From an uncultured virus (IMG/VR IMGVR_UViG_3300008113_000102) (Duplodnaviria > Heunggongvirae > Uroviricota > Caudoviricetes), in the IMG/VR virus record IMGVR_UViG_3300008113_000102: a stretch of DNA of 64,000 bases, one strand, 5' to 3'. Positions 1 to 64,000 of this stretch are shown one piece after another. Both the position numbers and the translations under genes were made by a program. How positions within the stretch are numbered: the first letter of the stretch is position 1; every line of letters starts with the position of its first letter. Under the pieces are notes generated by a model. That model saw nothing but the letters and a program-made list of their open reading frames with translations, had not been told where the DNA came from and made no database searches.

Positions 1-383
1 TGTGGCGCGGGTTTCGTGGGGTATGGGGCTTGGCTTGGTTGTCATGCAATTGGTTGCGGTATGCGGTTGGTTGGGTGGGCTATGCTCCTAGGTAGGTAGG
101 GTATATGGGGGAGGTAGGGCCATGGGTATGGTATAACATGGTAGCTAGGTGCTAGGTGTATGGTATTAATATGGTGACCATGGCAGATTTGGGGCGTTTT
201 CCAAAATCAACACTTTACGCATAGTAAAAAAATCTAATTTGCTCAAATTTAAACTATCTCGGTCCGTCCTTGGTATTAGTATCAAAACGTATCAGGGTGT
301 CTAGAATCGCCTAAAAATGGCCTTTAAATTGATTTAGGTCCAAATGTTAAAATTTTGTGAAAACACCTCTTCATTGATTTTAT

Positions 384-416
384 TTTGCTCAAATATAAAA
401 TAATTCCGTACCTTAG
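384..416 (+). promoter_or_regulatory. Bacteroidota-type promoter for the early transcript
   Basis: TTTG (384-387), 21-nt spacer, TACCTTAG (409-416; one mismatch to TAnnTTTG), directly before the structured leader. Confidence 0.55.
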
Positions 417-418
417 CA

Positions 419-738
419 TAGCGATTGAGGGAAACGATGTCGCTAGTTCTTTTCAAGGTGGGTTCTCACTTACGTTTAAAAACTAAGAAATGCTGAACCC
501 GACAATGCGAAATATAGACATACTATATAGTAGCACTAAGGATTGTCTGCCGAGCCTATAAGCACCCCAACCACCACACCATCACTAGCTTGAGGGTATA
601 AAAAGAAGCTAGGGAAGTAGCTACCACCTATATAGGTAGCGTTGACCTCCAACTACGGAATCCGATGTGGAATGCATAGGTTGGTACTTTCAAGATGTCT
701 TGTCTGCTACCTTCTTACCCACACGATGGCCACACATA
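419..738 (+). ncRNA. Candidate structured 5' leader or ncRNA
   Basis: No ORF in the track; serial stems TAGCGA/TCGCTA, GGGTTC/GAACCC, GACAAT/ATTGTC, CTAGCTT/AAGCTAG, GCTACC/GGTAGC, CCAAC/GTTGG. Confidence 0.45.
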
Positions 739-760
739 TTAACCAATAAAATTTAATACC

Positions 761-949
761 ATGGACACAACATTTAAAGAAATCAGTAAATTTTGGAATT
801 CTCAACCATTACTTGAAAGATTAATATTCTTAATGAATAAATTCAATTTTTCTGAAGATGAGGCCACCACATTGGCCAAATTAGACTATTCAAAATTTGA
901 GAAGGAATTCACCAAGAGAACACTAAAAAGGTTAACTGATGAGGCCTAA
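761..949 (+). CDS. Early hypothetical protein; 3' end overlaps hammerhead 1
   Basis: 62 aa ORF with A-rich leader. Confidence 0.7.
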   Translation: MDTTFKEISKFWNSQPLLERLIFLMNKFNFSEDEATTLAKLDYSKFEKEFTKRTLKRLTDEA

Positions 950-991
950 ATGGCCGAAATGTGCATCCCTAGGGGGATGTGCATATTAACC
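930..991 (+). ncRNA. Hammerhead ribozyme type I (HH1), predicted cut after A985 (AUA)
   Basis: GGTTAA-CTGATGA-GGCC(TAAAT)GGCC-GAAA-TGTGCATCCC(TAGG)GGGATGTGCA-TA-TTAACC: full core and three stems. Confidence 0.95.
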
Positions 992-1007
992 ATAAAAATT
1001 TTTAAAA

Positions 1008-1229
1008 ATGAATCTAAAATTTAAAAAAGTAGCAGACACATATGTAGCTACAATGCCTACAAAAGTTGGTATTTATGAAATTCAAATTTTTACTAATTAC
1101 GATAAGAAATTTGGATGGCAAATACACTTGGACAATACTTTTTTGGATAGCGATTACGGATACCGCAAAAAAGACTGCGTACTAGCTGCTACTGACACGT
1201 TACAAGCAATTATTAACCGATTAAACTAA
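1008..1229 (+). CDS. Early hypothetical protein
   Basis: 73 aa ORF starting 22 nt after the HH1 cut site. Confidence 0.75.
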   Translation: MNLKFKKVADTYVATMPTKVGIYEIQIFTNYDKKFGWQIHLDNTFLDSDYGYRKKDCVLAATDTLQAIINRLN

Positions 1230-1234
1230 ATACC

Positions 1235-1438
1235 ATGACAACCTACGAACACAAGTTATTCAGCGATTTATTAAGTGTAAATATGCTAATTGATGAACAA
1301 GAAAATAAAGAGGTAGCAAGATTCTTAACCATTGCATACCATTCTATCCAAAATGAATTAAGAGAATTTATGGGTGATAGAGAATATAGCGAATTCATAC
1401 GAATGGGCAGAGAAATGTTTGCCCCTGCTAAAGGTTAA
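1235..1438 (+). CDS. Early hypothetical protein
   Basis: 67 aa ORF; its stop TAA is part of HH2 stem I. Confidence 0.75.
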   Translation: MTTYEHKLFSDLLSVNMLIDEQENKEVARFLTIAYHSIQNELREFMGDREYSEFIRMGREMFAPAKG

Positions 1439-1485
1439 CTGACGATGGCCTGATTGGCCGAAACGCTCTCAGGAGCGTCTTAGCC
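1433..1485 (+). ncRNA. Hammerhead ribozyme type I (HH2), predicted cut after C1479 (GUC)
   Basis: GGTTAA-CTGACGA-T-GGCC(TGATT)GGCC-GAAA-CGCTC(TCAG)GAGCG-TC-TTAGCC. Confidence 0.93.
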
Positions 1486-1501
1486 ATAAAAATACCATAC
1501 C

Positions 1502-1675
1502 ATGAGTCCAAATTTAGCTTTTACCATTGCTATTGAAAATGGGTTGCTGAGCAGTAATCCAAACGATCAGAATTATGCCGGTCTTTATATGTACATGGGT
1601 GTGCAGCACCAAGGAACAGATAAGGAAGTACTGCTATTTAAAAATATCAACACACGAGAATATATCAAATTTTAA
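1502..1675 (+). CDS. Small early hypothetical protein (57 aa, not in ORF track)
   Basis: Hand translation MSPNLAFTIAIENG...REYIKF*, starting 22 nt after the HH2 cut site. Confidence 0.7.
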   Translation: MSPNLAFTIAIENGLLSSNPNDQNYAGLYMYMGVQHQGTDKEVLLFKNINTREYIKF

Positions 1676-1684
1676 ACTAACCAC

Positions 1685-1960
1685 ATGAAACCAAATTTAA
1701 AAAGAAGATTAGCAAATGTGAATGCTAAATTATCCAAGCATGGCTTCCGTCCGTTTAGTTGTTCAGAAGCTATCAAATTTAATTCAATTATGCTCCCTGA
1801 GAGCGGTCAGGATGCCGGATGGAAAGCAATTGACCATTGCAAGCCTAATGGGATGCTAGGATACGAGGTTGAGCGATTCTTTAATAGGAGGGATGCCATG
1901 CAGATTGGTGACACCCTGATTGAAATTAGCAGAACATATAGCGGTGTTGATATATACTAG
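1685..1960 (+). CDS. Early hypothetical protein
   Basis: 91 aa ORF; one base separates its stop from HH3. Confidence 0.75.
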   Translation: MKPNLKRRLANVNAKLSKHGFRPFSCSEAIKFNSIMLPESGQDAGWKAIDHCKPNGMLGYEVERFFNRRDAMQIGDTLIEISRTYSGVDIY

Positions 1961-1961
1961 A

Positions 1962-2067
1962 GGTTAACTGATGATGGATTCAATATCCGAAACATCCTAG
2001 AGCTACCATGCAGAGCGTGGGGGTACATTTATCAAATCGGTAGGGTACCGGCTAGGATGTATTAACC
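1962..2067 (+). ncRNA. Hammerhead ribozyme type I (HH3) with 51-nt stem III insert, predicted cut after A2061 (GUA)
   Basis: GGTTAA-CTGATGA-T-GGAT(TCAAT)ATCC-GAAA-CATCCTAG[51 nt]CTAGGATG-TA-TTAACC. Confidence 0.9.
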
Positions 2068-2106
2068 ATAACGTGGAGTCACCACATAAAAAACTGAAAA
2101 TATTTT

Positions 2107-3006
2107 ATGAATAAGTTACAAGACACTTTCTCAGCCCGTACACCACAGGAAGCAGCATCAAAATTAGACAGCATTTTAGCCAATTCTAGACAGGATAATG
2201 TCTTGGTTGACTCATCCATCGTCCCACTGCAAAGCCTGACAGGAATCGCCTCTAGGAGAGGTTTAGAGAATGCCATCATCTGTGAGAATCAAATCGTGAA
2301 TGTGGTTTCTAATTCTTATGGCCATCTACCAAATGAGAAATTTTTTCTGGGTGTAGAGGAGAAGCTAATTGATGCAGACATCTACTACCAACAACGCAGT
2401 ATCAATCGTGACAATCGCTCGTTTGTAGTTGATTACGTCCTAGCAGATGACAGGTACAAAGTAGCTGTTAAAGGTGAACAGGATGTACTACGTCCTATGC
2501 TACGATTTGTGAATAGCTATGATGGTTCATGTAAGACTAGCGGTTCTTTTGGATTTTGGCGCAAGGTGTGTGACAATGGCCTCCATGTAGCACAAACACA
2601 CATTGGCTTCTCAGTTAAGCACTCAGGGGCTATTGCTGACATTGTAATGCCTAAATTGGATGAGATTGTAGGTAAGTTCATGGACAACGAATTCTATAGT
2701 CTAAAACGCAAATTTGAGGTGCTTGCAGAACGTCCGGTGTATAACCTAGAGGATTATGTAAAGTTCACCGCTAAAACATCAGGATTGTTTAAGTATGAAT
2801 CTAGCGATAAGAACCCTGAGCCTAGCGCCAATGCAAGATTTGTTTTTGATGTGATTGAGCGCGAATCAAAGCTACTAAACACGCGTCCTAATCAATGGAT
2901 TGTATACAACGCATTCAACGAATTATTACATGGTAAATTAAAGAAAACATTTGACCAACAACGTACACTAGATGAGAGATTATTTGAAACAATCTACGCA
3001 GGTTAA
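2107..3006 (+). CDS. DUF932-family protein
   Basis: NSYDGS...R.VCDNGL motif and the C-terminal W.VYNAFNE pattern typical of DUF932. Confidence 0.8.
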   Translation: MNKLQDTFSARTPQEAASKLDSILANSRQDNVLVDSSIVPLQSLTGIASRRGLENAIICENQIVNVVSNSYGHLPNEKFFLGVEEKLIDADIYYQQRSINRDNRSFVVDYVLADDRYKVAVKGEQDVLRPMLRFVNSYDGSCKTSGSFGFWRKVCDNGLHVAQTHIGFSVKHSGAIADIVMPKLDEIVGKFMDNEFYSLKRKFEVLAERPVYNLEDYVKFTAKTSGLFKYESSDKNPEPSANARFVFDVIERESKLLNTRPNQWIVYNAFNELLHGKLKKTFDQQRTLDERLFETIYAG

Positions 3007-3051
3007 CTGACGAGGCCTAATGGCCGAAACCACCTTCGGGTGGTCTTAACC
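3001..3051 (+). ncRNA. Hammerhead ribozyme type I (HH4), predicted cut after C3045 (GUC)
   Basis: GGTTAA-CTGACGA-GGCC(TAAT)GGCC-GAAA-CCACC(TTCG)GGTGG-TC-TTAACC; UUCG tetraloop. Confidence 0.96.
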
Positions 3052-3090
3052 AATTGTGGAGTCACCACATTAAAAACTGAAAAAATTAAA

Positions 3091-3507
3091 ATGAAATACG
3101 CAATCATTGAAACATGGAACGGCGAAGGTTATTCATTTCAAAATCTAGCTTACATTGAGGAATTCAATTCGGATGCAGAAGCGCAACAAAAATTGAGAGA
3201 TTTAATTGCGATTGAATCTGATGCTGAAAATATAGTAGAATCAGATGGCATAATCACATACGATAAACATGATGACAGCGGTACATTTCAATTTATAAAA
3301 AATGCTGAATCAATTTATGGTGTAGTTATTCTGACAAATGTAAACGAGGTGGTTGCCATCCGTAATAAAAAAGATTGGCTAGCCAAAATAAACATTGCAG
3401 TTCAACAATCTGATTCTGATGAAACCGATGAACTTGATTTATCATCTGATAACATTTTTATAGGCGCATACGAAGGAGATTACGATTATCAATTTATAAA
3501 ATTTTAA
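3091..3507 (+). CDS. Acidic early hypothetical protein (start revised to ATG 3091)
   Basis: Track start 3040 lies inside HH4; ATG 3091 follows an A-rich leader 45 nt after the cut site. Confidence 0.75.
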   Translation: MKYAIIETWNGEGYSFQNLAYIEEFNSDAEAQQKLRDLIAIESDAENIVESDGIITYDKHDDSGTFQFIKNAESIYGVVILTNVNEVVAIRNKKDWLAKINIAVQQSDSDETDELDLSSDNIFIGAYEGDYDYQFIKF

Positions 3508-3521
3508 AAAATAAACCAACC

Positions 3522-3644
3522 ATGGACACAATCTTAGTAACACTCTACGCAATCACATTGACACTATGCGCCACATCTTTCACATTAATTTTTGGCGCTC
3601 TGTCAGTTAAAACATTGAAAACAATCAAATCATTTTTATTCTAA
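3522..3644 (+). CDS. Small hydrophobic peptide (40 aa, not in track)
   Basis: MDTILVTLYAITLTLCATSFTLIFGALSV..., A/C-rich leader. Confidence 0.5.
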   Translation: MDTILVTLYAITLTLCATSFTLIFGALSVKTLKTIKSFLF

Positions 3645-3693
3645 TTTGCCTAAAAGTAAAGACATACAATTAACCACTATTAAATTAATTAAA

Positions 3694-3999
3694 ATGACAA
3701 ACAAATTTGTAATTGACTATGACAACAAAGTATTGACCTTACACTACCTAGAGCAGGTCTTTATGTTTGATTTAAATGCCGGTGATACCGGTGAATATTG
3801 GCATGGATTTGAACTGAAGGACGGCACCAAGCTAGATGTTAATTACCATCAGGAAGATGCAAACCAAGAGCCGTATTGCGAAATATGGGACACTGCATTA
3901 AATAAAGAAGATGGTAAGCATTATATCAATCATGAGGTTGATGGCATTGATAACTACGAGATTCTAGGTAATCCTATAAACTACTTTAAAATTAAATAA
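3694..3999 (+). CDS. Early hypothetical protein
   Basis: Track ORF 3646..3999; ATG 3694 is the likelier start. Confidence 0.7.
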   Translation: MTNKFVIDYDNKVLTLHYLEQVFMFDLNAGDTGEYWHGFELKDGTKLDVNYHQEDANQEPYCEIWDTALNKEDGKHYINHEVDGIDNYEILGNPINYFKIK

Positions 4000-4000
4000 A

Positions 4001-4198
4001 ATGACAGACTTGATTAAAGTTTATGCAATAGACGCTAATAAAATGGGTGATGATTTCAAATGTTTAACTTGTAGTGATGATGAGTTCATAGCAGAAGCAA
4101 CCAAGCAAAACATACCACCCATTGACATTAAAAAATTTGAGCGGATGTTCAATGTTTCAGTGTTTGACTACGAAAACTTTATTATTAGATTTATTTAA
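4001..4198 (+). CDS. Early hypothetical protein
   Basis: 65 aa ORF, tightly packed. Confidence 0.7.
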   Translation: MTDLIKVYAIDANKMGDDFKCLTCSDDEFIAEATKQNIPPIDIKKFERMFNVSVFDYENFIIRFI

Positions 4199-4209
4199 AA
4201 TTATATAAA

Positions 4210-4473
4210 ATGAAAAGTAAAATACCAACTGAGAAAATAGAAAAATGGATTAACATTCTCCTAGATGAAATTGATGCAGATGAATTGTTTAGGATGCTAT
4301 TAAACGAATGCAATAAAAAACAATTGGGATACATTCATGACGCAATTAAAGACGAATTAAGGCTACATGATAAGTATGTAATAGATTGTACCAACTTAAA
4401 TGATAAGCAGAAATTTGAGGCCTTTATAGAAGATTATAGGCCATATTATAACGAGCAACAAACAATATTTTAA
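4210..4473 (+). CDS. Early hypothetical protein
   Basis: 87 aa ORF. Confidence 0.7.
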   Translation: MKSKIPTEKIEKWINILLDEIDADELFRMLLNECNKKQLGYIHDAIKDELRLHDKYVIDCTNLNDKQKFEAFIEDYRPYYNEQQTIF

Positions 4474-4491
4474 ATTATTAAATTATCCAAA

Positions 4492-4680
4492 ATGACAAAT
4501 CTAGAAATCAAAATCAGACTAGAACAAATCCTAGCTAAGATACAAGAGAACACCGACTTCGGTTGGAAGGATGACCTTGAAGATACTTTTGAATGTGTAG
4601 TGCTAGAGGATGCACAACAATCCATGTACAATGGATGGCTAACTGAATTAGAAGCACTGCATGATGATATAATAGTTTAG
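4492..4680 (+). CDS. Early hypothetical protein
   Basis: 62 aa ORF. Confidence 0.7.
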   Translation: MTNLEIKIRLEQILAKIQENTDFGWKDDLEDTFECVVLEDAQQSMYNGWLTELEALHDDIIV

Positions 4681-5133
4681 GTTAACGAGGGATGCGCATT
4701 CGTAATCACGCATACTTTATATATTATCCAATCTATTAAACTTTTAAAAAGTGGAAGCAGCCATCTTACTAACCATTCTATTAACCCTATTCATAGGCGC
4801 AGACCTTAGTACTAAGGAAACCGGATATACCAACAACAAATTTGAGGATATTAATAATTAATTTAATTAAATATCAATTTTATTACCTAATTTGCGTAAA
4901 ACTAAAAAAAATAATAACCAACCAACCCTTAACCCATGGAAACCATTGTAAAATTAAATGCTCAAATCAGAGCGTTAAACAAAAAAATTGAAACCAACAA
5001 CACAAAGAACATTTATGCAGTAAAACAGAAAATAAAAAATCTGAAAGCTAAATTGAAAGTAGAATCTGACAACTATAATTGGGAGAACTATCTCTCTAGG
5101 TAGTATGATTAAATTAATATTAAATGATAAATT

Positions 5134-5376
5134 ATGAAAGAAAGTTTAAGCAAAAAAGAAATGCTTCGGTATAATATGTACCGAATGTTTAAGGATGATG
5201 CGATACCATACGCAGACATGGAAGATTTTATAGTTATGTGGCAGGCTCTAGCTGACAAGTGGGAGATACACCTATCTGATGATGAATGGGACCAATTTGC
5301 CGAGGAAATCAATAGCGAGGCATCCAATAGACAAAACGTATTTAACGAGATTTTTGACACATATTTTAACCAATAA
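5134..5376 (+). CDS. Hypothetical protein
   Basis: 80 aa ORF. Confidence 0.7.
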   Translation: MKESLSKKEMLRYNMYRMFKDDAIPYADMEDFIVMWQALADKWEIHLSDDEWDQFAEEINSEASNRQNVFNEIFDTYFNQ

Positions 5377-5387
5377 AACAAAACAAC

Positions 5388-5600
5388 ATGACAAAGTACG
5401 AACTAGTAAAAAAGACAGAAATTAATGGAGATGTATGGTATTTCATTCGCAAAGATGATGGCTATTCGGTGGACAATACTTGGACAACGAAAATAGAAGA
5501 AGCGGAACAAATGTTACATGAACTTGAAAACGGCAGACCTCCAATGCCTATTTTTGAAACCCTTAAAACAATTCATGTAGAGGAGGGCGATGATGATTAA
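5388..5600 (+). CDS. Hypothetical protein
   Basis: 70 aa ORF. Confidence 0.7.
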   Translation: MTKYELVKKTEINGDVWYFIRKDDGYSVDNTWTTKIEEAEQMLHELENGRPPMPIFETLKTIHVEEGDDD

Positions 5601-5737
5601 ATGGCTGAATATCTATTTTTCAGAAAAGGAAAAGATTAAACGGAAGAAACTAAGAGAGATAGACAAGAGAATAGCTAGTGCGGATGACTATGACGAGCTA
5701 GTCAAATTAACCCGATTATATAACCGAATAAAACAAG

Positions 5738-5944
5738 ATGATGAAGAGCAAACAGATTAGCTTAAAAGAGTATGCAGATAAGATAAACCCTGAGCATTTT
5801 AGAGCTAATAGGAAGAACCTCACTGCCCCCATGACACAACAAGCCATCAAGTACAGAATCAAAAACAATATGCCCCTACCTGAAGTATTAAAGTATACTA
5901 GGGTAGGCAAGGTCCACGTTCTTACCGTAGATGCCAATTTTTAA
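5738..5944 (+). CDS. Small basic, possibly HTH DNA-binding protein
   Basis: SLKEYA...MTQQAIKYRIK pattern. Confidence 0.5.
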   Translation: MMKSKQISLKEYADKINPEHFRANRKNLTAPMTQQAIKYRIKNNMPLPEVLKYTRVGKVHVLTVDANF

Positions 5945-5967
5945 CTAATTAAAACCAACCAAACCAA

Positions 5968-6964
5968 ATGAAAACAAACTTAGAATGGGTAATCAATTGC
6001 ATTAACTCATGCACCAACCTAGAACAATTAAAAACTTGTGAAGTAATTATCGGCCTTTATAAATTCAGATTAGCTAAAGACGGCATGACCGAGGCAGACA
6101 TATATGGGGAAGAAAGCCAGTTATTAGCTGCTTATTTGGATAAGGAGGCCATGCTTTTGATCTAATGAAAAACAGGTATCAAATATCCGAATCTGCCATG
6201 ATCCAAATGGAAAATGACTACTTAAAGGAGAGGATAGAATTATTAAAAAATGAAGTAAAGTATTTAAAGGAAAAGTTATTATCGTATGAGGAAGTCAGTA
6301 GAGAAGGATATAATGGAGAGCAAACGTCAGGAACTCAAATCATCAGGAATAATTGAAGTATGGGTAAATGATAGCTTGTATGCAACGAAACAATTTAAAG
6401 GGAGAGGCCACCGCAGTAAAATCATTCAGGAATGGCTGCAAAGGTTAGGCAAACCCTATGAACCAAGAAAAATTTATTTAGTAGTAAAACCAATGCACCT
6501 ATGACAAACATGACACCAATTAGACAAGTAATGGAGGCCCGTAGTTTTCGTAATCAAAATGACTTTGATACATGGTTATTAGATAACTTTGATAGGCTAT
6601 TTAATGAGGAGAAATCTATGATAGCCGAGGCCATGGAATATGCTTTTGATGAGGACGGGCATAGCAAGACATGGCGGAAAGCAGTCACTGAAAAATATTA
6701 CCTTGAAAAGTATATCCAAAAGCCAACCCAGTAACCATTAAAAAAAAGTAAATGACCGACCTACAAAAGCAGTACATAGACCAACGCTACAAGTATGAGC
6801 CAATATCCATGATGATACCCAATATCAACATGACCTATTTGCAGATATTAACCTACTATAAATCAATGGGATATGAGCCATTAAAGAAAAGAGGTAGAAG
6901 GCATGAGCATAAAACCCCAGCTGGCTACTTTGATATTGATAACTACAAACCAGAAACAATATAA
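5968..6964 (+). CDS. Run of five small hypothetical ORFs (5968-6165, 6165-6356, 6286-6504, 6501-6734, 6752-6964)
   Basis: Closely spaced or overlapping ORFs on one strand. Confidence 0.65.
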
Positions 6965-7120
6965 GATTGCGTATTTATACTTAATATTAATTAAATTAAT
7001 TAAATCAACTTTGTACTTTATTAAACCAATTAAACCAATAAACCTATGAACACATTTTATGTAATTAAAGACCTTCGTGATAACGAAAAAGTATATCAAA
7101 TTAACCAAAACAAATAACCT

Positions 7121-7363
7121 ATGAAAACAGCAATGCAAGAATTAATTGAAGAATTAAGAAGTTTAGCTTTTACTGAATGTCATATAAGTATGGGAGCTAT
7201 TATGCTTACACAAGGACACATTGACGAATTAGAAGAAAAATATATTAAAAAAGAAAAAGACCAAATTATATCTTCTTATAATGAACCTCTATGGATTACT
7301 GATAAACCAAATGTTAAAGCAGAAGATTACTACAACCAAACCTTTAAACCAGAAACAATATGA
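7121..7363 (+). CDS. Small phage protein (MKTAMQELI...YYNQTF type)
   Basis: KEKDQI..SY and AEDYYNQTF motifs resembling small Bacteroidota-phage genes. Confidence 0.7.
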   Translation: MKTAMQELIEELRSLAFTECHISMGAIMLTQGHIDELEEKYIKKEKDQIISSYNEPLWITDKPNVKAEDYYNQTFKPETI

Positions 7364-7755
7364 AAAAGAAACCAATACATAAGTACAATGGAGGAATGGG
7401 TGCTACATTATGCCATCATTGTAGAGTTATAATAAATACAGGAATGACAGATGATATATATTGCAAGGATTGTGCAGACAATAAGGTAACCTACCACAAC
7501 AGGTACAGAGATAAGATAATCTTTGAACACAATGGAGATGAAGTTATTATGACAGGTGGTTCATGGATGCGGTATGGTATAGCAGATGATGATAGTATTA
7601 ATATGGTAGATCCATCAGGTGGCCCTTACATTGAGTTAGGTAATAACCTTAACCACTTTTGGCCGAAAGAAGAATACCAAGACCTTATCGTAGAATCTAT
7701 TAGGCTAAAAGATGGGGGAGGAGAAGCCACAACAGTTATATTTAAAATCAAATAA
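7360..7755 (+). CDS. Hypothetical protein with two CxxC motifs
   Basis: CHHC...CKDC. Confidence 0.7.
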   Translation: MKKKPIHKYNGGMGATLCHHCRVIINTGMTDDIYCKDCADNKVTYHNRYRDKIIFEHNGDEVIMTGGSWMRYGIADDDSINMVDPSGGPYIELGNNLNHFWPKEEYQDLIVESIRLKDGGGEATTVIFKIK

Positions 7756-7778
7756 AGGTAGTAAAACTACTACCTTTT
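7754..7778 (+). terminator. Intrinsic terminator-like hairpin
   Basis: AAAGGTAGTA-AAAC-TACTACCTTT(T) right after the stop. Confidence 0.55.
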
Positions 7779-8258
7779 GCTTCCGAATAAACCCACACTT
7801 TATTACATATTTCGTAACATTTTACCCTCTAATTATGTAACATGAGAACACTACTTATTCTAGCTTTATTATGGATTATAGGCGCTTTAATTGTGGTAAT
7901 AGCTGCCATGATAGAGAAGAACAACAATATGGAAATTAAAATGGCTGAAATGCAGTCAAAATTAAATGCAGTACAAATAAAATAATAAAAACATGAAAAA
8001 ATTAATTGGGATCTTTCAAGTAGTCTTTTTCTTTTTGGTTGGCATACCAGCCTTTATATTGCTTTACGGGACAATTGTAGTAACCTTTGCTATAAAGGAG
8101 TTATTCATCTTCATCTTCGGGAGGCGCGAGGTCTATTTGGATAACAGATAGTATCTTCAGGTCCTTATATTTTTGTAGCACATCAGACATTGAAACGGCA
8201 TAAACCAGCTTTGTCATTTTGGTTCCGTCCTTATCAAAGAAGATGCGATACGTTTTCA

Positions 8259-8483
8259 TCAGTTTAGCCATTTGCCTTTTGGACAAGCATCTGCCCCCTT
8301 TGGTGAGAAAACTTTTTTACTTGTTGTGCAGCCACATGCGTCACAATAATCCCTGACTTTACCCTGAACCCAGTGTTCGCAATCAATACAAGTTAAGAGC
8401 CTTTCTTGCGCAAGCTGGCTTTCTTCTTCTGTTGGATTCATAGAAGCTGCATACGATAAGAATATTTCTTTTAACTTGTTCAT
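8259..8483 (-). CDS. Small Cys-rich (zinc-binding-like) protein
   Basis: CIDC...CDACGC...CPKGKW. Confidence 0.7.
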   Translation of the reverse strand: MNKLKEIFLSYAASMNPTEEESQLAQERLLTCIDCEHWVQGKVRDYCDACGCTTSKKVFSPKGADACPKGKWLN

Positions 8484-9421
8484 ACGAATAAATTGGTATA
8501 ATTGGAGTGTTCGCCCCAGTAATTATGAGTTAAAGATAAATTATCTTTGCGATATATTGAATTGTGGCTGGTAAAATGTATGCCATGGTTGATATGGATA
8601 GCCTGATTTTCGCAGTTCCATTGGGTTCGTTTCATTGTTTGTGTTTCAATCATGCCGCTATTTGTACGCAAAGCATTGGGTAAAATGGCTAAGCAATGGT
8701 CAATGGCATCATCAAATCTCATGGTCATTTGGTGGAACGGCTCATCATCTTGCCCTCTCTCTTGCCACCCATTGATACAAACACCCCCGTAATTCATATT
8801 GGTAAGCACGTTACCTCTTGCAAATTCAGGGAAGTCAAAGTAACCCTTTGGGTACATTACATCATGCTCTAAAAAGGAAACGTAATCATATTCGCCAGTT
8901 TCTTTTGCAGCATAAAGGCATTGCATAATTTGGAGTAACTGATTAAGGTGGGACTGGGACTGATACCAGCTTCTAACTTGATAGAATGGGTTTTCAGGCA
9001 TAGGCTCCCACATACAAGTTACAATGTCTGCTACCCCCTCACTTGCTTCTTTAATGCTATTTAAAGATTTATAGATTGATGGCCATATCTTTTTGTTGTT
9101 GTTATTTGAATAGAATATACCCAATTTTCTGCTCTTTGACTTAGGGTATACAAATACACTACCTTCCCTAACGCTGAAAATATTGCCGTCTATATCCAAC
9201 TCCAAGTACTTTACATGACCAACTGCCGTATCTCCTATAATATCATTGTTAGACCTTACTACAAGCTTATCTGATACTACTTTATCTCTAATTAATTGAG
9301 TACAATCCTGACCTCCGTATGTTGCTTTATTTATGATCATATTATCTTTTTGCGTGCATGATACCCATTTGATTAATATCTGTACAGAACCAACCGAATT
9401 GATTAGTTGCAAATATCTCAA
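8480..9421 (-). CDS. Putative GT-A glycosyltransferase with small N-terminal domain (true start probably near 9340)
   Basis: YDYVSFLEHDVMY DxD-like motif; lies in a GT cluster. Confidence 0.6.
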   Translation of the reverse strand: MRYLQLINSVGSVQILIKWVSCTQKDNMIINKATYGGQDCTQLIRDKVVSDKLVVRSNNDIIGDTAVGHVKYLELDIDGNIFSVREGSVFVYPKSKSRKLGIFYSNNNNKKIWPSIYKSLNSIKEASEGVADIVTCMWEPMPENPFYQVRSWYQSQSHLNQLLQIMQCLYAAKETGEYDYVSFLEHDVMYPKGYFDFPEFARGNVLTNMNYGGVCINGWQERGQDDEPFHQMTMRFDDAIDHCLAILPNALRTNSGMIETQTMKRTQWNCENQAIHINHGIHFTSHNSIYRKDNLSLTHNYWGEHSNYTNLFV

Positions 9422-9854
9422 AACCTAGTTCAGTTAATTTCTTTTCTAGTATTTCTTTGCATGTAGGGTTGTGGTATTCAACTGCTATTTCTTCTACTGA
9501 TTCAAATTGCTCAGCAGTAATATCCTTCATGTGTTGCTCATGGCCTTCTATATCCATTTTGATTAACTCTGGTTTATGGTCTGTGATTAGGCCAAGTAAA
9601 TCATCAAAATTAGAAATGGTTTTGCAAATGAAAGTATGGTCAGGGAAAGTTTCATTTAACTTTTCAATCTCTCCGCATGATGCATCTACACCAATTATTT
9701 TTTTAGCTCCTCTGTTTATAAAGTATTGAGGAGTTGACTCAAATGGCTGGAACAACCACCCACAACCTAAATCTAAAACTACTTTACCTTCTACTTCTTT
9801 GATGTCGTTCCAATGTTCAAGTGGATTTTCCGACTCTACTACTTTTGTTGTCAT
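9342..9854 (-). CDS. SAM-dependent methyltransferase (FkbM-like)
   Basis: VLDLGCG motif I, IKMDIEGHE, IAVEYH. Confidence 0.75.
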   Translation of the reverse strand: MTTKVVESENPLEHWNDIKEVEGKVVLDLGCGWLFQPFESTPQYFINRGAKKIIGVDASCGEIEKLNETFPDHTFICKTISNFDDLLGLITDHKPELIKMDIEGHEQHMKDITAEQFESVEEIAVEYHNPTCKEILEKKLTELGFEIFATNQFGWFCTDINQMGIMHAKR

Positions 9855-10792
9855 AATAAAACTGATTTTTTTGCTGTTTCTTGTATAATATCCCAGTATT
9901 TCTTGCTAGCGGTTCCTTCGTTTATATTCAATGTTGCACTATAGGGCAACTGGTTCATGTATTCTGCTTTGTAGAATAAGCCACCGGCAGATGTAACAAC
10001 ACCGGCATTGTGAAATATATTTAATCTATCCCAATCCGCTTCGGTACTTGTACCCCATGAAAATTCTAATGCTGGGTGACAAATCGTTTCTGCTCCACGT
10101 TTCCAGCCATTCCATAGCACCGCCCACATGTCTGCGCACCATATCTGTAATTCGTGATGTGTTGGATCTAATTGTTTCTTTTCATTATTTAGGTGAGTTA
10201 CTTCATGAAACAATCTTTCGCAATCTTTCTCCACGTCCGCCCAAAACTGCGCATCAATACCTTTCATTAGGTACTGCGCTCCGATTGAGTTTAGTTCATT
10301 ATCTTTTACCAGTGATTCAGGTATGTCCACTATCTCACACATTTTATCTATTACGTCTTGGCCTTTGCCTAATATGTAGCTATGTGCTATGTACCAACGG
10401 CAATCGGATCCATACCACTTATCATCTTGTAGGAACTGCTCCCAATCTATTTTCTTTGTAAACGCAATGTCGCAATCGTGATAAAGAATAGCTTCACCAT
10501 TCAAATCATTTGCTTCAAAATGCTGCTTTAATATGTTTGGACGTATTGAGGATATATAATGTCTGCTTTCTCTGGTATCATCATAAAAAAAGAAACGAGC
10601 TGGATAATTAGCCGCGAGCTTGGCCCATTCTTCAGGTATCACATTGTTAATCTTCCAGCAAACAATATCAATCATGTTGGGGTTGATACCCATTTCAATA
10701 AAGTTATTAATCATAACTTCTACTTGCCATGCATAATAAAGTGAGGTTGGTTGAGCGCAAATGAACCTTAATTTCATGTATTTTTTTTCCAA
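9851..10792 (-). CDS. Putative peptide O-glycosyltransferase (HPAT/SGT1-like GT-A)
   Basis: YYAWQVEVM, IRP, YHDCD and WCADMWA motifs. Confidence 0.55.
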   Translation of the reverse strand: MEKKYMKLRFICAQPTSLYYAWQVEVMINNFIEMGINPNMIDIVCWKINNVIPEEWAKLAANYPARFFFYDDTRESRHYISSIRPNILKQHFEANDLNGEAILYHDCDIAFTKKIDWEQFLQDDKWYGSDCRWYIAHSYILGKGQDVIDKMCEIVDIPESLVKDNELNSIGAQYLMKGIDAQFWADVEKDCERLFHEVTHLNNEKKQLDPTHHELQIWCADMWAVLWNGWKRGAETICHPALEFSWGTSTEADWDRLNIFHNAGVVTSAGGLFYKAEYMNQLPYSATLNINEGTASKKYWDIIQETAKKSVLL

Positions 10793-10846
10793 AGTTAACC
10801 GAGTTAATTAAATTAAAAAATTATTTTTTGGAATATTGGCTATGTA

Positions 10847-11203
10847 TTAGTGCTTAACTATTAGCTGCTTCTTGTCTATGAATTTGTAGATAAACTCAGC
10901 TATGTGACCTGATAACCATGCTCCAGCTTCATCATCTACAATACCTCTGTCACTTTTTATTACATTTACTATGTGATAATTTTCATGTGATAGGGTATTG
11001 TGGCTTAAATACTTTTGCTCTATGATCATGTAGTAAACATCTATATCTGGGGTGATAACTGTACCTTCTGCATCTCCTTCAAACATCTGTTCCATTTTAT
11101 GCTTTTTGTATACTTTATTAGCTTCATTTATTAATGAATCTGTAATAATAAGTACCACCTTGCAACCATAGGTAGATATTTTCAGTGTAGATGTTAGTTT
11201 CAT
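10847..11203 (-). CDS. Small zincin-like protein
   Basis: SHENYH (HExxH) followed by DEAGAWL. Confidence 0.55.
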   Translation of the reverse strand: MKLTSTLKISTYGCKVVLIITDSLINEANKVYKKHKMEQMFEGDAEGTVITPDIDVYYMIIEQKYLSHNTLSHENYHIVNVIKSDRGIVDDEAGAWLSGHIAEFIYKFIDKKQLIVKH

Positions 11204-11424
11204 TAGTCCTCATTTATTAGTCTGTTAATATACCAAACTGCCTTTTTTAAATCTTCCTTCCCTCCTTTACGTTTCCACCTCCACAAATACTTTATGGCAT
11301 TGCCAGTAGCAAATGCTTCTTTACCATCTAATCCTTTTACTGCTTCGTCAATTGCGTCTATACACTCAATTTCCCCTACGTTATAATGTGCTGGGTGGTC
11401 TACCTTAGATGATTCTTCCTTCAT
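11203..11424 (-). CDS. DUF3310-family protein
   Basis: VDHPAHY...ECID...GNAIKYLWR...EDLKKA.WY signature. Confidence 0.9.
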   Translation of the reverse strand: MKEESSKVDHPAHYNVGEIECIDAIDEAVKGLDGKEAFATGNAIKYLWRWKRKGGKEDLKKAVWYINRLINED

Positions 11425-12403
11425 GAATAGCTATATTGTTGACTTTAAAGTTACCATTCTTTTCTACTAAAATATGGGCAAACCCTAAATTATGCTTTGT
11501 GCCATGTGGATCATAGTCAGGAGCCAGTGTACAAAGACAACCTACCGACCATGTGCCAATTGTTTCCCCCTTCAATGTCTTTTCAACGTGATGGCTGGTG
11601 GTATGCACATGACCTATGATTGCATTTGATTTAACGCGTAAGAATAACCCTCTTGCTGCGTTTACTGGGGCAAATACCCCACGAATCATTGTATGGCCAT
11701 GGTGCATCTGCAACTTGCCGGCCATTAAAACTACATGCTCCGCAAAGAACTTTACACCCAACTCATCAAGCTTCATTCTTTGTGGCAAGTGGTAGTACTC
11801 ATCACTAAATAAAATTGGAGCTTTCTTTATTAAGTATCGCTTAATCCACGCATCATGATTGCCCTCAATCCAATAGAATTTAGCTTTTGGGAATTGATAT
11901 TTTAGATATTCTATAAATTGTTTTGCATATTGGAACCACGTTCTAACATCATCAAGGCCCGGCGGTGGCGCATCATGGCTTGTAAATGGAGTATTATCCA
12001 ATATATCACCTCCCAGAACAATGCAGTTCACATCATTCTTTTTACCATATTCAACGGCTAATTCAATAGCTTCATTGTCTTGGTTAGGTATGTGAACATC
12101 AGAAAGCCAAAGAATGTTATTGCACTCTTTTGGCAGAACTTGAAATTCTCTTTCCTTACAATTTGAAGGAGGTAATTGCGGATTGTGTTCCATTATGTTT
12201 CTTGTAAGTTTTCTGCATTTATCACCAATTGAACCAGTAATAGTTCTAATCATTGTTCTGGCAACTTCTGGATTATCAAACAAATGAGGATGTCTTTCAA
12301 ATGCTATCTTTCCCAAGTTGGCTTTAGAACTATTAGGGAACTCTAATAAAAGCTCCCTGATTATCTTATTCTTGATTGTCGGTCCTGTGTGTTGATTTGG
12401 CAT
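11405..12403 (-). CDS. Calcineurin-like metallophosphoesterase
   Basis: SDVH, GDILD, EGNHD, HGH, GHVH motifs. Confidence 0.9.
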   Translation of the reverse strand: MPNQHTGPTIKNKIIRELLLEFPNSSKANLGKIAFERHPHLFDNPEVARTMIRTITGSIGDKCRKLTRNIMEHNPQLPPSNCKEREFQVLPKECNNILWLSDVHIPNQDNEAIELAVEYGKKNDVNCIVLGGDILDNTPFTSHDAPPPGLDDVRTWFQYAKQFIEYLKYQFPKAKFYWIEGNHDAWIKRYLIKKAPILFSDEYYHLPQRMKLDELGVKFFAEHVVLMAGKLQMHHGHTMIRGVFAPVNAARGLFLRVKSNAIIGHVHTTSHHVEKTLKGETIGTWSVGCLCTLAPDYDPHGTKHNLGFAHILVEKNGNFKVNNIAIHEGRII

Positions 12404-13002
12404 TATGCTAGGGTACTATGGAATACGCTAAATTTATCCTTTCTATCATCAAGACCATGAGTCCCTCCGTTCACACGCTTTGTTACTGCCACTACTACAT
12501 CATGGCTATGTCCTTTATCGCACACGTCCCATAGATTATTCTTATGGAAGAAGAAGGCTGCTGAAGTAAGTGGATATTTGGTAGCCACTAAATCAGGATC
12601 GGCCATAATATCATCATCTACAAATTTATCAAACGCTGCGTAATTATCCTTACCAGTAAGCTGGATATAACCACGACCTCTGAATTTAAAACCATCTCCA
12701 CTAGCTTCATCACCATTACCCATGCGGCCACCATAAACTTTGTTGGCAATTTTTTCAGGTTGTCTTGCATACTTTTCTGCTATTTCTGTAGTTGGGAAAT
12801 ACTTAGGGAAAATCTTACGAAGCCCATCAGCAGAGTAGTTCAAGTTTTCTTTTACAAACTTAAAGTTACCGCTTTCATGAGCGCATTGAGAAAGGAAATG
12901 AGATAATCTTAGTGGACCATCTATACCAAACTTCTCCATTATCAGAGGTATTTCCTCCATTACGTTTGCTGGTATTTTCTTGGATAACGCTTCTAGTTTC
13001 AT
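12403..13002 (-). CDS. Endolysin, glycoside hydrolase family 19
   Basis: FLSQCAHES, FRGRGYIQLTGKDNY, TKRVNGG. Confidence 0.93.
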   Translation of the reverse strand: MKLEALSKKIPANVMEEIPLIMEKFGIDGPLRLSHFLSQCAHESGNFKFVKENLNYSADGLRKIFPKYFPTTEIAEKYARQPEKIANKVYGGRMGNGDEASGDGFKFRGRGYIQLTGKDNYAAFDKFVDDDIMADPDLVATKYPLTSAAFFFHKNNLWDVCDKGHSHDVVVAVTKRVNGGTHGLDDRKDKFSVFHSTLA

Positions 13003-13003
13003 T

Positions 13004-13438
13004 TTATTTTATTTTAAAGTCTTTATTAATACCGATTGAATATGCTCCAAAAGTTCCACCAAAGGCACTTTGCGCTCCGTAGCTTAAAACGAAAGAGTAG
13101 TCTTTCTTCATTGGGATAGTATAATTGAAATCATACTCCATTGTTATGTCTTTATGGTAATAGAAGTAGCCTATTGCAGCACTTACGCTAAAGTTTTCAT
13201 AAATTGGGAATGTAGCCATAACTTCTTGATAAAAGTCTTTGCTATCATAAGTCCACCAACCGCTATTAATACCTACTGCCGTTTTGCCAAAATACTTTCC
13301 TACTTCAATAGTTCCCCCCAATAAATTTTTAGTATCGTTTAAAGGTGTATTAAATGCTACGTTAGGAGCTGCCATAACATAGTATTGAGCTTTCCCTTTT
13401 AACGCAAAACATAAACATATTATTGCTATAAATCTCAT
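13004..13438 (-). CDS. Exported protein, small beta-barrel-like
   Basis: Signal peptide ending in KAQ; amphipathic aromatic beta strands. Confidence 0.55.
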   Translation of the reverse strand: MRFIAIICLCFALKGKAQYYVMAAPNVAFNTPLNDTKNLLGGTIEVGKYFGKTAVGINSGWWTYDSKDFYQEVMATFPIYENFSVSAAIGYFYYHKDITMEYDFNYTIPMKKDYSFVLSYGAQSAFGGTFGAYSIGINKDFKIK

Positions 13439-14091
13439 TTCTTTTTCTTTTTAACGGCAGCTTTCTTAATTGGTTTTTTAACAGCTCTTTTGGTTGTCTT
13501 TTTCTCCAACTTTGGCTTCTTGAACACATCATATATAATAGATCCTAAAAGAGCGATGGCTAAGGCAATTGCTCCTATCATGAAGTTGGAAAACTTATTA
13601 AGAAGGGTTATCATTCCTTTGGTTTCTTTAGCCCCTATTGTTGTTTGAATGTCTATTAGGTCATTAACATACTCTAAAACAGGATAAATTCTTCTATCCA
13701 TTTCTCTGGCTTCATCATCTGTAACTATGCCATCGGCTGATATTTGAGCAAAATAATTGTCGGCAGAATCTATGTACTTTTGAGCTTTGTCGCTTACTTC
13801 TTTTTCTTCTGGTGTTTGGTAAGTCTTTAGGTAAGCAGCCCACATTGTATCTGTGATTGCTTTTTCCTTTTGAATAGAAACTAAATCAATCTTACCGCCC
13901 TTTATGACTTTAATTTGGTCTTGTATGGCTGAGCCGTAATAGTCAAACTTGCGGCTCAAATAAGGCTGCGGAACTAATCTATCTTCGTAAACGCTTGTTG
14001 CGGTCTTTTTAATTGTGTATTCTACATATTTACCAAACCCAGCAACAGCTAAAATTATGGCAGTTAATATAATTAATAGCGTATTTTTCAT
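13435..14091 (-). CDS. Two-TM protein with MCP-type four-helix-bundle periplasmic domain
   Basis: TM, SVYEDRLVP motif, helical domain, TM, Lys-rich tail. Confidence 0.6.
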   Translation of the reverse strand: MKNTLLIILTAIILAVAGFGKYVEYTIKKTATSVYEDRLVPQPYLSRKFDYYGSAIQDQIKVIKGGKIDLVSIQKEKAITDTMWAAYLKTYQTPEEKEVSDKAQKYIDSADNYFAQISADGIVTDDEAREMDRRIYPVLEYVNDLIDIQTTIGAKETKGMITLLNKFSNFMIGAIALAIALLGSIIYDVFKKPKLEKKTTKRAVKKPIKKAAVKKKKK

Positions 14092-14423
14092 CGTTTTCTT
14101 TTAGTTTTTGGTTGTTCTTTTTTTATAAATGACATAGGATCGGATGCAAATTGACCACTTATTTTTAATACTCCTTGTATTATTTCTGGACTATTCAAAC
14201 CGACTAAACCGTATGCAATAGCTTTATACATAGAATCAACCTCAAACTGCTCCATAACAAACCACGCAATAAGCGAAGCTATCATAGAGCTTATCATTTT
14301 TTTAGCAACATCTTTACCCGACTGCTCTTCATTAGTGGTAACAAGTCGAGCTACCATACCGGCAGCCCCAATGAGTAATACAACCCATCCACCATCTAAA
14401 AAATGTGCTATAAAATTATCCAA
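14088..14423 (-). CDS. Putative holin
   Basis: Three hydrophobic segments and a basic C-terminus, upstream of the endolysin. Confidence 0.6.
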   Translation of the reverse strand: MDNFIAHFLDGGWVVLLIGAAGMVARLVTTNEEQSGKDVAKKMISSMIASLIAWFVMEQFEVDSMYKAIAYGLVGLNSPEIIQGVLKISGQFASDPMSFIKKEQPKTKRKR

Positions 14424-14434
14424 CTAAATTAAAA

Positions 14435-14695
14435 TTACTTACGATCTTCTTTATTTTGTAACAAAATTAAAATCTGCTCGTTGCTTCTCTTGATGTCTTT
14501 GATATCATCTCTAATTTCTTTCTTATCTGCCTCTAATTGACCAATACGAACTTCATGGTTTTCATACTTCTTTCCGTCCTCTTCAAATTTACCAGTTAAG
14601 GCATAGTAGCCACCTAGTATTGTGAGGATTAATACAATTAAAGATGTTTTTGATTGCCAAGTACGTTCAACTTGCTTTTCAATTGTTGCTTCCAT
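14435..14695 (-). CDS. Single-TM coiled-coil protein (lysis module)
   Basis: TM followed by heptad-like segment. Confidence 0.6.
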   Translation of the reverse strand: MEATIEKQVERTWQSKTSLIVLILTILGGYYALTGKFEEDGKKYENHEVRIGQLEADKKEIRDDIKDIKRSNEQILILLQNKEDRK

Positions 14696-14697
14696 TT

Positions 14698-14958
14698 TTA
14701 TTCAGAGGTTTTGTTGCCTTTAAAATTTCCAATTAAATCTCCTATCTCCTTTACAGAAGCTAATCCTAAAGAAGTACATACTAAAACCACGGTACCCCAT
14801 ACCAATGATTCGGCTGGGACTACATGACTTTCACTATGTGAATTAGAATAAAGTGTCCAGTATAAGAAACCGGCACCAACGATTCCTACTAATCTTTTGC
14901 TTGAATTTGGGCTATCTGCTGAGAAAAACCCTGCTACCCAATTGAATAATTTTTTCAT
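14698..14958 (-). CDS. Two-TM holin-like protein
   Basis: SSKRLVG motif then two TM segments. Confidence 0.55.
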   Translation of the reverse strand: MKKLFNWVAGFFSADSPNSSKRLVGIVGAGFLYWTLYSNSHSESHVVPAESLVWGTVVLVCTSLGLASVKEIGDLIGNFKGNKTSE

Positions 14959-15037
14959 ATAAATAATAATATTAAGAGTACTAAAATAGCGTAAACAATA
15001 GCGAATACATACCCCTTGATATTATGATTTATACGTT

Positions 15038-15475
15038 TCATTTTTTGAGCTTTGTATAAATGTAAATAACAAGTAGGGCAATAAGAACAAAGAACAAGAA
15101 CTTATAAAAGTTATTGGCCATTTTCTTCTTATCTTTTTCAACTATAGTTTTGGTGATTGTTTCTGCCTTTGAAATGTTGGCAGAATCTTTTTTGGTTAGC
15201 TTGGATTCAGATTGCTTCTCGCGGCTGCCAGAAGTCCAAGTTTCTGTGTACTTTGGAATGGTTATCATACTATCTTTGGTTACCCATAGGGTATCGTAGT
15301 ATGTTATTGTTTTAGTAAAGTATTGTTCTTTTTCTATTACCTTTGTAACACTGTCATAGAACGTAACTCTCACACTATCAATGGATCTAGTTACTGTGCT
15401 GTCCATTCTCCTCTCGGTTTTCTTAACCGAAGCGCAGCTACAGAAAAAAATCATTATGATAGCGAGTCTATTCAT
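15038..15475 (-). CDS. Lipoprotein with C-terminal TM (unimolecular spanin candidate)
   Basis: N-terminal lipobox-like FCSC, beta-rich middle, C-terminal TM. Confidence 0.55.
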   Translation of the reverse strand: MNRLAIIMIFFCSCASVKKTERRMDSTVTRSIDSVRVTFYDSVTKVIEKEQYFTKTITYYDTLWVTKDSMITIPKYTETWTSGSREKQSESKLTKKDSANISKAETITKTIVEKDKKKMANNFYKFLFFVLIALLVIYIYTKLKK

Positions 15476-15523
15476 CTATCAAAAATAACTTTTTTCTGCC
15501 AAATTCTGCTAAAATTATATAAA

Positions 15524-15919
15524 TTAATATGCGTTATATGACTTCTCCTCTATGATGTCGGACTTGTACTTAATATTAATCTCTTTCTTGATGGCTGCTC
15601 TCTGGTCATTTAATCTATAAACCTGTCTTGCCAAAAAGACAAATAGCTTGTCAAACTCCCTGTCATTTTCGCAATCCCTAAGCGAATCTTCTACCACCCA
15701 TAACTGCCTATTTATATCCAAGAGCCTATGTGTTAGTGAATCCGTAGCCAATTCAGGATAGCTTTCTTTGATTACTTGGTTAATATACTTCCACTCTTTC
15801 TTAATGTTAATCTGCTTTATTTCATCTAAGATTTCAAATGATTTGATGGTTAAGATGGTGTACTTGTCGGCTATTTCGCCAATGCTTACTTCTATTTTCA
15901 TAATAATTATTTTAGGCAA
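15524..15919 (-). CDS. DUF6165-like protein
   Basis: IEVSIGEIADKYTIL...LWVVED..R...NDQRAAIKKEIN...EEKSY. Confidence 0.7.
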   Translation of the reverse strand: MPKIIIMKIEVSIGEIADKYTILTIKSFEILDEIKQINIKKEWKYINQVIKESYPELATDSLTHRLLDINRQLWVVEDSLRDCENDREFDKLFVFLARQVYRLNDQRAAIKKEINIKYKSDIIEEKSYNAY

Positions 15920-15968
15920 AGATATATTTATTTAATTAAATTAATTACTTTTGCTTAATTAAATTAAT
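15917..15968. promoter_or_regulatory. Divergent promoter pair
   Basis: TATCTTTG on - (15917-15924) and TACTTTTG on + (15946-15953) around TTAATTAAA repeats. Confidence 0.65.
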
Positions 15969-15971
15969 TTT

Positions 15972-17396
15972 ATGCCAACTAGCTTTCAATTTTTTAAACA
16001 AGAGGTAAGGGATTACATAGTAGATAACGTAGACATAAACAAAAAGATATTAGATGTGGGTGCTGGTATTGGCACCTATTCTGATATGCTAAAAAACTAT
16101 GGCTACTACATGGATTGCGTAGAGATATACGAACCTTATGTAGCTAACTATCAATTAGATAAGAAGTACAACAATGTATTCATACAAAGCGTAGTTGGTT
16201 TTCATTTTGACTATTACGAGTTTATTATCATGGGTGATGTGCTTGAACATTTGTCTGTGGAAGATGCACAAAGTATCATTAGAAAGATAGTCCATAGCGG
16301 TAAGCAATGTCTGGTGGCAGTGCCATACCTCATGGAACAGGGAGAGCATGAAGGCAATGTCCATGAAACACATTTGCAGCCTGACTTGACTCCGGCAGTC
16401 ATGGAAACCAGATACCCAGAACTTAGATTACTTTACGCTAACCAGTATTATGGTTACTATGTAAACAGAACCCAGAAGCACGATAAAGCCTACCTATTGT
16501 ACGCTGATGAATCTTATTTTGATTTGGTCCAAGTATGTGCTGAATCTATCCGTAAGTTTAGTGAAGTACCAATATTGGTTTACATGCTAAACTCTGATAA
16601 GAAGATTGCTGATATAGAAGATACCAAAACAATAAGATGGGATTGTGATGTAAAGCACCTGAAACAAAGGTCCGAATACATTGATAGATCCAATAAAAGC
16701 ATTTACAAATTACTTATACAAAGACCTTTAATAACCAAACACGCACTTGAAAACTATGCAGAAACGATTGCTTACGTTGACTCTGATTCTGTGGCTAGTC
16801 CATACGTTGACAATATCTTTACTTTCTATAATGATGAATCAAGTTACCCATTTTTTACAGAGGGTATATATGAATACCTTATGGTCAATGGTAGAGGTGG
16901 CGCTGAAAGTAGGACGGATTTAAGCACTACATTGGAAGCACCAGCATGTGACCTATTCAACATCAACCAATATGTACGCAACAGGTACAGACAAACAGGA
17001 TATTATGTAGCAGGGCAAAATACTATTGACTTCTTGGAGGAATGGCACTGGATGTGCAACCACCCTGAAATTTTAAAGAACCATAACCACTATGCACCCT
17101 TCCACGAAGAAACCGTATTACAAGCGTTACTATATAAGCGCAAAGCTTTTGGAGGATTGCCATATTGTTATATCAATGGACTACATAAAGAATTAGAATT
17201 TACTGGCCATGATAATTTAATAGGACCATGGATTAAAGTTCCTTCACATAAAGAGCATTTGTTATTTTATCATGGAGAAAAGAACATTGAAAAGATTAAA
17301 GAATTTATAAACGAAACCTATAACCAAGAAGAAACACTAGAAGAATGGAAATCTAAGTTTACTCATCACTGTGCAATAAAAAAAAATAACCTATGA
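15972..17396 (+). CDS. Methyltransferase-glycosyltransferase fusion
   Basis: N-terminal ILDVGAGIG and GDVLEHL; C-terminal GT-A-like YVDSD. Confidence 0.75.
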   Translation: MPTSFQFFKQEVRDYIVDNVDINKKILDVGAGIGTYSDMLKNYGYYMDCVEIYEPYVANYQLDKKYNNVFIQSVVGFHFDYYEFIIMGDVLEHLSVEDAQSIIRKIVHSGKQCLVAVPYLMEQGEHEGNVHETHLQPDLTPAVMETRYPELRLLYANQYYGYYVNRTQKHDKAYLLYADESYFDLVQVCAESIRKFSEVPILVYMLNSDKKIADIEDTKTIRWDCDVKHLKQRSEYIDRSNKSIYKLLIQRPLITKHALENYAETIAYVDSDSVASPYVDNIFTFYNDESSYPFFTEGIYEYLMVNGRGGAESRTDLSTTLEAPACDLFNINQYVRNRYRQTGYYVAGQNTIDFLEEWHWMCNHPEILKNHNHYAPFHEETVLQALLYKRKAFGGLPYCYINGLHKELEFTGHDNLIGPWIKVPSHKEHLLFYHGEKNIEKIKEFINETYNQEETLEEWKSKFTHHCAIKKNNL

Positions 17397-19444
17397 AGAT
17401 ATTATTTTTAACTCCACATCTTAGTACAGGTGGCTGCCCTCAATTCGTATTAAAGAGGTTAGAAAGCATGAGAAACCACACTGATAATCAATATTATGTA
17501 GTAGAATATCAGTGCCATGGATTAGATTATGTGGTCCAAAGGAACACTATAAAGGAACTAATTGGTAGTAATTTTACTACCCTTTATGAGAATAAGATGG
17601 AGCTATTTGATGTGATAGAATACTTCCAACCTGATATAATCCATATAGATGAAATGTCTGAAAGATTAGATAGGGAAATGGTAAAGAAGCTTTACAACCC
17701 AGATAGAAAGTACCGAATAGTAGAAACGTGTCATGATATTTCGTTTGATCCGAATAGCAAACTATTTCACCCAGACCTATATTCTTTTTGTACTCCGTAT
17801 CATGAAGAAACATTTGCAGACTTGGAATCAAAGTACGTTACAATACTTTATCCAATAGAAGAACAGAACCTTAAAAAGTTCCAAACGATATGTCAAGATG
17901 AACTTAAATTTGATAGAAACAAAAAACATGTGCTGAATGTAGGCTTATGGACTCCGGGCAAGAATCAAAAGGAAGGGCTTCAAATAGCAAAAAAATACCC
18001 TGACATGATGTTTCACTTTGTTGGTAATCAAGCAGGGAACTTTAAAGACTATTGGGAACCATTGATGCAGGACTTACCAGCAAACGTATGGGTATGGGGC
18101 GAAAGGACTGATATTGATACATTCATGACAGCATCAGATATATTCATGTTTAACTCTACATGGGAATGTAACCCATTAGTGCTTCGTGAGGCCATCGGAC
18201 ATGGGTTGCCTATTGTTGCGCGGAATCTTCCGCAGTATGCCGGAATGTATGATGAATTTCTGTATGACATCAATACGGACTTGGAATTAATAGCCAAATA
18301 CCCCAATACTTATGTTGTACCAAAGGACAACAAATCTATTCACTTCGCACTGAAACATCAGGAAGCCTACGAAAAGATATTAGAACTGCCAGCACAAGTA
18401 CAGAAGGTTCGTGTTATACAACACTTCATTAATCACCCTTTCCTTGAAATCAAAGGAGAGAGCGATAGTGATTTTGATGTTAGATTCTATGATGAAAATG
18501 ATGTGTGCCATTACCAAAACACAATCAAAAGCAATAGCTGGGTAAGGCTTAATAGACAATACTATACCAAATGGAAAACGTATGTATACCAAGATGGTGA
18601 GCTTATCTATGAAAACGTATTGGATTTACATGATAAAAAGGTATTCATATCAATAGAAAGCAGTGCGCTTGGAGATACTATTGCATGGTCAGCTTATGCT
18701 TTAGAGTTCCAAAAGAAGCATGGCTGCAAGGTTGTTTTGTCTACTTTTCATAATAAAATACTGGACTACCCTGAACTTGAATTAGTGGAACCCGGAAGCT
18801 CTGTAAACTGCTATGCCATGTACAAGATTGGCTGGCACTACGATACCAATAGGGAACCAGAATTACCAAACACAATACCACTTCAAAAAGCTGCTACTAA
18901 TATTTTAGGCTTAAAGTATACCGAAATTCGCCCCAAATTATTTACCAAGAGAGAATGTCCAGAACATAACAGATACATCACCATTGCCACTAATTCTACG
19001 CTAGGATGTAAATTCTGGGTAAGAGAGGAATGGCAGAAACTAATTAACCATTATACCGAACAAGGATATAAAGTATACAATGTTTCCAAAGAAATAAACC
19101 CATTTGACAATTGCCCACAGATACCAGATACATCAATGGAATCAACAATGGATTGGATATACCATAGTACGTTCTTTGTAGGGCTTAGCAGTGGCCTTAG
19201 CTGGTTGGCATGGGCTTTAGGTAAACAAGTAGTACTAATAAGTAATTTTAGTGAATACGACCACGAGTTCCTTAGCAACTGCATACGAATCACGAATGAT
19301 AAAGTATGTCACGGATGTTGGAATAAACGTGACATAAAATTTGACAAAGGCGATTGGAATTGGTGTCCTTATCAAAAGAACTTTGAGTGCCAGACATCAA
19401 TAACCGCAGATATGGTAATCAATAAAATCAGTCGTTACTTCTAA
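17393..19444 (+). CDS. GT4-like glycosyltransferase fused to an Aah/TibC-like O-heptosyltransferase domain
   Basis: KNQ...STWECNPLVLREA (GT4); ALGDTIAW, GLSSGLSWLAW, CHGCWN...WCP...C. Confidence 0.8.
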   Translation: MKILFLTPHLSTGGCPQFVLKRLESMRNHTDNQYYVVEYQCHGLDYVVQRNTIKELIGSNFTTLYENKMELFDVIEYFQPDIIHIDEMSERLDREMVKKLYNPDRKYRIVETCHDISFDPNSKLFHPDLYSFCTPYHEETFADLESKYVTILYPIEEQNLKKFQTICQDELKFDRNKKHVLNVGLWTPGKNQKEGLQIAKKYPDMMFHFVGNQAGNFKDYWEPLMQDLPANVWVWGERTDIDTFMTASDIFMFNSTWECNPLVLREAIGHGLPIVARNLPQYAGMYDEFLYDINTDLELIAKYPNTYVVPKDNKSIHFALKHQEAYEKILELPAQVQKVRVIQHFINHPFLEIKGESDSDFDVRFYDENDVCHYQNTIKSNSWVRLNRQYYTKWKTYVYQDGELIYENVLDLHDKKVFISIESSALGDTIAWSAYALEFQKKHGCKVVLSTFHNKILDYPELELVEPGSSVNCYAMYKIGWHYDTNREPELPNTIPLQKAATNILGLKYTEIRPKLFTKRECPEHNRYITIATNSTLGCKFWVREEWQKLINHYTEQGYKVYNVSKEINPFDNCPQIPDTSMESTMDWIYHSTFFVGLSSGLSWLAWALGKQVVLISNFSEYDHEFLSNCIRITNDKVCHGCWNKRDIKFDKGDWNWCPYQKNFECQTSITADMVINKISRYF

Positions 19445-19445
19445 T

Positions 19446-19476
19446 AAAAAAAGCAGGTTCGCAGCCTGCTTAATTT
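19446..19476. terminator. Terminator between convergent genes
   Basis: A-tract, AAGCAGGTT-CGC-AGCCTGCTT hairpin. Confidence 0.7.
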
Positions 19477-19503
19477 ATTATTATAAACCACTAAATCAAA
19501 AAC

Positions 19504-19845
19504 TTATTTATCCAATTCGTTGCTTAAATCAACGATTGTTTTTGATACTACTCCCCATTTCATTTCTTTGAAGAGTTCTTTTAGCTTGGTAAAATCAGCA
19601 TCTTCTAATTCTAAAGTGGCTTTTCTATCAAGAAATTCATCTTTAAAATCTTCTGGGTTGATTTCAAAAAGCTCTTTGTGCTTTTCAACTTCTCCTAATA
19701 TACGGAGTCTTTTGATCATCTCATCAACATTAAATCCGCCTTGAGTTGGATTGTTGATTGCTGATTTTAATAAATCATAAGTGGTTAAAAAGGTATCTCT
19801 ACCACCAATGTTTTCTTTAGCTACTACTAGTTCAATTGATTTCAT
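19504..19845 (-). CDS. Hypothetical protein
   Basis: 113 aa ORF with upstream TAGTTTTG element. Confidence 0.7.
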   Translation of the reverse strand: MKSIELVVAKENIGGRDTFLTTYDLLKSAINNPTQGGFNVDEMIKRLRILGEVEKHKELFEINPEDFKDEFLDRKATLELEDADFTKLKELFKEMKWGVVSKTIVDLSNELDK

Positions 19846-19896
19846 AAATATATATTTTTAACAAAACTAATAAATTAATTTAATTAAACAAAATAT

Positions 19897-20280
19897 TTAT
19901 GGAGCAGTTGTTGTAGTTGTTGTAGGAGCTGCCGTAGTTGTGGTAGTTGTGGTTGGAAGCCATGGAAGCGGCGGCGAAACAATCGGAGGGTTAATTAGAT
20001 TGGCAATTTGCGTATCTAAATTAGCGTCTATAGCTGCCACATCCATTGATGATTCTAACCAGCCACATACAATATCAAATGTCAAATCCTCATAAGGAAT
20101 GAAGTTTTCTACATTATCAGGGCTGAATGACTGAGTACTATACACATCTGCATTATACTCTTTTCCATCTACTATTTCATGAGCTTGTCTGCGCCAGTGG
20201 CAAACAACTACGAAATCCTTTAAATCGCCATCTTGTGGCAAACAATCCAATTGCGAAATTAACCAGTTGTAAACTATCAT
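19897..20280 (-). CDS. Tail-fibre-associated protein with Thr-rich C-terminal tail
   Basis: FIPYEDLT...VCGWL...LPW then TTTTTTTAAPTTTTTTAP; start revised to ATG 20280. Confidence 0.65.
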   Translation of the reverse strand: MIVYNWLISQLDCLPQDGDLKDFVVVCHWRRQAHEIVDGKEYNADVYSTQSFSPDNVENFIPYEDLTFDIVCGWLESSMDVAAIDANLDTQIANLINPPIVSPPLPWLPTTTTTTTAAPTTTTTTAP

Positions 20281-20293
20281 TTTTATTTTATTT

Positions 20294-20998
20294 TTATTGT
20301 TTATAATATTCCCATTTGAACCCATACCTCTGTTTGCTCAACCCTTTGCAACAATGTGATACATTGGATTGATCAAAATTCAAATCTCTTTCTATTTGAC
20401 AAGAAGATTCCCATTTTTTTATAAAATTACCATTTAAATCATATTGAATTATAGGTTTTTTTATTTTTGAATCAGACATTTTCTTTTTTGTTAAATCTGA
20501 ATGCTTTCTACCCTTGGCTTTAATTCCTAAATTTCTAGCATTTGCTAAAACTTTTTCGCTATTTCTTAACCCTTCTGTTATTTTAGCTCTTAATTCAGGA
20601 TCTTTATTTCTTTTACTCATCCTTTCGGCCATCTTTTCTTTTTGCTCATCAGTAAAAATCCTTCTTCTGTTTGCTTCTGCAACACTTTTTCTAGTTTTTT
20701 CTGATATTATTGCATTTAAAGCTCCATCTCCGCCATTCGTCATGTTAACTAAACATCCATTTTTTAAATCAATTCTGCCATATAATTTAATAAATTCTTT
20801 TTCTTTTTCACAGGCTTGCTCCCAAGTTAAATCATCCATAAGTATTTCTACTTCATAACCTCCTTTATTGGCTACCTTTTTCCAAAAATCACTTCTACTC
20901 TTATGTCTATATGCTCTATTGTAATACTTGCTTGAGCCTATCCCTATATAGAAAGGTTCGTTTTTGTCAAGTCTGATATGTCTATAAACGTATGCCAA
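20294..20998 (-). CDS. GIY-YIG-like homing endonuclease with NUMOD-type repeats
   Basis: YVYRH...FYIGIG...R, HSDLTKKKMS, IIQYDLNGNFIKKW. Confidence 0.85.
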   Translation of the reverse strand: MAYVYRHIRLDKNEPFYIGIGSSKYYNRAYRHKSRSDFWKKVANKGGYEVEILMDDLTWEQACEKEKEFIKLYGRIDLKNGCLVNMTNGGDGALNAIISEKTRKSVAEANRRRIFTDEQKEKMAERMSKRNKDPELRAKITEGLRNSEKVLANARNLGIKAKGRKHSDLTKKKMSDSKIKKPIIQYDLNGNFIKKWESSCQIERDLNFDQSNVSHCCKGLSKQRYGFKWEYYKQ

Positions 20999-21007
20999 TT
21001 ATTTATT

Positions 21008-22549
21008 TTATTTGTTTTTTAATGTGTCTAATTCTGCTTTAAGTTCCTGCACTGCCTTTGTCAAAGTTGCTATAAGAGGCATTTCGCTTAAACCTATAAA
21101 ATTTCCACTCTCTACATAAGCCTGTGGAATATAGTCCTTAACCTCTTGTGCTATAAATCCTAAGTGCTTTTGAGTTCCGTATTCAGAATTCATTCTATAC
21201 ATGGTTGGCTTTAATCCCATAACGGCATCAAGACCTAAATTAGATAGCTCAAAATCTTTCTTTTTGTTGATGTCTGAAACGGCAGTATAAGCTCCTGTAG
21301 TTCCATTTATTGAAGCAAGGTTACCAACAGCACTGCTGTACACATAGACAGTTCCGCTATATGCGTACCAAGAAAAGAAACCTGATGCTGCCTGATTATT
21401 AAATAAATAACCTGCGGATGTTCTTACTTCTCCTGTAACATCTAATTTATAAGCAGGACTTGTAGTTCCAATCCCCACATTCCCAGCGCTTGTTATTCTC
21501 ATACGCTCGGAATACGACTCGCTTCCTACATTTCCTGTGTATGTGTATACCGCCATACCACCACCTGCTGCTGATAAAGTTGTTAGTGCAAACCCACCAT
21601 AAGTAGAAGCTCCATAATTCACTTGTATACCTGACTCATTCCCATTTGCACCACCATTTAATACTAATCTTGAAAACCCATTTGTATTTAAATTAGTTCC
21701 TATCCCTACATTTCCGTTTTTTAAAATACTCATTTTGTAACCTGCAACTGCTCCGTCAGTAGTTGAGTTATTATAAAAACCTAAAAAGTCATTAGCAGTA
21801 CTTGGCGATGTAGATGAAGCATACATAGTCCAATCAGTACCTGCATAAACTCCTGTACCTTCTAATCTTAAACCTACATAACCAGTTGTTGCATCTTTTA
21901 AATGTAATTTTTCGCTTGGGTTAGTTACTCCCATTCCAATTAACCCACCGCTTGTTATTCTCATACGTTCGGTAGAGTTAGTCCAAAAAGTTAATGGGTG
22001 ATTACTTTCTGCTACTAAATTTACTTGTTGAGATGATTCATTTGCAGTTGCTCTAAATTGAACAGATGTTCCACCACTTGCAGATTGAATAAATAAATTT
22101 GGAATTGCACCACCTGTAAATATTCCCTGCGTTGCCGTAACCGATGAACTAAATGTAGCTGCACCTGTTGAGGCTATTAATAGACGTTCAACTAACACAT
22201 TCGCATTAGCAGCATCAGCAGTTCTAAAACTAAAAGCGCCTGCATAATATTGTCCATCAGTTCTAACTGCGATTTCTGCGATATTATATCCACTTGGATA
22301 TAACTGCCTATAAGTTGTTGTAGTAACATCTGCAGATGTACTATATACAGTATTTCTTAATTGATAATTACCACCGCTTGTTATTGTTAAAAAGTCAACC
22401 GTATAGTTACTAAAAGCTAAATTATTCCCACTTGATGTATTGTATATCTGCCAGTCTGGTAATTCATAACCATAATCTGTTCCTCTGCCACCTGTAGAAG
22501 TAAACTGCGTTGCCGTAACCGATGAACTAAATGTAGCTGCACCTAGCAA
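21008..22549 (-). CDS. Tail fibre C-terminal part with S74 intramolecular chaperone
   Basis: GNVGIGT and ERMRITS repeats; SDINKKKD...LKP...GFIAQEV...KAVQEL. Confidence 0.85.
   Translation of the reverse strand: MLGAATFSSSVTATQFTSTGGRGTDYGYELPDWQIYNTSSGNNLAFSNYTVDFLTITSGGNYQLRNTVYSTSADVTTTTYRQLYPSGYNIAEIAVRTDGQYYAGAFSFRTADAANANVLVERLLIASTGAATFSSSVTATQGIFTGGAIPNLFIQSASGGTSVQFRATANESSQQVNLVAESNHPLTFWTNSTERMRITSGGLIGMGVTNPSEKLHLKDATTGYVGLRLEGTGVYAGTDWTMYASSTSPSTANDFLGFYNNSTTDGAVAGYKMSILKNGNVGIGTNLNTNGFSRLVLNGGANGNESGIQVNYGASTYGGFALTTLSAAGGGMAVYTYTGNVGSESYSERMRITSAGNVGIGTTSPAYKLDVTGEVRTSAGYLFNNQAASGFFSWYAYSGTVYVYSSAVGNLASINGTTGAYTAVSDINKKKDFELSNLGLDAVMGLKPTMYRMNSEYGTQKHLGFIAQEVKDYIPQAYVESGNFIGLSEMPLIATLTKAVQELKAELDTLKNK
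22127..22544. repeat. Exact 40-bp direct repeat (22127-22166 and 22505-22544)
   Basis: CTGCGTTGCCGTAACCGATGAACTAAATGTAGCTGCACCT at both sites. Confidence 0.9.
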
Positions 22550-25500
22550 CAGTAAATCTATCTACCCAAGTTTGTCCTGTTGATGTATTTGAACTTTGTA
22601 GTTTAAGTAAAAATAAACTTCCGTCATTGTCTGTTGCCCTTACTAATAAACCTTGTGAGTCATCTTGTATGTTTTGTAATGTTAAAGCATAGTCAGTAGA
22701 GGTAGCACTAAACCTACCCGTTCCACTCACATCAAGTTTATAAGTATCATTAGTATTACCCACAGATAAGTTACCTGAAGCGTTTAACGTCATAGCTTGT
22801 GTAAAGCTGATAGCGTTACCTGCCGTTCCTGTTGTTGAATTATAAAATGCTATTACCCCGTCATTTGGGTTCATAGATAATCTTGTAGCATATACACCTG
22901 TTGCACCATATGTAAATGTGTTTGCGCTACTTTCGTAAGCATAAGACATTAAATTTAATGCTCCGCTATTTTGTTGTGATAGTGATATAAAACTTGGAAG
23001 TTGTAATGCTTTTGAATTACTATTCCACGCACTTGGTGTTACTCCTAAACCTAAATTACCTGAAGCGTTTAACGTCATTGCTTGGGTAAAGGATATAGCG
23101 TTACCTGCCGTTCCTGAAGGGGCGGTAAACCAAAGATGAGAACCGCCACCTTGTCCATATATAGATGCAGCGCCCGTTTGTGTATAGATATTATTAGTTC
23201 CATTATAATACCTATTATTATCTACATAAGTTGTAGAACCATCTGCACTTAAACCGCCTCTACTTCCAAATTGAAAAGCAGTTTGTCCACTCCCCCACGC
23301 ACTCGGTGTAACTCCTAATCCTAAATTGCCTGAAGCGGATAATAATAATCTATCTGTTCCTGACGTTGCATCTGCTCCTTGTGAGTTACCTTGTCTAATA
23401 GTAAAATCTCCAAAGTTAGCATTGTTTGTTATTATACACCAATCTCTTGTTGCAGCATTTGTATTTGTTGCTCTCCAATATGCAGAAATAGAAGTTCCGT
23501 CAGAAATAGTTAATCTTGAATTTGTGTTTGGAGTAGCCGTATTAATACCTACATTTGTACCATTATCAAATATTTGACTATTACCAATAGTTGTACTTCC
23601 TGTAAACTTAGGTAGGTAGTTAGTAGTACCTGTTCCTGTTACTTGATTGGTAGGGGTAAATCCACTTGTACCAGAAGTAGCAGATGTCCCAGACGTGCCT
23701 GATGATCCTGAAGTACCATTTACAGCAGATGTCCCACTCGTACCTGTCGTACCAGACGTACCCGAACTGCCACTCGTACCGCTTGAACCAGACGTACCCG
23801 TACTACCAGATGTGCCAGACGTACCCGTACTACCACTAGTTCCTGACGTACCCCCCGTTCCATTTGTACCCGATGAACCTGACGTTCCAGTAGTACCAGA
23901 TGAACCAGATGTTCCGTTAAATCCTGATGTGCCGGACGTACCAGTCGTACCTGATGTACCAGTCGTACCCGAACTTCCAGAAGAACCAGATGAACCGCTC
24001 ACTCCTGAACTACCAGAGGTACCAGATGTGCCGTTTACACCACTACTTCCAGAGGTCCCTGTAGTACCAGACGTGCCTGAACTTCCTGAGCTTCCACTTG
24101 TTCCAGATGTTGTACCTACAGCTATACCAATTTGTTTGATATTGGTAATGATTGAAGGGGCTGCTGGTATACCACCTACTGCCGCTACTGCTGTAACTTG
24201 TGTATTAGCACTTGTTGATTGGAAATAAACCTCATAATAATCATTAGCACTTGCTTGGTCTATGATAGACACAAAAGGCAATTGCTTACCTGAATTTGAT
24301 TGCAAACCTAAAATAGAATCTGTTCTAATAATACTAGTACCATTCTTTTTAAGCCATATATCCACCTCTACAGCTGTACCACCTGAAGTAACTTCTATTT
24401 GTAAAGAGTAAGCTATTTCGTATACACCTGCATGTTGTACTGATATTTGAGATCCGCTAATAGAAGTACCATTTGAAATCTCAACATTATTATATGTAAT
24501 AGCTGTTGGAGTATTAATTCCACCAACCACTTGAGTTGTTGTACTTGAAAAAGAACCATACCAGTTGGCAATAGAAGCTCCTGAAGAACCATCTATACCA
24601 TTACGTCCTGACGTTCCCGAAGTCCCACTTGAACCAGAAGAACCTGAACTGCCTGATGTTCCAGTTGTACCTGAGGAACCTGATGTGCCTGTAGTACCTG
24701 ACGTACCGCTAACACCTGAAGTTCCTGACGTACCGCTTGATCCATCGCCTCCACTAGCACCATCTAAGTTTACTGTCCATGATGAATATGTTCCGGAACC
24801 CACTGTTCTAGTAGGAGCTGCAAACTGCAATGCTCCGGTTCCTGAGTTATATGAAATAACCTCACACTCTTGGAAGTTACTTGCATTATAAACTACAATG
24901 ATTGATTGAGCTGGCGAATACGCTAGCCCTGTCCCAACTGTTATAGATCCTGCATTACCAAGAGTAAAGGTTGATGTTGACGTTGTGTAATATTTATCTC
25001 CAGAATATCCTGAAGTTCCAGAAGTACCCGATGTAGCTGACGTACCTGAAGTACCGCTTGTCGCTGACGTACCTGAAGTGCCGCTTGTTGCTGAAGTTCC
25101 AGATGTACCCGAAGAACCAGACGTACCATCTATAGCAGACGTACCTGAAGAACCAGAGCTTCCCGAAGAACCTGATGAACCTGAAGTGCCGTCTATCCCC
25201 GATGTGCCATTTATTCCCGATGTACCTGATGTGCCGTTGCTTCCATCTAATCCAGAGCTGCCAGAGCTTCCAGAAGTACCATCAATTCCTGAAGTACCCG
25301 AAGTGCCATTACTACCATTCGCCCCAGAACTACCTGAACTTCCCGATGAACCTGAAGTCCCAGAAGAACCAGAAGTTGCTGAGCTTCCTGAAGTACCTGA
25401 TGTGCCATCTATACCTGAGCTGCCCGAAGTACCTGAAGTACCACTTGTGGCTGACGTACCTGACGTACCAGTGGTTCCTGACGTACCAGAGCTACCCGAT

Positions 25501-25979
25501 GTACCTGAACTTCCTGACGTACCAGTAGTGCCTGCTGTACCCGAAGTTCCATCAATTCCCGATGAGCCAGACGTACCAGAAGAACCGCTAGAAGCTGAAC
25601 TTCCGCTTGTACCTGATGAACCATTAAATCCAGATGTACCCGAACTACCAGAGGTACCAGTTGTACCCGATGTCCCATTGCTACCTGTGGTACCAGATGT
25701 GCCTGAGCTGCCACTAGTCGCTGAACTACCACTTGTGCCTGAAGAACCATTTAATCCCGAAGAACCAGAACTACCTGAAGATCCGCTTGTCCCGGTGCTA
25801 CCCGAAGAACCAGAAATACCAGATGAACCACTAGATCCTGATGTTCCAGATGAACCGCTAGATCCCGAAGTACCAATAGTACCAGAAGTATCTGCGGAAA
25901 CCAATCCGTTCACAGCTACCAAAACTCCATTTTCTTGACGAATTTGGAACTCTCCCGTTATTAAATTTTGTACAGCCAC
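22527..25979 (-). CDS. Tail fibre N-terminal part with long Gly-Ser/Thr repeats; frameshifted relative to 21008..22549
   Basis: (SGT/SGS)n tracts, GNLGLGVTPSAW and AISFTQAMTL modules. Confidence 0.85.
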   Translation of the reverse strand: MAVQNLITGEFQIRQENGVLVAVNGLVSADTSGTIGTSGSSGSSGTSGSSGSSGISGSSGSTGTSGSSGSSGSSGLNGSSGTSGSSATSGSSGTSGTTGSNGTSGTTGTSGSSGTSGFNGSSGTSGSSASSGSSGTSGSSGIDGTSGTAGTTGTSGSSGTSGSSGTSGTTGTSGTSATSGTSGTSGSSGIDGTSGTSGSSATSGSSGTSGSSGSSGSSGANGSNGTSGTSGIDGTSGSSGSSGLDGSNGTSGTSGINGTSGIDGTSGSSGSSGSSGSSGTSAIDGTSGSSGTSGTSATSGTSGTSATSGTSGTSATSGTSGTSGYSGDKYYTTSTSTFTLGNAGSITVGTGLAYSPAQSIIVVYNASNFQECEVISYNSGTGALQFAAPTRTVGSGTYSSWTVNLDGASGGDGSSGTSGTSGVSGTSGTTGTSGSSGTTGTSGSSGSSGSSGTSGTSGRNGIDGSSGASIANWYGSFSSTTTQVVGGINTPTAITYNNVEISNGTSISGSQISVQHAGVYEIAYSLQIEVTSGGTAVEVDIWLKKNGTSIIRTDSILGLQSNSGKQLPFVSIIDQASANDYYEVYFQSTSANTQVTAVAAVGGIPAAPSIITNIKQIGIAVGTTSGTSGSSGSSGTSGTTGTSGSSGVNGTSGTSGSSGVSGSSGSSGSSGTTGTSGTTGTSGTSGFNGTSGSSGTTGTSGSSGTNGTGGTSGTSGSTGTSGTSGSTGTSGSSGTSGSSGTSGTTGTSGTSAVNGTSGSSGTSGTSATSGTSGFTPTNQVTGTGTTNYLPKFTGSTTIGNSQIFDNGTNVGINTATPNTNSRLTISDGTSISAYWRATNTNAATRDWCIITNNANFGDFTIRQGNSQGADATSGTDRLLLSASGNLGLGVTPSAWGSGQTAFQFGSRGGLSADGSTTYVDNNRYYNGTNNIYTQTGAASIYGQGGGSHLWFTAPSGTAGNAISFTQAMTLNASGNLGLGVTPSAWNSNSKALQLPSFISLSQQNSGALNLMSYAYESSANTFTYGATGVYATRLSMNPNDGVIAFYNSTTGTAGNAISFTQAMTLNASGNLSVGNTNDTYKLDVSGTGRFSATSTDYALTLQNIQDDSQGLLVRATDNDGSLFLLKLQSSNTSTGQTWVDRFTVARCSYI

Positions 25980-25980
25980 C

Positions 25981-26493
25981 TTAAACGTATTTAAATTTTG
26001 TTGTATTTTTTAACTCGCCATTCAATCTTCTCCACAAATATTTTGCATTTACATTAATAGTATCAGCAGCTTCTTTAGCACCTTCATAAAAGACACCTGT
26101 TTCAGTATCTAATACAATTTTTTTAAATACATAACCATTTTTTGCCCCAAATCTTTCAGCAGCTATCCTGCCGCTTTCTCTTAAAGCTTCTGATATTTTT
26201 CTTAAACCTGTATCACAAGCATGTTTCATGTTTTCTGAGGGGGTAGCCCATTCCAAATTAAACAATAAATTGTTTGTTTTGACACCATCAATGTGATTTA
26301 CAGTTGCTTTATTTTCAGGGTTTTCAATATATGTTTGAGCTACTAACCTGTGAGCCAAATACGATTTACTCCCTATTTTAACATATACATAATCATTTTT
26401 AACAAAATTTTTCAAAAATCTCATTGTTTTCAAAGAAAATACTCTGCCATCCAATGTGATTAAATAGTCAGTCATTCCTTTAATTAATTTCAT
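25981..26493 (-). CDS. HNH homing endonuclease
   Basis: HRLVAQTYIENPENKATVNHIDGVKTNN...NLEW.T.SENMKHA. Confidence 0.92.
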   Translation of the reverse strand: MKLIKGMTDYLITLDGRVFSLKTMRFLKNFVKNDYVYVKIGSKSYLAHRLVAQTYIENPENKATVNHIDGVKTNNLLFNLEWATPSENMKHACDTGLRKISEALRESGRIAAERFGAKNGYVFKKIVLDTETGVFYEGAKEAADTINVNAKYLWRRLNGELKNTTKFKYV

Positions 26494-26504
26494 GTATATT
26501 CTTT

Positions 26505-27029
26505 TTATTGTTGAACAACTACTCTCACAAATTCATTATCGTAAAATGCAACCGCCACCGTTAATGCGCCTGTTGTCTTATCCCATACTACTTGGTTTCC
26601 TGTTGGAGTACCTGAAGTTAATATGGCACCTATATTGTTACCTTGTCTAAATGCGTTTACACATCTCTTACCAATTGCTTGTGGGAAGTATATTGTAAAT
26701 GAACCTAAGACTGCATTGTCTGAGTATTCAAATACACTAAAGTTACCACCACCGCCGGGGATTACACCGCCACCACCAGTTCCAGTTCCTAATATTTCTA
26801 TTGCCACTTGCAATTTAGAACCACATAGTGCATAAACATAATTAGAAGTTCCGGGGATTCCTGATAATGATTGGTCAATACCATATTGCAAAGCTTTTCT
26901 TTCTAGGTAAAGTTGTTGAGCCTTACGCGGATCAATACTTCCATTGAAGAAAGCATTTTGCTTAGGAATAGAATCATTCCATAAATATTGTGAAATTTCT
27001 GCTATAGATACTACTTCTTGTGGTGTCAT
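26505..27029 (-). CDS. Putative virion structural protein
   Basis: Tail-module context, Gly-rich linker. Confidence 0.6.
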   Translation of the reverse strand: MTPQEVVSIAEISQYLWNDSIPKQNAFFNGSIDPRKAQQLYLERKALQYGIDQSLSGIPGTSNYVYALCGSKLQVAIEILGTGTGGGGVIPGGGGNFSVFEYSDNAVLGSFTIYFPQAIGKRCVNAFRQGNNIGAILTSGTPTGNQVVWDKTTGALTVAVAFYDNEFVRVVVQQ

Positions 27030-27031
27030 GT

Positions 27032-27550
27032 TTAGAAGAATAAAGCTTGGTTAGTAGATATGTATGTTGCTCTGTTTAATGCAGCTTGTGCTGAATAAAT
27101 ATCAGAAGCAAATGTAATTGCCTGATCCGCACTATCAATTTCAACTCGTAATACTAGTTTCGTTTGGTACCAGTTGGTGCTTGCAGACAAATTAGAATTT
27201 GCAACTTGACTTTCAGTTAAGCCGTAATAAAAAGTTTCATTATATGCTGTAAATGCAAATGATATAGTCTTTGAAGTGACTACAGTATTTGTACTGCTCA
27301 TCCATTGTACAGTAATACTTAATGCAGAATCTTGAGATAACACATCTAAATCAATGCTTGTATCAACTAAATCCCAAACCACATAATCTGTAGTTGTTCC
27401 AGCCGGTACTAGAAACGTACCATTAGCTTGTAATAAATATACTCTGCGAGAAGTAATAGAACCATCACTTCCCGTACTTGTATCGGTTAATGTAATAACT
27501 GACGGAGTGCCACTAAATTGACTGGCCGTAAAATTAGGTACAAGAGGCAT
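27032..27550 (-). CDS. Putative virion structural protein
   Basis: Ser/Thr-rich beta protein, first gene after a TATATTTG element. Confidence 0.6.
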   Translation of the reverse strand: MPLVPNFTASQFSGTPSVITLTDTSTGSDGSITSRRVYLLQANGTFLVPAGTTTDYVVWDLVDTSIDLDVLSQDSALSITVQWMSSTNTVVTSKTISFAFTAYNETFYYGLTESQVANSNLSASTNWYQTKLVLRVEIDSADQAITFASDIYSAQAALNRATYISTNQALFF

Positions 27551-27568
27551 TTGCTTTAAATTTTACAC

Positions 27569-27576
27569 CAAATATA
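27569..27576 (-). promoter_or_regulatory. -7 promoter element TATATTTG
   Basis: Same octamer on - strand at 27569, 45899 and 52678 and on + at 55922, each just before probable structural genes. Confidence 0.65.
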
Positions 27577-27603
27577 AGAAAAATATGGCTATATTAAGCA
27601 AAA

Positions 27604-30600
27604 TTATTCGTCATCATTATCGCCAATTCCTAGTTCAGCCCAAGCTTCCCTTAAATCAGCTTGAACACCCGGATCCTCTGCTTCTTTTTGACCAAACATC
27701 TCCAATTTAGTTATTCTTGTAGCAATTTTTTTAATTTTACTAAGCGCATCAGCCAATTCTTGCTTTGTAGCAACATCTGGGCCTTCTCCCTCAACTTTCT
27801 TATAAACTATATTACCTTTATCATCAGTCACAGGGAAGCCATCTTTATGTATCACTTCAATAAATTCCTTTAATAAAGCATCATTTTGTTTAGCAAATTC
27901 ATCAAACTCACTTTTTGTTATTTTCCTTCCTCCATCCTTATAATTAGACATAAGATATCTATCCATTGAGGATGAATTTAAATTATTGTTCAATAATGAC
28001 TTAATATCCCTTTGATCAAATGTTTTTTCATTTTGAATTTTTAATCCATAGAAAGTAGGAATAGCGTACAAAAACGCTTCAGCACCAGTAGCATCATAAG
28101 ACTTTCTTAAATCTTGCACAAATAATGGTTCAAATAAATCTGAAGGAAGATTACTGTAGTCATAAGGCTTACCAGTAAATGTCTTTCTAGTAACCATGTC
28201 AGCTCCAATTCCAAGGAACGGATTTGCCTTACCTCTAAAGAACTTATAACTTTCCTGAACTATATCAGCTTTTCTAGTTTCTCCTGTAACTCCTTTTTTA
28301 GTAGCTGTTAACAATAAAGTTAAATATCTAACAACAGAACTATATGGTCCTAATAAATTCAAAGACCAACCTGTTTTAGTGTTTTTTATTTGACCAAATG
28401 TAACACTTTCTGGATCCGCATCTACTTCTACATCATCTTGCATAGAAGCAGCAGCCATAATTAAAAATACTGTTGATAAACTTCTTACAGTAGCTTGGAT
28501 TGCTTTTGCTCTACCTTCTGGGTTCATATTACTATAATACCCCATAGGTTTGCCTTTCTTATCTTTTTTACCCCATAACTTATTAGAAACAAGGTCACTT
28601 AATCCTAATTTATTTAATGTTGATGCCAATAACTTAGGTGACCATAATACAGCGCTTAGAAACCCTTTAGAGCTTTTAAACATTGTTTCACCTCTTCCCG
28701 TAAAGTTATTAACCCTACTTGCTAAATCCTGATAATCCTTTAAACTATTATCAATAGTCTTACCTTGATCCATTAAATCTTGCGCTCCATTTATAAATAA
28801 ACTAACGCGCATTTCATTACCAAACCCAGCAAATAATCTTTCAAATGGAGAAGTAGTATATTTATCAGCACCTACTCTTTCTAATAAGTTCTTTTCACCG
28901 AAAACATCGTCTTTTAATTTAGTCTTAAAACCTCTTGGATCTAATATATCAAGTTTAGATTTTTCAATCATGTTCCATAAAGGCTTGTTTTCGTATATTT
29001 CAACTAACCTTCTTCTAAGTACAGCTTCACTTTTTGCTGCCGCAAGTTGAAATTTAAGTGCCTGTAAAGCAGGTTTTTCTTTACTTATAGTAAAATTATA
29101 AGCAGCAGGATTTAATGCCGACTTCCCCTTTTGTTTTCTAATTTTCACTCCCCATGATTCCAAATCCATCATTGCAGAAGCATTTTGAATAAATACACCA
29201 GAGTTATCAAAACCAGCTTTTAAAGCCATAACTGTATTTAAAAACTCTTTACCAAATTGCTTGGCTTTACCGGGAATTCCTTCTTTTTCTATTCTATCCT
29301 TTTGTGAAGCCATTAAAAATGCATGCTTCATTTCATCAACCTTATTTAGACCGTCTATGTATTTATTATACGAATAAGGATATTTCTTTTTTAGTTCAGG
29401 ATTTTCTATAAATGATTCAGGTCTTTCAGTAGGTTCAAACTCCTTGTTTTCAATTTTTCTTTTTATTTCAGCAGCTTTTGCCTCATTTCTAGCAATCAAT
29501 GATTTTAACTTAGATTCATCATAATAACCAGATTCTTTTCTTAATTCTCTAAGCTCCTTTTCTTTTGCAGATATTTCTGCATTTTTTTGAATCTGCTTTT
29601 TTTCTGGCAACTCTACTTTTGGACCATATTTCAAATCATATATTTCAGAAGCTAATTTAGCTTCCTTATTTATATTTGCTAGATTTGCTTTGGCTTCATT
29701 TATAGCTTGATTTTTTTTCTCCTTGTATTTTCCAGCAATTATATCTACAATATCTTTTTTTGTAATCCCTTCAATTTGATCTTTTAATAAATCATAAGCT
29801 TTATTAACAGCGTCATCTAATTTACTAACTCCATCTTCAGCATAAACTTTAACTAATTTTGCTACATCAGGAGCTATGGCAACTAATTGAGCAGAAAATG
29901 GAAATGGAACTGCTGTTAATCCGCCAGCACCTTTTGATGCCCTATTCCATTTTTCTTTTATGCTTTCAAGTATATCTTCCCTTTCTTTTTTATAGTCTTT
30001 TTTAGGAGCCTTTTCTTTCTTTTCTTTTTTTACTTCAGTATTAATCTTAGCCATTTCTTGTTCGGCTAACATCTTTGCATTTAAATCTTCTAACTCTTCC
30101 TTTTCTTTTTTTAACTTTTCAACTTCTTTTTGTATTTTCTCATAATCCTCAATAACCTTTTTCATTTGGCTATCGGTCAATTCATCTACACCATTAGCAT
30201 CTCTTACTACTGTAACATAATCACTAAGTGTTTGTAATTGTTCTAATGGCGCATAAGCAGTACCTTGTAAAGCCCTAAAATCTCTACCCATAGTAGCGGC
30301 AGAAATCAATTTAGCTTCTGTAAACCTAGCTAAATCCCTTTGTATTTTTTTATTGAATGGATCTTCAACCAATGCCTTATCTAATGTAGCTGCATAAATC
30401 TTTAATATTTCAGACTCAACAGCACTTGTACCTTCACCCTGCTCCATTCTCCTAATCAAAGCATCAAAATCATACCCATTTGCTATTTGATCAGCAGCTT
30501 GTTGCTTAATTTCAGCATCAGTAACAACTTTGCCATCAATTACTGGCAATCCGTTTTCTAATCTTCTTTGCTCAATTTCAGCCTTGGTAATACCTCTTAT

Positions 30601-30867
30601 GGCTTCTTCATTGCTTTGAGCTTCTTCGGTAGCTTCAGCCCTTTGCTGGCTTGATCGTATTCCTTCACTACTTTCGGTGATATTTTTCCCTGTGCCTCTA
30701 GGACGTGAAACTTTTTCCTCTGCGCTTCGCTCTTGTATGGCATTTTGGATAGTTTTTAAATTAGATAAATCTTGAGTTAAAAGATAGCTTTTAAGCTCCG
30801 GTTCGGTCATTTCTTTGAACTCTCCGGGCTTAATTTCAATAATATATTTACAAGGGTTTTGTGCCAT
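27604..30867 (-). CDS. Large internal virion or ejection protein
   Basis: 1087 aa, coiled-coil-rich, position after tail genes. Confidence 0.6.
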   Translation of the reverse strand: MAQNPCKYIIEIKPGEFKEMTEPELKSYLLTQDLSNLKTIQNAIQERSAEEKVSRPRGTGKNITESSEGIRSSQQRAEATEEAQSNEEAIRGITKAEIEQRRLENGLPVIDGKVVTDAEIKQQAADQIANGYDFDALIRRMEQGEGTSAVESEILKIYAATLDKALVEDPFNKKIQRDLARFTEAKLISAATMGRDFRALQGTAYAPLEQLQTLSDYVTVVRDANGVDELTDSQMKKVIEDYEKIQKEVEKLKKEKEELEDLNAKMLAEQEMAKINTEVKKEKKEKAPKKDYKKEREDILESIKEKWNRASKGAGGLTAVPFPFSAQLVAIAPDVAKLVKVYAEDGVSKLDDAVNKAYDLLKDQIEGITKKDIVDIIAGKYKEKKNQAINEAKANLANINKEAKLASEIYDLKYGPKVELPEKKQIQKNAEISAKEKELRELRKESGYYDESKLKSLIARNEAKAAEIKRKIENKEFEPTERPESFIENPELKKKYPYSYNKYIDGLNKVDEMKHAFLMASQKDRIEKEGIPGKAKQFGKEFLNTVMALKAGFDNSGVFIQNASAMMDLESWGVKIRKQKGKSALNPAAYNFTISKEKPALQALKFQLAAAKSEAVLRRRLVEIYENKPLWNMIEKSKLDILDPRGFKTKLKDDVFGEKNLLERVGADKYTTSPFERLFAGFGNEMRVSLFINGAQDLMDQGKTIDNSLKDYQDLASRVNNFTGRGETMFKSSKGFLSAVLWSPKLLASTLNKLGLSDLVSNKLWGKKDKKGKPMGYYSNMNPEGRAKAIQATVRSLSTVFLIMAAASMQDDVEVDADPESVTFGQIKNTKTGWSLNLLGPYSSVVRYLTLLLTATKKGVTGETRKADIVQESYKFFRGKANPFLGIGADMVTRKTFTGKPYDYSNLPSDLFEPLFVQDLRKSYDATGAEAFLYAIPTFYGLKIQNEKTFDQRDIKSLLNNNLNSSSMDRYLMSNYKDGGRKITKSEFDEFAKQNDALLKEFIEVIHKDGFPVTDDKGNIVYKKVEGEGPDVATKQELADALSKIKKIATRITKLEMFGQKEAEDPGVQADLREAWAELGIGDNDDE

Positions 30868-31361
30868 TATAAGTCAGATATATGTTCATCAAATTCAAGG
30901 ATTTCCTTAGTTTGTTCTGCTATTTTATACTTAGCAAGTAAATCACCATAATGGCCTACTGCTTTTCTTTGAATTTCAATGAATTGTAAAATGTACTGAG
31001 CCACAGAAACATCTTCATCTTGGGCTTTCTCATAGAAGTCCTTATATTGATTATATACGTCTAATTCAGTATTGTATCCAATCTCTAGGGCATCTCCAAT
31101 ATCTGTCACCTTATCGGTAACTGAATCAATTTTTGGTAGGTCAGCACAGTCACCCATGTCATTCATAAACTCAACGTGCATCTGATAGTGAGTCAATTCC
31201 TCAGCGCTTTCCGCTAAGAAATACTTCTGGCTACCAAATAGCCCTAACTTTTGTAATTGATTAGCCAAGCTCTTCCACAGATTAGATTGGTAAAGTTCTG
31301 CATATACCGCATCTTGCATGCCCTTTTTCATGTTGGGGCTAAGTAATGACTTTATGGACAT
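30867..31361 (-). CDS. Ferritin-like protein
   Basis: AELYQS...ESAEELTH...E...QFIEIQ ferroxidase-type pattern, 164 aa. Confidence 0.8.
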   Translation of the reverse strand: MSIKSLLSPNMKKGMQDAVYAELYQSNLWKSLANQLQKLGLFGSQKYFLAESAEELTHYQMHVEFMNDMGDCADLPKIDSVTDKVTDIGDALEIGYNTELDVYNQYKDFYEKAQDEDVSVAQYILQFIEIQRKAVGHYGDLLAKYKIAEQTKEILEFDEHISDL

Positions 31362-34300
31362 ATTTTTTCTATTTTAAGTTCTTTAAATAATTCATCAAAT
31401 TTACTATTAATTATCTTTCTTTTTTCAATTCTATTTAAATCTTTATAATTAACAATTTCTGTTTTAGTTTCTTTTTTAAATAAATCATTTATTTTTGACT
31501 TATCTAAGCCTATTTGATCAGCTACTTTTAGAATACCTGCTCTAATTTCATTATCCGTTAATCCTTTCCCCCTTTGTATTTCTATAAACTTTCGTATAGA
31601 ATCTTCTTGAGATTCCTTTGAAAACTTAGTTTCACCCTTTATTTTGTTGGTAGTCAGCTCTTTACCTGATAATATATCCGCTAACATACCTTCTAAAAAC
31701 TTGTCTAAAGTTATATTTTCAACTTCTTTAGGGGACAATTTCATTAAAGATTTAAAATTCTCAGATATATATTTGTATAATGATAATAACCACTCCTTAA
31801 ATTTAGCTTTTTGAGATGCATTTACAATTGTATCACCTTTAGATGACATCAACTCCATCAAAGCCTCTTCTCTTGCTAATGGGGTATCTCCGTATTGTTC
31901 TATAGCCTTTTTTAGCTCATTTGTACCCTCTACTAATGACAACCCTTTATTATATAATGGAGCATTATTTTCTTTAACAAACCCAGCCCAAATGTGGCCT
32001 GTTTCATGCAATGCTGCTTTTGTTGTCTTTAAATCAGGATTAATATAAACGTTCCCATCTGTAGTAAACGCATATATTACATCACCATCTTTTAAATGCT
32101 TTTTAACATTTGGCTGCTCTAATGCTGATTGCCAAGCTTCTTGGGTTGTAAAAAATGTTGTTGTAGGGAATGCTTGCCTTAAAAATCCTGATAATTTATC
32201 TACCGCATCTAATCTACCTTTAGCAATAGCTGGACTAAATACTTTATTAGATAATCCTGCTTGAACTGGTAATCCTTGTGAAAAAGATGCTCCTTCTGAT
32301 ATAGAAGCTTTTTTTGCTTCATTTTTAGTTATTATACTTAATACACTTCCATAAGCTTCTCCAAATGCATCTTTCATGTGAACCGGTTGCTCTAATACAC
32401 CAATTGATCCACCTTCTACACCATATGGATAATTAGGATGAGTTGTTTCTACAGGTCCTCCTGCTTTAGCCCATGTTTTTCCTACTTTATTAGCTACTTT
32501 TACACCTACAATACTAGTAATGTGAGTGCTAGGCACATTTTTAGTTGAAGGTTCAGTTAATAAATCTGTTATCTTACCAATATGAATTAAAGATGGATCA
32601 GCATTACCAATTAAATCAACTGATACTTTTGTTTTTGGTTTACTTCTATTAATATCAATTTCTTTTGCCCCAGCAGCTGTTGGACTACCATAAAAAAATT
32701 GATTTACAATAATTGCTCTTTCAGGTAAGGAAAATATTTTTATATCTTTTAATAAATCTACAATGTCAGTATATTTCTTTTCTTGTATAATTTTTAATAT
32801 ATTCTTAGACTGAGATACAACCTTTTCTTTTGCTGCCATTGTAAGAGGCGCATATCTTTTGCCATTAGCATCTGTACCTCTTTTTAACGCATCAGACTCT
32901 GTCTTAACTTTATATTTAAGTGATTCAGCAATATTAGAAACTGCTTGTTTTCTATTCTTTTTAGGTAAAGTTTCTACATTTTGAATACCAGTTCTGAAAA
33001 CAGCTTCATTAGATAGAATTGATGATTCAGCCATTTTAACAACAGCCATTGGTATTTGACCACTTGGTAAATCACCATTCGCCCATGCTTTTTCAAATAA
33101 TGCTTTATTTGAATTATAAACATCTTCAGCATTATTATACAATTTTTCTGCCTCTTCTTTAGTGGTATTTGCCCAAGCCATGTTTTCATGACCTTTAGTA
33201 CCATTAAAACCAATACCACCTTTTAAATCCGTAACAGTTTGTCCTGTATTTGGATTTACAACATCTCCAGTTCTTAATTGATCAGATATTGTAAAGATAA
33301 ATGGATAGCCCTCAAAATCTTTAAAATCAACCTTTTTTAATGGGTAATCTAATCTTGAGTTTAGTTCATCTATATCTACTTTTTCTTTAGTTGTTGATGA
33401 TAAATCTAAATCAACACCTTGATTAAACAAATTCATTTTGTTCATCTGATCTATAACCTCACCTTGTATAGTTTCAGGTGATTTAATAATCTCAGGTTTA
33501 CCTGTTGTTTTAGAAAACTTAACCTCTGATGGCACAATACCTAAATAAGATAATAAATCATCCGCTACTATATCAGATTTTGTTTTTATTATTTTTTTCT
33601 TTTCTTTAGGCTCTGTTTTTGCTTCAGTTGGTTTAACTGCTGCTTTTTTAGTTAATGCATCAATTTCTGAATTTCTGAAATCTAATACAACCTCATCTGT
33701 CTTACTTCTGTTTGCCTTAGCGATTTTATTTATTTCATCTCTAAATTCAGGATTTTTAGCAACTTTTTTACCGCCAGCTGAAAAAAATGCTTGATACTTT
33801 TCAGCATCTGCATTATCTAATATAACATGAACTCTAGGATATGGATTACCATAAGAATCCATTCCTTGGTTTAGTTTAAATTGATTCAATGGTTCTACAC
33901 CACTTACTCCTCCTTCATCTTTCTTTACTCTTTTTGTAAATGACCTTCCCCCTTCTTTTCCTAAAGTAAAATCTGATAGTGGAATAGGCTTAGATTGTTT
34001 AGTACCCGGTATTTTAACTTTTTGTGTTGATACAGGTTCTTCTATTTTAACCTCTTCTTTTACTTCAGTTGGTTTAACTTCTTCTGTTACTTTACTTAGT
34101 TTAACTTCCTCTTTTGGCAATACAAAATCCTTTGCTGTTGATGGAGCTTCCCCATAATCATAAACAATTCTAATTGGAAGATTTTCTGCTCCCATGTCTT
34201 TAGCAACATCTAATCTATTATGCCCATCTGTAAGTCTTGCTTTACCTTCATTTGGGTAATAAGTTACAACTAAAGGTTCTTTAATTCCATTTTTCAATAA

Positions 34301-36064
34301 ATCCCTTTCTAATTCAATTGCATTACCTGTTGCTAAATCAGTTTCTTTTTGAGTTCTTAAATTATTTATTTCTTCAATTGGAAGCAATGTTTTACTTTCG
34401 GTATTATTAATAATATCTGATCCAATTTCTTTTACTTCTCCTTCAGTTGGTTTAACTTCTTCTTTTACTTTAACTTCTGTAGGAGTCACCTCTTCTGTGA
34501 TCATCTCTTCTTCTGTAGGAACCTTACCGTCATCAAAAGATGTTTCTTCATCTTTCTGAGATTTTTTTGATAAATCATCATAAAAAGAAATTATTTGATT
34601 TTTCTCTTTATTTAATTCATTTAATTTATCATTGTATAATCTATCTCTTTTATCTAATGAATTTATAAATTCATCTATTTCTGAAAGCTTTGTTTCTTTT
34701 TCATTTTGAATTTCTAAAGTACTTGGCTTATTTATATTTTCATCAACTATTGATTTAAATACTTCTGCATCGTTTTCAGATATAGTACCATCTTTAACAT
34801 TTTCATTTATTTCATTAACAATAGAAGCTATATCTTCTTGAGTTTTAGCATTCTTTACTTCATCTTCTATATGCTGCTGAACATTTTTTGTTCTTGATCC
34901 AATAGATCCTAATGTGCCACCAAAAATACCACCCATTGCAGCAGCGTTTAAATACCTAGATGCTGCGGTATTCTTCAGCTCTTCTTCATTAAATATTTCA
35001 CTACCTTCTAATTGATTAGCAGCTAATTTAATCAAATCCATAGCACCTTCCTGAGTAGCTTCAGTTGCTCCTTCAGATAATGCAGCTTTTGAACCAGCTT
35101 TTACAGTGTTTTTTAATGCCGTTTTAGTAAGCATTTGAGTTGCTTTGTTTGCAACTGCTTTTTCAAAATCCTTAGCTGCGACTTTTACACCTTTTTTAAC
35201 TAATTCATCTGCCGTTTCCTTTAATATTTTAGATGTAACATACTTAGTAGCTGTACCACTTTTAAGTATATTATCCATACCAAGTTTTTCCAAAACACCA
35301 GCTACAATAGCACCACCAAAACCAAATGCAGTTCTAGTTGTTTCGCTCATGTATTTACCTTCTGGGGTACTATCTATCATAGACAACGCATCATCATACC
35401 CTTGAATACCAAAGCTTGCGCCTCCCGTTGCGGAAGCAGCCCCAATATCCACAAGCATTGATGGCAAAATGGCCCCAAGACCTTTTATGTCATCTAAACC
35501 AATACCATTTGTTACATCAAATCCTTCAGCTAAACCTTGTTCGTATTCTTTAGAAGAAGAATTAGATCTAGCTTTACCAATAAAATTACTAATTTTATCT
35601 CTTGCTTCTTTTTCTCTTTGCGCCTCATAATTTATACCAGTAACACTAGAAGCTGCTTTATCTACAGCTTCCTGTATCCTAGAAACTGGACTAGAGTCAA
35701 ATTTTTGAGCTAACCAAGCTGCACCACCTGCTAATCTTTGCGCACTTGCTACTACGTTATTCCACTGAGCGCCTAAATAACTATTGTTATTGTTCTTATC
35801 TTTTATCGCAGCTTCTTTCAGTGTTGTTTTCGGAACAGACTTACTAATATCAGTAAAAATCTTTCCCGAAGCCACATTTTGACCTTGCTGTAAAAAATTA
35901 GGCTCGTTTGGTAATCGTGATGGTATACCCGAAGATATTAAATTCCCGGCTTTTTTTTTTAAATCAGTTTCAGGAACAGCGTATTTATCCCATTTACTTT
36001 CACTATCATTAACCACATATTTATCCCACTTACCACCTTGATTATCTAATTTATTTTCTGCCAT
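31352..36064 (-). CDS. Large polyvalent internal virion protein (ParB-like and zincin-like domains)
   Basis: GIKEPLVV...TDGHNRL; ALHETGH...EEAL; EGATEATQE in an Ala/Gly-rich N-terminal part. Confidence 0.7.
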   Translation of the reverse strand: MAENKLDNQGGKWDKYVVNDSESKWDKYAVPETDLKKKAGNLISSGIPSRLPNEPNFLQQGQNVASGKIFTDISKSVPKTTLKEAAIKDKNNNNSYLGAQWNNVVASAQRLAGGAAWLAQKFDSSPVSRIQEAVDKAASSVTGINYEAQREKEARDKISNFIGKARSNSSSKEYEQGLAEGFDVTNGIGLDDIKGLGAILPSMLVDIGAASATGGASFGIQGYDDALSMIDSTPEGKYMSETTRTAFGFGGAIVAGVLEKLGMDNILKSGTATKYVTSKILKETADELVKKGVKVAAKDFEKAVANKATQMLTKTALKNTVKAGSKAALSEGATEATQEGAMDLIKLAANQLEGSEIFNEEELKNTAASRYLNAAAMGGIFGGTLGSIGSRTKNVQQHIEDEVKNAKTQEDIASIVNEINENVKDGTISENDAEVFKSIVDENINKPSTLEIQNEKETKLSEIDEFINSLDKRDRLYNDKLNELNKEKNQIISFYDDLSKKSQKDEETSFDDGKVPTEEEMITEEVTPTEVKVKEEVKPTEGEVKEIGSDIINNTESKTLLPIEEINNLRTQKETDLATGNAIELERDLLKNGIKEPLVVTYYPNEGKARLTDGHNRLDVAKDMGAENLPIRIVYDYGEAPSTAKDFVLPKEEVKLSKVTEEVKPTEVKEEVKIEEPVSTQKVKIPGTKQSKPIPLSDFTLGKEGGRSFTKRVKKDEGGVSGVEPLNQFKLNQGMDSYGNPYPRVHVILDNADAEKYQAFFSAGGKKVAKNPEFRDEINKIAKANRSKTDEVVLDFRNSEIDALTKKAAVKPTEAKTEPKEKKKIIKTKSDIVADDLLSYLGIVPSEVKFSKTTGKPEIIKSPETIQGEVIDQMNKMNLFNQGVDLDLSSTTKEKVDIDELNSRLDYPLKKVDFKDFEGYPFIFTISDQLRTGDVVNPNTGQTVTDLKGGIGFNGTKGHENMAWANTTKEEAEKLYNNAEDVYNSNKALFEKAWANGDLPSGQIPMAVVKMAESSILSNEAVFRTGIQNVETLPKKNRKQAVSNIAESLKYKVKTESDALKRGTDANGKRYAPLTMAAKEKVVSQSKNILKIIQEKKYTDIVDLLKDIKIFSLPERAIIVNQFFYGSPTAAGAKEIDINRSKPKTKVSVDLIGNADPSLIHIGKITDLLTEPSTKNVPSTHITSIVGVKVANKVGKTWAKAGGPVETTHPNYPYGVEGGSIGVLEQPVHMKDAFGEAYGSVLSIITKNEAKKASISEGASFSQGLPVQAGLSNKVFSPAIAKGRLDAVDKLSGFLRQAFPTTTFFTTQEAWQSALEQPNVKKHLKDGDVIYAFTTDGNVYINPDLKTTKAALHETGHIWAGFVKENNAPLYNKGLSLVEGTNELKKAIEQYGDTPLAREEALMELMSSKGDTIVNASQKAKFKEWLLSLYKYISENFKSLMKLSPKEVENITLDKFLEGMLADILSGKELTTNKIKGETKFSKESQEDSIRKFIEIQRGKGLTDNEIRAGILKVADQIGLDKSKINDLFKKETKTEIVNYKDLNRIEKRKIINSKFDELFKELKIEKICP

Positions 36065-36065
36065 C

Positions 36066-37448
36066 TTATCCTTTTTTTGCTTTTGGATTATCTTTTAAAA
36101 ACTCATCAACTTGATCAGAAGGTATATTATACCTTTTACCATTTAAAATATATGGTACCGATTTAGGCCCATAATCAGGTTGCTCTCCTTTTCTTGGCTC
36201 TGTATTATATTTTAATTGATAATTATACATCCCTCTTCTATCAATAACACCTGTTTTTTTATTTACAAATTTAACAGGAGTTCCATTTTCAAATGTAACA
36301 TCAAAACTTGATACATTTTTTGCAAGTGGTATAACACTAAATATTTCTGCTGGTAAATTTTCTCTTTTTATAACCATTTTACCGCTATAAGGGTTCCCGT
36401 TTTTATCAAAAGCTTGGCCATTTTTAATATAAGTGTTTCCTGAAATAGTTGAAGCATCTGGTAGTGTATCAAAAAGATTTGCACCCTCTCCACCTGAACC
36501 TGTATTTATAGCATTTCTATTTAAAGCAGATCTTACATCTTGCCTTTTTTGGCCTTCAGTAAAATACCATTCTTTTGTAAAATCATATCCAGTTTTATCT
36601 TCTCTTTTTGGTTGTTTGGTAGCTATACCAAAAGCAACTGCTAAATCTGCTGGATTTTTTATATCTGTACCAAAATATTTTTTATAAGTAGGATTCAATT
36701 GATTAACAAAATCCTTGTCTTTAATTAAATTATTGTATTGTTCTTGTGTACCTAAATTATCTCTAAAATAACTTCTTGCTCTTTGATCGTATGCTCTAAC
36801 AACATCTGGAGTGATTGATTCAACTTTAACTTCCTTAACACGACCAGTTGGTTTGCCATTAAGAACTTGCTCTTCAACTTCAATTCTACCCGGCAAATCT
36901 ATTCCTTTCCATGTTTTATCTGAAAAAACCAAATCATCATGTGGATCATATATATCTACTTGCATCATATCTGGAGGTGTGTAACCAGCACCCACAGGCA
37001 ACATTGATTTATTTAATACGTCTAAATAGTTATCAGAAACATGCTTACCAGACTTGATGGCTTGATTAATATAATCCTTAAATGCTTTTCTTTCAGCGGT
37101 AGCTTGCTTTCCTTGTTCAATATATCCCTGCAAATCCTTAAACCCAGCCATTAATGTAGACTGAGCATCATATCCATACTTTGACGGATTGGTAATTGCT
37201 TGTTTATTTTTAATTCCGTATTCTTGAACTTCTTTTAATTTCTTGGCAAAAATATCAAGCTCTGCTTTAGATAAACCAGCAGGGTTTATACTTTTTTCCC
37301 AGTCTTTAAAATACTTATCTGTAGCTTCGGCTTGCGCGCGCTGCTTTTGCATAAGACCAATAGCTAACTGAGTTGGCTTAGATGTAAAATCTATTGCCAC
37401 ATTTCCTCCTCTATATGGGTTTACACCCAATAATCCTGTACTAGCCAT
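36066..37448 (-). CDS. Putative internal virion protein
   Basis: 460 aa; module context. Confidence 0.55.
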   Translation of the reverse strand: MASTGLLGVNPYRGGNVAIDFTSKPTQLAIGLMQKQRAQAEATDKYFKDWEKSINPAGLSKAELDIFAKKLKEVQEYGIKNKQAITNPSKYGYDAQSTLMAGFKDLQGYIEQGKQATAERKAFKDYINQAIKSGKHVSDNYLDVLNKSMLPVGAGYTPPDMMQVDIYDPHDDLVFSDKTWKGIDLPGRIEVEEQVLNGKPTGRVKEVKVESITPDVVRAYDQRARSYFRDNLGTQEQYNNLIKDKDFVNQLNPTYKKYFGTDIKNPADLAVAFGIATKQPKREDKTGYDFTKEWYFTEGQKRQDVRSALNRNAINTGSGGEGANLFDTLPDASTISGNTYIKNGQAFDKNGNPYSGKMVIKRENLPAEIFSVIPLAKNVSSFDVTFENGTPVKFVNKKTGVIDRRGMYNYQLKYNTEPRKGEQPDYGPKSVPYILNGKRYNIPSDQVDEFLKDNPKAKKG

Positions 37449-38211
37449 TTGTATTTCTTAATTTTGCGGTTAGAGTAGGTATATTACGTCCTGTAGTTCT
37501 TATTCTGCTATTATTTTGAGGAATATAAGATTGATTAAGTTTAGCAGAACGAGCATCAGCCATAACTTGACGTAAATCCGGTTGTTGATCAACTACTGGA
37601 GGTTTTACTGGGTTATCCATATATGTAGCATAAGAAAGAGCATTGCTTAAACCTTGTCCTACCATTTGCATACCAGCATTATATCTTTCACCAGCAGCAG
37701 CTCCTTTCATTTGTTCTAATTGAAGTTTACGCTGATAAGGTGTCATTACATTTATATCAAATAATTCATCCTCATTCGCCTTTTTCATTTGAGTAGCTCT
37801 TCCTAATTCAGAAAATCTTTGAGCTTTCATTTGTTCTGCTTGAGCAACTGCGCCTTGAGAAGCGCCTCTTTCTATTCCACCAAGCCTAGAAATTCCACCA
37901 ATAGCAGACCTTCTATCTTGTAAAGCACTTAAACCAGAAGCTGTTGTTCTTCTAGCATTTTGCATCGCTTGTTGATAAGCGGCTGATTGGTAAGGACTTT
38001 CTTGGTATCTATTTAAAGCTTGTTGATAGTAATCATTTAATGATTTACTTTCTTTCCTTAATGGACTGTTTGCGGCCTGTCTTTCAAGTTCAGCTTGCGC
38101 TCTTTTTTGCTGCCTATTTGCATTTGCCATTTGAACACCGCCCATAGCAAGTGATCCAGCTGTACCTACGGCTGCAATTGTACCAGCAACTCCTAATGCT
38201 GCAAAACTCAT
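37441..38211 (-). CDS. Putative DNA ejection (pilot) protein
   Basis: Gly/Ala hydrophobic N-terminus followed by Gln/Ala-rich helices. Confidence 0.6.
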   Translation of the reverse strand: MSFAALGVAGTIAAVGTAGSLAMGGVQMANANRQQKRAQAELERQAANSPLRKESKSLNDYYQQALNRYQESPYQSAAYQQAMQNARRTTASGLSALQDRRSAIGGISRLGGIERGASQGAVAQAEQMKAQRFSELGRATQMKKANEDELFDINVMTPYQRKLQLEQMKGAAAGERYNAGMQMVGQGLSNALSYATYMDNPVKPPVVDQQPDLRQVMADARSAKLNQSYIPQNNSRIRTTGRNIPTLTAKLRNTNG

Positions 38212-38705
38212 AATTCTAAATTTTTAGTATTACTCAATATTTTTCTATACTCTTTTCCAATATCAGTGCCTGTTATAAGATTTATATGTGGCTCTAATAT
38301 TTTATCTTCTATCTTTTCCACTATCTTCACCTTTTCTTCTTCACTTAAATCATTGTAATCAGATTTCATCCCATCTATTCTGTGAAATGTAGTCCAAATA
38401 CAATCTTCAATTATGAATAAAATCCTCCTTGTTCCGGGCTTTGTAATCCCAGTATAAGGAGCCGTTATTTCATACCATTCTTGCGCATCTATTGAAACAG
38501 CCGCTTTACCATAAGATACAACATACGGATGCTCCGTTTTATGTATTTTACTTGTCCATAAAGATCCAGCTGGCATAAATATTTCTCTAATATACATACC
38601 ATCCGTAAACTTATGAACTAGCGGCGCATCTATTAATTCATTAGGACATTCCATTATAGCTGCTTCTAAATTATCAACTATACTGTCATTTTCCCTAATA
38701 ATCAT
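38208..38705 (-). CDS. Cupin-like phage protein
   Basis: HKFTDGMYIREIFMPAG...KIHKTEH...KPGTRR...WTTFH. Confidence 0.7.
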   Translation of the reverse strand: MIIRENDSIVDNLEAAIMECPNELIDAPLVHKFTDGMYIREIFMPAGSLWTSKIHKTEHPYVVSYGKAAVSIDAQEWYEITAPYTGITKPGTRRILFIIEDCIWTTFHRIDGMKSDYNDLSEEEKVKIVEKIEDKILEPHINLITGTDIGKEYRKILSNTKNLEL

Positions 38706-39250
38706 TACCTATTATTTAATGGCGAATTAATATATTTAGTCGTTGCGCTGTTCAAATATACGAAAGAATTTGCACTTGCTTTCTCAAATTTTATAACAAT
38801 ATAATTGCCCTTTAGGCTATCCCCCTCAATAAGTCCTCCGGGGCTATTTGCATCCCTTAAAAATGATGCATGATACTCAGATTCTAAAGTTTCAAAATCT
38901 GTTGCTAAAAGCTCGCTATCCTGCCTAGCCCCTGCACTTTCCATTTGGGTATATATATCTGGGCAAGCCCATACTGTGCTACCTGTTTCCATAACAGAAA
39001 CCCAAGTCTTTTTATCTAATGAATTAGAGTTAAATACGGGGGTTATGGACGCATTGTATTGAGTACCATAGAAATTACAATAAGGAGTCGTACCATGCTT
39101 CCAGATTGCACCATTTTTAAACGTAAACATAGTAGTATTGACCTCACCCATAAATTCAGGGTGATACGAGTAAAATGACTCAAAAGCATTGTCAGGCTCT
39201 GAAAAACATATTGTAAACGGATCTTGATGAAAATATAATGTATTTGCCAT
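38705..39250 (-). CDS. Probable C-terminal segment of the tail stabilisation (nozzle) protein
   Basis: TICFSE...SFYSYHPE...FKNGAIWKH...NFYGTQY...LKGNY. Confidence 0.6.
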   Translation of the reverse strand: MANTLYFHQDPFTICFSEPDNAFESFYSYHPEFMGEVNTTMFTFKNGAIWKHGTTPYCNFYGTQYNASITPVFNSNSLDKKTWVSVMETGSTVWACPDIYTQMESAGARQDSELLATDFETLESEYHASFLRDANSPGGLIEGDSLKGNYIVIKFEKASANSFVYLNSATTKYINSPLNNR

Positions 39251-39274
39251 TTAATTTAATTTCTTTTTTTATTT

Positions 39275-42200
39275 TTAACATGAAAAATACCCAATCACAT
39301 ACCCATCAGTATCTATTTGTAATGTAGTTCCAAATGTTGAATATTGGTCAGCATAATATAAATTACCACCATTAAATGGAGTTGTCATACCACTATCAGT
39401 AAAGAATCTAGTCACATACGGTCCTCCCGGATCATACCAAACTGAACTATTTCCATAAACTGAATTAGGGTACGGACCACCAAGGCCAGAACATTCGTTT
39501 GGAGCCGCATACCCAGCACTTATAAGAAAGTTTGTACTAGCTGCGGTAGTCGTAGTAGTCGTACTTGTTGTTGAAGTGGTCGTAGTCGTAGGGGCAGCCG
39601 TAGTTGTTGTTGTAGTTGTTGTTGTAGTTGTTGGCGCAGGAAAACAAGGAGAACAAGCACTTGTGACAGTTGCCACAGGATTGCCATTTATTACTGAAAC
39701 GCTAACATATTGACCACCAAAACTAACAAACCATAAACCTGTTGGTGCAGCTGCGAATATTGCACCCGTAAAGGTAGTGCAGCTACAGAAATCAGGATTA
39801 TCACCTGTTACAGTTCCTGATGCACTAAAATTACAAGCATCTGTAGAATCTCCACCAAAACCTATTAAAAATGATAGAGTTGTGGTTGTTGTCGTTGTTG
39901 GTGCAGCAGTTGTTGTTGTGGCAGGAGCCGCAGTTGTTGTTGTAGTTGGCGCAGCGGTAGTCGTTGTACTAGTTGTTGTTGTAGTCGGAGAAGCGGTTGT
40001 AGTTGTACTTGTTGTTGTTGTTGTGGTTGTTGTTGGTCCAGATGTTGTAGTAGTTGTAGAAGGAGGTAAATACCTATTAATTTCCTCCATTGCAATAATG
40101 TATTTGTTGGTATTAGCATCAAATACACCATATATACAAGGATTTCCAGAATACACCACACCTGTAGCAGGAACTCCGTTGTTTAAATCTTGTCTATATG
40201 CGGCTAATGTAGCCACAAAGAAAGCATTTGTATTATTAGTAATACTGATTGGAGTTATTCCATCTTGAGCTAATCTACAAACCACACCCCTAAAATTATC
40301 TACAAAGTAGTCTGCAAAGTTATTCCATGCAAGACTTGTAGCGGCATCACCAATTCCATAATCACCAGCATAATACTGAATCTTATTAATTAATTGATTG
40401 CTATTAGCTTGTAGTGGGTTTCCAGTTACATCTTTTACAATCTGAGTTAAAATAGGAACATTACCTACTTTAAAATTTTGGTAAACCTTTAAATATCTAT
40501 CCCTTACATGAAGTCTTAATACATCACCAAACGACCTATCATACTCATCAAAATCTTCATAAATAAATCTATTTGTAGCATTTAAATTAGTATTTGATTG
40601 ATATGCTTGACCAAATCTAATTAATGTAGGGAAGTATGTTTTTGCCGCGTTTTCATCTATTACTGAAGCTCTACCATTGCTATTTGTGATCAAATTATAT
40701 GTATCATTGAAACTACTTTCTATAATTTCAATTGTAGAACCTTTTAAAACTTGAAAATCAAATGTCATTGGTTCAACAATTATATTATTAGAACCAATAC
40801 TGTCATTTGTAGATTTAGCTACTATATATACTTTACCTGTTGGAGGTACACTAATTCTTTTGTCAATTGTAAATGTTGTAGGTGTATTTTGAACTATATC
40901 ATTTACTTCTATGGGTAATAACGAAACCGTAAATTTAGGAGCAAATGGTATTAAACTTGTACAAATAAGTGCGTATACTGAAAATGTAGAGCCACCATCA
41001 GACGACATATTAAAAGAGCCTTTTATTGATACTACCTTATCAGTGCCTAAAATGTTTGATTTATTATAGAAAAAATAACCAGTGTCACTCCAAACTGGGT
41101 AACTTGCTCCAGTTAAGGCAACATTAACATTTGGTTGCGTTTGTATTCTATATGATATATTATCAATAGTTGTATTAACAGTTATTGGAAATGACACACT
41201 TCTTGATACAAAAGCACCGGTTACTCCAATACTAAATACCCCAGAAGTGTATTCGTATTTATCACTATATGGTACATTCCTAAGCCTATAAAACAAATCA
41301 CCATTATTAAGGGCAAGAGTTGCTCCTCCGTTAGGAAGTTTAGTTAATCCATAGTGATACCTTGTTGGCAACCCTGCATCACCAATACCGTATTGTTTAC
41401 CAAACTCATAGAAAAATCTTTGAGTTGAAGCAGCATTATTAGTGTAATTATATAATAATATTTCGTAGTGCTGAAAATCTTCTGTACCCGGAAATTGAAA
41501 TGTAGCATCAATATCATCAGTTGGATATCTTAGTTTTAAGAAATTACCAACTGCTGTGTTAGTATTGTTATTATTTGTTGTAGTATATTCAATAGTAGAA
41601 AGCGTACCAACTATTTCATAGTCAAATTGACTAGTAATATTTTGAGCAGCCCCCGCAACATCATATCTTCTTATAAATTTAATTCTATCTCCCTCTGTGT
41701 AGTTATAAGAAACAACATTTTGGGTTGAACTAATTTGGTCATTATATTCTTGGATGTTACCAATACCTATGTAAAGAAATTTTGTACTATCTACTCCAAT
41801 AGGCAATGATGTATAAGCTGATTCGCTTACCCAACAAAGACGCTTATTGTAAGTTGTGTTATTTGATCTTACTATCTGATAATAAGAAGCATATAATGGA
41901 GGTCTATTTTTTATAGACAAATTAACTAATGGGAAATCATCTGCAAGAACTCTTGATGGAGTATTAATTACAGCATCTTTAGATGTTTGAGTTCCAATTG
42001 TTCTTCCCTGAGCATCAAAATACTGAATACCATATTGGTAACCACCATTCCAAACATTTGCAAATCTTGTATTATCATTATCCAATGCAGGAATAGTAGC
42101 AAAAGCTGTTGATGTTAATACAAATCCACCTGCGTAAGACATAGTTAGCTTATTACCAACTATTGCGCCAACTTGAGTATATCCTTCCAAAACCATAGCA

Positions 42201-43519
42201 GCAGATATGCCAGCTAATATATCGCTCACTAAATAATTAGTAGTAAGACCTGTAGTTGCATAAGATGTACTCAAATCAGTTCCGCTTGCACTAAACGAAT
42301 TAATATAATAAGTACCTGCTGCATTATTCAATTCAGTAACATTACCATCAATTCCATTTGTTCCTGTACCATAAAGGTAAATATCCATTGTGGTACCAGA
42401 TCCACTATCATTACCATTTACAGAAGCAAAGAAAGACAAACCACATTGGTCATAATAATAGCTTGATGCAGTTGAATATGTAGTAGCCTCCAATTCAACA
42501 TCTGTTTTATCATACCCTTCCAAAATACCAGCATATAATAAAACATTACCATTAGCAAGCTCAGCTGCATTGGCTCTTTGTGGAACCCAGTCCTGTAATT
42601 GATCTGCTTCTATTACATCAATTTGAGTATATATAGAATCATTATAAAATCTAAAATAATGAATATCGTTATTATCTATTACAAGATCGGCTTTATCAAA
42701 AGATTTTATCAAAAACCAATCACTAGTTCCACTACTAAATGTTTCTCTAAAAGCAACTTCAATAGCTTTAACATCAGTATCTCCTGTTGAAAAGTTAATA
42801 GCAATTCTTGAATTATTGTAATAATCATTTTCAGTTAATTGCAAAGTAGGTTGCTGAGGCAAAGGCACAATGCTCTTTGAACTCCATACAGACTTTTCAT
42901 TATTATCGTAAACATATCTGTAACAAAACTGAAATAATTTGTTTCTTAAATTATTAATAGTAATTGTAGTGTCATTCTCATAAGTAACTTGAGGAGGCAT
43001 AACTGGAGGCGCTTTTGCAACTAGCAAATAATCCGCTACCCAATCTGTACCATACAAATTGTTTACATTCAATACTCTAGGAGGATTATACCCATCATTA
43101 AAAAATAACAAGTCACCTTCTAAATCTCTGTAAAATATATTAACTGATAAAACTTTGTAAGAAGGGTTGAAATTTAAAATATCAACACCATTACTATTTG
43201 TCTTGCTTTGAAGAACGGTTGTAATAGTCTGTGTATTTAGGTCATAATAAGCAATGGTATGAAAACCATCACTATTCCAAATAAAATAATAAGCCCTATT
43301 CCTTACCTTATCTCCATAAAATCCAATAACCTTACTTACCCCACTAGGCAAACTATAGCTTATCAAAGTGTTCCCTAAAATATTAGAAACTACTTTATCT
43401 TGCCCACGACCTTGCGCGTCTTTTGTGACGTTTAATGCGTCTACATAATCATTATTACTAACTCTGTATTCTGCATCATCTAGGTTTAATTTACCACTAA
43501 AAGGAGTATTTATTATCAT
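39275..43519 (-). CDS. Tail stabilisation (nozzle) protein with mucin-like Thr-rich extension
   Basis: GKLNLD...YVDALN; NKLFQFCYRYVY; YQYGIQYFDAQGR; YAGDYGIG; RLAQDGITPIS; poly-Thr near the C-terminus. Confidence 0.75.
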   Translation of the reverse strand: MIINTPFSGKLNLDDAEYRVSNNDYVDALNVTKDAQGRGQDKVVSNILGNTLISYSLPSGVSKVIGFYGDKVRNRAYYFIWNSDGFHTIAYYDLNTQTITTVLQSKTNSNGVDILNFNPSYKVLSVNIFYRDLEGDLLFFNDGYNPPRVLNVNNLYGTDWVADYLLVAKAPPVMPPQVTYENDTTITINNLRNKLFQFCYRYVYDNNEKSVWSSKSIVPLPQQPTLQLTENDYYNNSRIAINFSTGDTDVKAIEVAFRETFSSGTSDWFLIKSFDKADLVIDNNDIHYFRFYNDSIYTQIDVIEADQLQDWVPQRANAAELANGNVLLYAGILEGYDKTDVELEATTYSTASSYYYDQCGLSFFASVNGNDSGSGTTMDIYLYGTGTNGIDGNVTELNNAAGTYYINSFSASGTDLSTSYATTGLTTNYLVSDILAGISAAMVLEGYTQVGAIVGNKLTMSYAGGFVLTSTAFATIPALDNDNTRFANVWNGGYQYGIQYFDAQGRTIGTQTSKDAVINTPSRVLADDFPLVNLSIKNRPPLYASYYQIVRSNNTTYNKRLCWVSESAYTSLPIGVDSTKFLYIGIGNIQEYNDQISSTQNVVSYNYTEGDRIKFIRRYDVAGAAQNITSQFDYEIVGTLSTIEYTTTNNNNTNTAVGNFLKLRYPTDDIDATFQFPGTEDFQHYEILLYNYTNNAASTQRFFYEFGKQYGIGDAGLPTRYHYGLTKLPNGGATLALNNGDLFYRLRNVPYSDKYEYTSGVFSIGVTGAFVSRSVSFPITVNTTIDNISYRIQTQPNVNVALTGASYPVWSDTGYFFYNKSNILGTDKVVSIKGSFNMSSDGGSTFSVYALICTSLIPFAPKFTVSLLPIEVNDIVQNTPTTFTIDKRISVPPTGKVYIVAKSTNDSIGSNNIIVEPMTFDFQVLKGSTIEIIESSFNDTYNLITNSNGRASVIDENAAKTYFPTLIRFGQAYQSNTNLNATNRFIYEDFDEYDRSFGDVLRLHVRDRYLKVYQNFKVGNVPILTQIVKDVTGNPLQANSNQLINKIQYYAGDYGIGDAATSLAWNNFADYFVDNFRGVVCRLAQDGITPISITNNTNAFFVATLAAYRQDLNNGVPATGVVYSGNPCIYGVFDANTNKYIIAMEEINRYLPPSTTTTTSGPTTTTTTTTSTTTTASPTTTTTSTTTTAAPTTTTTAAPATTTTAAPTTTTTTTLSFLIGFGGDSTDACNFSASGTVTGDNPDFCSCTTFTGAIFAAAPTGLWFVSFGGQYVSVSVINGNPVATVTSACSPCFPAPTTTTTTTTTTTAAPTTTTTSTTSTTTTTTAASTNFLISAGYAAPNECSGLGGPYPNSVYGNSSVWYDPGGPYVTRFFTDSGMTTPFNGGNLYYADQYSTFGTTLQIDTDGYVIGYFSC

Positions 43520-43522
43520 ATC

Positions 43523-44293
43523 TTATGCCTTAACAGTCATTCTTTGTGTATCTAAATTCAATTCATATCCTTGCATTAAGTATAAAGGCTTAAATTGAGC
43601 GTTAGCTATTCTTCTTTGATTATAAAATTCCTGCTTTCTATCTCTCTTATCGCCTAAATTACCTCTTCTAGTAGATGGCATAGATGCTATATCTCTCCAA
43701 GAAATCCATGCAAGCAATGCTTCTCTAAATTGAATAGGTATTGAAAATGTTTCTTCTGGATTACCGCTAGATAGATATTCTATCATTAAGTAAGAATAAT
43801 AAAAATATTGATTTAAAAGAACAACACCATTTGAATCATCAATGTTAAATTGACCTACAAATGGAGAACCACTTGGTAATCCATAAATATTTTGAAAACC
43901 ATATCCGTCCCAGTAATTAAACCATAACGGCAAGTCTGTCTGATACCATGTTGCCAAAGTATCATCTTGAGTCAAAGCCAACCTATTTGGCTGTTGATCT
44001 CCGTAAAATGTCATTTTACTATTAAACTTTAAAGGAATAATTTCCCCTACTGAGTTTAATACACCTATTTTAGTATAGCTTATATAATCATTAGGTAACT
44101 GTGCAGTATAATTAGTAGTGTCCACAGGCACCTTAACTGTTCTTATTTTATAAAAAAAGTCAAGACCAAGTTTCTCCATACCACGCACAGCAATATTATA
44201 TAACTTAGCGTATTTGTGTACTGACTGTTCACTTTCATCAATGTAATCATTGATAACTGAATCTAATGTTATGTAATTTCTTACTTGGGACAT
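43523..44293 (-). CDS. Tail tubular/adaptor-type structural protein
   Basis: LPNDYISYTKIG and IEYLSSG motifs; context. Confidence 0.6.
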   Translation of the reverse strand: MSQVRNYITLDSVINDYIDESEQSVHKYAKLYNIAVRGMEKLGLDFFYKIRTVKVPVDTTNYTAQLPNDYISYTKIGVLNSVGEIIPLKFNSKMTFYGDQQPNRLALTQDDTLATWYQTDLPLWFNYWDGYGFQNIYGLPSGSPFVGQFNIDDSNGVVLLNQYFYYSYLMIEYLSSGNPEETFSIPIQFREALLAWISWRDIASMPSTRRGNLGDKRDRKQEFYNQRRIANAQFKPLYLMQGYELNLDTQRMTVKA

Positions 44294-44295
44294 TT

Positions 44296-44568
44296 TTAAT
44301 TATTTGAAAAATAAGCTAATATATCGTTTTGACGAATTAAAAAATGCAATTCATTACCTACAACAACAGGCTCCCCTGCTCCCTTGATATGAAAAATGCA
44401 ATCATCTTTTTTGGCTTCCATTTTTATTTTAGAAGTTCCACGACCAACAGCAATTACTTTAGCTTTACTACTTCTTTCTCTGAATCCTTCAGGAATAAAT
44501 AATCCGCCTTCTGTAATTTCATCAGCCATAAATGGTTTTACTAAAACAAAATCTCTAATTGGTTTCAT
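44296..44568 (-). CDS. groES: Co-chaperonin GroES
   Basis: MKPIRDFVLVKP...TEGGLFIP...VIAVGRG...LIRQNDILA. Confidence 0.9.
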   Translation of the reverse strand: MKPIRDFVLVKPFMADEITEGGLFIPEGFRERSSKAKVIAVGRGTSKIKMEAKKDDCIFHIKGAGEPVVVGNELHFLIRQNDILAYFSNN

Positions 44569-44580
44569 TGGTTGTTATTT

Positions 44581-45213
44581 TTAGTTATTATTATCTACTC
44601 CATCATTACTTTGGTCTATAGGCCTTGACTTTTCAAAAACTAATTGACCTTTAATATATTCTACTACTACTGGCATATAATCATCAGGAATAATTAATGT
44701 TGAATCCAAATCTGTTGAATCACCGCCACTAACCATTCTAATTGTTGCCTTGTACGATGTCAAAGGTATTGAGCTTTTTACATAAATGTTTTGACCTTCA
44801 ACCCAATATGCTATTTTATTCTGAATAGGCCTTAACTGCTCTTGATAAGCAATCTGATTCATGCTTAATGGAATTGCTGTTTGTGAAGTTTTTTTATCTC
44901 CAACAAACTGTAATGTAGCAACTCCTTCATTTCTTCCTAGTGCAACAGGTATAGATGGTAAATCAACCCTATAAGTAACATTGTCTACCGTTTCAGCATA
45001 TATATCTAAATTCTTAAAAGTAGTATAAAATGAATTATTTATGTAAGACACTCCATCTAGTTGAATGTTGTCTGTATAATTCTTTTTAGCTGCTGCCCCA
45101 ATAGCATCATTTAGCCACTGATTAACTAATCCGTATGTGATATTAGAATCATCAGAAGGCTGACCGTTGTATATTTGCCTTAATATTCTTTCTATTAATT
45201 GATACCTAGTCAT
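44581..45213 (-). CDS. Putative head-tail ring protein
   Basis: Context; ends with D.SND motif. Confidence 0.55.
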   Translation of the reverse strand: MTRYQLIERILRQIYNGQPSDDSNITYGLVNQWLNDAIGAAAKKNYTDNIQLDGVSYINNSFYTTFKNLDIYAETVDNVTYRVDLPSIPVALGRNEGVATLQFVGDKKTSQTAIPLSMNQIAYQEQLRPIQNKIAYWVEGQNIYVKSSIPLTSYKATIRMVSGGDSTDLDSTLIIPDDYMPVVVEYIKGQLVFEKSRPIDQSNDGVDNNN

Positions 45214-45881
45214 TATTGTCCAGTTTGGTTTATTTGATTAGCATATTGCATAACCGCTCCGTCTTGTAAATTTAATCCAATTAACTTTAATGCACGAGTA
45301 ATAATCTCAAGAATATCTATTTCAGCCCAAACGGGTTGAACACTTGTTCCGGCATTGTAAACTGGTCTACCACTAACCGTAGTATAACCCCAAACAATAT
45401 CTGGAGCAGATTTTACATAAGATAAAATTGCGGTACCTAATGTTTTAGGATAAAACTGAAATTGATTATCTTCTAGCAAGTATATCGGGTTGTCCGCAAT
45501 TGGATCAATTTGGCTATTGTAATAAGAATACAATTTATCTTGAGAAACAAATCTTATTCTATGCAAACCATCAGACTTCCACATAGCATCAACTTGCAAA
45601 AAATCAGCTGGTGCCGGAGCAACTCCAGTTCCGCTATTTATAGTTAAATTAGATTCTGCAATCAAAGGGGTTAACCTTTGTCTAGTGTTTTCATTTTGAC
45701 TATAATTAATTCTAGCTTGAGGCCTTCCGTATTGATATTGTTGAAATTCACCTAATAAATAGTCTTGATATGAAATCTGCGCTTGATTTATAGTCAGATT
45801 AAACTCTGCTGGAGTCAAATAGCCGTTCTGCGCCTTATTAACCGCATACTGGCAAATACGATATACATCATTAACATTCAT
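45213..45881 (-). CDS. Putative head-tail ring protein
   Basis: NKAQNGYLTPAEFNLTINQAQ...WGYT. Confidence 0.6.
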   Translation of the reverse strand: MNVNDVYRICQYAVNKAQNGYLTPAEFNLTINQAQISYQDYLLGEFQQYQYGRPQARINYSQNENTRQRLTPLIAESNLTINSGTGVAPAPADFLQVDAMWKSDGLHRIRFVSQDKLYSYYNSQIDPIADNPIYLLEDNQFQFYPKTLGTAILSYVKSAPDIVWGYTTVSGRPVYNAGTSVQPVWAEIDILEIITRALKLIGLNLQDGAVMQYANQINQTGQ

Positions 45882-45918
45882 TGAAATAAGTTATACAACA
45901 AATATACGAAAAAGTAAT

Positions 45919-45953
45919 AAAAAAGCCCCGTAATTTTTAGGTTACGAGGGCTT
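45919..45953 (-). terminator. Intrinsic terminator
   Basis: On - strand AAGCCCTCGTAAC...ATTACGGGGCTTTTTT. Confidence 0.75.
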
Positions 45954-45974
45954 CTTATATTTGGGGGGAAAGTA

Positions 45975-46865
45975 TTAAACTAGCTTCTTTAATTGCTCTA
46001 AAAATGCCCTACTTTCATCTTGAGGGAACATTGCAAATTCAACCAAGTAATTTTGTGGCTTTTTATCTGAAGGTATCTTGCAAATAAAACCACCATCACC
46101 TGACCAATAAGCAGATCCTTTCTTAGTAGTAGTATCTATTTTATTGTCAATTAATGCCTTTTTAACAATGTAAGCTATTTCAACTTCTTTAGAGCCAGCG
46201 CTTTGCATAAACTTATTAGGTTGTGCCTCAGCGTAAAGCTCATAGTCGTTTCTTAATGCTTCCAATGATTTAGGCATACCTAATTCATCTACAAATGAAA
46301 TTCCAAGATAATTACAGTGCTTACGCATTTCCTCGTCAGAAGCTAGGGAAGCATACTTAATAGCTTCAACTTTAGCAACTCTCTTAGCGCGTTCAAGCTC
46401 TGCTGTTCTCTGAGGATTCCATTGGAAAAATGTTACTTTTCTAGTTCCTTTTCTATTTGGATTATCTAGGTTAGCATTACAAAGATTTAAAAACTCAAGA
46501 GCTTCTACATCATATTCTGCAACCCTTAAAACCCTTCTATCAAAGATTAGACTTCTTCTATTTTGCTCTACGAATGATTTTTCTAAACCTTTTTGATCCT
46601 CAACCCAAATGCTTGGATAGCCTCTCAAAAGTCTAATTCTCTCCATTCTACCCTTCTTTTCATTCCAAACATCATCAATACCTTCCATGTGGTATTTACC
46701 ATTTTTTTTGGTGTCTGATAATTTGAAAATTTTAAAAGTATTACCGGTAGCTACGGGCGCTTCATTAAGCGCTGCTGTAGATTCTTCGTATTGTCTTGAT
46801 TGTACTTGTTCACCTTGTTGTGAAAAATTGGCATCTTGTATGCCTACTGCCTTTAAACGAGCCAT
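45975..46865 (-). CDS. Hypothetical protein downstream of the capsid gene
   Basis: 296 aa ORF. Confidence 0.7.
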   Translation of the reverse strand: MARLKAVGIQDANFSQQGEQVQSRQYEESTAALNEAPVATGNTFKIFKLSDTKKNGKYHMEGIDDVWNEKKGRMERIRLLRGYPSIWVEDQKGLEKSFVEQNRRSLIFDRRVLRVAEYDVEALEFLNLCNANLDNPNRKGTRKVTFFQWNPQRTAELERAKRVAKVEAIKYASLASDEEMRKHCNYLGISFVDELGMPKSLEALRNDYELYAEAQPNKFMQSAGSKEVEIAYIVKKALIDNKIDTTTKKGSAYWSGDGGFICKIPSDKKPQNYLVEFAMFPQDESRAFLEQLKKLV

Positions 46866-46945
46866 AAAATGGTTTTTATATGTTTAAAATAGGTAGCGAC
46901 AATCAATAAAGTTGCCGCTACCCGATTAATTAAAGGTAATTAAAA

Positions 46946-48358
46946 TTAGTTACCTTGAAGGATGATAAACTGATTTGCTGCACAAACGCGAGTACCACGA
47001 TAAGTGATCATTGCGATTTGATTAGTCATTGTACCATCTGTTGGATTAGGAGATCCACCACCATATTGCCATACGCGAATACCGTTACCAACAGTACCAC
47101 CTACCGGAGGTTGCTGATACATGATAGTAATATTCTTGTAAACTTGAGCAGTTTTTGCATCCTTAGTTTCACCCATTGGATAGATTAGACCGAAATTACG
47201 GAAGTAATCTACGTTAGGAGTTAAACCAGTTGTAACCTCAGTGTTGAATTGAGAGTACTTCTTAACAGATAATAAGTAACCGTCAATGAAGATTTCTTGG
47301 AAGCCATAAGCAACAGAAGCTTCTTTTGACTTTTCGCCTTGACCATAAACGAAAGCACCAGCAGGGTATGCAGAGAAGATACCATCACTGAAGTCTTGTC
47401 TTTGGAAAATATCAGCTAACCATGCAGATTGCTTAGCACAACCATTAACGTCCATGATACGAGTAATCTCATGAAGTTTAGCGATATCAAGTGTACCCGG
47501 AGTGTAACCAACAGTTTCACCGTCAGCAACAACTTTAGGGATGATACCTACAGAACCTTGAGAATTAGAATCAATAGCGCTATTGTTTTGTAAGTTACCA
47601 CGCATTAATTTAGCTTCTACGTTGTTTTTGAAACGTACAAGTGTTTTGTACATACCTTTGTATGTAAATGCAGTTGCACCATTTGCAGCCATATCAGGAG
47701 ATACAGGGAACTCATAATATGTTTCAGCCATTTGTGCTAAGTCGGTATTGCTCCAACCATCACGAATTTCTGTTACATAGTTATCATATCTTTGATCCAA
47801 TTGGATTAAAGGATTGATTTGAGTTGAAGCTTCACCAGCATCAGCGTCACCGCCAAATAATAAAACCTCACCAGCAAGTAATGAGTTTACACCAGCTGAA
47901 GCAAAACGCTGACTAGTTTGCTTAGGAGCAACTTCAAATGTGAAAGCGTAAGGAGTTGTATCATCAATTGAAACGATAACACCCTCTACGTTAGAAGAAG
48001 CAACACGCAAAGTTTCTTTTAATCTTAATGGAGATTGAGTACCACTGTTGTAATACGCTTCTTGACCAAGAGTTAAAGTTAAAGTTGCACCAACACCTGC
48101 TGCTACAGTAGATTCGTTTGTAACACCCGGCATTAATTTACCGCGGTTTTCAAACCAGAAGTAGTTTAAGTTTTTAACTTCTTCCATGCCACTATGAGCT
48201 GCTAACCACCAAGTAAAATCTTCGTTACCGTACTTTTGAGTGTACTGCTTATAGTACTGTGGGGTTAATAATTGTAAGTCAACCATCAGTTGACGATTCT
48301 GGGACTGGAGTGATATTGCACCCGGTTGCAGAATATTAGAGGTAGGTATCCCTGCCAT
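46946..48358 (-). CDS. Major capsid protein
   Basis: 470 aa after the scaffold; YFWFEN near the N-terminus and YRGTRVCAANQF at the C-terminus. Confidence 0.8.
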   Translation of the reverse strand: MAGIPTSNILQPGAISLQSQNRQLMVDLQLLTPQYYKQYTQKYGNEDFTWWLAAHSGMEEVKNLNYFWFENRGKLMPGVTNESTVAAGVGATLTLTLGQEAYYNSGTQSPLRLKETLRVASSNVEGVIVSIDDTTPYAFTFEVAPKQTSQRFASAGVNSLLAGEVLLFGGDADAGEASTQINPLIQLDQRYDNYVTEIRDGWSNTDLAQMAETYYEFPVSPDMAANGATAFTYKGMYKTLVRFKNNVEAKLMRGNLQNNSAIDSNSQGSVGIIPKVVADGETVGYTPGTLDIAKLHEITRIMDVNGCAKQSAWLADIFQRQDFSDGIFSAYPAGAFVYGQGEKSKEASVAYGFQEIFIDGYLLSVKKYSQFNTEVTTGLTPNVDYFRNFGLIYPMGETKDAKTAQVYKNITIMYQQPPVGGTVGNGIRVWQYGGGSPNPTDGTMTNQIAMITYRGTRVCAANQFIILQGN

Positions 48359-48406
48359 AATATTTAATTTTTTATTTTAACACCTTCTCCAAGGGTAATA
48401 TTTAAG

Positions 48407-49597
48407 TTACGAACTAAAAGCCCAATTAGCCAATTGCTCCTGTATAGCAGCATTTGGATTTAGACTTGGAGCCGTTCCTTGCGGAGTGGGGGTTTGGTTA
48501 ATGCTTACGTTACCACTCTTCTTTAAATGAGCAAGCAATCTTTGAGATGCTGCTTCATTAGCCACCTTTTGCAAAATTCTAGGCAAATTTTCAAGAACAT
48601 ACTTGTCGGCCATTATTTGTCTTACGTTTGGTTTTCCTTCCTCGTTAAACCATCTGTTTTCTAAATAAGCTTCGCCATCAAAATCTGATAGTTCTTGCTT
48701 TAATGCTAATCTCTCATCCTCTGCTACATTAAATGAAATCGGTATTTCAACATCATCGTCTTTAACCGAAACATTAAATCCATTAAAAGATTGAAATTCA
48801 GAATCAAGCGTTTTTTCATAAATTGACCTAGCTTGTTGCAAATATTCAAATTCCTCTTGATATTGCGCCTCCCTTCCGGCCTCATTATAAATATCTGGTA
48901 GTTTTATTTCACTTTTTAACTTTGCTATTTCTGGTCTAAGCACTTTAGCTTCAATCATCAGACGTTTCTCTGTGTAATCAGCTTGTGCTTGCCAAGTCTT
49001 TAACTTATCAGCATAATCCTCATCAGTTTCATCATAACCTTGTTCAGGTTTCAAAGGTACGAAAAATTGATCATAAAATAAAAGATCAACTTCATCCGCA
49101 CTTAAATCCTTAAACTTGTTTTGAATGTTTGTTTTTACAATTTCAGCTGCAATTTCAGTTGTTAATTCCGAATTAGTTAATTTATCAAGTTTTTTTTGTT
49201 CATTTAAAATTTGATAAACATCATCAGTCTTACCTTCTTTAATTGCATCAAAAAGAGTTCTACTTACATCATCAGAAAAATCAAATTGTGGAGTTTGCTC
49301 CCTTTCTTCAATTAATCTCAAAAATTCTGTTTCAGCTTCATCTACTGTATCAAAACCAAATCTTTCTTTAATAAAAGAATCTGGGTTAAAAGTAGAATAA
49401 TCTGTTTGTTGTTGTTGATTCTCACTAACTATCGCATCCGGAGATGAATTAGCTGTATTGTCAACATTTTGTTCTTCATTTGCAGTAGGGGCTACTTCTA
49501 CTTGCGGTTGCACTTGTGGTACAACATCTTCATCCGAAAACGGATTGTAACCTTCTGCCAGCTTTATTGGAGCTGACATGTCTTGATTTTCTAGCAT
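48407..49597 (-). CDS. Capsid scaffolding protein
   Basis: Highly acidic, between portal and capsid. Confidence 0.7.
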   Translation of the reverse strand: MLENQDMSAPIKLAEGYNPFSDEDVVPQVQPQVEVAPTANEEQNVDNTANSSPDAIVSENQQQQTDYSTFNPDSFIKERFGFDTVDEAETEFLRLIEEREQTPQFDFSDDVSRTLFDAIKEGKTDDVYQILNEQKKLDKLTNSELTTEIAAEIVKTNIQNKFKDLSADEVDLLFYDQFFVPLKPEQGYDETDEDYADKLKTWQAQADYTEKRLMIEAKVLRPEIAKLKSEIKLPDIYNEAGREAQYQEEFEYLQQARSIYEKTLDSEFQSFNGFNVSVKDDDVEIPISFNVAEDERLALKQELSDFDGEAYLENRWFNEEGKPNVRQIMADKYVLENLPRILQKVANEAASQRLLAHLKKSGNVSINQTPTPQGTAPSLNPNAAIQEQLANWAFSS

Positions 49598-49620
49598 AAA
49601 TGCTTATTTGTTTTTCGTTA

Positions 49621-49884
49621 TTAATCTATAACTATAGAGCCATCTACATCAATTGTAATGGCATACTTGACACCAGTATTTGTAAGTAATTGAACTCCAT
49701 ACCAATCAGAACCGTTTCCGTAAATTGGTTGGATTAAATCACTTTCAGCATATAGAATATTAGCACTAGTCAAAGTTGCTGTGGTTGCATAAACTATTCT
49801 GGTTCCTTGTAAAACTCCAACATTATAAGCTTCTTGAGCTGTTGGATATGTATTTTTAGATAAAACGTATGCGTAACTTGCCAT
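49621..49884 (-). CDS. Small putative structural protein
   Basis: 87 aa ORF in the head module. Confidence 0.55.
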   Translation of the reverse strand: MASYAYVLSKNTYPTAQEAYNVGVLQGTRIVYATTATLTSANILYAESDLIQPIYGNGSDWYGVQLLTNTGVKYAITIDVDGSIVID

Positions 49885-49895
49885 TTTAATTTATT

Positions 49896-50243
49896 TTAAG
49901 CTATTTTTAAATATTTACCAATAATGCCAAATGCCACAATGCCACTTGCATTAATTGATGAAACGTCTGTTTTAGTAGTTAAATTAACACCTAGAACAGT
50001 AACCCAGTTAATTGGAACTTCTGGAGCTGGCAATAACTGACCTTCAATTGCACCATCATCATTCGTTGTGGTAAAATTAACTGCCGCAGAAGGAGTTACT
50101 ACTTGAACTACAGCTGAGTCCCAGCCAGATAAATCTTGGTAAAAACTACCATTAGCATTAAAAGAATCAGTTGCATCTACAACTGTACTAATTTTAGAAC
50201 TAAATTTTTGAAGTCTTATTAAGAGCTTGCTTACCGTTGCCAT
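49896..50243 (-). CDS. Small putative structural protein
   Basis: 115 aa ORF in the head module. Confidence 0.55.
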   Translation of the reverse strand: MATVSKLLIRLQKFSSKISTVVDATDSFNANGSFYQDLSGWDSAVVQVVTPSAAVNFTTTNDDGAIEGQLLPAPEVPINWVTVLGVNLTTKTDVSSINASGIVAFGIIGKYLKIA

Positions 50244-50262
50244 TTTATTTTATTTTATAGTT

Positions 50263-52680
50263 TTATTGTTGTGTTTCCATTTGTTCTTGTAATTCAGGTT
50301 CCATTTGTTGTTCTTCAGAACCTTGTTCCATTTCTTGCTGTTGCATTTGCTCCATTTGAGCTTGCTGTTGTTGAGCTAATGCTTGTTGTTGTTGTTGATT
50401 TTGAACAGCAATTGGGACGGTGACGTTCTGTAACATATTAGCAACTAATGTCTGAAGTTCTGCTGGTACAGGAATATTTGCTTTTGCAAGATCAAAAACA
50501 CCTTGTAAAATTATTTCCTTTTCCTTTGTTAAAGACTTTTGCTGTTCAAGAGAGCTATCTGCCTGCATCTTAGATTGAATACTCGCTTGTTGAGCTTCTG
50601 CATTTTGCTGAGAATTAACCATAGCTTTTTCTTGCTCGGTTTTTATAAATCTTTTTTGAGCTTGTCTAAAATACAATTCCCCAAGTTCTACATTTTCTTT
50701 AGCCATTCTCATTGCTTTAAATGGATCTAAGTAAATAACTAATTGAGGATTTGACGCAATAGCATTGTTCATCATTGCTTGCAATGTAGCAAGTTGAACG
50801 TCATCAGGCATCATTTTTATAGAAGCAACAAAATTTCTGTCCTTTACCTGCTCTTCCTTTAATAAATCGCTATATTTTTTAGCACCATGTGTAACACTTT
50901 TATTTATTAAACAAGCCACCTTTTTAGCAGTTTCTTCCATTACATAGATATATGCATCATACATATATTCAGTAGCGTTATTTGCTAAAACTCTTGAAGC
51001 CTCAATATTAGAAGCAGCCACTCTTGGTTGTGCAGCTTGGTTCATTAAATTAGGATCTTCACCTAATTCATCTTTTAATACTTGATAATGGAATTGATAT
51101 AACTGAATTAAAGCTTGTAATTGAGGAGAAAAACCTGTATTAGCTAATTCTGTAATTGGAACAGGAATACGATTACCTTCAGCATCTCTACCGCGATAAT
51201 AAAGTTTACCTGTTTGTTCCCATATCTTTTGAACATCAATAGGCTTTACAGAATCACCTAAACCTAAGTCAAGCTCCTGTAATGCGTCAACATCAATTGC
51301 CGCACCTGCCGGTACCATTTTAGCTACAAGTTGTTGTATCTTTAATCTAGCTAAAATCATTTGTTCAATAGGCTCTTCAATTTTTTCTGGTACAGCTACG
51401 TTACGCATGTCATAAGGATCATACATATAAAAGCTATAAGAAAATTCTGCGTTGCCTATTTCTTTTGGATCTTGTGGACGAATCATGTTTTTCTTAATTC
51501 CCCAATGAATCATTGTTTGAGTAACTGGGCAATAAACACCATGATAAATATTCCACTTTTTCTCTTCTAAATATTCTTGATTTTCATCTAATTTTTCTGG
51601 CTTACCTTTTTTGATAATAGTGCTACCATTCTTTTTAGTTTTAGTAACAGTATAACCATCAGAATCTAATGTGCGAATTTCAAAATTAACTAAATCAATA
51701 TTCCACTCATCATAAGGTCTTAGCCAAGCGACATTCCAATCTTGCATCCACTTAATCTTATCAGTAAGTTGATACTCTTTTGATGATTGAGCTAATTGAA
51801 ATATATCTTCTTCAGAAAGTGTACCCCCTGCTGCTTTACTATATCTTGCTCTTACTTCACTAATCTTCATTGAAAGAATGTGACCTCTATAAGTCGTATC
51901 TCTAAAATCAGGGAAATCAGAATATGAATAAATAGCATTTTCAGGTCTAATCCATTGAACATGAACTTCACCTTCTTCATCCATCCAAGTATATGTACAA
52001 ACTAATCCAACCTCAGCTGAATCATGCAATAATCTTTGTTTCAAAACATCGTTCCAGCCATTGGCTTCAAAAACATTATTACAACCAATGCTGTATAATA
52101 TTTCTTCTGGCAAATGATTGAACTCCATTATCCATTGATCTAATTCATCTTTATCTTCTGCAACAAATGTATCTTTAGGAATAATTTCAACACCAGATTC
52201 TTGCTGTAATTGAGCAAGAGTTTCTTTATTTCTGTATAAAAATTCTGCCTCATCTGCTTGTCTTTGTTTTAACATTGCAGATGCGGTGTCATTAGCATTA
52301 ACTGTAATTTTTTCTCTACGACTCATCCAAGAACCAACCAACCTAGCAACAATAGTATTACCAATAATAATTGATTTCCAGTTTATATTTACAAAATTGG
52401 CTTTGCCATTCATTTCCAATCGGTCCATAAACACACTCATGTCTACTTTACCGTTAGCAATTTGTCTGTTTTTTCTAAATCTATTGTTTCTTAACCAAAA
52501 ATAAGTTTGGTTACCATAAATTGTAGAATAGATATTTTGGGCAACGTTTTTACCGTATAAATAATCTTTTTTAGACGCTACATCAGTAGTAATTTGGAAG
52601 TCTTTAAGCGACTGTCCACTACTATTTGCCGAGGATATGTATAAAGGACTCTCTGCCAATTTGAATATATTTTGTGTCAA
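50263..52680 (-). CDS. Portal protein (start probably TTG 52659)
   Basis: About 800 aa directly after terminase, Gln-rich C-terminus; a promoter element overlaps the track start. Confidence 0.8.
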   Translation of the reverse strand: MTQNIFKLAESPLYISSANSSGQSLKDFQITTDVASKKDYLYGKNVAQNIYSTIYGNQTYFWLRNNRFRKNRQIANGKVDMSVFMDRLEMNGKANFVNINWKSIIIGNTIVARLVGSWMSRREKITVNANDTASAMLKQRQADEAEFLYRNKETLAQLQQESGVEIIPKDTFVAEDKDELDQWIMEFNHLPEEILYSIGCNNVFEANGWNDVLKQRLLHDSAEVGLVCTYTWMDEEGEVHVQWIRPENAIYSYSDFPDFRDTTYRGHILSMKISEVRARYSKAAGGTLSEEDIFQLAQSSKEYQLTDKIKWMQDWNVAWLRPYDEWNIDLVNFEIRTLDSDGYTVTKTKKNGSTIIKKGKPEKLDENQEYLEEKKWNIYHGVYCPVTQTMIHWGIKKNMIRPQDPKEIGNAEFSYSFYMYDPYDMRNVAVPEKIEEPIEQMILARLKIQQLVAKMVPAGAAIDVDALQELDLGLGDSVKPIDVQKIWEQTGKLYYRGRDAEGNRIPVPITELANTGFSPQLQALIQLYQFHYQVLKDELGEDPNLMNQAAQPRVAASNIEASRVLANNATEYMYDAYIYVMEETAKKVACLINKSVTHGAKKYSDLLKEEQVKDRNFVASIKMMPDDVQLATLQAMMNNAIASNPQLVIYLDPFKAMRMAKENVELGELYFRQAQKRFIKTEQEKAMVNSQQNAEAQQASIQSKMQADSSLEQQKSLTKEKEIILQGVFDLAKANIPVPAELQTLVANMLQNVTVPIAVQNQQQQQALAQQQQAQMEQMQQQEMEQGSEEQQMEPELQEQMETQQ

Positions 52681-52716
52681 ATATACTAAATCTCCAGAAT
52701 TTAATAAAAATTTTAA

Positions 52717-54765
52717 TTAATTAAAAGAAGGAACATAGCTTTTTACCAAAGGTTCTCTTTTAGGAGGCTTAATAACAGGTTCCATTAAACAAACTATAAG
52801 CATCAAAAAAGAAACGGTAATATCATAGTCTGTTCTGTTATTTGGATCAAATTTTTTGGCATCCTCTAATAAATTCTCAAAATCTATAGAATCAATATGT
52901 GATTCAAAATACATAATTCCTACATCAGCTTGTTTTGTAAGGCTAAATGGGGTAGTAGGAAAACCCTTATACCTCTCAGCTGTTTCTCTTTTTGCAGGAT
53001 CAATTGTAGAAATTGGATAAGAACCTAAATAACCAACTCTACCCCTTTCCCTAAAATATGAAAGATAATCATCACTATTATGTTCATACCAAGCTTGATA
53101 ACCGTAATATTCTGCTGCTAAAAGCACCTGTTCATGTAGCGTTTCTTTAATATGGGGCCTACCATATAGATGACCTATTGCCTTACCGGTATTTGAAGGA
53201 TCTAATAAGTTATATCTTCTGCCAATCCAAGCCGATGCTTTTGAACCAAATTTACCGCCCTGACTATTACTGTATCCATCAATTGCAATAGCGCCATCAT
53301 CTGTTCTACCGGGTTTTTTTGTTCTAATATCAAACACATGACTGTTCTCTTTTCCAACAGGTGGAAATTGAGTGATAACCCAATGAAAATCTTCCTCTTT
53401 ATCGTTTATGTTTCTCCATTTTACCGTTTGGTCAATATCTCTATAAAATATAACATGCCTTTTTAATACCGGATTTTCTTTTAAATACGACTCTCTTGCT
53501 GCTATATTCATTACATTAAATATGCATCCATCGGCATCTGTACTAAATGCCTCATCAATCGTTAATGGCTCTTTTCTAATACGAGCCGATAATGCTCTTG
53601 GGTTGTTTTTAACCGTTTCCCTATCTGCTTCAATTTGCAAAAAAGTCTTTTCTTCATCTGGAAAACCAAAATCATCAAAGTTTCTTGTTCTTTTTGCAGA
53701 CATGAAAAATCTATACAACCCACTAGATGTATTACCATTGTCTTGTCTTTTCTCCTGATTACTTTCTTCCCAAAGTAGCTTAAATGCCTCTTGAACACCA
53801 TCTTTTTCAGACGTAAGCTTCTCTACGGTAGTTGTATATAAAGCCTTACCAATAACCTTACCTTCATCATCCAGTAAACAATAACGAACAACCTCATGTC
53901 TGTCATAAACGTTTACTTCTGTTGTTTTACCGCACTCATCCGCAACATACCTATGCAACTTCTGTCCATCATAAGCTACCGTATCGGCAGACTGGTGGTC
54001 AATAACCGAACCAAGTTCATCTTTATCTACATTATCCTCTGCCTTCTTACCTCTTACGTTTGTCTTTTGGAAACGCATTTCTGACTTTGGATTAACACCC
54101 AAAGACATATCGTACTCAGGTCTAAAGAATTTAGGAAGCCTTCTGAATGGATTTACAACCGTCTTTGCAAAGAATTTCTTGGCATCAGATCCTGTTTTAG
54201 ACTGAATACCTCCATTTGTCATTTTGGTTCTGGTAGTATATTCTGTAACAAACAAACCAGCCACAAAGGACTTACCAAAACGTCTTTTTGTAACCTCCAA
54301 CATTCCCATACATAATGGATCCTGTATGCAATAGTCCATAAAATAAAACTTCTCTAAATCCGGAATCCTGAATTTAGGATAACCAATATCTATACTCCAC
54401 CATTGCAAATACAAGTAATGCATACCTGTTAAAAAGGTAGGCTTACCATTATTCATGTACCAAAAGCCATTCAATCTTCTATCCCACTCCTGTTTCTTAA
54501 ACTCCTCTAATTTTTCATCATAAAATTCTGGAGCATCATCTTTTTTCTTCTTATCGTATTCATCCCATTCTTTCATGGTATCAGCATACCAGCTTGGAAG
54601 CGGTATTCTTTTCCAATATTGCTCAGTTTGAATATCGGACCTTTGGTAAATACCCCTATACTCAACCTGTTTGGTCAATATATTAAAAACATAACCTTCT
54701 GGTGGGAGATTACAATCTAATCCCTGAATGTGAATCGTGGAACCTTTTTCAATTTTTTCGTACAT
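52717..54765 (-). CDS. terL: Terminase large subunit
   Basis: KRRFGKS Walker A, YVADECGK Walker B, nuclease aspartates (AIDGY, YDITVS). Confidence 0.9.
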   Translation of the reverse strand: MYEKIEKGSTIHIQGLDCNLPPEGYVFNILTKQVEYRGIYQRSDIQTEQYWKRIPLPSWYADTMKEWDEYDKKKKDDAPEFYDEKLEEFKKQEWDRRLNGFWYMNNGKPTFLTGMHYLYLQWWSIDIGYPKFRIPDLEKFYFMDYCIQDPLCMGMLEVTKRRFGKSFVAGLFVTEYTTRTKMTNGGIQSKTGSDAKKFFAKTVVNPFRRLPKFFRPEYDMSLGVNPKSEMRFQKTNVRGKKAEDNVDKDELGSVIDHQSADTVAYDGQKLHRYVADECGKTTEVNVYDRHEVVRYCLLDDEGKVIGKALYTTTVEKLTSEKDGVQEAFKLLWEESNQEKRQDNGNTSSGLYRFFMSAKRTRNFDDFGFPDEEKTFLQIEADRETVKNNPRALSARIRKEPLTIDEAFSTDADGCIFNVMNIAARESYLKENPVLKRHVIFYRDIDQTVKWRNINDKEEDFHWVITQFPPVGKENSHVFDIRTKKPGRTDDGAIAIDGYSNSQGGKFGSKASAWIGRRYNLLDPSNTGKAIGHLYGRPHIKETLHEQVLLAAEYYGYQAWYEHNSDDYLSYFRERGRVGYLGSYPISTIDPAKRETAERYKGFPTTPFSLTKQADVGIMYFESHIDSIDFENLLEDAKKFDPNNRTDYDITVSFLMLIVCLMEPVIKPPKREPLVKSYVPSFN

Positions 54766-54766
54766 A

Positions 54767-55153
54767 CTATGAGCGTTTGCCTGCTAATTCACCTATTTCA
54801 TCAGCAACACTTTCTGGTGAAAATGGTCTTTTATTTATTACGACAGCCTCTTTTTTGCTTTCTTTTCCTTCTTGGTTTATGCCTGCGGATATTTCTAATG
54901 CCCTAATAGACTCAGTAATTGTGCCAGCTTCGGACCAAAGCTTCTGCAATCTTTCAAATGACTTATCTTTTGGATCAATCAATTCAATATCTAGCAAATT
55001 AATCCTATTAAGCAATTCTGCCATCTCATTAGCCTTTCTTTGCAAGCTATAATAAAGCTTAATTGCCCCATCTTGCTCATAATAAGCCAATTTGCCACTT
55101 AAATAGGCATTTGATTTTTCTAATTCTTTTACCTTTTGCTCTAATTCAGACAT
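54767..55153 (-). CDS. Putative terminase small subunit
   Basis: Helical 128 aa ORF immediately upstream of the large subunit. Confidence 0.5.
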   Translation of the reverse strand: MSELEQKVKELEKSNAYLSGKLAYYEQDGAIKLYYSLQRKANEMAELLNRINLLDIELIDPKDKSFERLQKLWSEAGTITESIRALEISAGINQEGKESKKEAVVINKRPFSPESVADEIGELAGKRS

Positions 55154-55839
55154 ACTACATTTGGTGTTGATATTGTTACCAATTTTGATGCATCAGAAAC
55201 TCCATACCCAATTAAAAATTCATTATTAATAACTCTTGTTGTTAAGTCATGGTCAATAGCAATTACTTCATTTCTTTCATGCCCCTCTGGATAATATCTA
55301 AATCTAATTATTTTACCCTCTGTTCCATCATCATTCTGGTAAATAATCTCGTAGTCACTTGATATTAAAGTAGTTACAACCTTACCTGTAAGCTCACCAC
55401 TTGTAACATAAATCTTATTTTTTATTAAAGTAGGAGGTATACCTTCTAGTGGACCATTGTACGGCTGGAATATTCTTAACCCAGTAACAAAATTATTTAA
55501 CGGCTGCCATGGTTTACTTTGACCATCTCTCCATAAAAAACATTCTTCAATAGGTATTGAAAAATACTGAATATCTGAAGATGCTTCAGCTGTTGGTCTT
55601 AGGTAATTAAAAAGCTTGTATGTATCGTGTGTAGCATTATGATGTATCAATATCTCAGCACCTTCTGGTATATCTTTAGCTGCTACAACTGTTGCATTTA
55701 CTGGCTTTACATAACGCATATTAAAGTTATCATAAACTCTTTCCAACTTGATTTTAGTGCCATCTTTAAAAGTATGGCTGTTTTTACTTTCTAAATCTAC
55801 TTTAATAATAACTCTATTTGACGGAGCAATTAATTTCAT
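55141..55839 (-). CDS. Phage protein with possible GroES-like fold
   Basis: ATVVA...GAEILIHHN; upstream of terminase. Confidence 0.5.
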   Translation of the reverse strand: MKLIAPSNRVIIKVDLESKNSHTFKDGTKIKLERVYDNFNMRYVKPVNATVVAAKDIPEGAEILIHHNATHDTYKLFNYLRPTAEASSDIQYFSIPIEECFLWRDGQSKPWQPLNNFVTGLRIFQPYNGPLEGIPPTLIKNKIYVTSGELTGKVVTTLISSDYEIIYQNDDGTEGKIIRFRYYPEGHERNEVIAIDHDLTTRVINNEFLIGYGVSDASKLVTISTPNVVCLN

Positions 55840-55963
55840 ATTTAATTAATTTAATACAAATGTAGAACTAATTTAATTAATTTAATACTTTTTTTTAAAA
55901 TAAAAATTACTAAATTTTAAGTATATTTGTTGAAACAATTTATAAACAATAAAATAAAAAAAA

Positions 55964-56317
55964 ATGGCAAATCATGTATCGGTTTATGTTTATCGTAGAA
56001 ATCAATACGATTTAACAAACGCAAATGGAACACCTGCAACAAATGGTGTATTATTTTCTTTACCAACAGCCAACTTACAGGTTCAACCTTCTACGGTTGT
56101 GGCGAATGGTGTTCAAATGAACTCATTAATTCTCATTTACCCTAGTGGTCTTAATCAACCTGCTGAAAAATTATACAGTGACGCAACTGTTGCTGGTTTA
56201 ATTGCAGCTATTAATGGCGGTGGAATCCAAACTACAACCACAACCACTACAACTGCTGCTCCAACCACTACAACTACTACAGCAGCTCCTACAACCACAA
56301 CAACAACAGCAGCTTAA
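55964..56317 (+). CDS. Putative virion decoration protein with Thr-rich tail
   Basis: Paralog of the next ORF; ends in TTTTTTTTAAPTTTTTTAAPTTTTTTAA. Confidence 0.65.
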   Translation: MANHVSVYVYRRNQYDLTNANGTPATNGVLFSLPTANLQVQPSTVVANGVQMNSLILIYPSGLNQPAEKLYSDATVAGLIAAINGGGIQTTTTTTTTAAPTTTTTTAAPTTTTTTAA

Positions 56318-56351
56318 CCAAAAATTTAAAAACAAATAAAAACATTATAAA

Positions 56352-56615
56352 ATGGCACAAATAGTATCAATTACTGCATATCAAAGAAATCAATATGCTT
56401 TATTAAACCCAAATGGAACTCCAGCAACATCTGGTATTGCTTACGGATTCCCAGTTGAAGGATTTGTAGCTTACCCAGCTCCTTCTGGAACAGTAGCAAA
56501 CGGAGTAACTATGAACTCAATTGTTGAAGTAGCTCCAACAGGACTAAATCAAGTACCTGTTTACTTCTACACAAATGCCACTGTAGCGCAAATTAATGCA
56601 GCTGCAAACGCTTAA
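56352..56615 (+). CDS. Paralog of 55964..56317 without the Thr tail
   Basis: Shared RNQY.L...NGTPAT.G, VANGV.MNS, GLNQ, ATVA. Confidence 0.7.
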   Translation: MAQIVSITAYQRNQYALLNPNGTPATSGIAYGFPVEGFVAYPAPSGTVANGVTMNSIVEVAPTGLNQVPVYFYTNATVAQINAAANA

Positions 56616-56622
56616 ATAAATT

Positions 56623-56650
56623 AGGCCCCTATTTTTTAGGGGCTTTTTTA
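56623..56650 (+). terminator. Intrinsic terminator
   Basis: GCCCCTA-TTTTT-TAGGGGC-TTTTTT. Confidence 0.8.
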
Positions 56651-56774
56651 TTTTCTTTATATACTGTTTTTAGATTTTTGTAGATTCTTTCTGCATCATC
56701 AATAGTCTTGCCTGAACCGGCAGCTAGAGCAACAGATAATCTTCTTAGTTTTTTGGCGGCCTTGTTATTCATAT

Positions 56775-57041
56775 TTAGTATGTATTTATAAAAATTGGTG
56801 TTTGTTCTCCAACATAAGTGTTGAAACAATTGTATTCTAAAAATTCCCAAGCATCTTCTTCGGTCATTTCAGGATCCATATTCAATAATAAATCAACCAT
56901 AATCTCTTTAGAATATACAAGTTGACCATTATCGGTTAATCCAAGAATAGCTTTATCATAACCGTCTTTGTTTCCATCAAACCCATCAGGTTTTAATGCC
57001 AAACATTCTTCGGCAGTTTGTAAAATTAATTCCAAATCCAT
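56775..57041 (-). CDS. Hypothetical phage protein
   Basis: DGYDKAILG...EEDAWEFLEYN...YVGEQTPIF. Confidence 0.75.
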   Translation of the reverse strand: MDLELILQTAEECLALKPDGFDGNKDGYDKAILGLTDNGQLVYSKEIMVDLLLNMDPEMTEEDAWEFLEYNCFNTYVGEQTPIFINTY

Positions 57042-57051
57042 GTTTTAGTTT

Positions 57052-57174
57052 TTATCTCCCCTGACCTCTATATTCTTTAGGTTTAGGAGTGTGTTTGTTA
57101 TAGGTTTTTTTTGCGCTTCCTGTCTTTCTTTTACCGAATGAAATTTTTCTTGAATCGGATTTAACTTTCGCCAT
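57052..57174 (-). CDS. Small basic peptide (40 aa, not in track)
   Basis: MAKVKSDSRKISFGKRKTG...YRGQGR*. Confidence 0.55.
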   Translation of the reverse strand: MAKVKSDSRKISFGKRKTGSAKKTYNKHTPKPKEYRGQGR

Positions 57175-57448
57175 TTTGATGTTTTTTAAGGATTAATTGG
57201 TACGAATATAAACCATTTCCTTCATATCTTTTATTCAAGGTATGGCCACCAAATTTTTCTTTTCTAAAATCCCTTAATCCAGCAGAAACTGATGCTTCAG
57301 GAACACCTATAAATTTAGATATTTCCCCAAGCGTCCTGTATACACTATCTTTCATAAGTTCTTTTAACTTGAAATGGTTGTTGGCCAACCTTTGATAATC
57401 CCTTTCCTTAACATAATCAGCGCCATCAAATTGTAACTGTTGTTGCAT
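57161..57448 (-). CDS. HTH-like protein
   Basis: RTLGEISKFIGVPEASVSAGLRDFRK. Confidence 0.6.
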   Translation of the reverse strand: MQQQLQFDGADYVKERDYQRLANNHFKLKELMKDSVYRTLGEISKFIGVPEASVSAGLRDFRKEKFGGHTLNKRYEGNGLYSYQLILKKHQNGES

Positions 57449-57452
57449 AGTA

Positions 57453-57677
57453 TTACTTTTTATTTTTAAAATAATCTAGGTCAATATTTCCTCCGTCCAT
57501 TTTATTTGGGTAGACGATAATGTCGGTGTCGTAAAAGTTCCGCACGATACCACTGTCGTGTAATATGACTTTCCAAACAGTATTGATTTCACTTCCATAA
57601 TCAATCCATGCGATTGCTTTTCCTTTTCCGAGTGGTGTATGGACATCTATAATATTTTTTAATTCATGAATATACAT
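57453..57677 (-). CDS. Hypothetical protein
   Basis: VHTPLGKG.AIAWIDYG. Confidence 0.7.
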   Translation of the reverse strand: MYIHELKNIIDVHTPLGKGKAIAWIDYGSEINTVWKVILHDSGIVRNFYDTDIIVYPNKMDGGNIDLDYFKNKK

Positions 57678-58015
57678 TAAAATGGGGCTTCCTCTTGTTT
57701 ACCAGAAAGCAGTTGCAATGTAGCTACTCTTGCGTGTAATTGAGCAATTGTTTCGTTAGTGTTAGCATTTGTATAATTCTTTGCTTCTGGTTTACCTTCC
57801 ATGTAAATCAAAGTCCCTTTCTTTAAATAACTAGCAACATTGATTTTTTCGGTCCAATATGCACATGAAATCCAAGTTGTTTTATCAACTTCTTGACCAT
57901 CTTGCTTCTTAAACTTTTCACTGTAAGCCATTGAGAAATTAATCACCGTCTTACCATTTACATTGTTTACTACTGCATCTTGACCTAATCTTCCGATTAC
58001 TGAAATTCTAATCAT
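57677..58015 (-). CDS. ssb: Single-stranded DNA-binding protein
   Basis: IGRLGQDA...TTWISC...YLKKGTLIYMEGK; acidic tail ending in PF. Confidence 0.93.
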   Translation of the reverse strand: MIRISVIGRLGQDAVVNNVNGKTVINFSMAYSEKFKKQDGQEVDKTTWISCAYWTEKINVASYLKKGTLIYMEGKPEAKNYTNANTNETIAQLHARVATLQLLSGKQEEAPF

Positions 58016-58035
58016 TGTTTTGTTTTTTATAATTA

Positions 58036-59901
58036 TTAAAATATTACTTCTTCTCCGTTTTCATCTTGGTATGGAAGCCAAGCTTGACTTGCTTCTTTTC
58101 TTTTCCAAAATTCATAATTCTTTTTATTTAACATCTCTTGTATAAAATCCCTTCCTTCAATAAAAAATCTCCTTCTTTCCCAAACATATTCAACTAACAT
58201 AAAACCTTTTCTACCAACGCTTTTCTTTTTAATCTTTTTTGAATGAAATTCTGCTAAAGGATTATTAGGATCCGTTTGTGCAAATGGTCTATGATAAACT
58301 AATATATTATCCATTTTATTATTCCACATTGCGCCATCAGCTACATCAAAAACATCAGGACATTTATAGTTACCTGTCTTATCTCTTTCCATTAATTTAG
58401 GATGCGCAATTACCCAGAAATATACATCATTTTTCTTTGCAAATCTTGAAAAGTCAGCCAATAATGTTTCAAGGTATTTATCTGTTCTCCCACCAAATCC
58501 TTTGTAATCATTTGTCATCTGATTGAACGGATCAATACAACAAAAATCAACCTTCTCTTGCACAATCAATTCAAGAAACTTCTCCTTAATATACTGGGGG
58601 GTAGGGGAAAGCATTTCTGCGCTGATGTAAAAAATGTGTTTAGATATGAAATCATAAGCAGCTTCATAAACCTCGTTTGATGGTCTATTTGGATTAAATG
58701 GGGTACACTCACAGCCCAATAACATCTCAACATAATCATGAAAATATTCTTCAGCTGGTGTATCTTCAGGTGAGAAAGTAGCAATCTTCTCCCCAAACAT
58801 TATAATTCTTCCTAAAATCTGTGATTTCTGCCAAGCGGTCTTTCCGTAGTTACCAATACCGGTCAATAGTGTTATTTCTCCTCTTTTTGGCTTGAACAAA
58901 TAATCAAGCTCAGGTATACCAACCCCCATAATCTTCTCAAACCCTTTTTCGTTTATTGACAAAGCCCTATCCTTAACATCAATACCATAAACCACATCCT
59001 CAATCCTATAATTCTCACCGTTTTCTTCTGTAAATTCACGCTTTACATCAATCTCATAATTAGTTTCTTTACTAACCAACTTCTCTTTCTGTATGGAAGC
59101 CGTTCCAAAATTGTTCCTATTTGCCCTATATCCGCTCTTTACGGCACTTTTCATCTCCGACATGGTAAAGTCATTGCTGACGGTGTATTCTGCCGAAATT
59201 AGGCCTAATGCAGCGTTTTCATCAATACCGAAACGGCAACATGCGGATGCTAATTTGAAAATATATGTATTTCGCTCTCCTGTAACAAAAGCATCGTTCT
59301 TATTCGTAAGCCATTTTAATATTCTACGAAAGTTTTCGGAGTCATCTACATTCTGGTTCTCGGTTACGGTTATCTTCTCAATTTTCTTAGCCTTTGCAAA
59401 CACAGCAGCCTTATCGTTTACATAAATTTCAGGATCAAAGCTTTCGTAACAAACCCTACTTACATTGATTCCACTCCTGTCAATCTCAGGAAATACTTCC
59501 TGTAAAGACTGAAAATGCTCTCTATGCTTTGAACCGTCAGCTATTTTTACCAATGCTTTTAACCCATTACCAGATGGACTAACCCAACAAGCATACACAA
59601 AATCGTGTGAAATTATATCGGTTTGCTTATCCCTTAATTCAGATATGTCATCAAAATCAAGCACAATGAAACCACTATGCTCAATAAGCTGCTCATCTTT
59701 CCTGTCATTACCAAATTTACCACTAAAGCAAACTGAAGGTAAATTTAACTTAATCTTATTAGCCTTTTCCTTGTCAAGAGTATTCCTGATTTCGGTAACC
59801 AGTTCCTTACTTGAACCAGATTTAATTCTTTCTAAAGCTTTTTCAATTGTGATAAAGTGAGGTTCCTTGCTAAAAATGTTTTTAAAAATAGTAGCTATCA
59901 T
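58036..59901 (-). CDS. Primase-helicase (VirE-N-like primase, PriCT, SF4 helicase)
   Basis: LDFD, SPSGNGLK, GERN; GIGNYGKT Walker A, IDPFN, IAHP. Confidence 0.88.
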   Translation of the reverse strand: MIATIFKNIFSKEPHFITIEKALERIKSGSSKELVTEIRNTLDKEKANKIKLNLPSVCFSGKFGNDRKDEQLIEHSGFIVLDFDDISELRDKQTDIISHDFVYACWVSPSGNGLKALVKIADGSKHREHFQSLQEVFPEIDRSGINVSRVCYESFDPEIYVNDKAAVFAKAKKIEKITVTENQNVDDSENFRRILKWLTNKNDAFVTGERNTYIFKLASACCRFGIDENAALGLISAEYTVSNDFTMSEMKSAVKSGYRANRNNFGTASIQKEKLVSKETNYEIDVKREFTEENGENYRIEDVVYGIDVKDRALSINEKGFEKIMGVGIPELDYLFKPKRGEITLLTGIGNYGKTAWQKSQILGRIIMFGEKIATFSPEDTPAEEYFHDYVEMLLGCECTPFNPNRPSNEVYEAAYDFISKHIFYISAEMLSPTPQYIKEKFLELIVQEKVDFCCIDPFNQMTNDYKGFGGRTDKYLETLLADFSRFAKKNDVYFWVIAHPKLMERDKTGNYKCPDVFDVADGAMWNNKMDNILVYHRPFAQTDPNNPLAEFHSKKIKKKSVGRKGFMLVEYVWERRRFFIEGRDFIQEMLNKKNYEFWKRKEASQAWLPYQDENGEEVIF

Positions 59902-59905
59902 CGTA

Positions 59906-60634
59906 TTAATTTAAAGTTTTTCCTAATTCCTGTTGTCTTTTCTTGTAAGCTTCAAAATCGTTATTTTTATAAATCTGCTGCTTTGGTAAATCTAAACCAA
60001 CCAATTCATCATTCCATGAACTGTTGTTAAAGAAAGTTTGAGGATCCTTCCTGAATTTTTTATCTGGTTGGATAGTCTTGTATTTTGGTAAATAGTCAAT
60101 GATTGATTTTCTATCTGAATCTTGCAATGACTCCCACTTCTTTTTTAACTTATCCTTATCACCCACTTTCTTGTCATATAAATCCCAAAAAATATCAAAC
60201 GATATATTTATTTCTTTTATTTCCTTTCCTTTTATTTCCTTTCCTTTCCTTTCCTTTTTAGCATTGCTATCGGATTGCGTTTGCATTGCGTTCGCATTTT
60301 CCCATCTGTAACTAGCTGATTTTCTTGCTTTTGCGCTCTTGTCATTTCTTTGTTCAAGTCTTTCTTGTACAGAATTACTGCCAAAATAATCACCATTAAA
60401 AATGAATAAATCAAAGTCATTTACTACGCTCGCTACTAAGTCGCTATCCGACCTTAAGTCATACGCAATGCCTTCGTAATCCATTCGCAATGCGTTCGCA
60501 TTATTATATAAATCCTCAACTATTGACCAAAAAACACCATAGCCCTGCATACCATGTTTTCTAATCAACCTTTTAATCTTCTCATCATTACGAGCATTAT
60601 AGTCGTGTGAGAAGTAGAATGTATCTTTTGGCAT
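59906..60634 (-). CDS. Replication initiator-like protein (DUF4373/Lin1244-like N-terminus)
   Basis: YFSHDYNARNDEKI...GMQGYGVFW; FDIFWDLYDKKVG...PQTFFN. Confidence 0.8.
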   Translation of the reverse strand: MPKDTFYFSHDYNARNDEKIKRLIRKHGMQGYGVFWSIVEDLYNNANALRMDYEGIAYDLRSDSDLVASVVNDFDLFIFNGDYFGSNSVQERLEQRNDKSAKARKSASYRWENANAMQTQSDSNAKKERKGKEIKGKEIKEINISFDIFWDLYDKKVGDKDKLKKKWESLQDSDRKSIIDYLPKYKTIQPDKKFRKDPQTFFNNSSWNDELVGLDLPKQQIYKNNDFEAYKKRQQELGKTLN

Positions 60635-60643
60635 TTTTATTAC

Positions 60644-60841
60644 TTAATCGTTTACTAAATCGGTTTTCAAAGCTTCATTTATGCGAGTAATTTCACTATC
60701 AGTGAATAATAACTTACCCTGCATCTTGCGTGATAATTCCGATTCTGGTATCTTGGCATTTAATGAAAGCCAACGCTGTGTACGACCATCCATGGCTTCC
60801 TTGATTCGTTCATGAAGCTTCATTGTTTTAATTTCTTCCAT
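60644..60841 (-). CDS. Cro/CI-type HTH regulator
   Basis: TQRWLS...IPESELSRKMQG; divergent-promoter position. Confidence 0.75.
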   Translation of the reverse strand: MEEIKTMKLHERIKEAMDGRTQRWLSLNAKIPESELSRKMQGKLLFTDSEITRINEALKTDLVND

Positions 60842-60860
60842 AAAATTTATTGTTGAACAG

Positions 60861-60947
60861 CAAAAATAGTATTAATTTTTAAATTCCCAAATATTTTTAA
60901 TTTTTTTTAAAAATAATTTTGTGGTTTAATTAATTTAATTAAATTTG
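60861..60947. promoter_or_regulatory. Divergent promoter region
   Basis: TATTTTTG on - (60861-60868); TTTG-18 nt-TAAATTTG on + (60918-60947). Confidence 0.65.
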
Positions 60948-61077
60948 CAAATGGAAAATAGGGAACTAATATATGAGCTGGCTAAAAAGCTTGATTTAAT
61001 AATAGAAGTAACAAAGGATGGTAAATACACTGGTAAATATAGATTCATAAATAATAAACTACATAAATTAAACGAAG

Positions 61078-61614
61078 ATGAGAAACTCAACGATAATAGT
61101 AAAGAAAAAAAGGTGCGTTAGATGCGGTAACATTGATTACCATTTTTCTAAAAAGATGTGTAAGCAATGCGCTACTATTGAATCTACTCAAAGAAGAATG
61201 GAAGAATTTGAAGATGATGGTGAAAGCTTTCAAAATCTTGTTTCAGATTTAGATCATGTATTCAGCCAGTACATTAGATGTAAATATGCCGGCAAAGATG
61301 GCATGGTAGAATGTTATACATCTGGCAAAAAGATGAGGTGGCAGGAGATACAATGCGGCCACTTTATACCAAGGGCAAATCTTGGAACTAGATGGTTAGA
61401 AGCTAATTGTAGACCACAATCAATGGAAGAAAATTACTTTAAGATGGGTAATTTGGAAGAGTTTGAATATAAGTTAGACGCAGAGAATAATGGTGTTGTA
61501 GAATACTTGAGAGAAACAGCAAGGCAGGTTGCTAAGCCAACTAAGGATGAATTAAAAGCTTTAATCATTGAATATAGGTCCAAATTAAATTTGGTAAAGA
61601 AGAAGTTTAATTAA
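61078..61614 (+). CDS. ninG: NinG/Rap-like recombination endonuclease
   Basis: LDHVFSQYIR...C...CGHFIPR...TRW...NCRPQ. Confidence 0.8.
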   Translation: MRNSTIIVKKKRCVRCGNIDYHFSKKMCKQCATIESTQRRMEEFEDDGESFQNLVSDLDHVFSQYIRCKYAGKDGMVECYTSGKKMRWQEIQCGHFIPRANLGTRWLEANCRPQSMEENYFKMGNLEEFEYKLDAENNGVVEYLRETARQVAKPTKDELKALIIEYRSKLNLVKKKFN

Positions 61615-61676
61615 ATTTATTTTTTTAATTAAATTAATTAAATTAATTTTGTATTCAAACATTAAAAACACATAAA

Positions 61677-61874
61677 ATGGCAAGAAACATTAGTCCAGAT
61701 TCGGTATCAAGTAAAGTATCGGATCTCAAAGTAGGAGAAAGTTTACTATTAGAAAACCCATATACTTCAGTAATGGTTATGGTTTCTAATCTTAAAAGAA
61801 AAGAAGAGCATAAAGCAAAGGTATTCAAAATCAAAGCAGAGGACAAGCAAACCAATGTAACCAGATTAAAATAA
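61677..61874 (+). CDS. Small basic protein
   Basis: 65 aa ORF after a TAATTTTG element. Confidence 0.65.
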   Translation: MARNISPDSVSSKVSDLKVGESLLLENPYTSVMVMVSNLKRKEEHKAKVFKIKAEDKQTNVTRLK

Positions 61875-61879
61875 GTAAT

Positions 61880-62251
61880 ATGCATATACAAACCATTAAC
61901 TACACCAGAACATTTAATTTAGGTAACTATTCATCAGAAAAAATAGGGGTTGAGTTTGCTTTGAATCCGGGTGAATCAGCAGATAAGGCTCTTGATAATG
62001 CAAGGCAACTGGTTGAAGAGTACCATAAAAAAAGTGTTAAACAAATTGAAGAAGCTGGCCTTTATTTTGAACAAGATGAACCAATTGTTGAAAAAGTAAT
62101 CCCAACACAATCAAAAAAGACACTAACAGAAAGAACAAAAGAGTTTATTAATTCTTGCACAACAAAACAGGAGTTAAAAGCTTGGGAACTAATGTGTAAA
62201 AATAATTCTGAATTGCTGGAATATTATAATAACAAACTAAACAACCTTTAA
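61880..62251 (+). CDS. Hypothetical protein
   Basis: RTFNLGNYSSEKI motif. Confidence 0.7.
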   Translation: MHIQTINYTRTFNLGNYSSEKIGVEFALNPGESADKALDNARQLVEEYHKKSVKQIEEAGLYFEQDEPIVEKVIPTQSKKTLTERTKEFINSCTTKQELKAWELMCKNNSELLEYYNNKLNNL

Positions 62252-62253
62252 TT

Positions 62254-62982
62254 ATGAAATGGAATGAAACACTTATTAGATCAAGTTCTGTTGGTTATTT
62301 AATGACCGAGCCGGTAACTAAAGCTGACAAAGAAGCTGGAGTTCTTTCTAAAACCGCTCAAAAACATTTAATTGAAGTTTATATCGCTGAAAAATATGGC
62401 AGAAGGAGAGATATACAAACAAAACAAATGAAAAAAGGTATTGAAGTTGAAGATGATTCAATTGACCTTTTAAATAATTTTTGGGGAGTGGATTATGGTA
62501 AAAATGAACATAGGTTTACTAATGATTACATATCAGGGCATCCAGATATAATCACTGTTAACCCAAATAAAGTTATTGATATTAAATCAAGCTATGATCT
62601 TTGGACATTCTTAGGGAATATACCAGATAAACTTGATAACTTATATTACTGGCAGCTCCAGTCTTACATGTGGCTTACAGATGCTACTAGTGGACATATT
62701 GCATACTGTCTTGTTAATACACCATTCAATATTGTTGAGCAAGAGAAAAGATACTTACTTAATAAGATGAATGTTGTTTCAGAAGAAAGCCCAGAATATG
62801 TAAAAGAATCAATGAAGCTTGAGTTTAATATGACATTTGATGATATTGCTATTTCAGAAAGAATATTAATATTCAATGTGGAAAGGAATGAAGATGATAT
62901 TTTAAGGATTCAACATAAAGTAGAAAAAGCAAGAGAATTTTTATTTGAACTTGAAAACAAACATTTAAATTTCAATAAATGA
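62254..62982 (+). CDS. YqaJ/lambda-exonuclease-like PD-(D/E)xK nuclease
   Basis: MKKGIEVE, GHPD...DIKSS, YYWQLQSYM. Confidence 0.85.
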   Translation: MKWNETLIRSSSVGYLMTEPVTKADKEAGVLSKTAQKHLIEVYIAEKYGRRRDIQTKQMKKGIEVEDDSIDLLNNFWGVDYGKNEHRFTNDYISGHPDIITVNPNKVIDIKSSYDLWTFLGNIPDKLDNLYYWQLQSYMWLTDATSGHIAYCLVNTPFNIVEQEKRYLLNKMNVVSEESPEYVKESMKLEFNMTFDDIAISERILIFNVERNEDDILRIQHKVEKAREFLFELENKHLNFNK

Positions 62983-63329
62983 ACGGAGCTAATGTCATAA
63001 GTGCAATCCAAAATCTAAAAATGGCCCAAGAGCAATTAGAAGATTTTTGCAGGCAGTTCCCCAACTCACAGGGAGAAAGGATATTTAAAAATTATAGTAA
63101 AAAGATAGATTGGATTTTTAATGATATTATAACCCACCCGTTTCTTACAACTGAAGTTAGGATTGGAATTAAAAACGAAATACAAAGTGATGTTTTTGCG
63201 GTCCCGGCTATTGTTGAAAAGATAGCTTTGTTAAATCCAAACCAAAGAGAAATTATAGAATCTACATTAGATGCTATGATAGACGGAGAAGAAGTAAAAA
63301 TTGTTGACATTAACGAAATAAATAAATAA
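62979..63329 (+). CDS. Hypothetical protein
   Basis: 116 aa ORF. Confidence 0.7.
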   Translation: MNGANVISAIQNLKMAQEQLEDFCRQFPNSQGERIFKNYSKKIDWIFNDIITHPFLTTEVRIGIKNEIQSDVFAVPAIVEKIALLNPNQREIIESTLDAMIDGEEVKIVDINEINK

Positions 63330-63331
63330 AA

Positions 63332-63610
63332 ATGGCTAAGAAAAAAGAAGAATTAAATTTACCCACTAATGCAGAAGTTTTAGATGGATGTGATTTTTGT
63401 ATGCAATTTGATTACGATGAACCACATGTAATTGGAGCCAGCGAAAACTCAGATGGAGTAATGGAAATTGTATTGAAGTCTTACATGGATGTTGGTATAA
63501 CATTTTTATGCCCAACCACCGGAAAGAAGCTAAGACTATTTGCAAGACCATTATCAGATAAAGGAAAACAAATTTTAGAAATGCAAGAAGAACAAAATAA
63601 CCAACAATAA
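63332..63610 (+). CDS. Hypothetical protein
   Basis: 92 aa ORF. Confidence 0.7.
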   Translation: MAKKKEELNLPTNAEVLDGCDFCMQFDYDEPHVIGASENSDGVMEIVLKSYMDVGITFLCPTTGKKLRLFARPLSDKGKQILEMQEEQNNQQ

Positions 63611-63620
63611 AACCAACCAA

Positions 63621-64000
63621 ATGAAAAAGTTAATAACAACCACCCTAATCATTATTTTTTTAGTCAATACTGCTATGTCGCAGATATTTGATGGCATTAA
63701 TTTAAAAGAAGATAGAAACCTATTATTATCAAAGTTAAAAACAAAAGGATTTACTTTTGATTACGCAGCAGGTGAAACCACAAAGCTATCAGGAGAATAC
63801 GATAACAAGCTTACTAGAGTGTACATTGTCAATACTATTAAATCAAATAAACCAGTTGTATTAACAGCTTATGTTGGAGATGCTAATACATGGGATGAAT
63901 TGCTTGCAAACTATAAAAAGTATGTAAAAGTATTTTCAGATAAATACGGCAACCCAGATGCTTATTCAGAATCATTTAAACCACCATACGACAAAGACTT
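63621..64000 (+). CDS. Exported protein, cut off by the window end
   Basis: MKKLITTTLIIIFLVNTAMSQ signal peptide; frame open to 64000. Confidence 0.7.
   Translation, partial: MKKLITTTLIIIFLVNTAMSQIFDGINLKEDRNLLLSKLKTKGFTFDYAAGETTKLSGEYDNKLTRVYIVNTIKSNKPVVLTAYVGDANTWDELLANYKKYVKVFSDKYGNPDAYSESFKPPYDKD

Follow-up and report, generated by a model that had tools for sequence, protein, structure and literature searches.

Hammerhead motifs in a block of small phage genes

The window analysed here, a single stretch of 64,000 nucleotides, comes from an uncultured freshwater (lake) phage, podovirus-like, whose phage identity was read from its portal and terminase proteins and from tail proteins of crAss type; it probably infects a member of the Bacteroidota. 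Within it, one rightward block of small orphan genes carries four hammerhead motifs, designated HH1–HH4 (Table 1), which are the only hammerheads returned by a descriptor scan of both strands of the 64 kb and are all of type I and on the + strand. The preliminary description of this DNA had reported four complete type I hammerheads at these positions, and the descriptor, the predicted folds and an independent covariance model agree with it.

Table 1. Hammerheads, gene junctions, predicted message units and leaders, in window coordinates
Feature	Position	Strand	Details
HH1, type I hammerhead	930..991	+	predicted cut after 985 (AUA/U); 49.4 bits
HH2, type I hammerhead, extra U after A9	1433..1485	+	predicted cut after 1479 (GUC/U); 55.6 bits
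HH3, type I hammerhead, extra U after A9	1962..2067	+	predicted cut after 2061 (GUA/U); 20.7 bits
HH4, canonical type I hammerhead	3001..3051	+	predicted cut after 3045 (GUC/U); 62.5 bits
HH1 junction	947..949	+	stop of ORF 761-949, in loop II
HH2 junction		+	stop of ORF 1235-1438 is the UAA within stem I
HH3 junction		+	stop of ORF 1685-1960 ends 2 nt before the motif
HH4 junction		+	stop of the DUF932 gene (2107-3006) is the UAA within stem I
Predicted unit 1, 494 nt	986..1479	+	ORFs 1008-1229 (73 aa) and 1235-1438 (67 aa), then HH2 body
Predicted unit 2, 582 nt	1480..2061	+	ORFs 1502-1675 (57 aa) and 1685-1960 (91 aa), then HH3 body
Predicted unit 3, 984 nt	2062..3045	+	DUF932 gene 2107-3006 (299 aa), then HH4 body
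Leader after HH3	2073..2104	+	hairpin GUGGAGUCACCAC, then A-rich tract, before ATG 2107
Leader after HH4	3056..3087	+	same conserved hairpin, before ATG 3091
First-gene leader	735..760	+	CAUAUUAACCAAUAAAA...; resembles the sequence left after the HH1 cut; no hammerhead upstream

Each of the four motifs has an open stem I and loop-closed stems II and III, which defines the type I topology. Stem I is a 6-bp helix of GGUUAA with UUAACC, except that in HH2 the 3′ strand reads UUAGCC, giving one G-U pair, and an A at position 1483 in near-identical strains restores UUAACC. The catalytic core, CUGA(U/C)GA followed by GAAA, is present in all four, as is the A15.1-U16.1 pair, and the cleavage triplets are of the permitted type, in accord with the preliminary description. 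Two of the motifs (HH1 and HH3) have A at H17 and the other two have C; G does not occur there. Stem II is a 4-bp helix in each case. In HH1, a U15.2-A16.2 pair replaces the commoner C-G, and stem III of HH3 is expanded to a 69-nt branched stem-loop. HH2 and HH3 contain one additional U between A9 and G10.1, whereas in HH1 and HH4 the G10.1-C11.1 pair directly follows A9. The extra U is shared by 33 of 239 family members and by many relatives, and on these comparisons it appears to be tolerated. A viroid hammerhead is known with an extra residue at the position after A9.

When folded in isolation, every motif adopts the three-way junction as its minimum-energy structure (z-scores of -4.4, -2.9, -3.6 and -2.9). 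Addition of 60 or 150 nt of native flank lowered the mean pairing probability of stem I from ~0.9 to 0.00-0.47 in a thermodynamic model that leaves out tertiary contacts and co-transcriptional folding; stems II and III persisted in the same model.

Motifs of this kind are rare by chance, as the same descriptor gave a mean of 0.005 matches in 200 first-order Markov sequences of the size of the window, with any match at all in only 1 of the 200. A covariance model seeded with 24 hammerheads, all from other viral contigs, recovered HH1–HH4 exactly and found no further match in the window; the low score of HH3 is attributable to its large structured stem III insert. The search with Rfam hammerhead models that the preliminary description had proposed was less favorable. 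Across the whole window, Rfam release 15 gave no hammerhead at gathering score, and Hammerhead_1, _3, _II, HH9 and HH10 were not listed at E up to 10 between positions 880 and 3120. The sole Rfam family touching HH1 and HH4 was the RAGATH-1-hammerhead (RF03152), whose scores of 28.2 and 21.4 bits fall below its gathering score of 56.3. The motifs resemble RAGATH-1 in their type I arrangement and core, but they differ in that its upstream hairpin is not convincingly matched and stem II is here a normal 4-bp helix. E-value scans of positions 1-900 and 3050-8300 revealed no additional ribozyme class.

Conservation across the hammerhead family

In the family alignment, which was fitted to the covariance model, 99.1% of cells are paired and compensatory change is seen in 14 of 16 pairs. 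None of 500 shuffles reached as high a covariation score, and slid controls were 31-37% paired. The stem covariation noted within this one genome in the preliminary description holds for the family at large, with the stems of relatives rewritten but pairing. While the stems change in this compensatory manner, 13 catalytic-core nucleotides are invariant across hundreds of diverged copies, and the core columns C3 U4 G5 A6 N7 G8 A9 and G12 A13 A14 are invariant in the 24-sequence seed.

Conservation also extends to unpaired residues outside the core. In 239 non-redundant copies, the residue just before stem I is A in 94% and the one just after it is A in 95%, and among 161 copies with a 5-nt loop II, position 1 is U in 99%, position 3 is A in 91% and position 5 is U in 99%. 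Typical of this family are a stem I fixed at 6 bp with conserved A residues at its ends, a stem II of 4 bp and a loop II of the form UNARU. Such conserved unpaired nucleotides would fit a tertiary contact between stem I and loop II and would not fit a mere hairpin, which suggests that such a contact may form; covariation gives no test of it, as the residues concerned are invariant.

Motifs in the 15 related loci all lie on the coding strand, including 35 of 35 model matches in 14 loci (113,638 bases, both strands). In 12 of the 15 loci the junction preceding the DUF932 gene retains a canonical hammerhead whose stems II and III have changed in sequence yet still pair (for example, CCACC/GGUGG versus CCAUC/GGAUGG; stem II variants include GGCC, GGGGG, GGAA, GUCC and GCAU). 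In L260, whose DUF932 gene is 98% identical, the HH3 stem III insert is kept with U-G pairs converted to C-G. In L271, a plain GC hairpin takes the place of the pre-DUF932 hammerhead, which indicates that this relative can do without the ribozyme at that junction. What is observed directly comprises the motifs, the covariation of their stems, and where they sit and how far that placement is conserved.

The relatives also differ in gene content at these sites. L260 has an extra unit of gene plus hammerhead before gene 761 and lacks ORF 1685-1960, the missing segment lying exactly between a stop codon and HH3; low-depth contigs from runs X16 and X18 show the same loss. A contig from run X20 has an HH1-like copy directly before gene 761, and in L261, L263 and L265 the genes around the hammerheads stand in a different order. 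A joint in X20 at which the sequence goes back 247 was considered as a circular junction and rejected, since 33 unrelated letters precede it and the gene order of L260 is matched; it is read as a DNA variant. Of the sequencing runs listed, none is recorded as RNA; X20, the one labelled RNA-Seq, is marked 'probably DNA' and contains only a small share.

Packing of the motifs between genes

As the preliminary description had stated, all four hammerheads are found at junctions between genes and on the coding strand. In the ORF map each begins at the stop codon upstream or overlaps it, and ends 16-39 nt short of the next ATG, and this packing holds family-wide. Among 129 copies with flanks of at least 400 nt, 123 have the stop of a same-strand upstream ORF between -60 nt and the motif end, and 109 of these 123 stops fall at five positions (47 at -6 to -2, 37 at +3, 20 at +7 and 5 at +17). 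The next ORF lies within 150 nt in 119 of the 129 copies, with a median start 16 nt after stem I, and in only one copy is the hammerhead inside an ORF. The neighbouring ORFs are small orphans (142 of 150 scanned across the family are without a Pfam family), with 5 matching the terminal-repeat protein TreK. With respect to the units in Table 1, the sizes given previously match the predicted cuts; the ORFs of unit 1 have no Pfam or PHROG family, and the product of the DUF932 gene matches PF06067 (E 3e-16) and phrog_21518.

The leaders left downstream of HH3 and HH4 are 94% identical (repeat family D10), and a match of this conserved leader to DUF805-RNA is weak (22.3 bits versus a cut-off of 51.1). 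The leader of the first gene is likewise part of a repeat (D5), in which 735-781 and 982-1028 are 72% identical. The hexamer UUAACC, which is constant within arrays, recurs ~22 nt before ATGs at junctions that have no hammerhead, and this pattern is a small addition to what has been described for such arrays. Two explanations for it were tried and rejected. A hidden ribozyme cutting before the UUAACC leader of the first gene was discarded, positions 410-760 being not unusually structured (z -0.18). Hammerhead-less UUAACC sites were also considered as half-sites for trans-cleavage; this was set aside because, of six sites read by eye, only three (739, 1213 and 5366, not 3670, 5707 or 7101) combine U16.1 with a permitted H17, and because stem III is a closed hairpin that cannot take a foreign substrate strand.

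Terminator-like sites were absent from the + strand between 33 and 8036, and a scan for sigma-70-type promoters found 32 against 37.9 expected, which is not above chance. The remainder of the + strand block, from 3.1 to 8 kb, contains no hammerhead, from which it follows that these genes do not in general need cutting.

Proposed role in message processing

Our preferred reading, to which we assign a probability of roughly 0.75, is that HH1–HH4 are active type I hammerheads that would cut a polycistronic transcript, with no protein involved, into 494-, 582- and 984-nt units of one or two genes each. As RNA polymerase passes a junction, the hammerhead would fold and cut itself after H17. The upstream message would then end just past its stop codon in a compact ribozyme body with a 2′,3′-cyclic phosphate, and the downstream message would begin with 5′-HO-UUAACC, followed by an A-rich, Shine-Dalgarno-free leader (22 or 45 nt). 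Units split in this manner could be stable and translated independently of neighbouring genes, and release of the stem I 3′ strand would clear the ribosome-binding region. Cutting itself, transcription of the block as one message, its early timing and any influence on message stability or translation are inferred, the word 'early' being drawn only from gene content and position. In favour of this reading are the rarity of such motifs by chance, the covariation, the conserved unpaired residues, the gene context among small orphan genes, the sites kept in relatives, the lack of terminator-like sites and the in vitro cleavage of prophage arrays; against it stand the sub-threshold Rfam scores, the extra U of HH2 and HH3, the U15.2-A16.2 pair of HH1, the weaker stem I pairing with native flank, the plain hairpin of L271 and the hammerhead-free stretch from 3.1 to 8 kb. 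Moreover, the tight packing of stop codon and ATG, together with the constant hexamer at the cut end within arrays, suggests that the ribozyme forms part of the signals for translation of the genes on either side.

The constancy of stem I also invites another interpretation. All stem I strands within an array are interchangeable, and 5′-HO-UUAACC could thus re-dock on the GGUUAA at the 3′ end of its own unit, rebuilding a complete hammerhead with the cyclic phosphate beside the 5′-OH; reverse ligation by the hammerhead, or a host ligase of the RtcB type, could then yield circular or reordered mRNAs. Indeed, the stem I 3′ strand is identical in 14 of 18 within-locus pairs versus 113 of 3898 between-locus pairs, in a sample where two pairs of loci look like duplicates. 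GGUUAA occurs in all hammerheads of 15 relatives while stems II and III diverge, and UUAACC occurs in all but two copies (UUAGCC in L259 HH2 and UUAAUC in one L264 copy). Perreault et al. (2011, PMC3088659) note that type I is the architecture in which the catalytic body stays on the cyclic-phosphate end, and they raise spliced or circular products, although they report having detected neither. The A/U-rich helix of 6 bp is also weak, its duplex being worth -4.1 kcal/mol; a scan of 80 window ORFs returned no RNA ligase, RtcB or kinase-phosphatase family; and stem I is not uniform within every array (mixed in L024, L025, L144, L192 and L214). A function in the leader more simply explains UUAACC before hammerhead-less ATGs. 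We regard circular or re-joined messages as very unlikely. The extended form of this idea, in which UUAACC would serve as an array-wide address yielding circular, exonuclease-proof mRNAs and phages could exchange early-gene cassettes through the common junction, is held to be just as improbable.

Selfish spread, or exchange of early-gene cassettes between phages, could alternatively be the main purpose of these sites, with hammerhead plus leader acting as a duplicating junction repeat that offers a patch of homology, and with cleavage being incidental or mildly useful. Close relatives do differ by whole cassettes at hammerhead/leader borders (L260, X16, X18 and X20), the altered gene orders in L261, L263 and L265 are in keeping with this, and the 5′ part of the motif provides stops in two frames in all copies, and in the third as well in HH1 and HH4. 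A homology patch would have no need for 13 core nucleotides, however, yet these are invariant and the stems change with compensation, and the pre-DUF932 position is kept in 12 of 15 relatives. We consider this account unlikely as a replacement for processing, with which it may coexist. Least probable of all, and in our estimation a very long shot, is that the three-way junctions act purely as structures, either protecting 3′ ends or insulating translation, with cutting not needed. The predicted stability of stems II and III in native context and the plain GC hairpin at the same junction in L271 are consistent with such a role, but it leaves the strict core conservation and the exclusion of G from H17 without explanation.

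Relation to known systems

Processing of a phage transcript between cistrons has a familiar precedent in phage T7, where RNase III cuts the early polycistronic transcript at intercistronic sites into defined mRNAs. The arrangement proposed here is similar in that a long message would be cut between cistrons. T7 processing uses a host protein enzyme and generates 5′-phosphate and 3′-OH ends, whereas the RNA described here would cut itself, leaving 5′-OH and 2′,3′-cyclic phosphate ends.

The serial layout itself, which the preliminary description had thought possibly undescribed, has been known in phages since 2011, and the present array is one more example. As set out in the accessible portion of their paper, Perreault et al. 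(2011, PLoS Comput Biol, PMC3088659) described prophages in which several hammerheads border a single gene or a short block of genes, proposed that long transcripts are thereby processed to mRNAs the length of an operon or a gene, and demonstrated in vitro cleavage for three of these tandem arrangements. Like those clusters, the array reported here consists of several close same-strand hammerheads flanking phage genes, in this case four in 2.1 kb; one of the clusters assayed flanks the anti-restriction gene ardA, and one of our units is the DUF932 gene. Going by the same portion, the differences are that our phage is an uncultured, lytic-type freshwater phage rather than a prophage of a cultured bacterium, and that all four hammerheads are of type I with one shared stem I and are known from sequence alone.

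A further parallel comes from RNA mycoviruses, for which type I hammerheads have been linked by the authors to translation of the downstream ORF (NAR 2026, PMC13725137). To judge from the available text, these also fill a short untranslated gap and cut a few nucleotides before the start codon, but they belong to fungal and plant virus RNA genomes and no conserved loop-loop contacts are reported there, in contrast to the conserved loop II and flanking A residues of the phage family. A search of the later literature on phage hammerhead arrays, circular products and crAss-like phages, in which subscription journals were little covered, returned nothing beyond Perreault et al., the 2026 RNA-virus paper and a 2019 review (PMC6765202).

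According to the part of that review available, a role for phage hammerhead arrays has been proposed since 2011 and is still not established in infection. This lineage is well suited to a test of that role. Its close relatives form a natural series at the same junctions, comprising canonical hammerheads, a U15.1-A16.1 variant, a plain hairpin, and added or missing hammerheads, and reporter constructs could probe the link between these ribozymes and the translation signals of the genes that they separate.

Structure and recognition of the four hammerheads

With respect to structure, HH1 to HH4 (see table) all share the core CUGA(U/C)GA, a 4-bp stem II closed by a loop II of 4 or 5 nt, and a GAAA segment, whose last A pairs with U16.1, followed by the stem III hairpin. 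Stem I consists of 6 bp, GGUUAA with UUAACC, in HH1, HH3 and HH4; the 3′ strand of HH2 reads UUAGCC, which leaves one G-U pair. An extra U lies between A9 and G10.1 in HH2 and HH3, and stem III of HH3 is branched and 69 nt long. A descriptor script that left the stem sequences unconstrained searched both strands of the 64 kb and matched exactly these four sites; applied to 200 random sequences that equalled the window in length and first-order composition, it gave a mean of 0.005 matches. The three-way junction was the minimum-energy structure of each isolated motif (z-scores −2.9 to −4.4); when native flanks were added, the pairing probability of stem I in the thermodynamic model fell to 0.00–0.47.

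Hammerhead motifs of the window and their predicted cleavage sites
Motif	Position	Strand	Type	H17	Predicted cut
HH1	930-991	+	type I hammerhead	A	after 985
HH2	1433-1485	+	type I hammerhead	C	after 1479
HH3	1962-2067	+	type I hammerhead	A	after 2061
HH4	3001-3051	+	type I hammerhead	C	after 3045

The Rfam hammerhead search proposed in the preliminary description returned no match in the window at gathering score (release 15), and at permissive thresholds the only match was RAGATH-1-hammerhead, at 28.2 bits for HH1 and 21.4 bits for HH4 against a cut-off of 56.3. By score, HH1–HH4 therefore fall outside every Rfam hammerhead family. We also drew two samples of IMG/VR viral contigs, the first with a pattern that included the stem I sequence (at least 130 stretches) and the second with core letters only (at least 128 stretches), and built a covariance model, R1, from a seed alignment of 24 fixed-length hammerheads of other contigs, the window being excluded. 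R1 recovered HH1–HH4 at 62.5, 55.6, 49.4 and 20.7 bits (in descending order of score) and nothing else in the window. Its 77 matches, among those listed for the core-only sample plus the window, form standard pairs in 99.1% of alignment cells, with both-sided changes in 14 of 16 pairs. An alignment fitted to the model favours structure, and the margin is nonetheless very large: none of 500 shuffles reached the observed covariation score, and pairing dropped to 31–37% when partners were slid. Taken together, sequence, descriptor, folding and R1 bear out the four complete plus-strand type I hammerheads of the preliminary description, and we put the probability that HH1–HH4 are hammerhead ribozymes at about 0.9.

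A family that fills intercistronic gaps

Features beyond the core are also shared across viral contigs. Among the matches listed, 239 non-redundant copies with flanks have an A before stem I in 94% and an A after it in 95%; the 161 of them with a 5-nt loop II share the loop consensus U (99%), N, A (91%), R, U (99%), and where an extra base follows A9 it is U (33 of 34 copies). A stem I of exactly 6 bp predominates, with 163 of 172 copies in the first sample and 76 of 91 in the core-only sample, again among the matches listed. Such constancy of unpaired residues and of stem I length may, we infer, be required by a tertiary contact between stem I and loop II. GGUUAA is the commonest stem I, yet it occurs in only 14 of the 91 listed core-only copies, so that the class as a whole has no fixed stem I sequence. 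Much larger arrays than that of the window exist in other uncultured phages, namely seven type I hammerheads of the family within 2.8 kb at locus L007 and about nine on a single 82,750-nt contig (loci L078–L081); each array has its own stem I 3′ strand throughout, which is UUAAUC in all copies of L007.

In the window, ORF 761–949 terminates in loop II of HH1, a UAA within stem I ends ORF 1235–1438 (HH2) and ORF 2107–3006 (HH4), and HH3 begins just after ORF 1685–1960, whose stop ends 2 nt upstream. The next ATG follows stem I by 16, 16, 39 and 39 nt (HH1–HH4), so all four motifs do sit at gene junctions, as originally claimed. The same packing holds for 129 copies flanked on both sides by 400 nt or more, among the matches listed: a same-strand ORF stop falls between 60 nt upstream of the motif start and the motif end in 123, 109 of these at five positions (47 at −6 to −2, 37 at +3, 20 at +7 and 5 at +17); the next ORF starts within 150 nt in 119 (median 16 nt past stem I); and a single copy is internal to an ORF. 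The whole intercistronic gap is thus taken up by the hammerhead. Among the matches listed for the first sample, 150 of 190 adjoining ORFs were scanned against Pfam, and 142 of these had no family; the remainder comprised five TreK phage terminal-repeat proteins and one each of Kyano_Gp96, RadC and DUF7222. In the window, too, the ORFs of the units are small orphans, apart from one DUF932 gene. Directly 3′ of the stop of ORF 4492–4680, at 4679–4722 (+), an apparently decayed hammerhead retains GGUUAAC and a stem III-like hairpin (AUGCGCAU...CGCAU) and lacks the CUGAUGA core and stem II.

Variation among relatives of the DUF932 locus

Fifteen viral-contig loci encode a DUF932 protein 79–100% identical to that of the window. 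Same-strand hammerheads recur in these related phages, whose survey had been suggested at the outset: the 14 non-identical loci contain 35 R1 matches, every one of them on the coding strand. GGUUAA is present in every descriptor match, and its 3′ partner is UUAACC except for UUAGCC in HH2 of L259 and UUAAUC in one copy of L264. Stems II and III diverge with pairing kept; at the site that follows DUF932, stem II takes the forms GGCC, GGGGG, GGAA, GUCC and GCAU, and stem III the forms CCACC/GGUGG and CCAUC/GGAUGG. Such rewritten yet paired stems, along with the R1 alignment, uphold the stem covariation first noted within one genome.

Of the 15 loci, 12 carry a canonical hammerhead at the junction before DUF932. 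In L266 (3888–3949) and L267 the motif at this junction is a variant whose 15.1-16.1 pair is U-A instead of A-U and whose stem II contains a bulged C (R1, 15.4 bits); a copy with U15.1-A16.1 still cleaves, less well, according to Perreault et al. 2011 (PMC3088659). At L271 (3900–3940) a plain GC hairpin (GGGGG UUAACA GCCCCC) lies between two UUAACC words, which provides a natural control, inside the lineage, in which the hammerhead is replaced. Close relatives differ by whole cassettes at hammerhead and leader borders: L260 has an additional gene and hammerhead before gene 761 and lacks gene 1685–1960, and these same variants recur in contigs of sequencing runs X16, X18 and X20. The hammerheads of near-identical strains differ at a single site, 1483, where A replaces G and the G-U pair of HH2 becomes A-U.

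A shared stem I hexamer

Among the matches listed, the stem I 3′ strand is identical in 14 of 18 within-locus pairs versus 2.9% between loci (two locus pairs look duplicate), and in L185, L229 and L245 the 5′ strand varies solely through G-U wobble. UUAACC is also found at 739, 1213, 3670, 5366 and 7101 (+), 20–24 nt upstream of the hammerhead-less ATGs 761, 1235, 3694, 5388 and 7121, within a repeated leader of about 30–48 nt (repeat families D1, D5 and D19). Across the window and relatives, TTAAYC lies at −32 to −12 in 49 of 317 ORFs, with a sharp peak at −22, counts that are not independent because relatives share junctions; 27 of the 49 leaders are not hammerhead products. In the portions of the hammerhead literature available to us, we found no description of this within-array constancy or of the hammerhead-less leaders. 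A further hairpin, GUGGAGUCACCAC, followed by an A-rich tract (2073–2104 and 3056–3087, +), leads the DUF932 gene and the next gene; it is identical at both sites, conserved in relatives, and only weakly similar to the Rfam DUF805 RNA motif (22.3 and 19.9 bits, cut-off 51.1).

The simplest reading is that UUAACC belongs to a shared leader, with stem I having evolved to pair with this hexamer. The boldest reading the data allow is that the 5′ end of each unit re-docks into its own 3′ ribozyme and the unit is then circularized. We consider this highly improbable; Perreault et al. 2011 (PMC3088659) raised spliced or circular products and did not detect them.

The plus-strand block and its predicted processing

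Gene products of the window include the portal and large terminase proteins, muzzle, ring and adaptor proteins of crAss type, collagen-like fibres, SSB and primase; nearly all of these are encoded on the minus strand, and some twenty small ORFs form a plus-strand block from 761 to about 7750. Homing-endonuclease-like ORFs (GIY-YIG/NUMOD1 and HNH) lie within the structural module at 20297–20998 (−) and 25984–26493 (−). The GC content is 34.7%, the phage DNA is found in freshwater and lake metagenomes, and among deposited phages only Flavobacterium phages share nucleotide similarity with the window, over 74 nt of the DUF932 gene. With gene content and A-rich leaders lacking a Shine-Dalgarno sequence, these features suggest a Bacteroidota host and early timing of the block. 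Positions 1–200 are G+T-rich (GC skew +0.58) with short GGTATGG/GGTAGG-like words, and are not the genome end in all relatives, since L260 extends 1467 nt further upstream.

No terminator-like site occurs on the plus strand between 33 and 8036, which is compatible with, and no proof of, long transcripts. The repeated word (C)TAATTTGC-N5-AA-N-TAAA precedes gene blocks at 234–253, 381–399, 3641–3660 and 4887–4906 (+; families D8 and D13); its 16-nt version is not above chance across the whole window. If this word acts as a phage promoter, as it may, the block would be divided into several transcription units, with HH1–HH4 all in the first.

Type I hammerheads are described as usual in bacteria and phages, and as lying directly ahead of ORFs in RNA mycoviruses, in a 2026 paper (PMC13725137). 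Perreault et al. 2011 (PMC3088659) reported that single prophage genes or short blocks are often flanked by multiple hammerheads, proposed processing into operon- or gene-length mRNAs, and showed cleavage of approximately 2-kb transcripts of three tandem arrangements, one flanking ardA; a 2019 review (PMC6765202) regards the biological role as still to be defined. The serial arrangement, which the preliminary description had thought possibly undescribed, is therefore of a known kind, and the window is another case.

A processing function is likely for the four hammerheads here, although the extra core-adjacent U of HH2 and HH3 and the reduced stem I pairing in the flanked model call for caution. 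Each would cut the nascent transcript, yielding units of 494, 582 and 984 nt, sizes that agree with the spacing of the predicted cut sites, together with the flanking stretches, before 985 and after 3046. Every unit would end 3′ in a folded ribozyme with a cyclic phosphate and begin with 5′-HO-UUAACC, and cutting would free the stem I 3′ strand, only 16 nt upstream of two ATGs. Cyclic-phosphate and 5′-OH ends are poor entry points for 5′-monophosphate-dependent and 3′ exonucleolytic RNA decay in bacteria.
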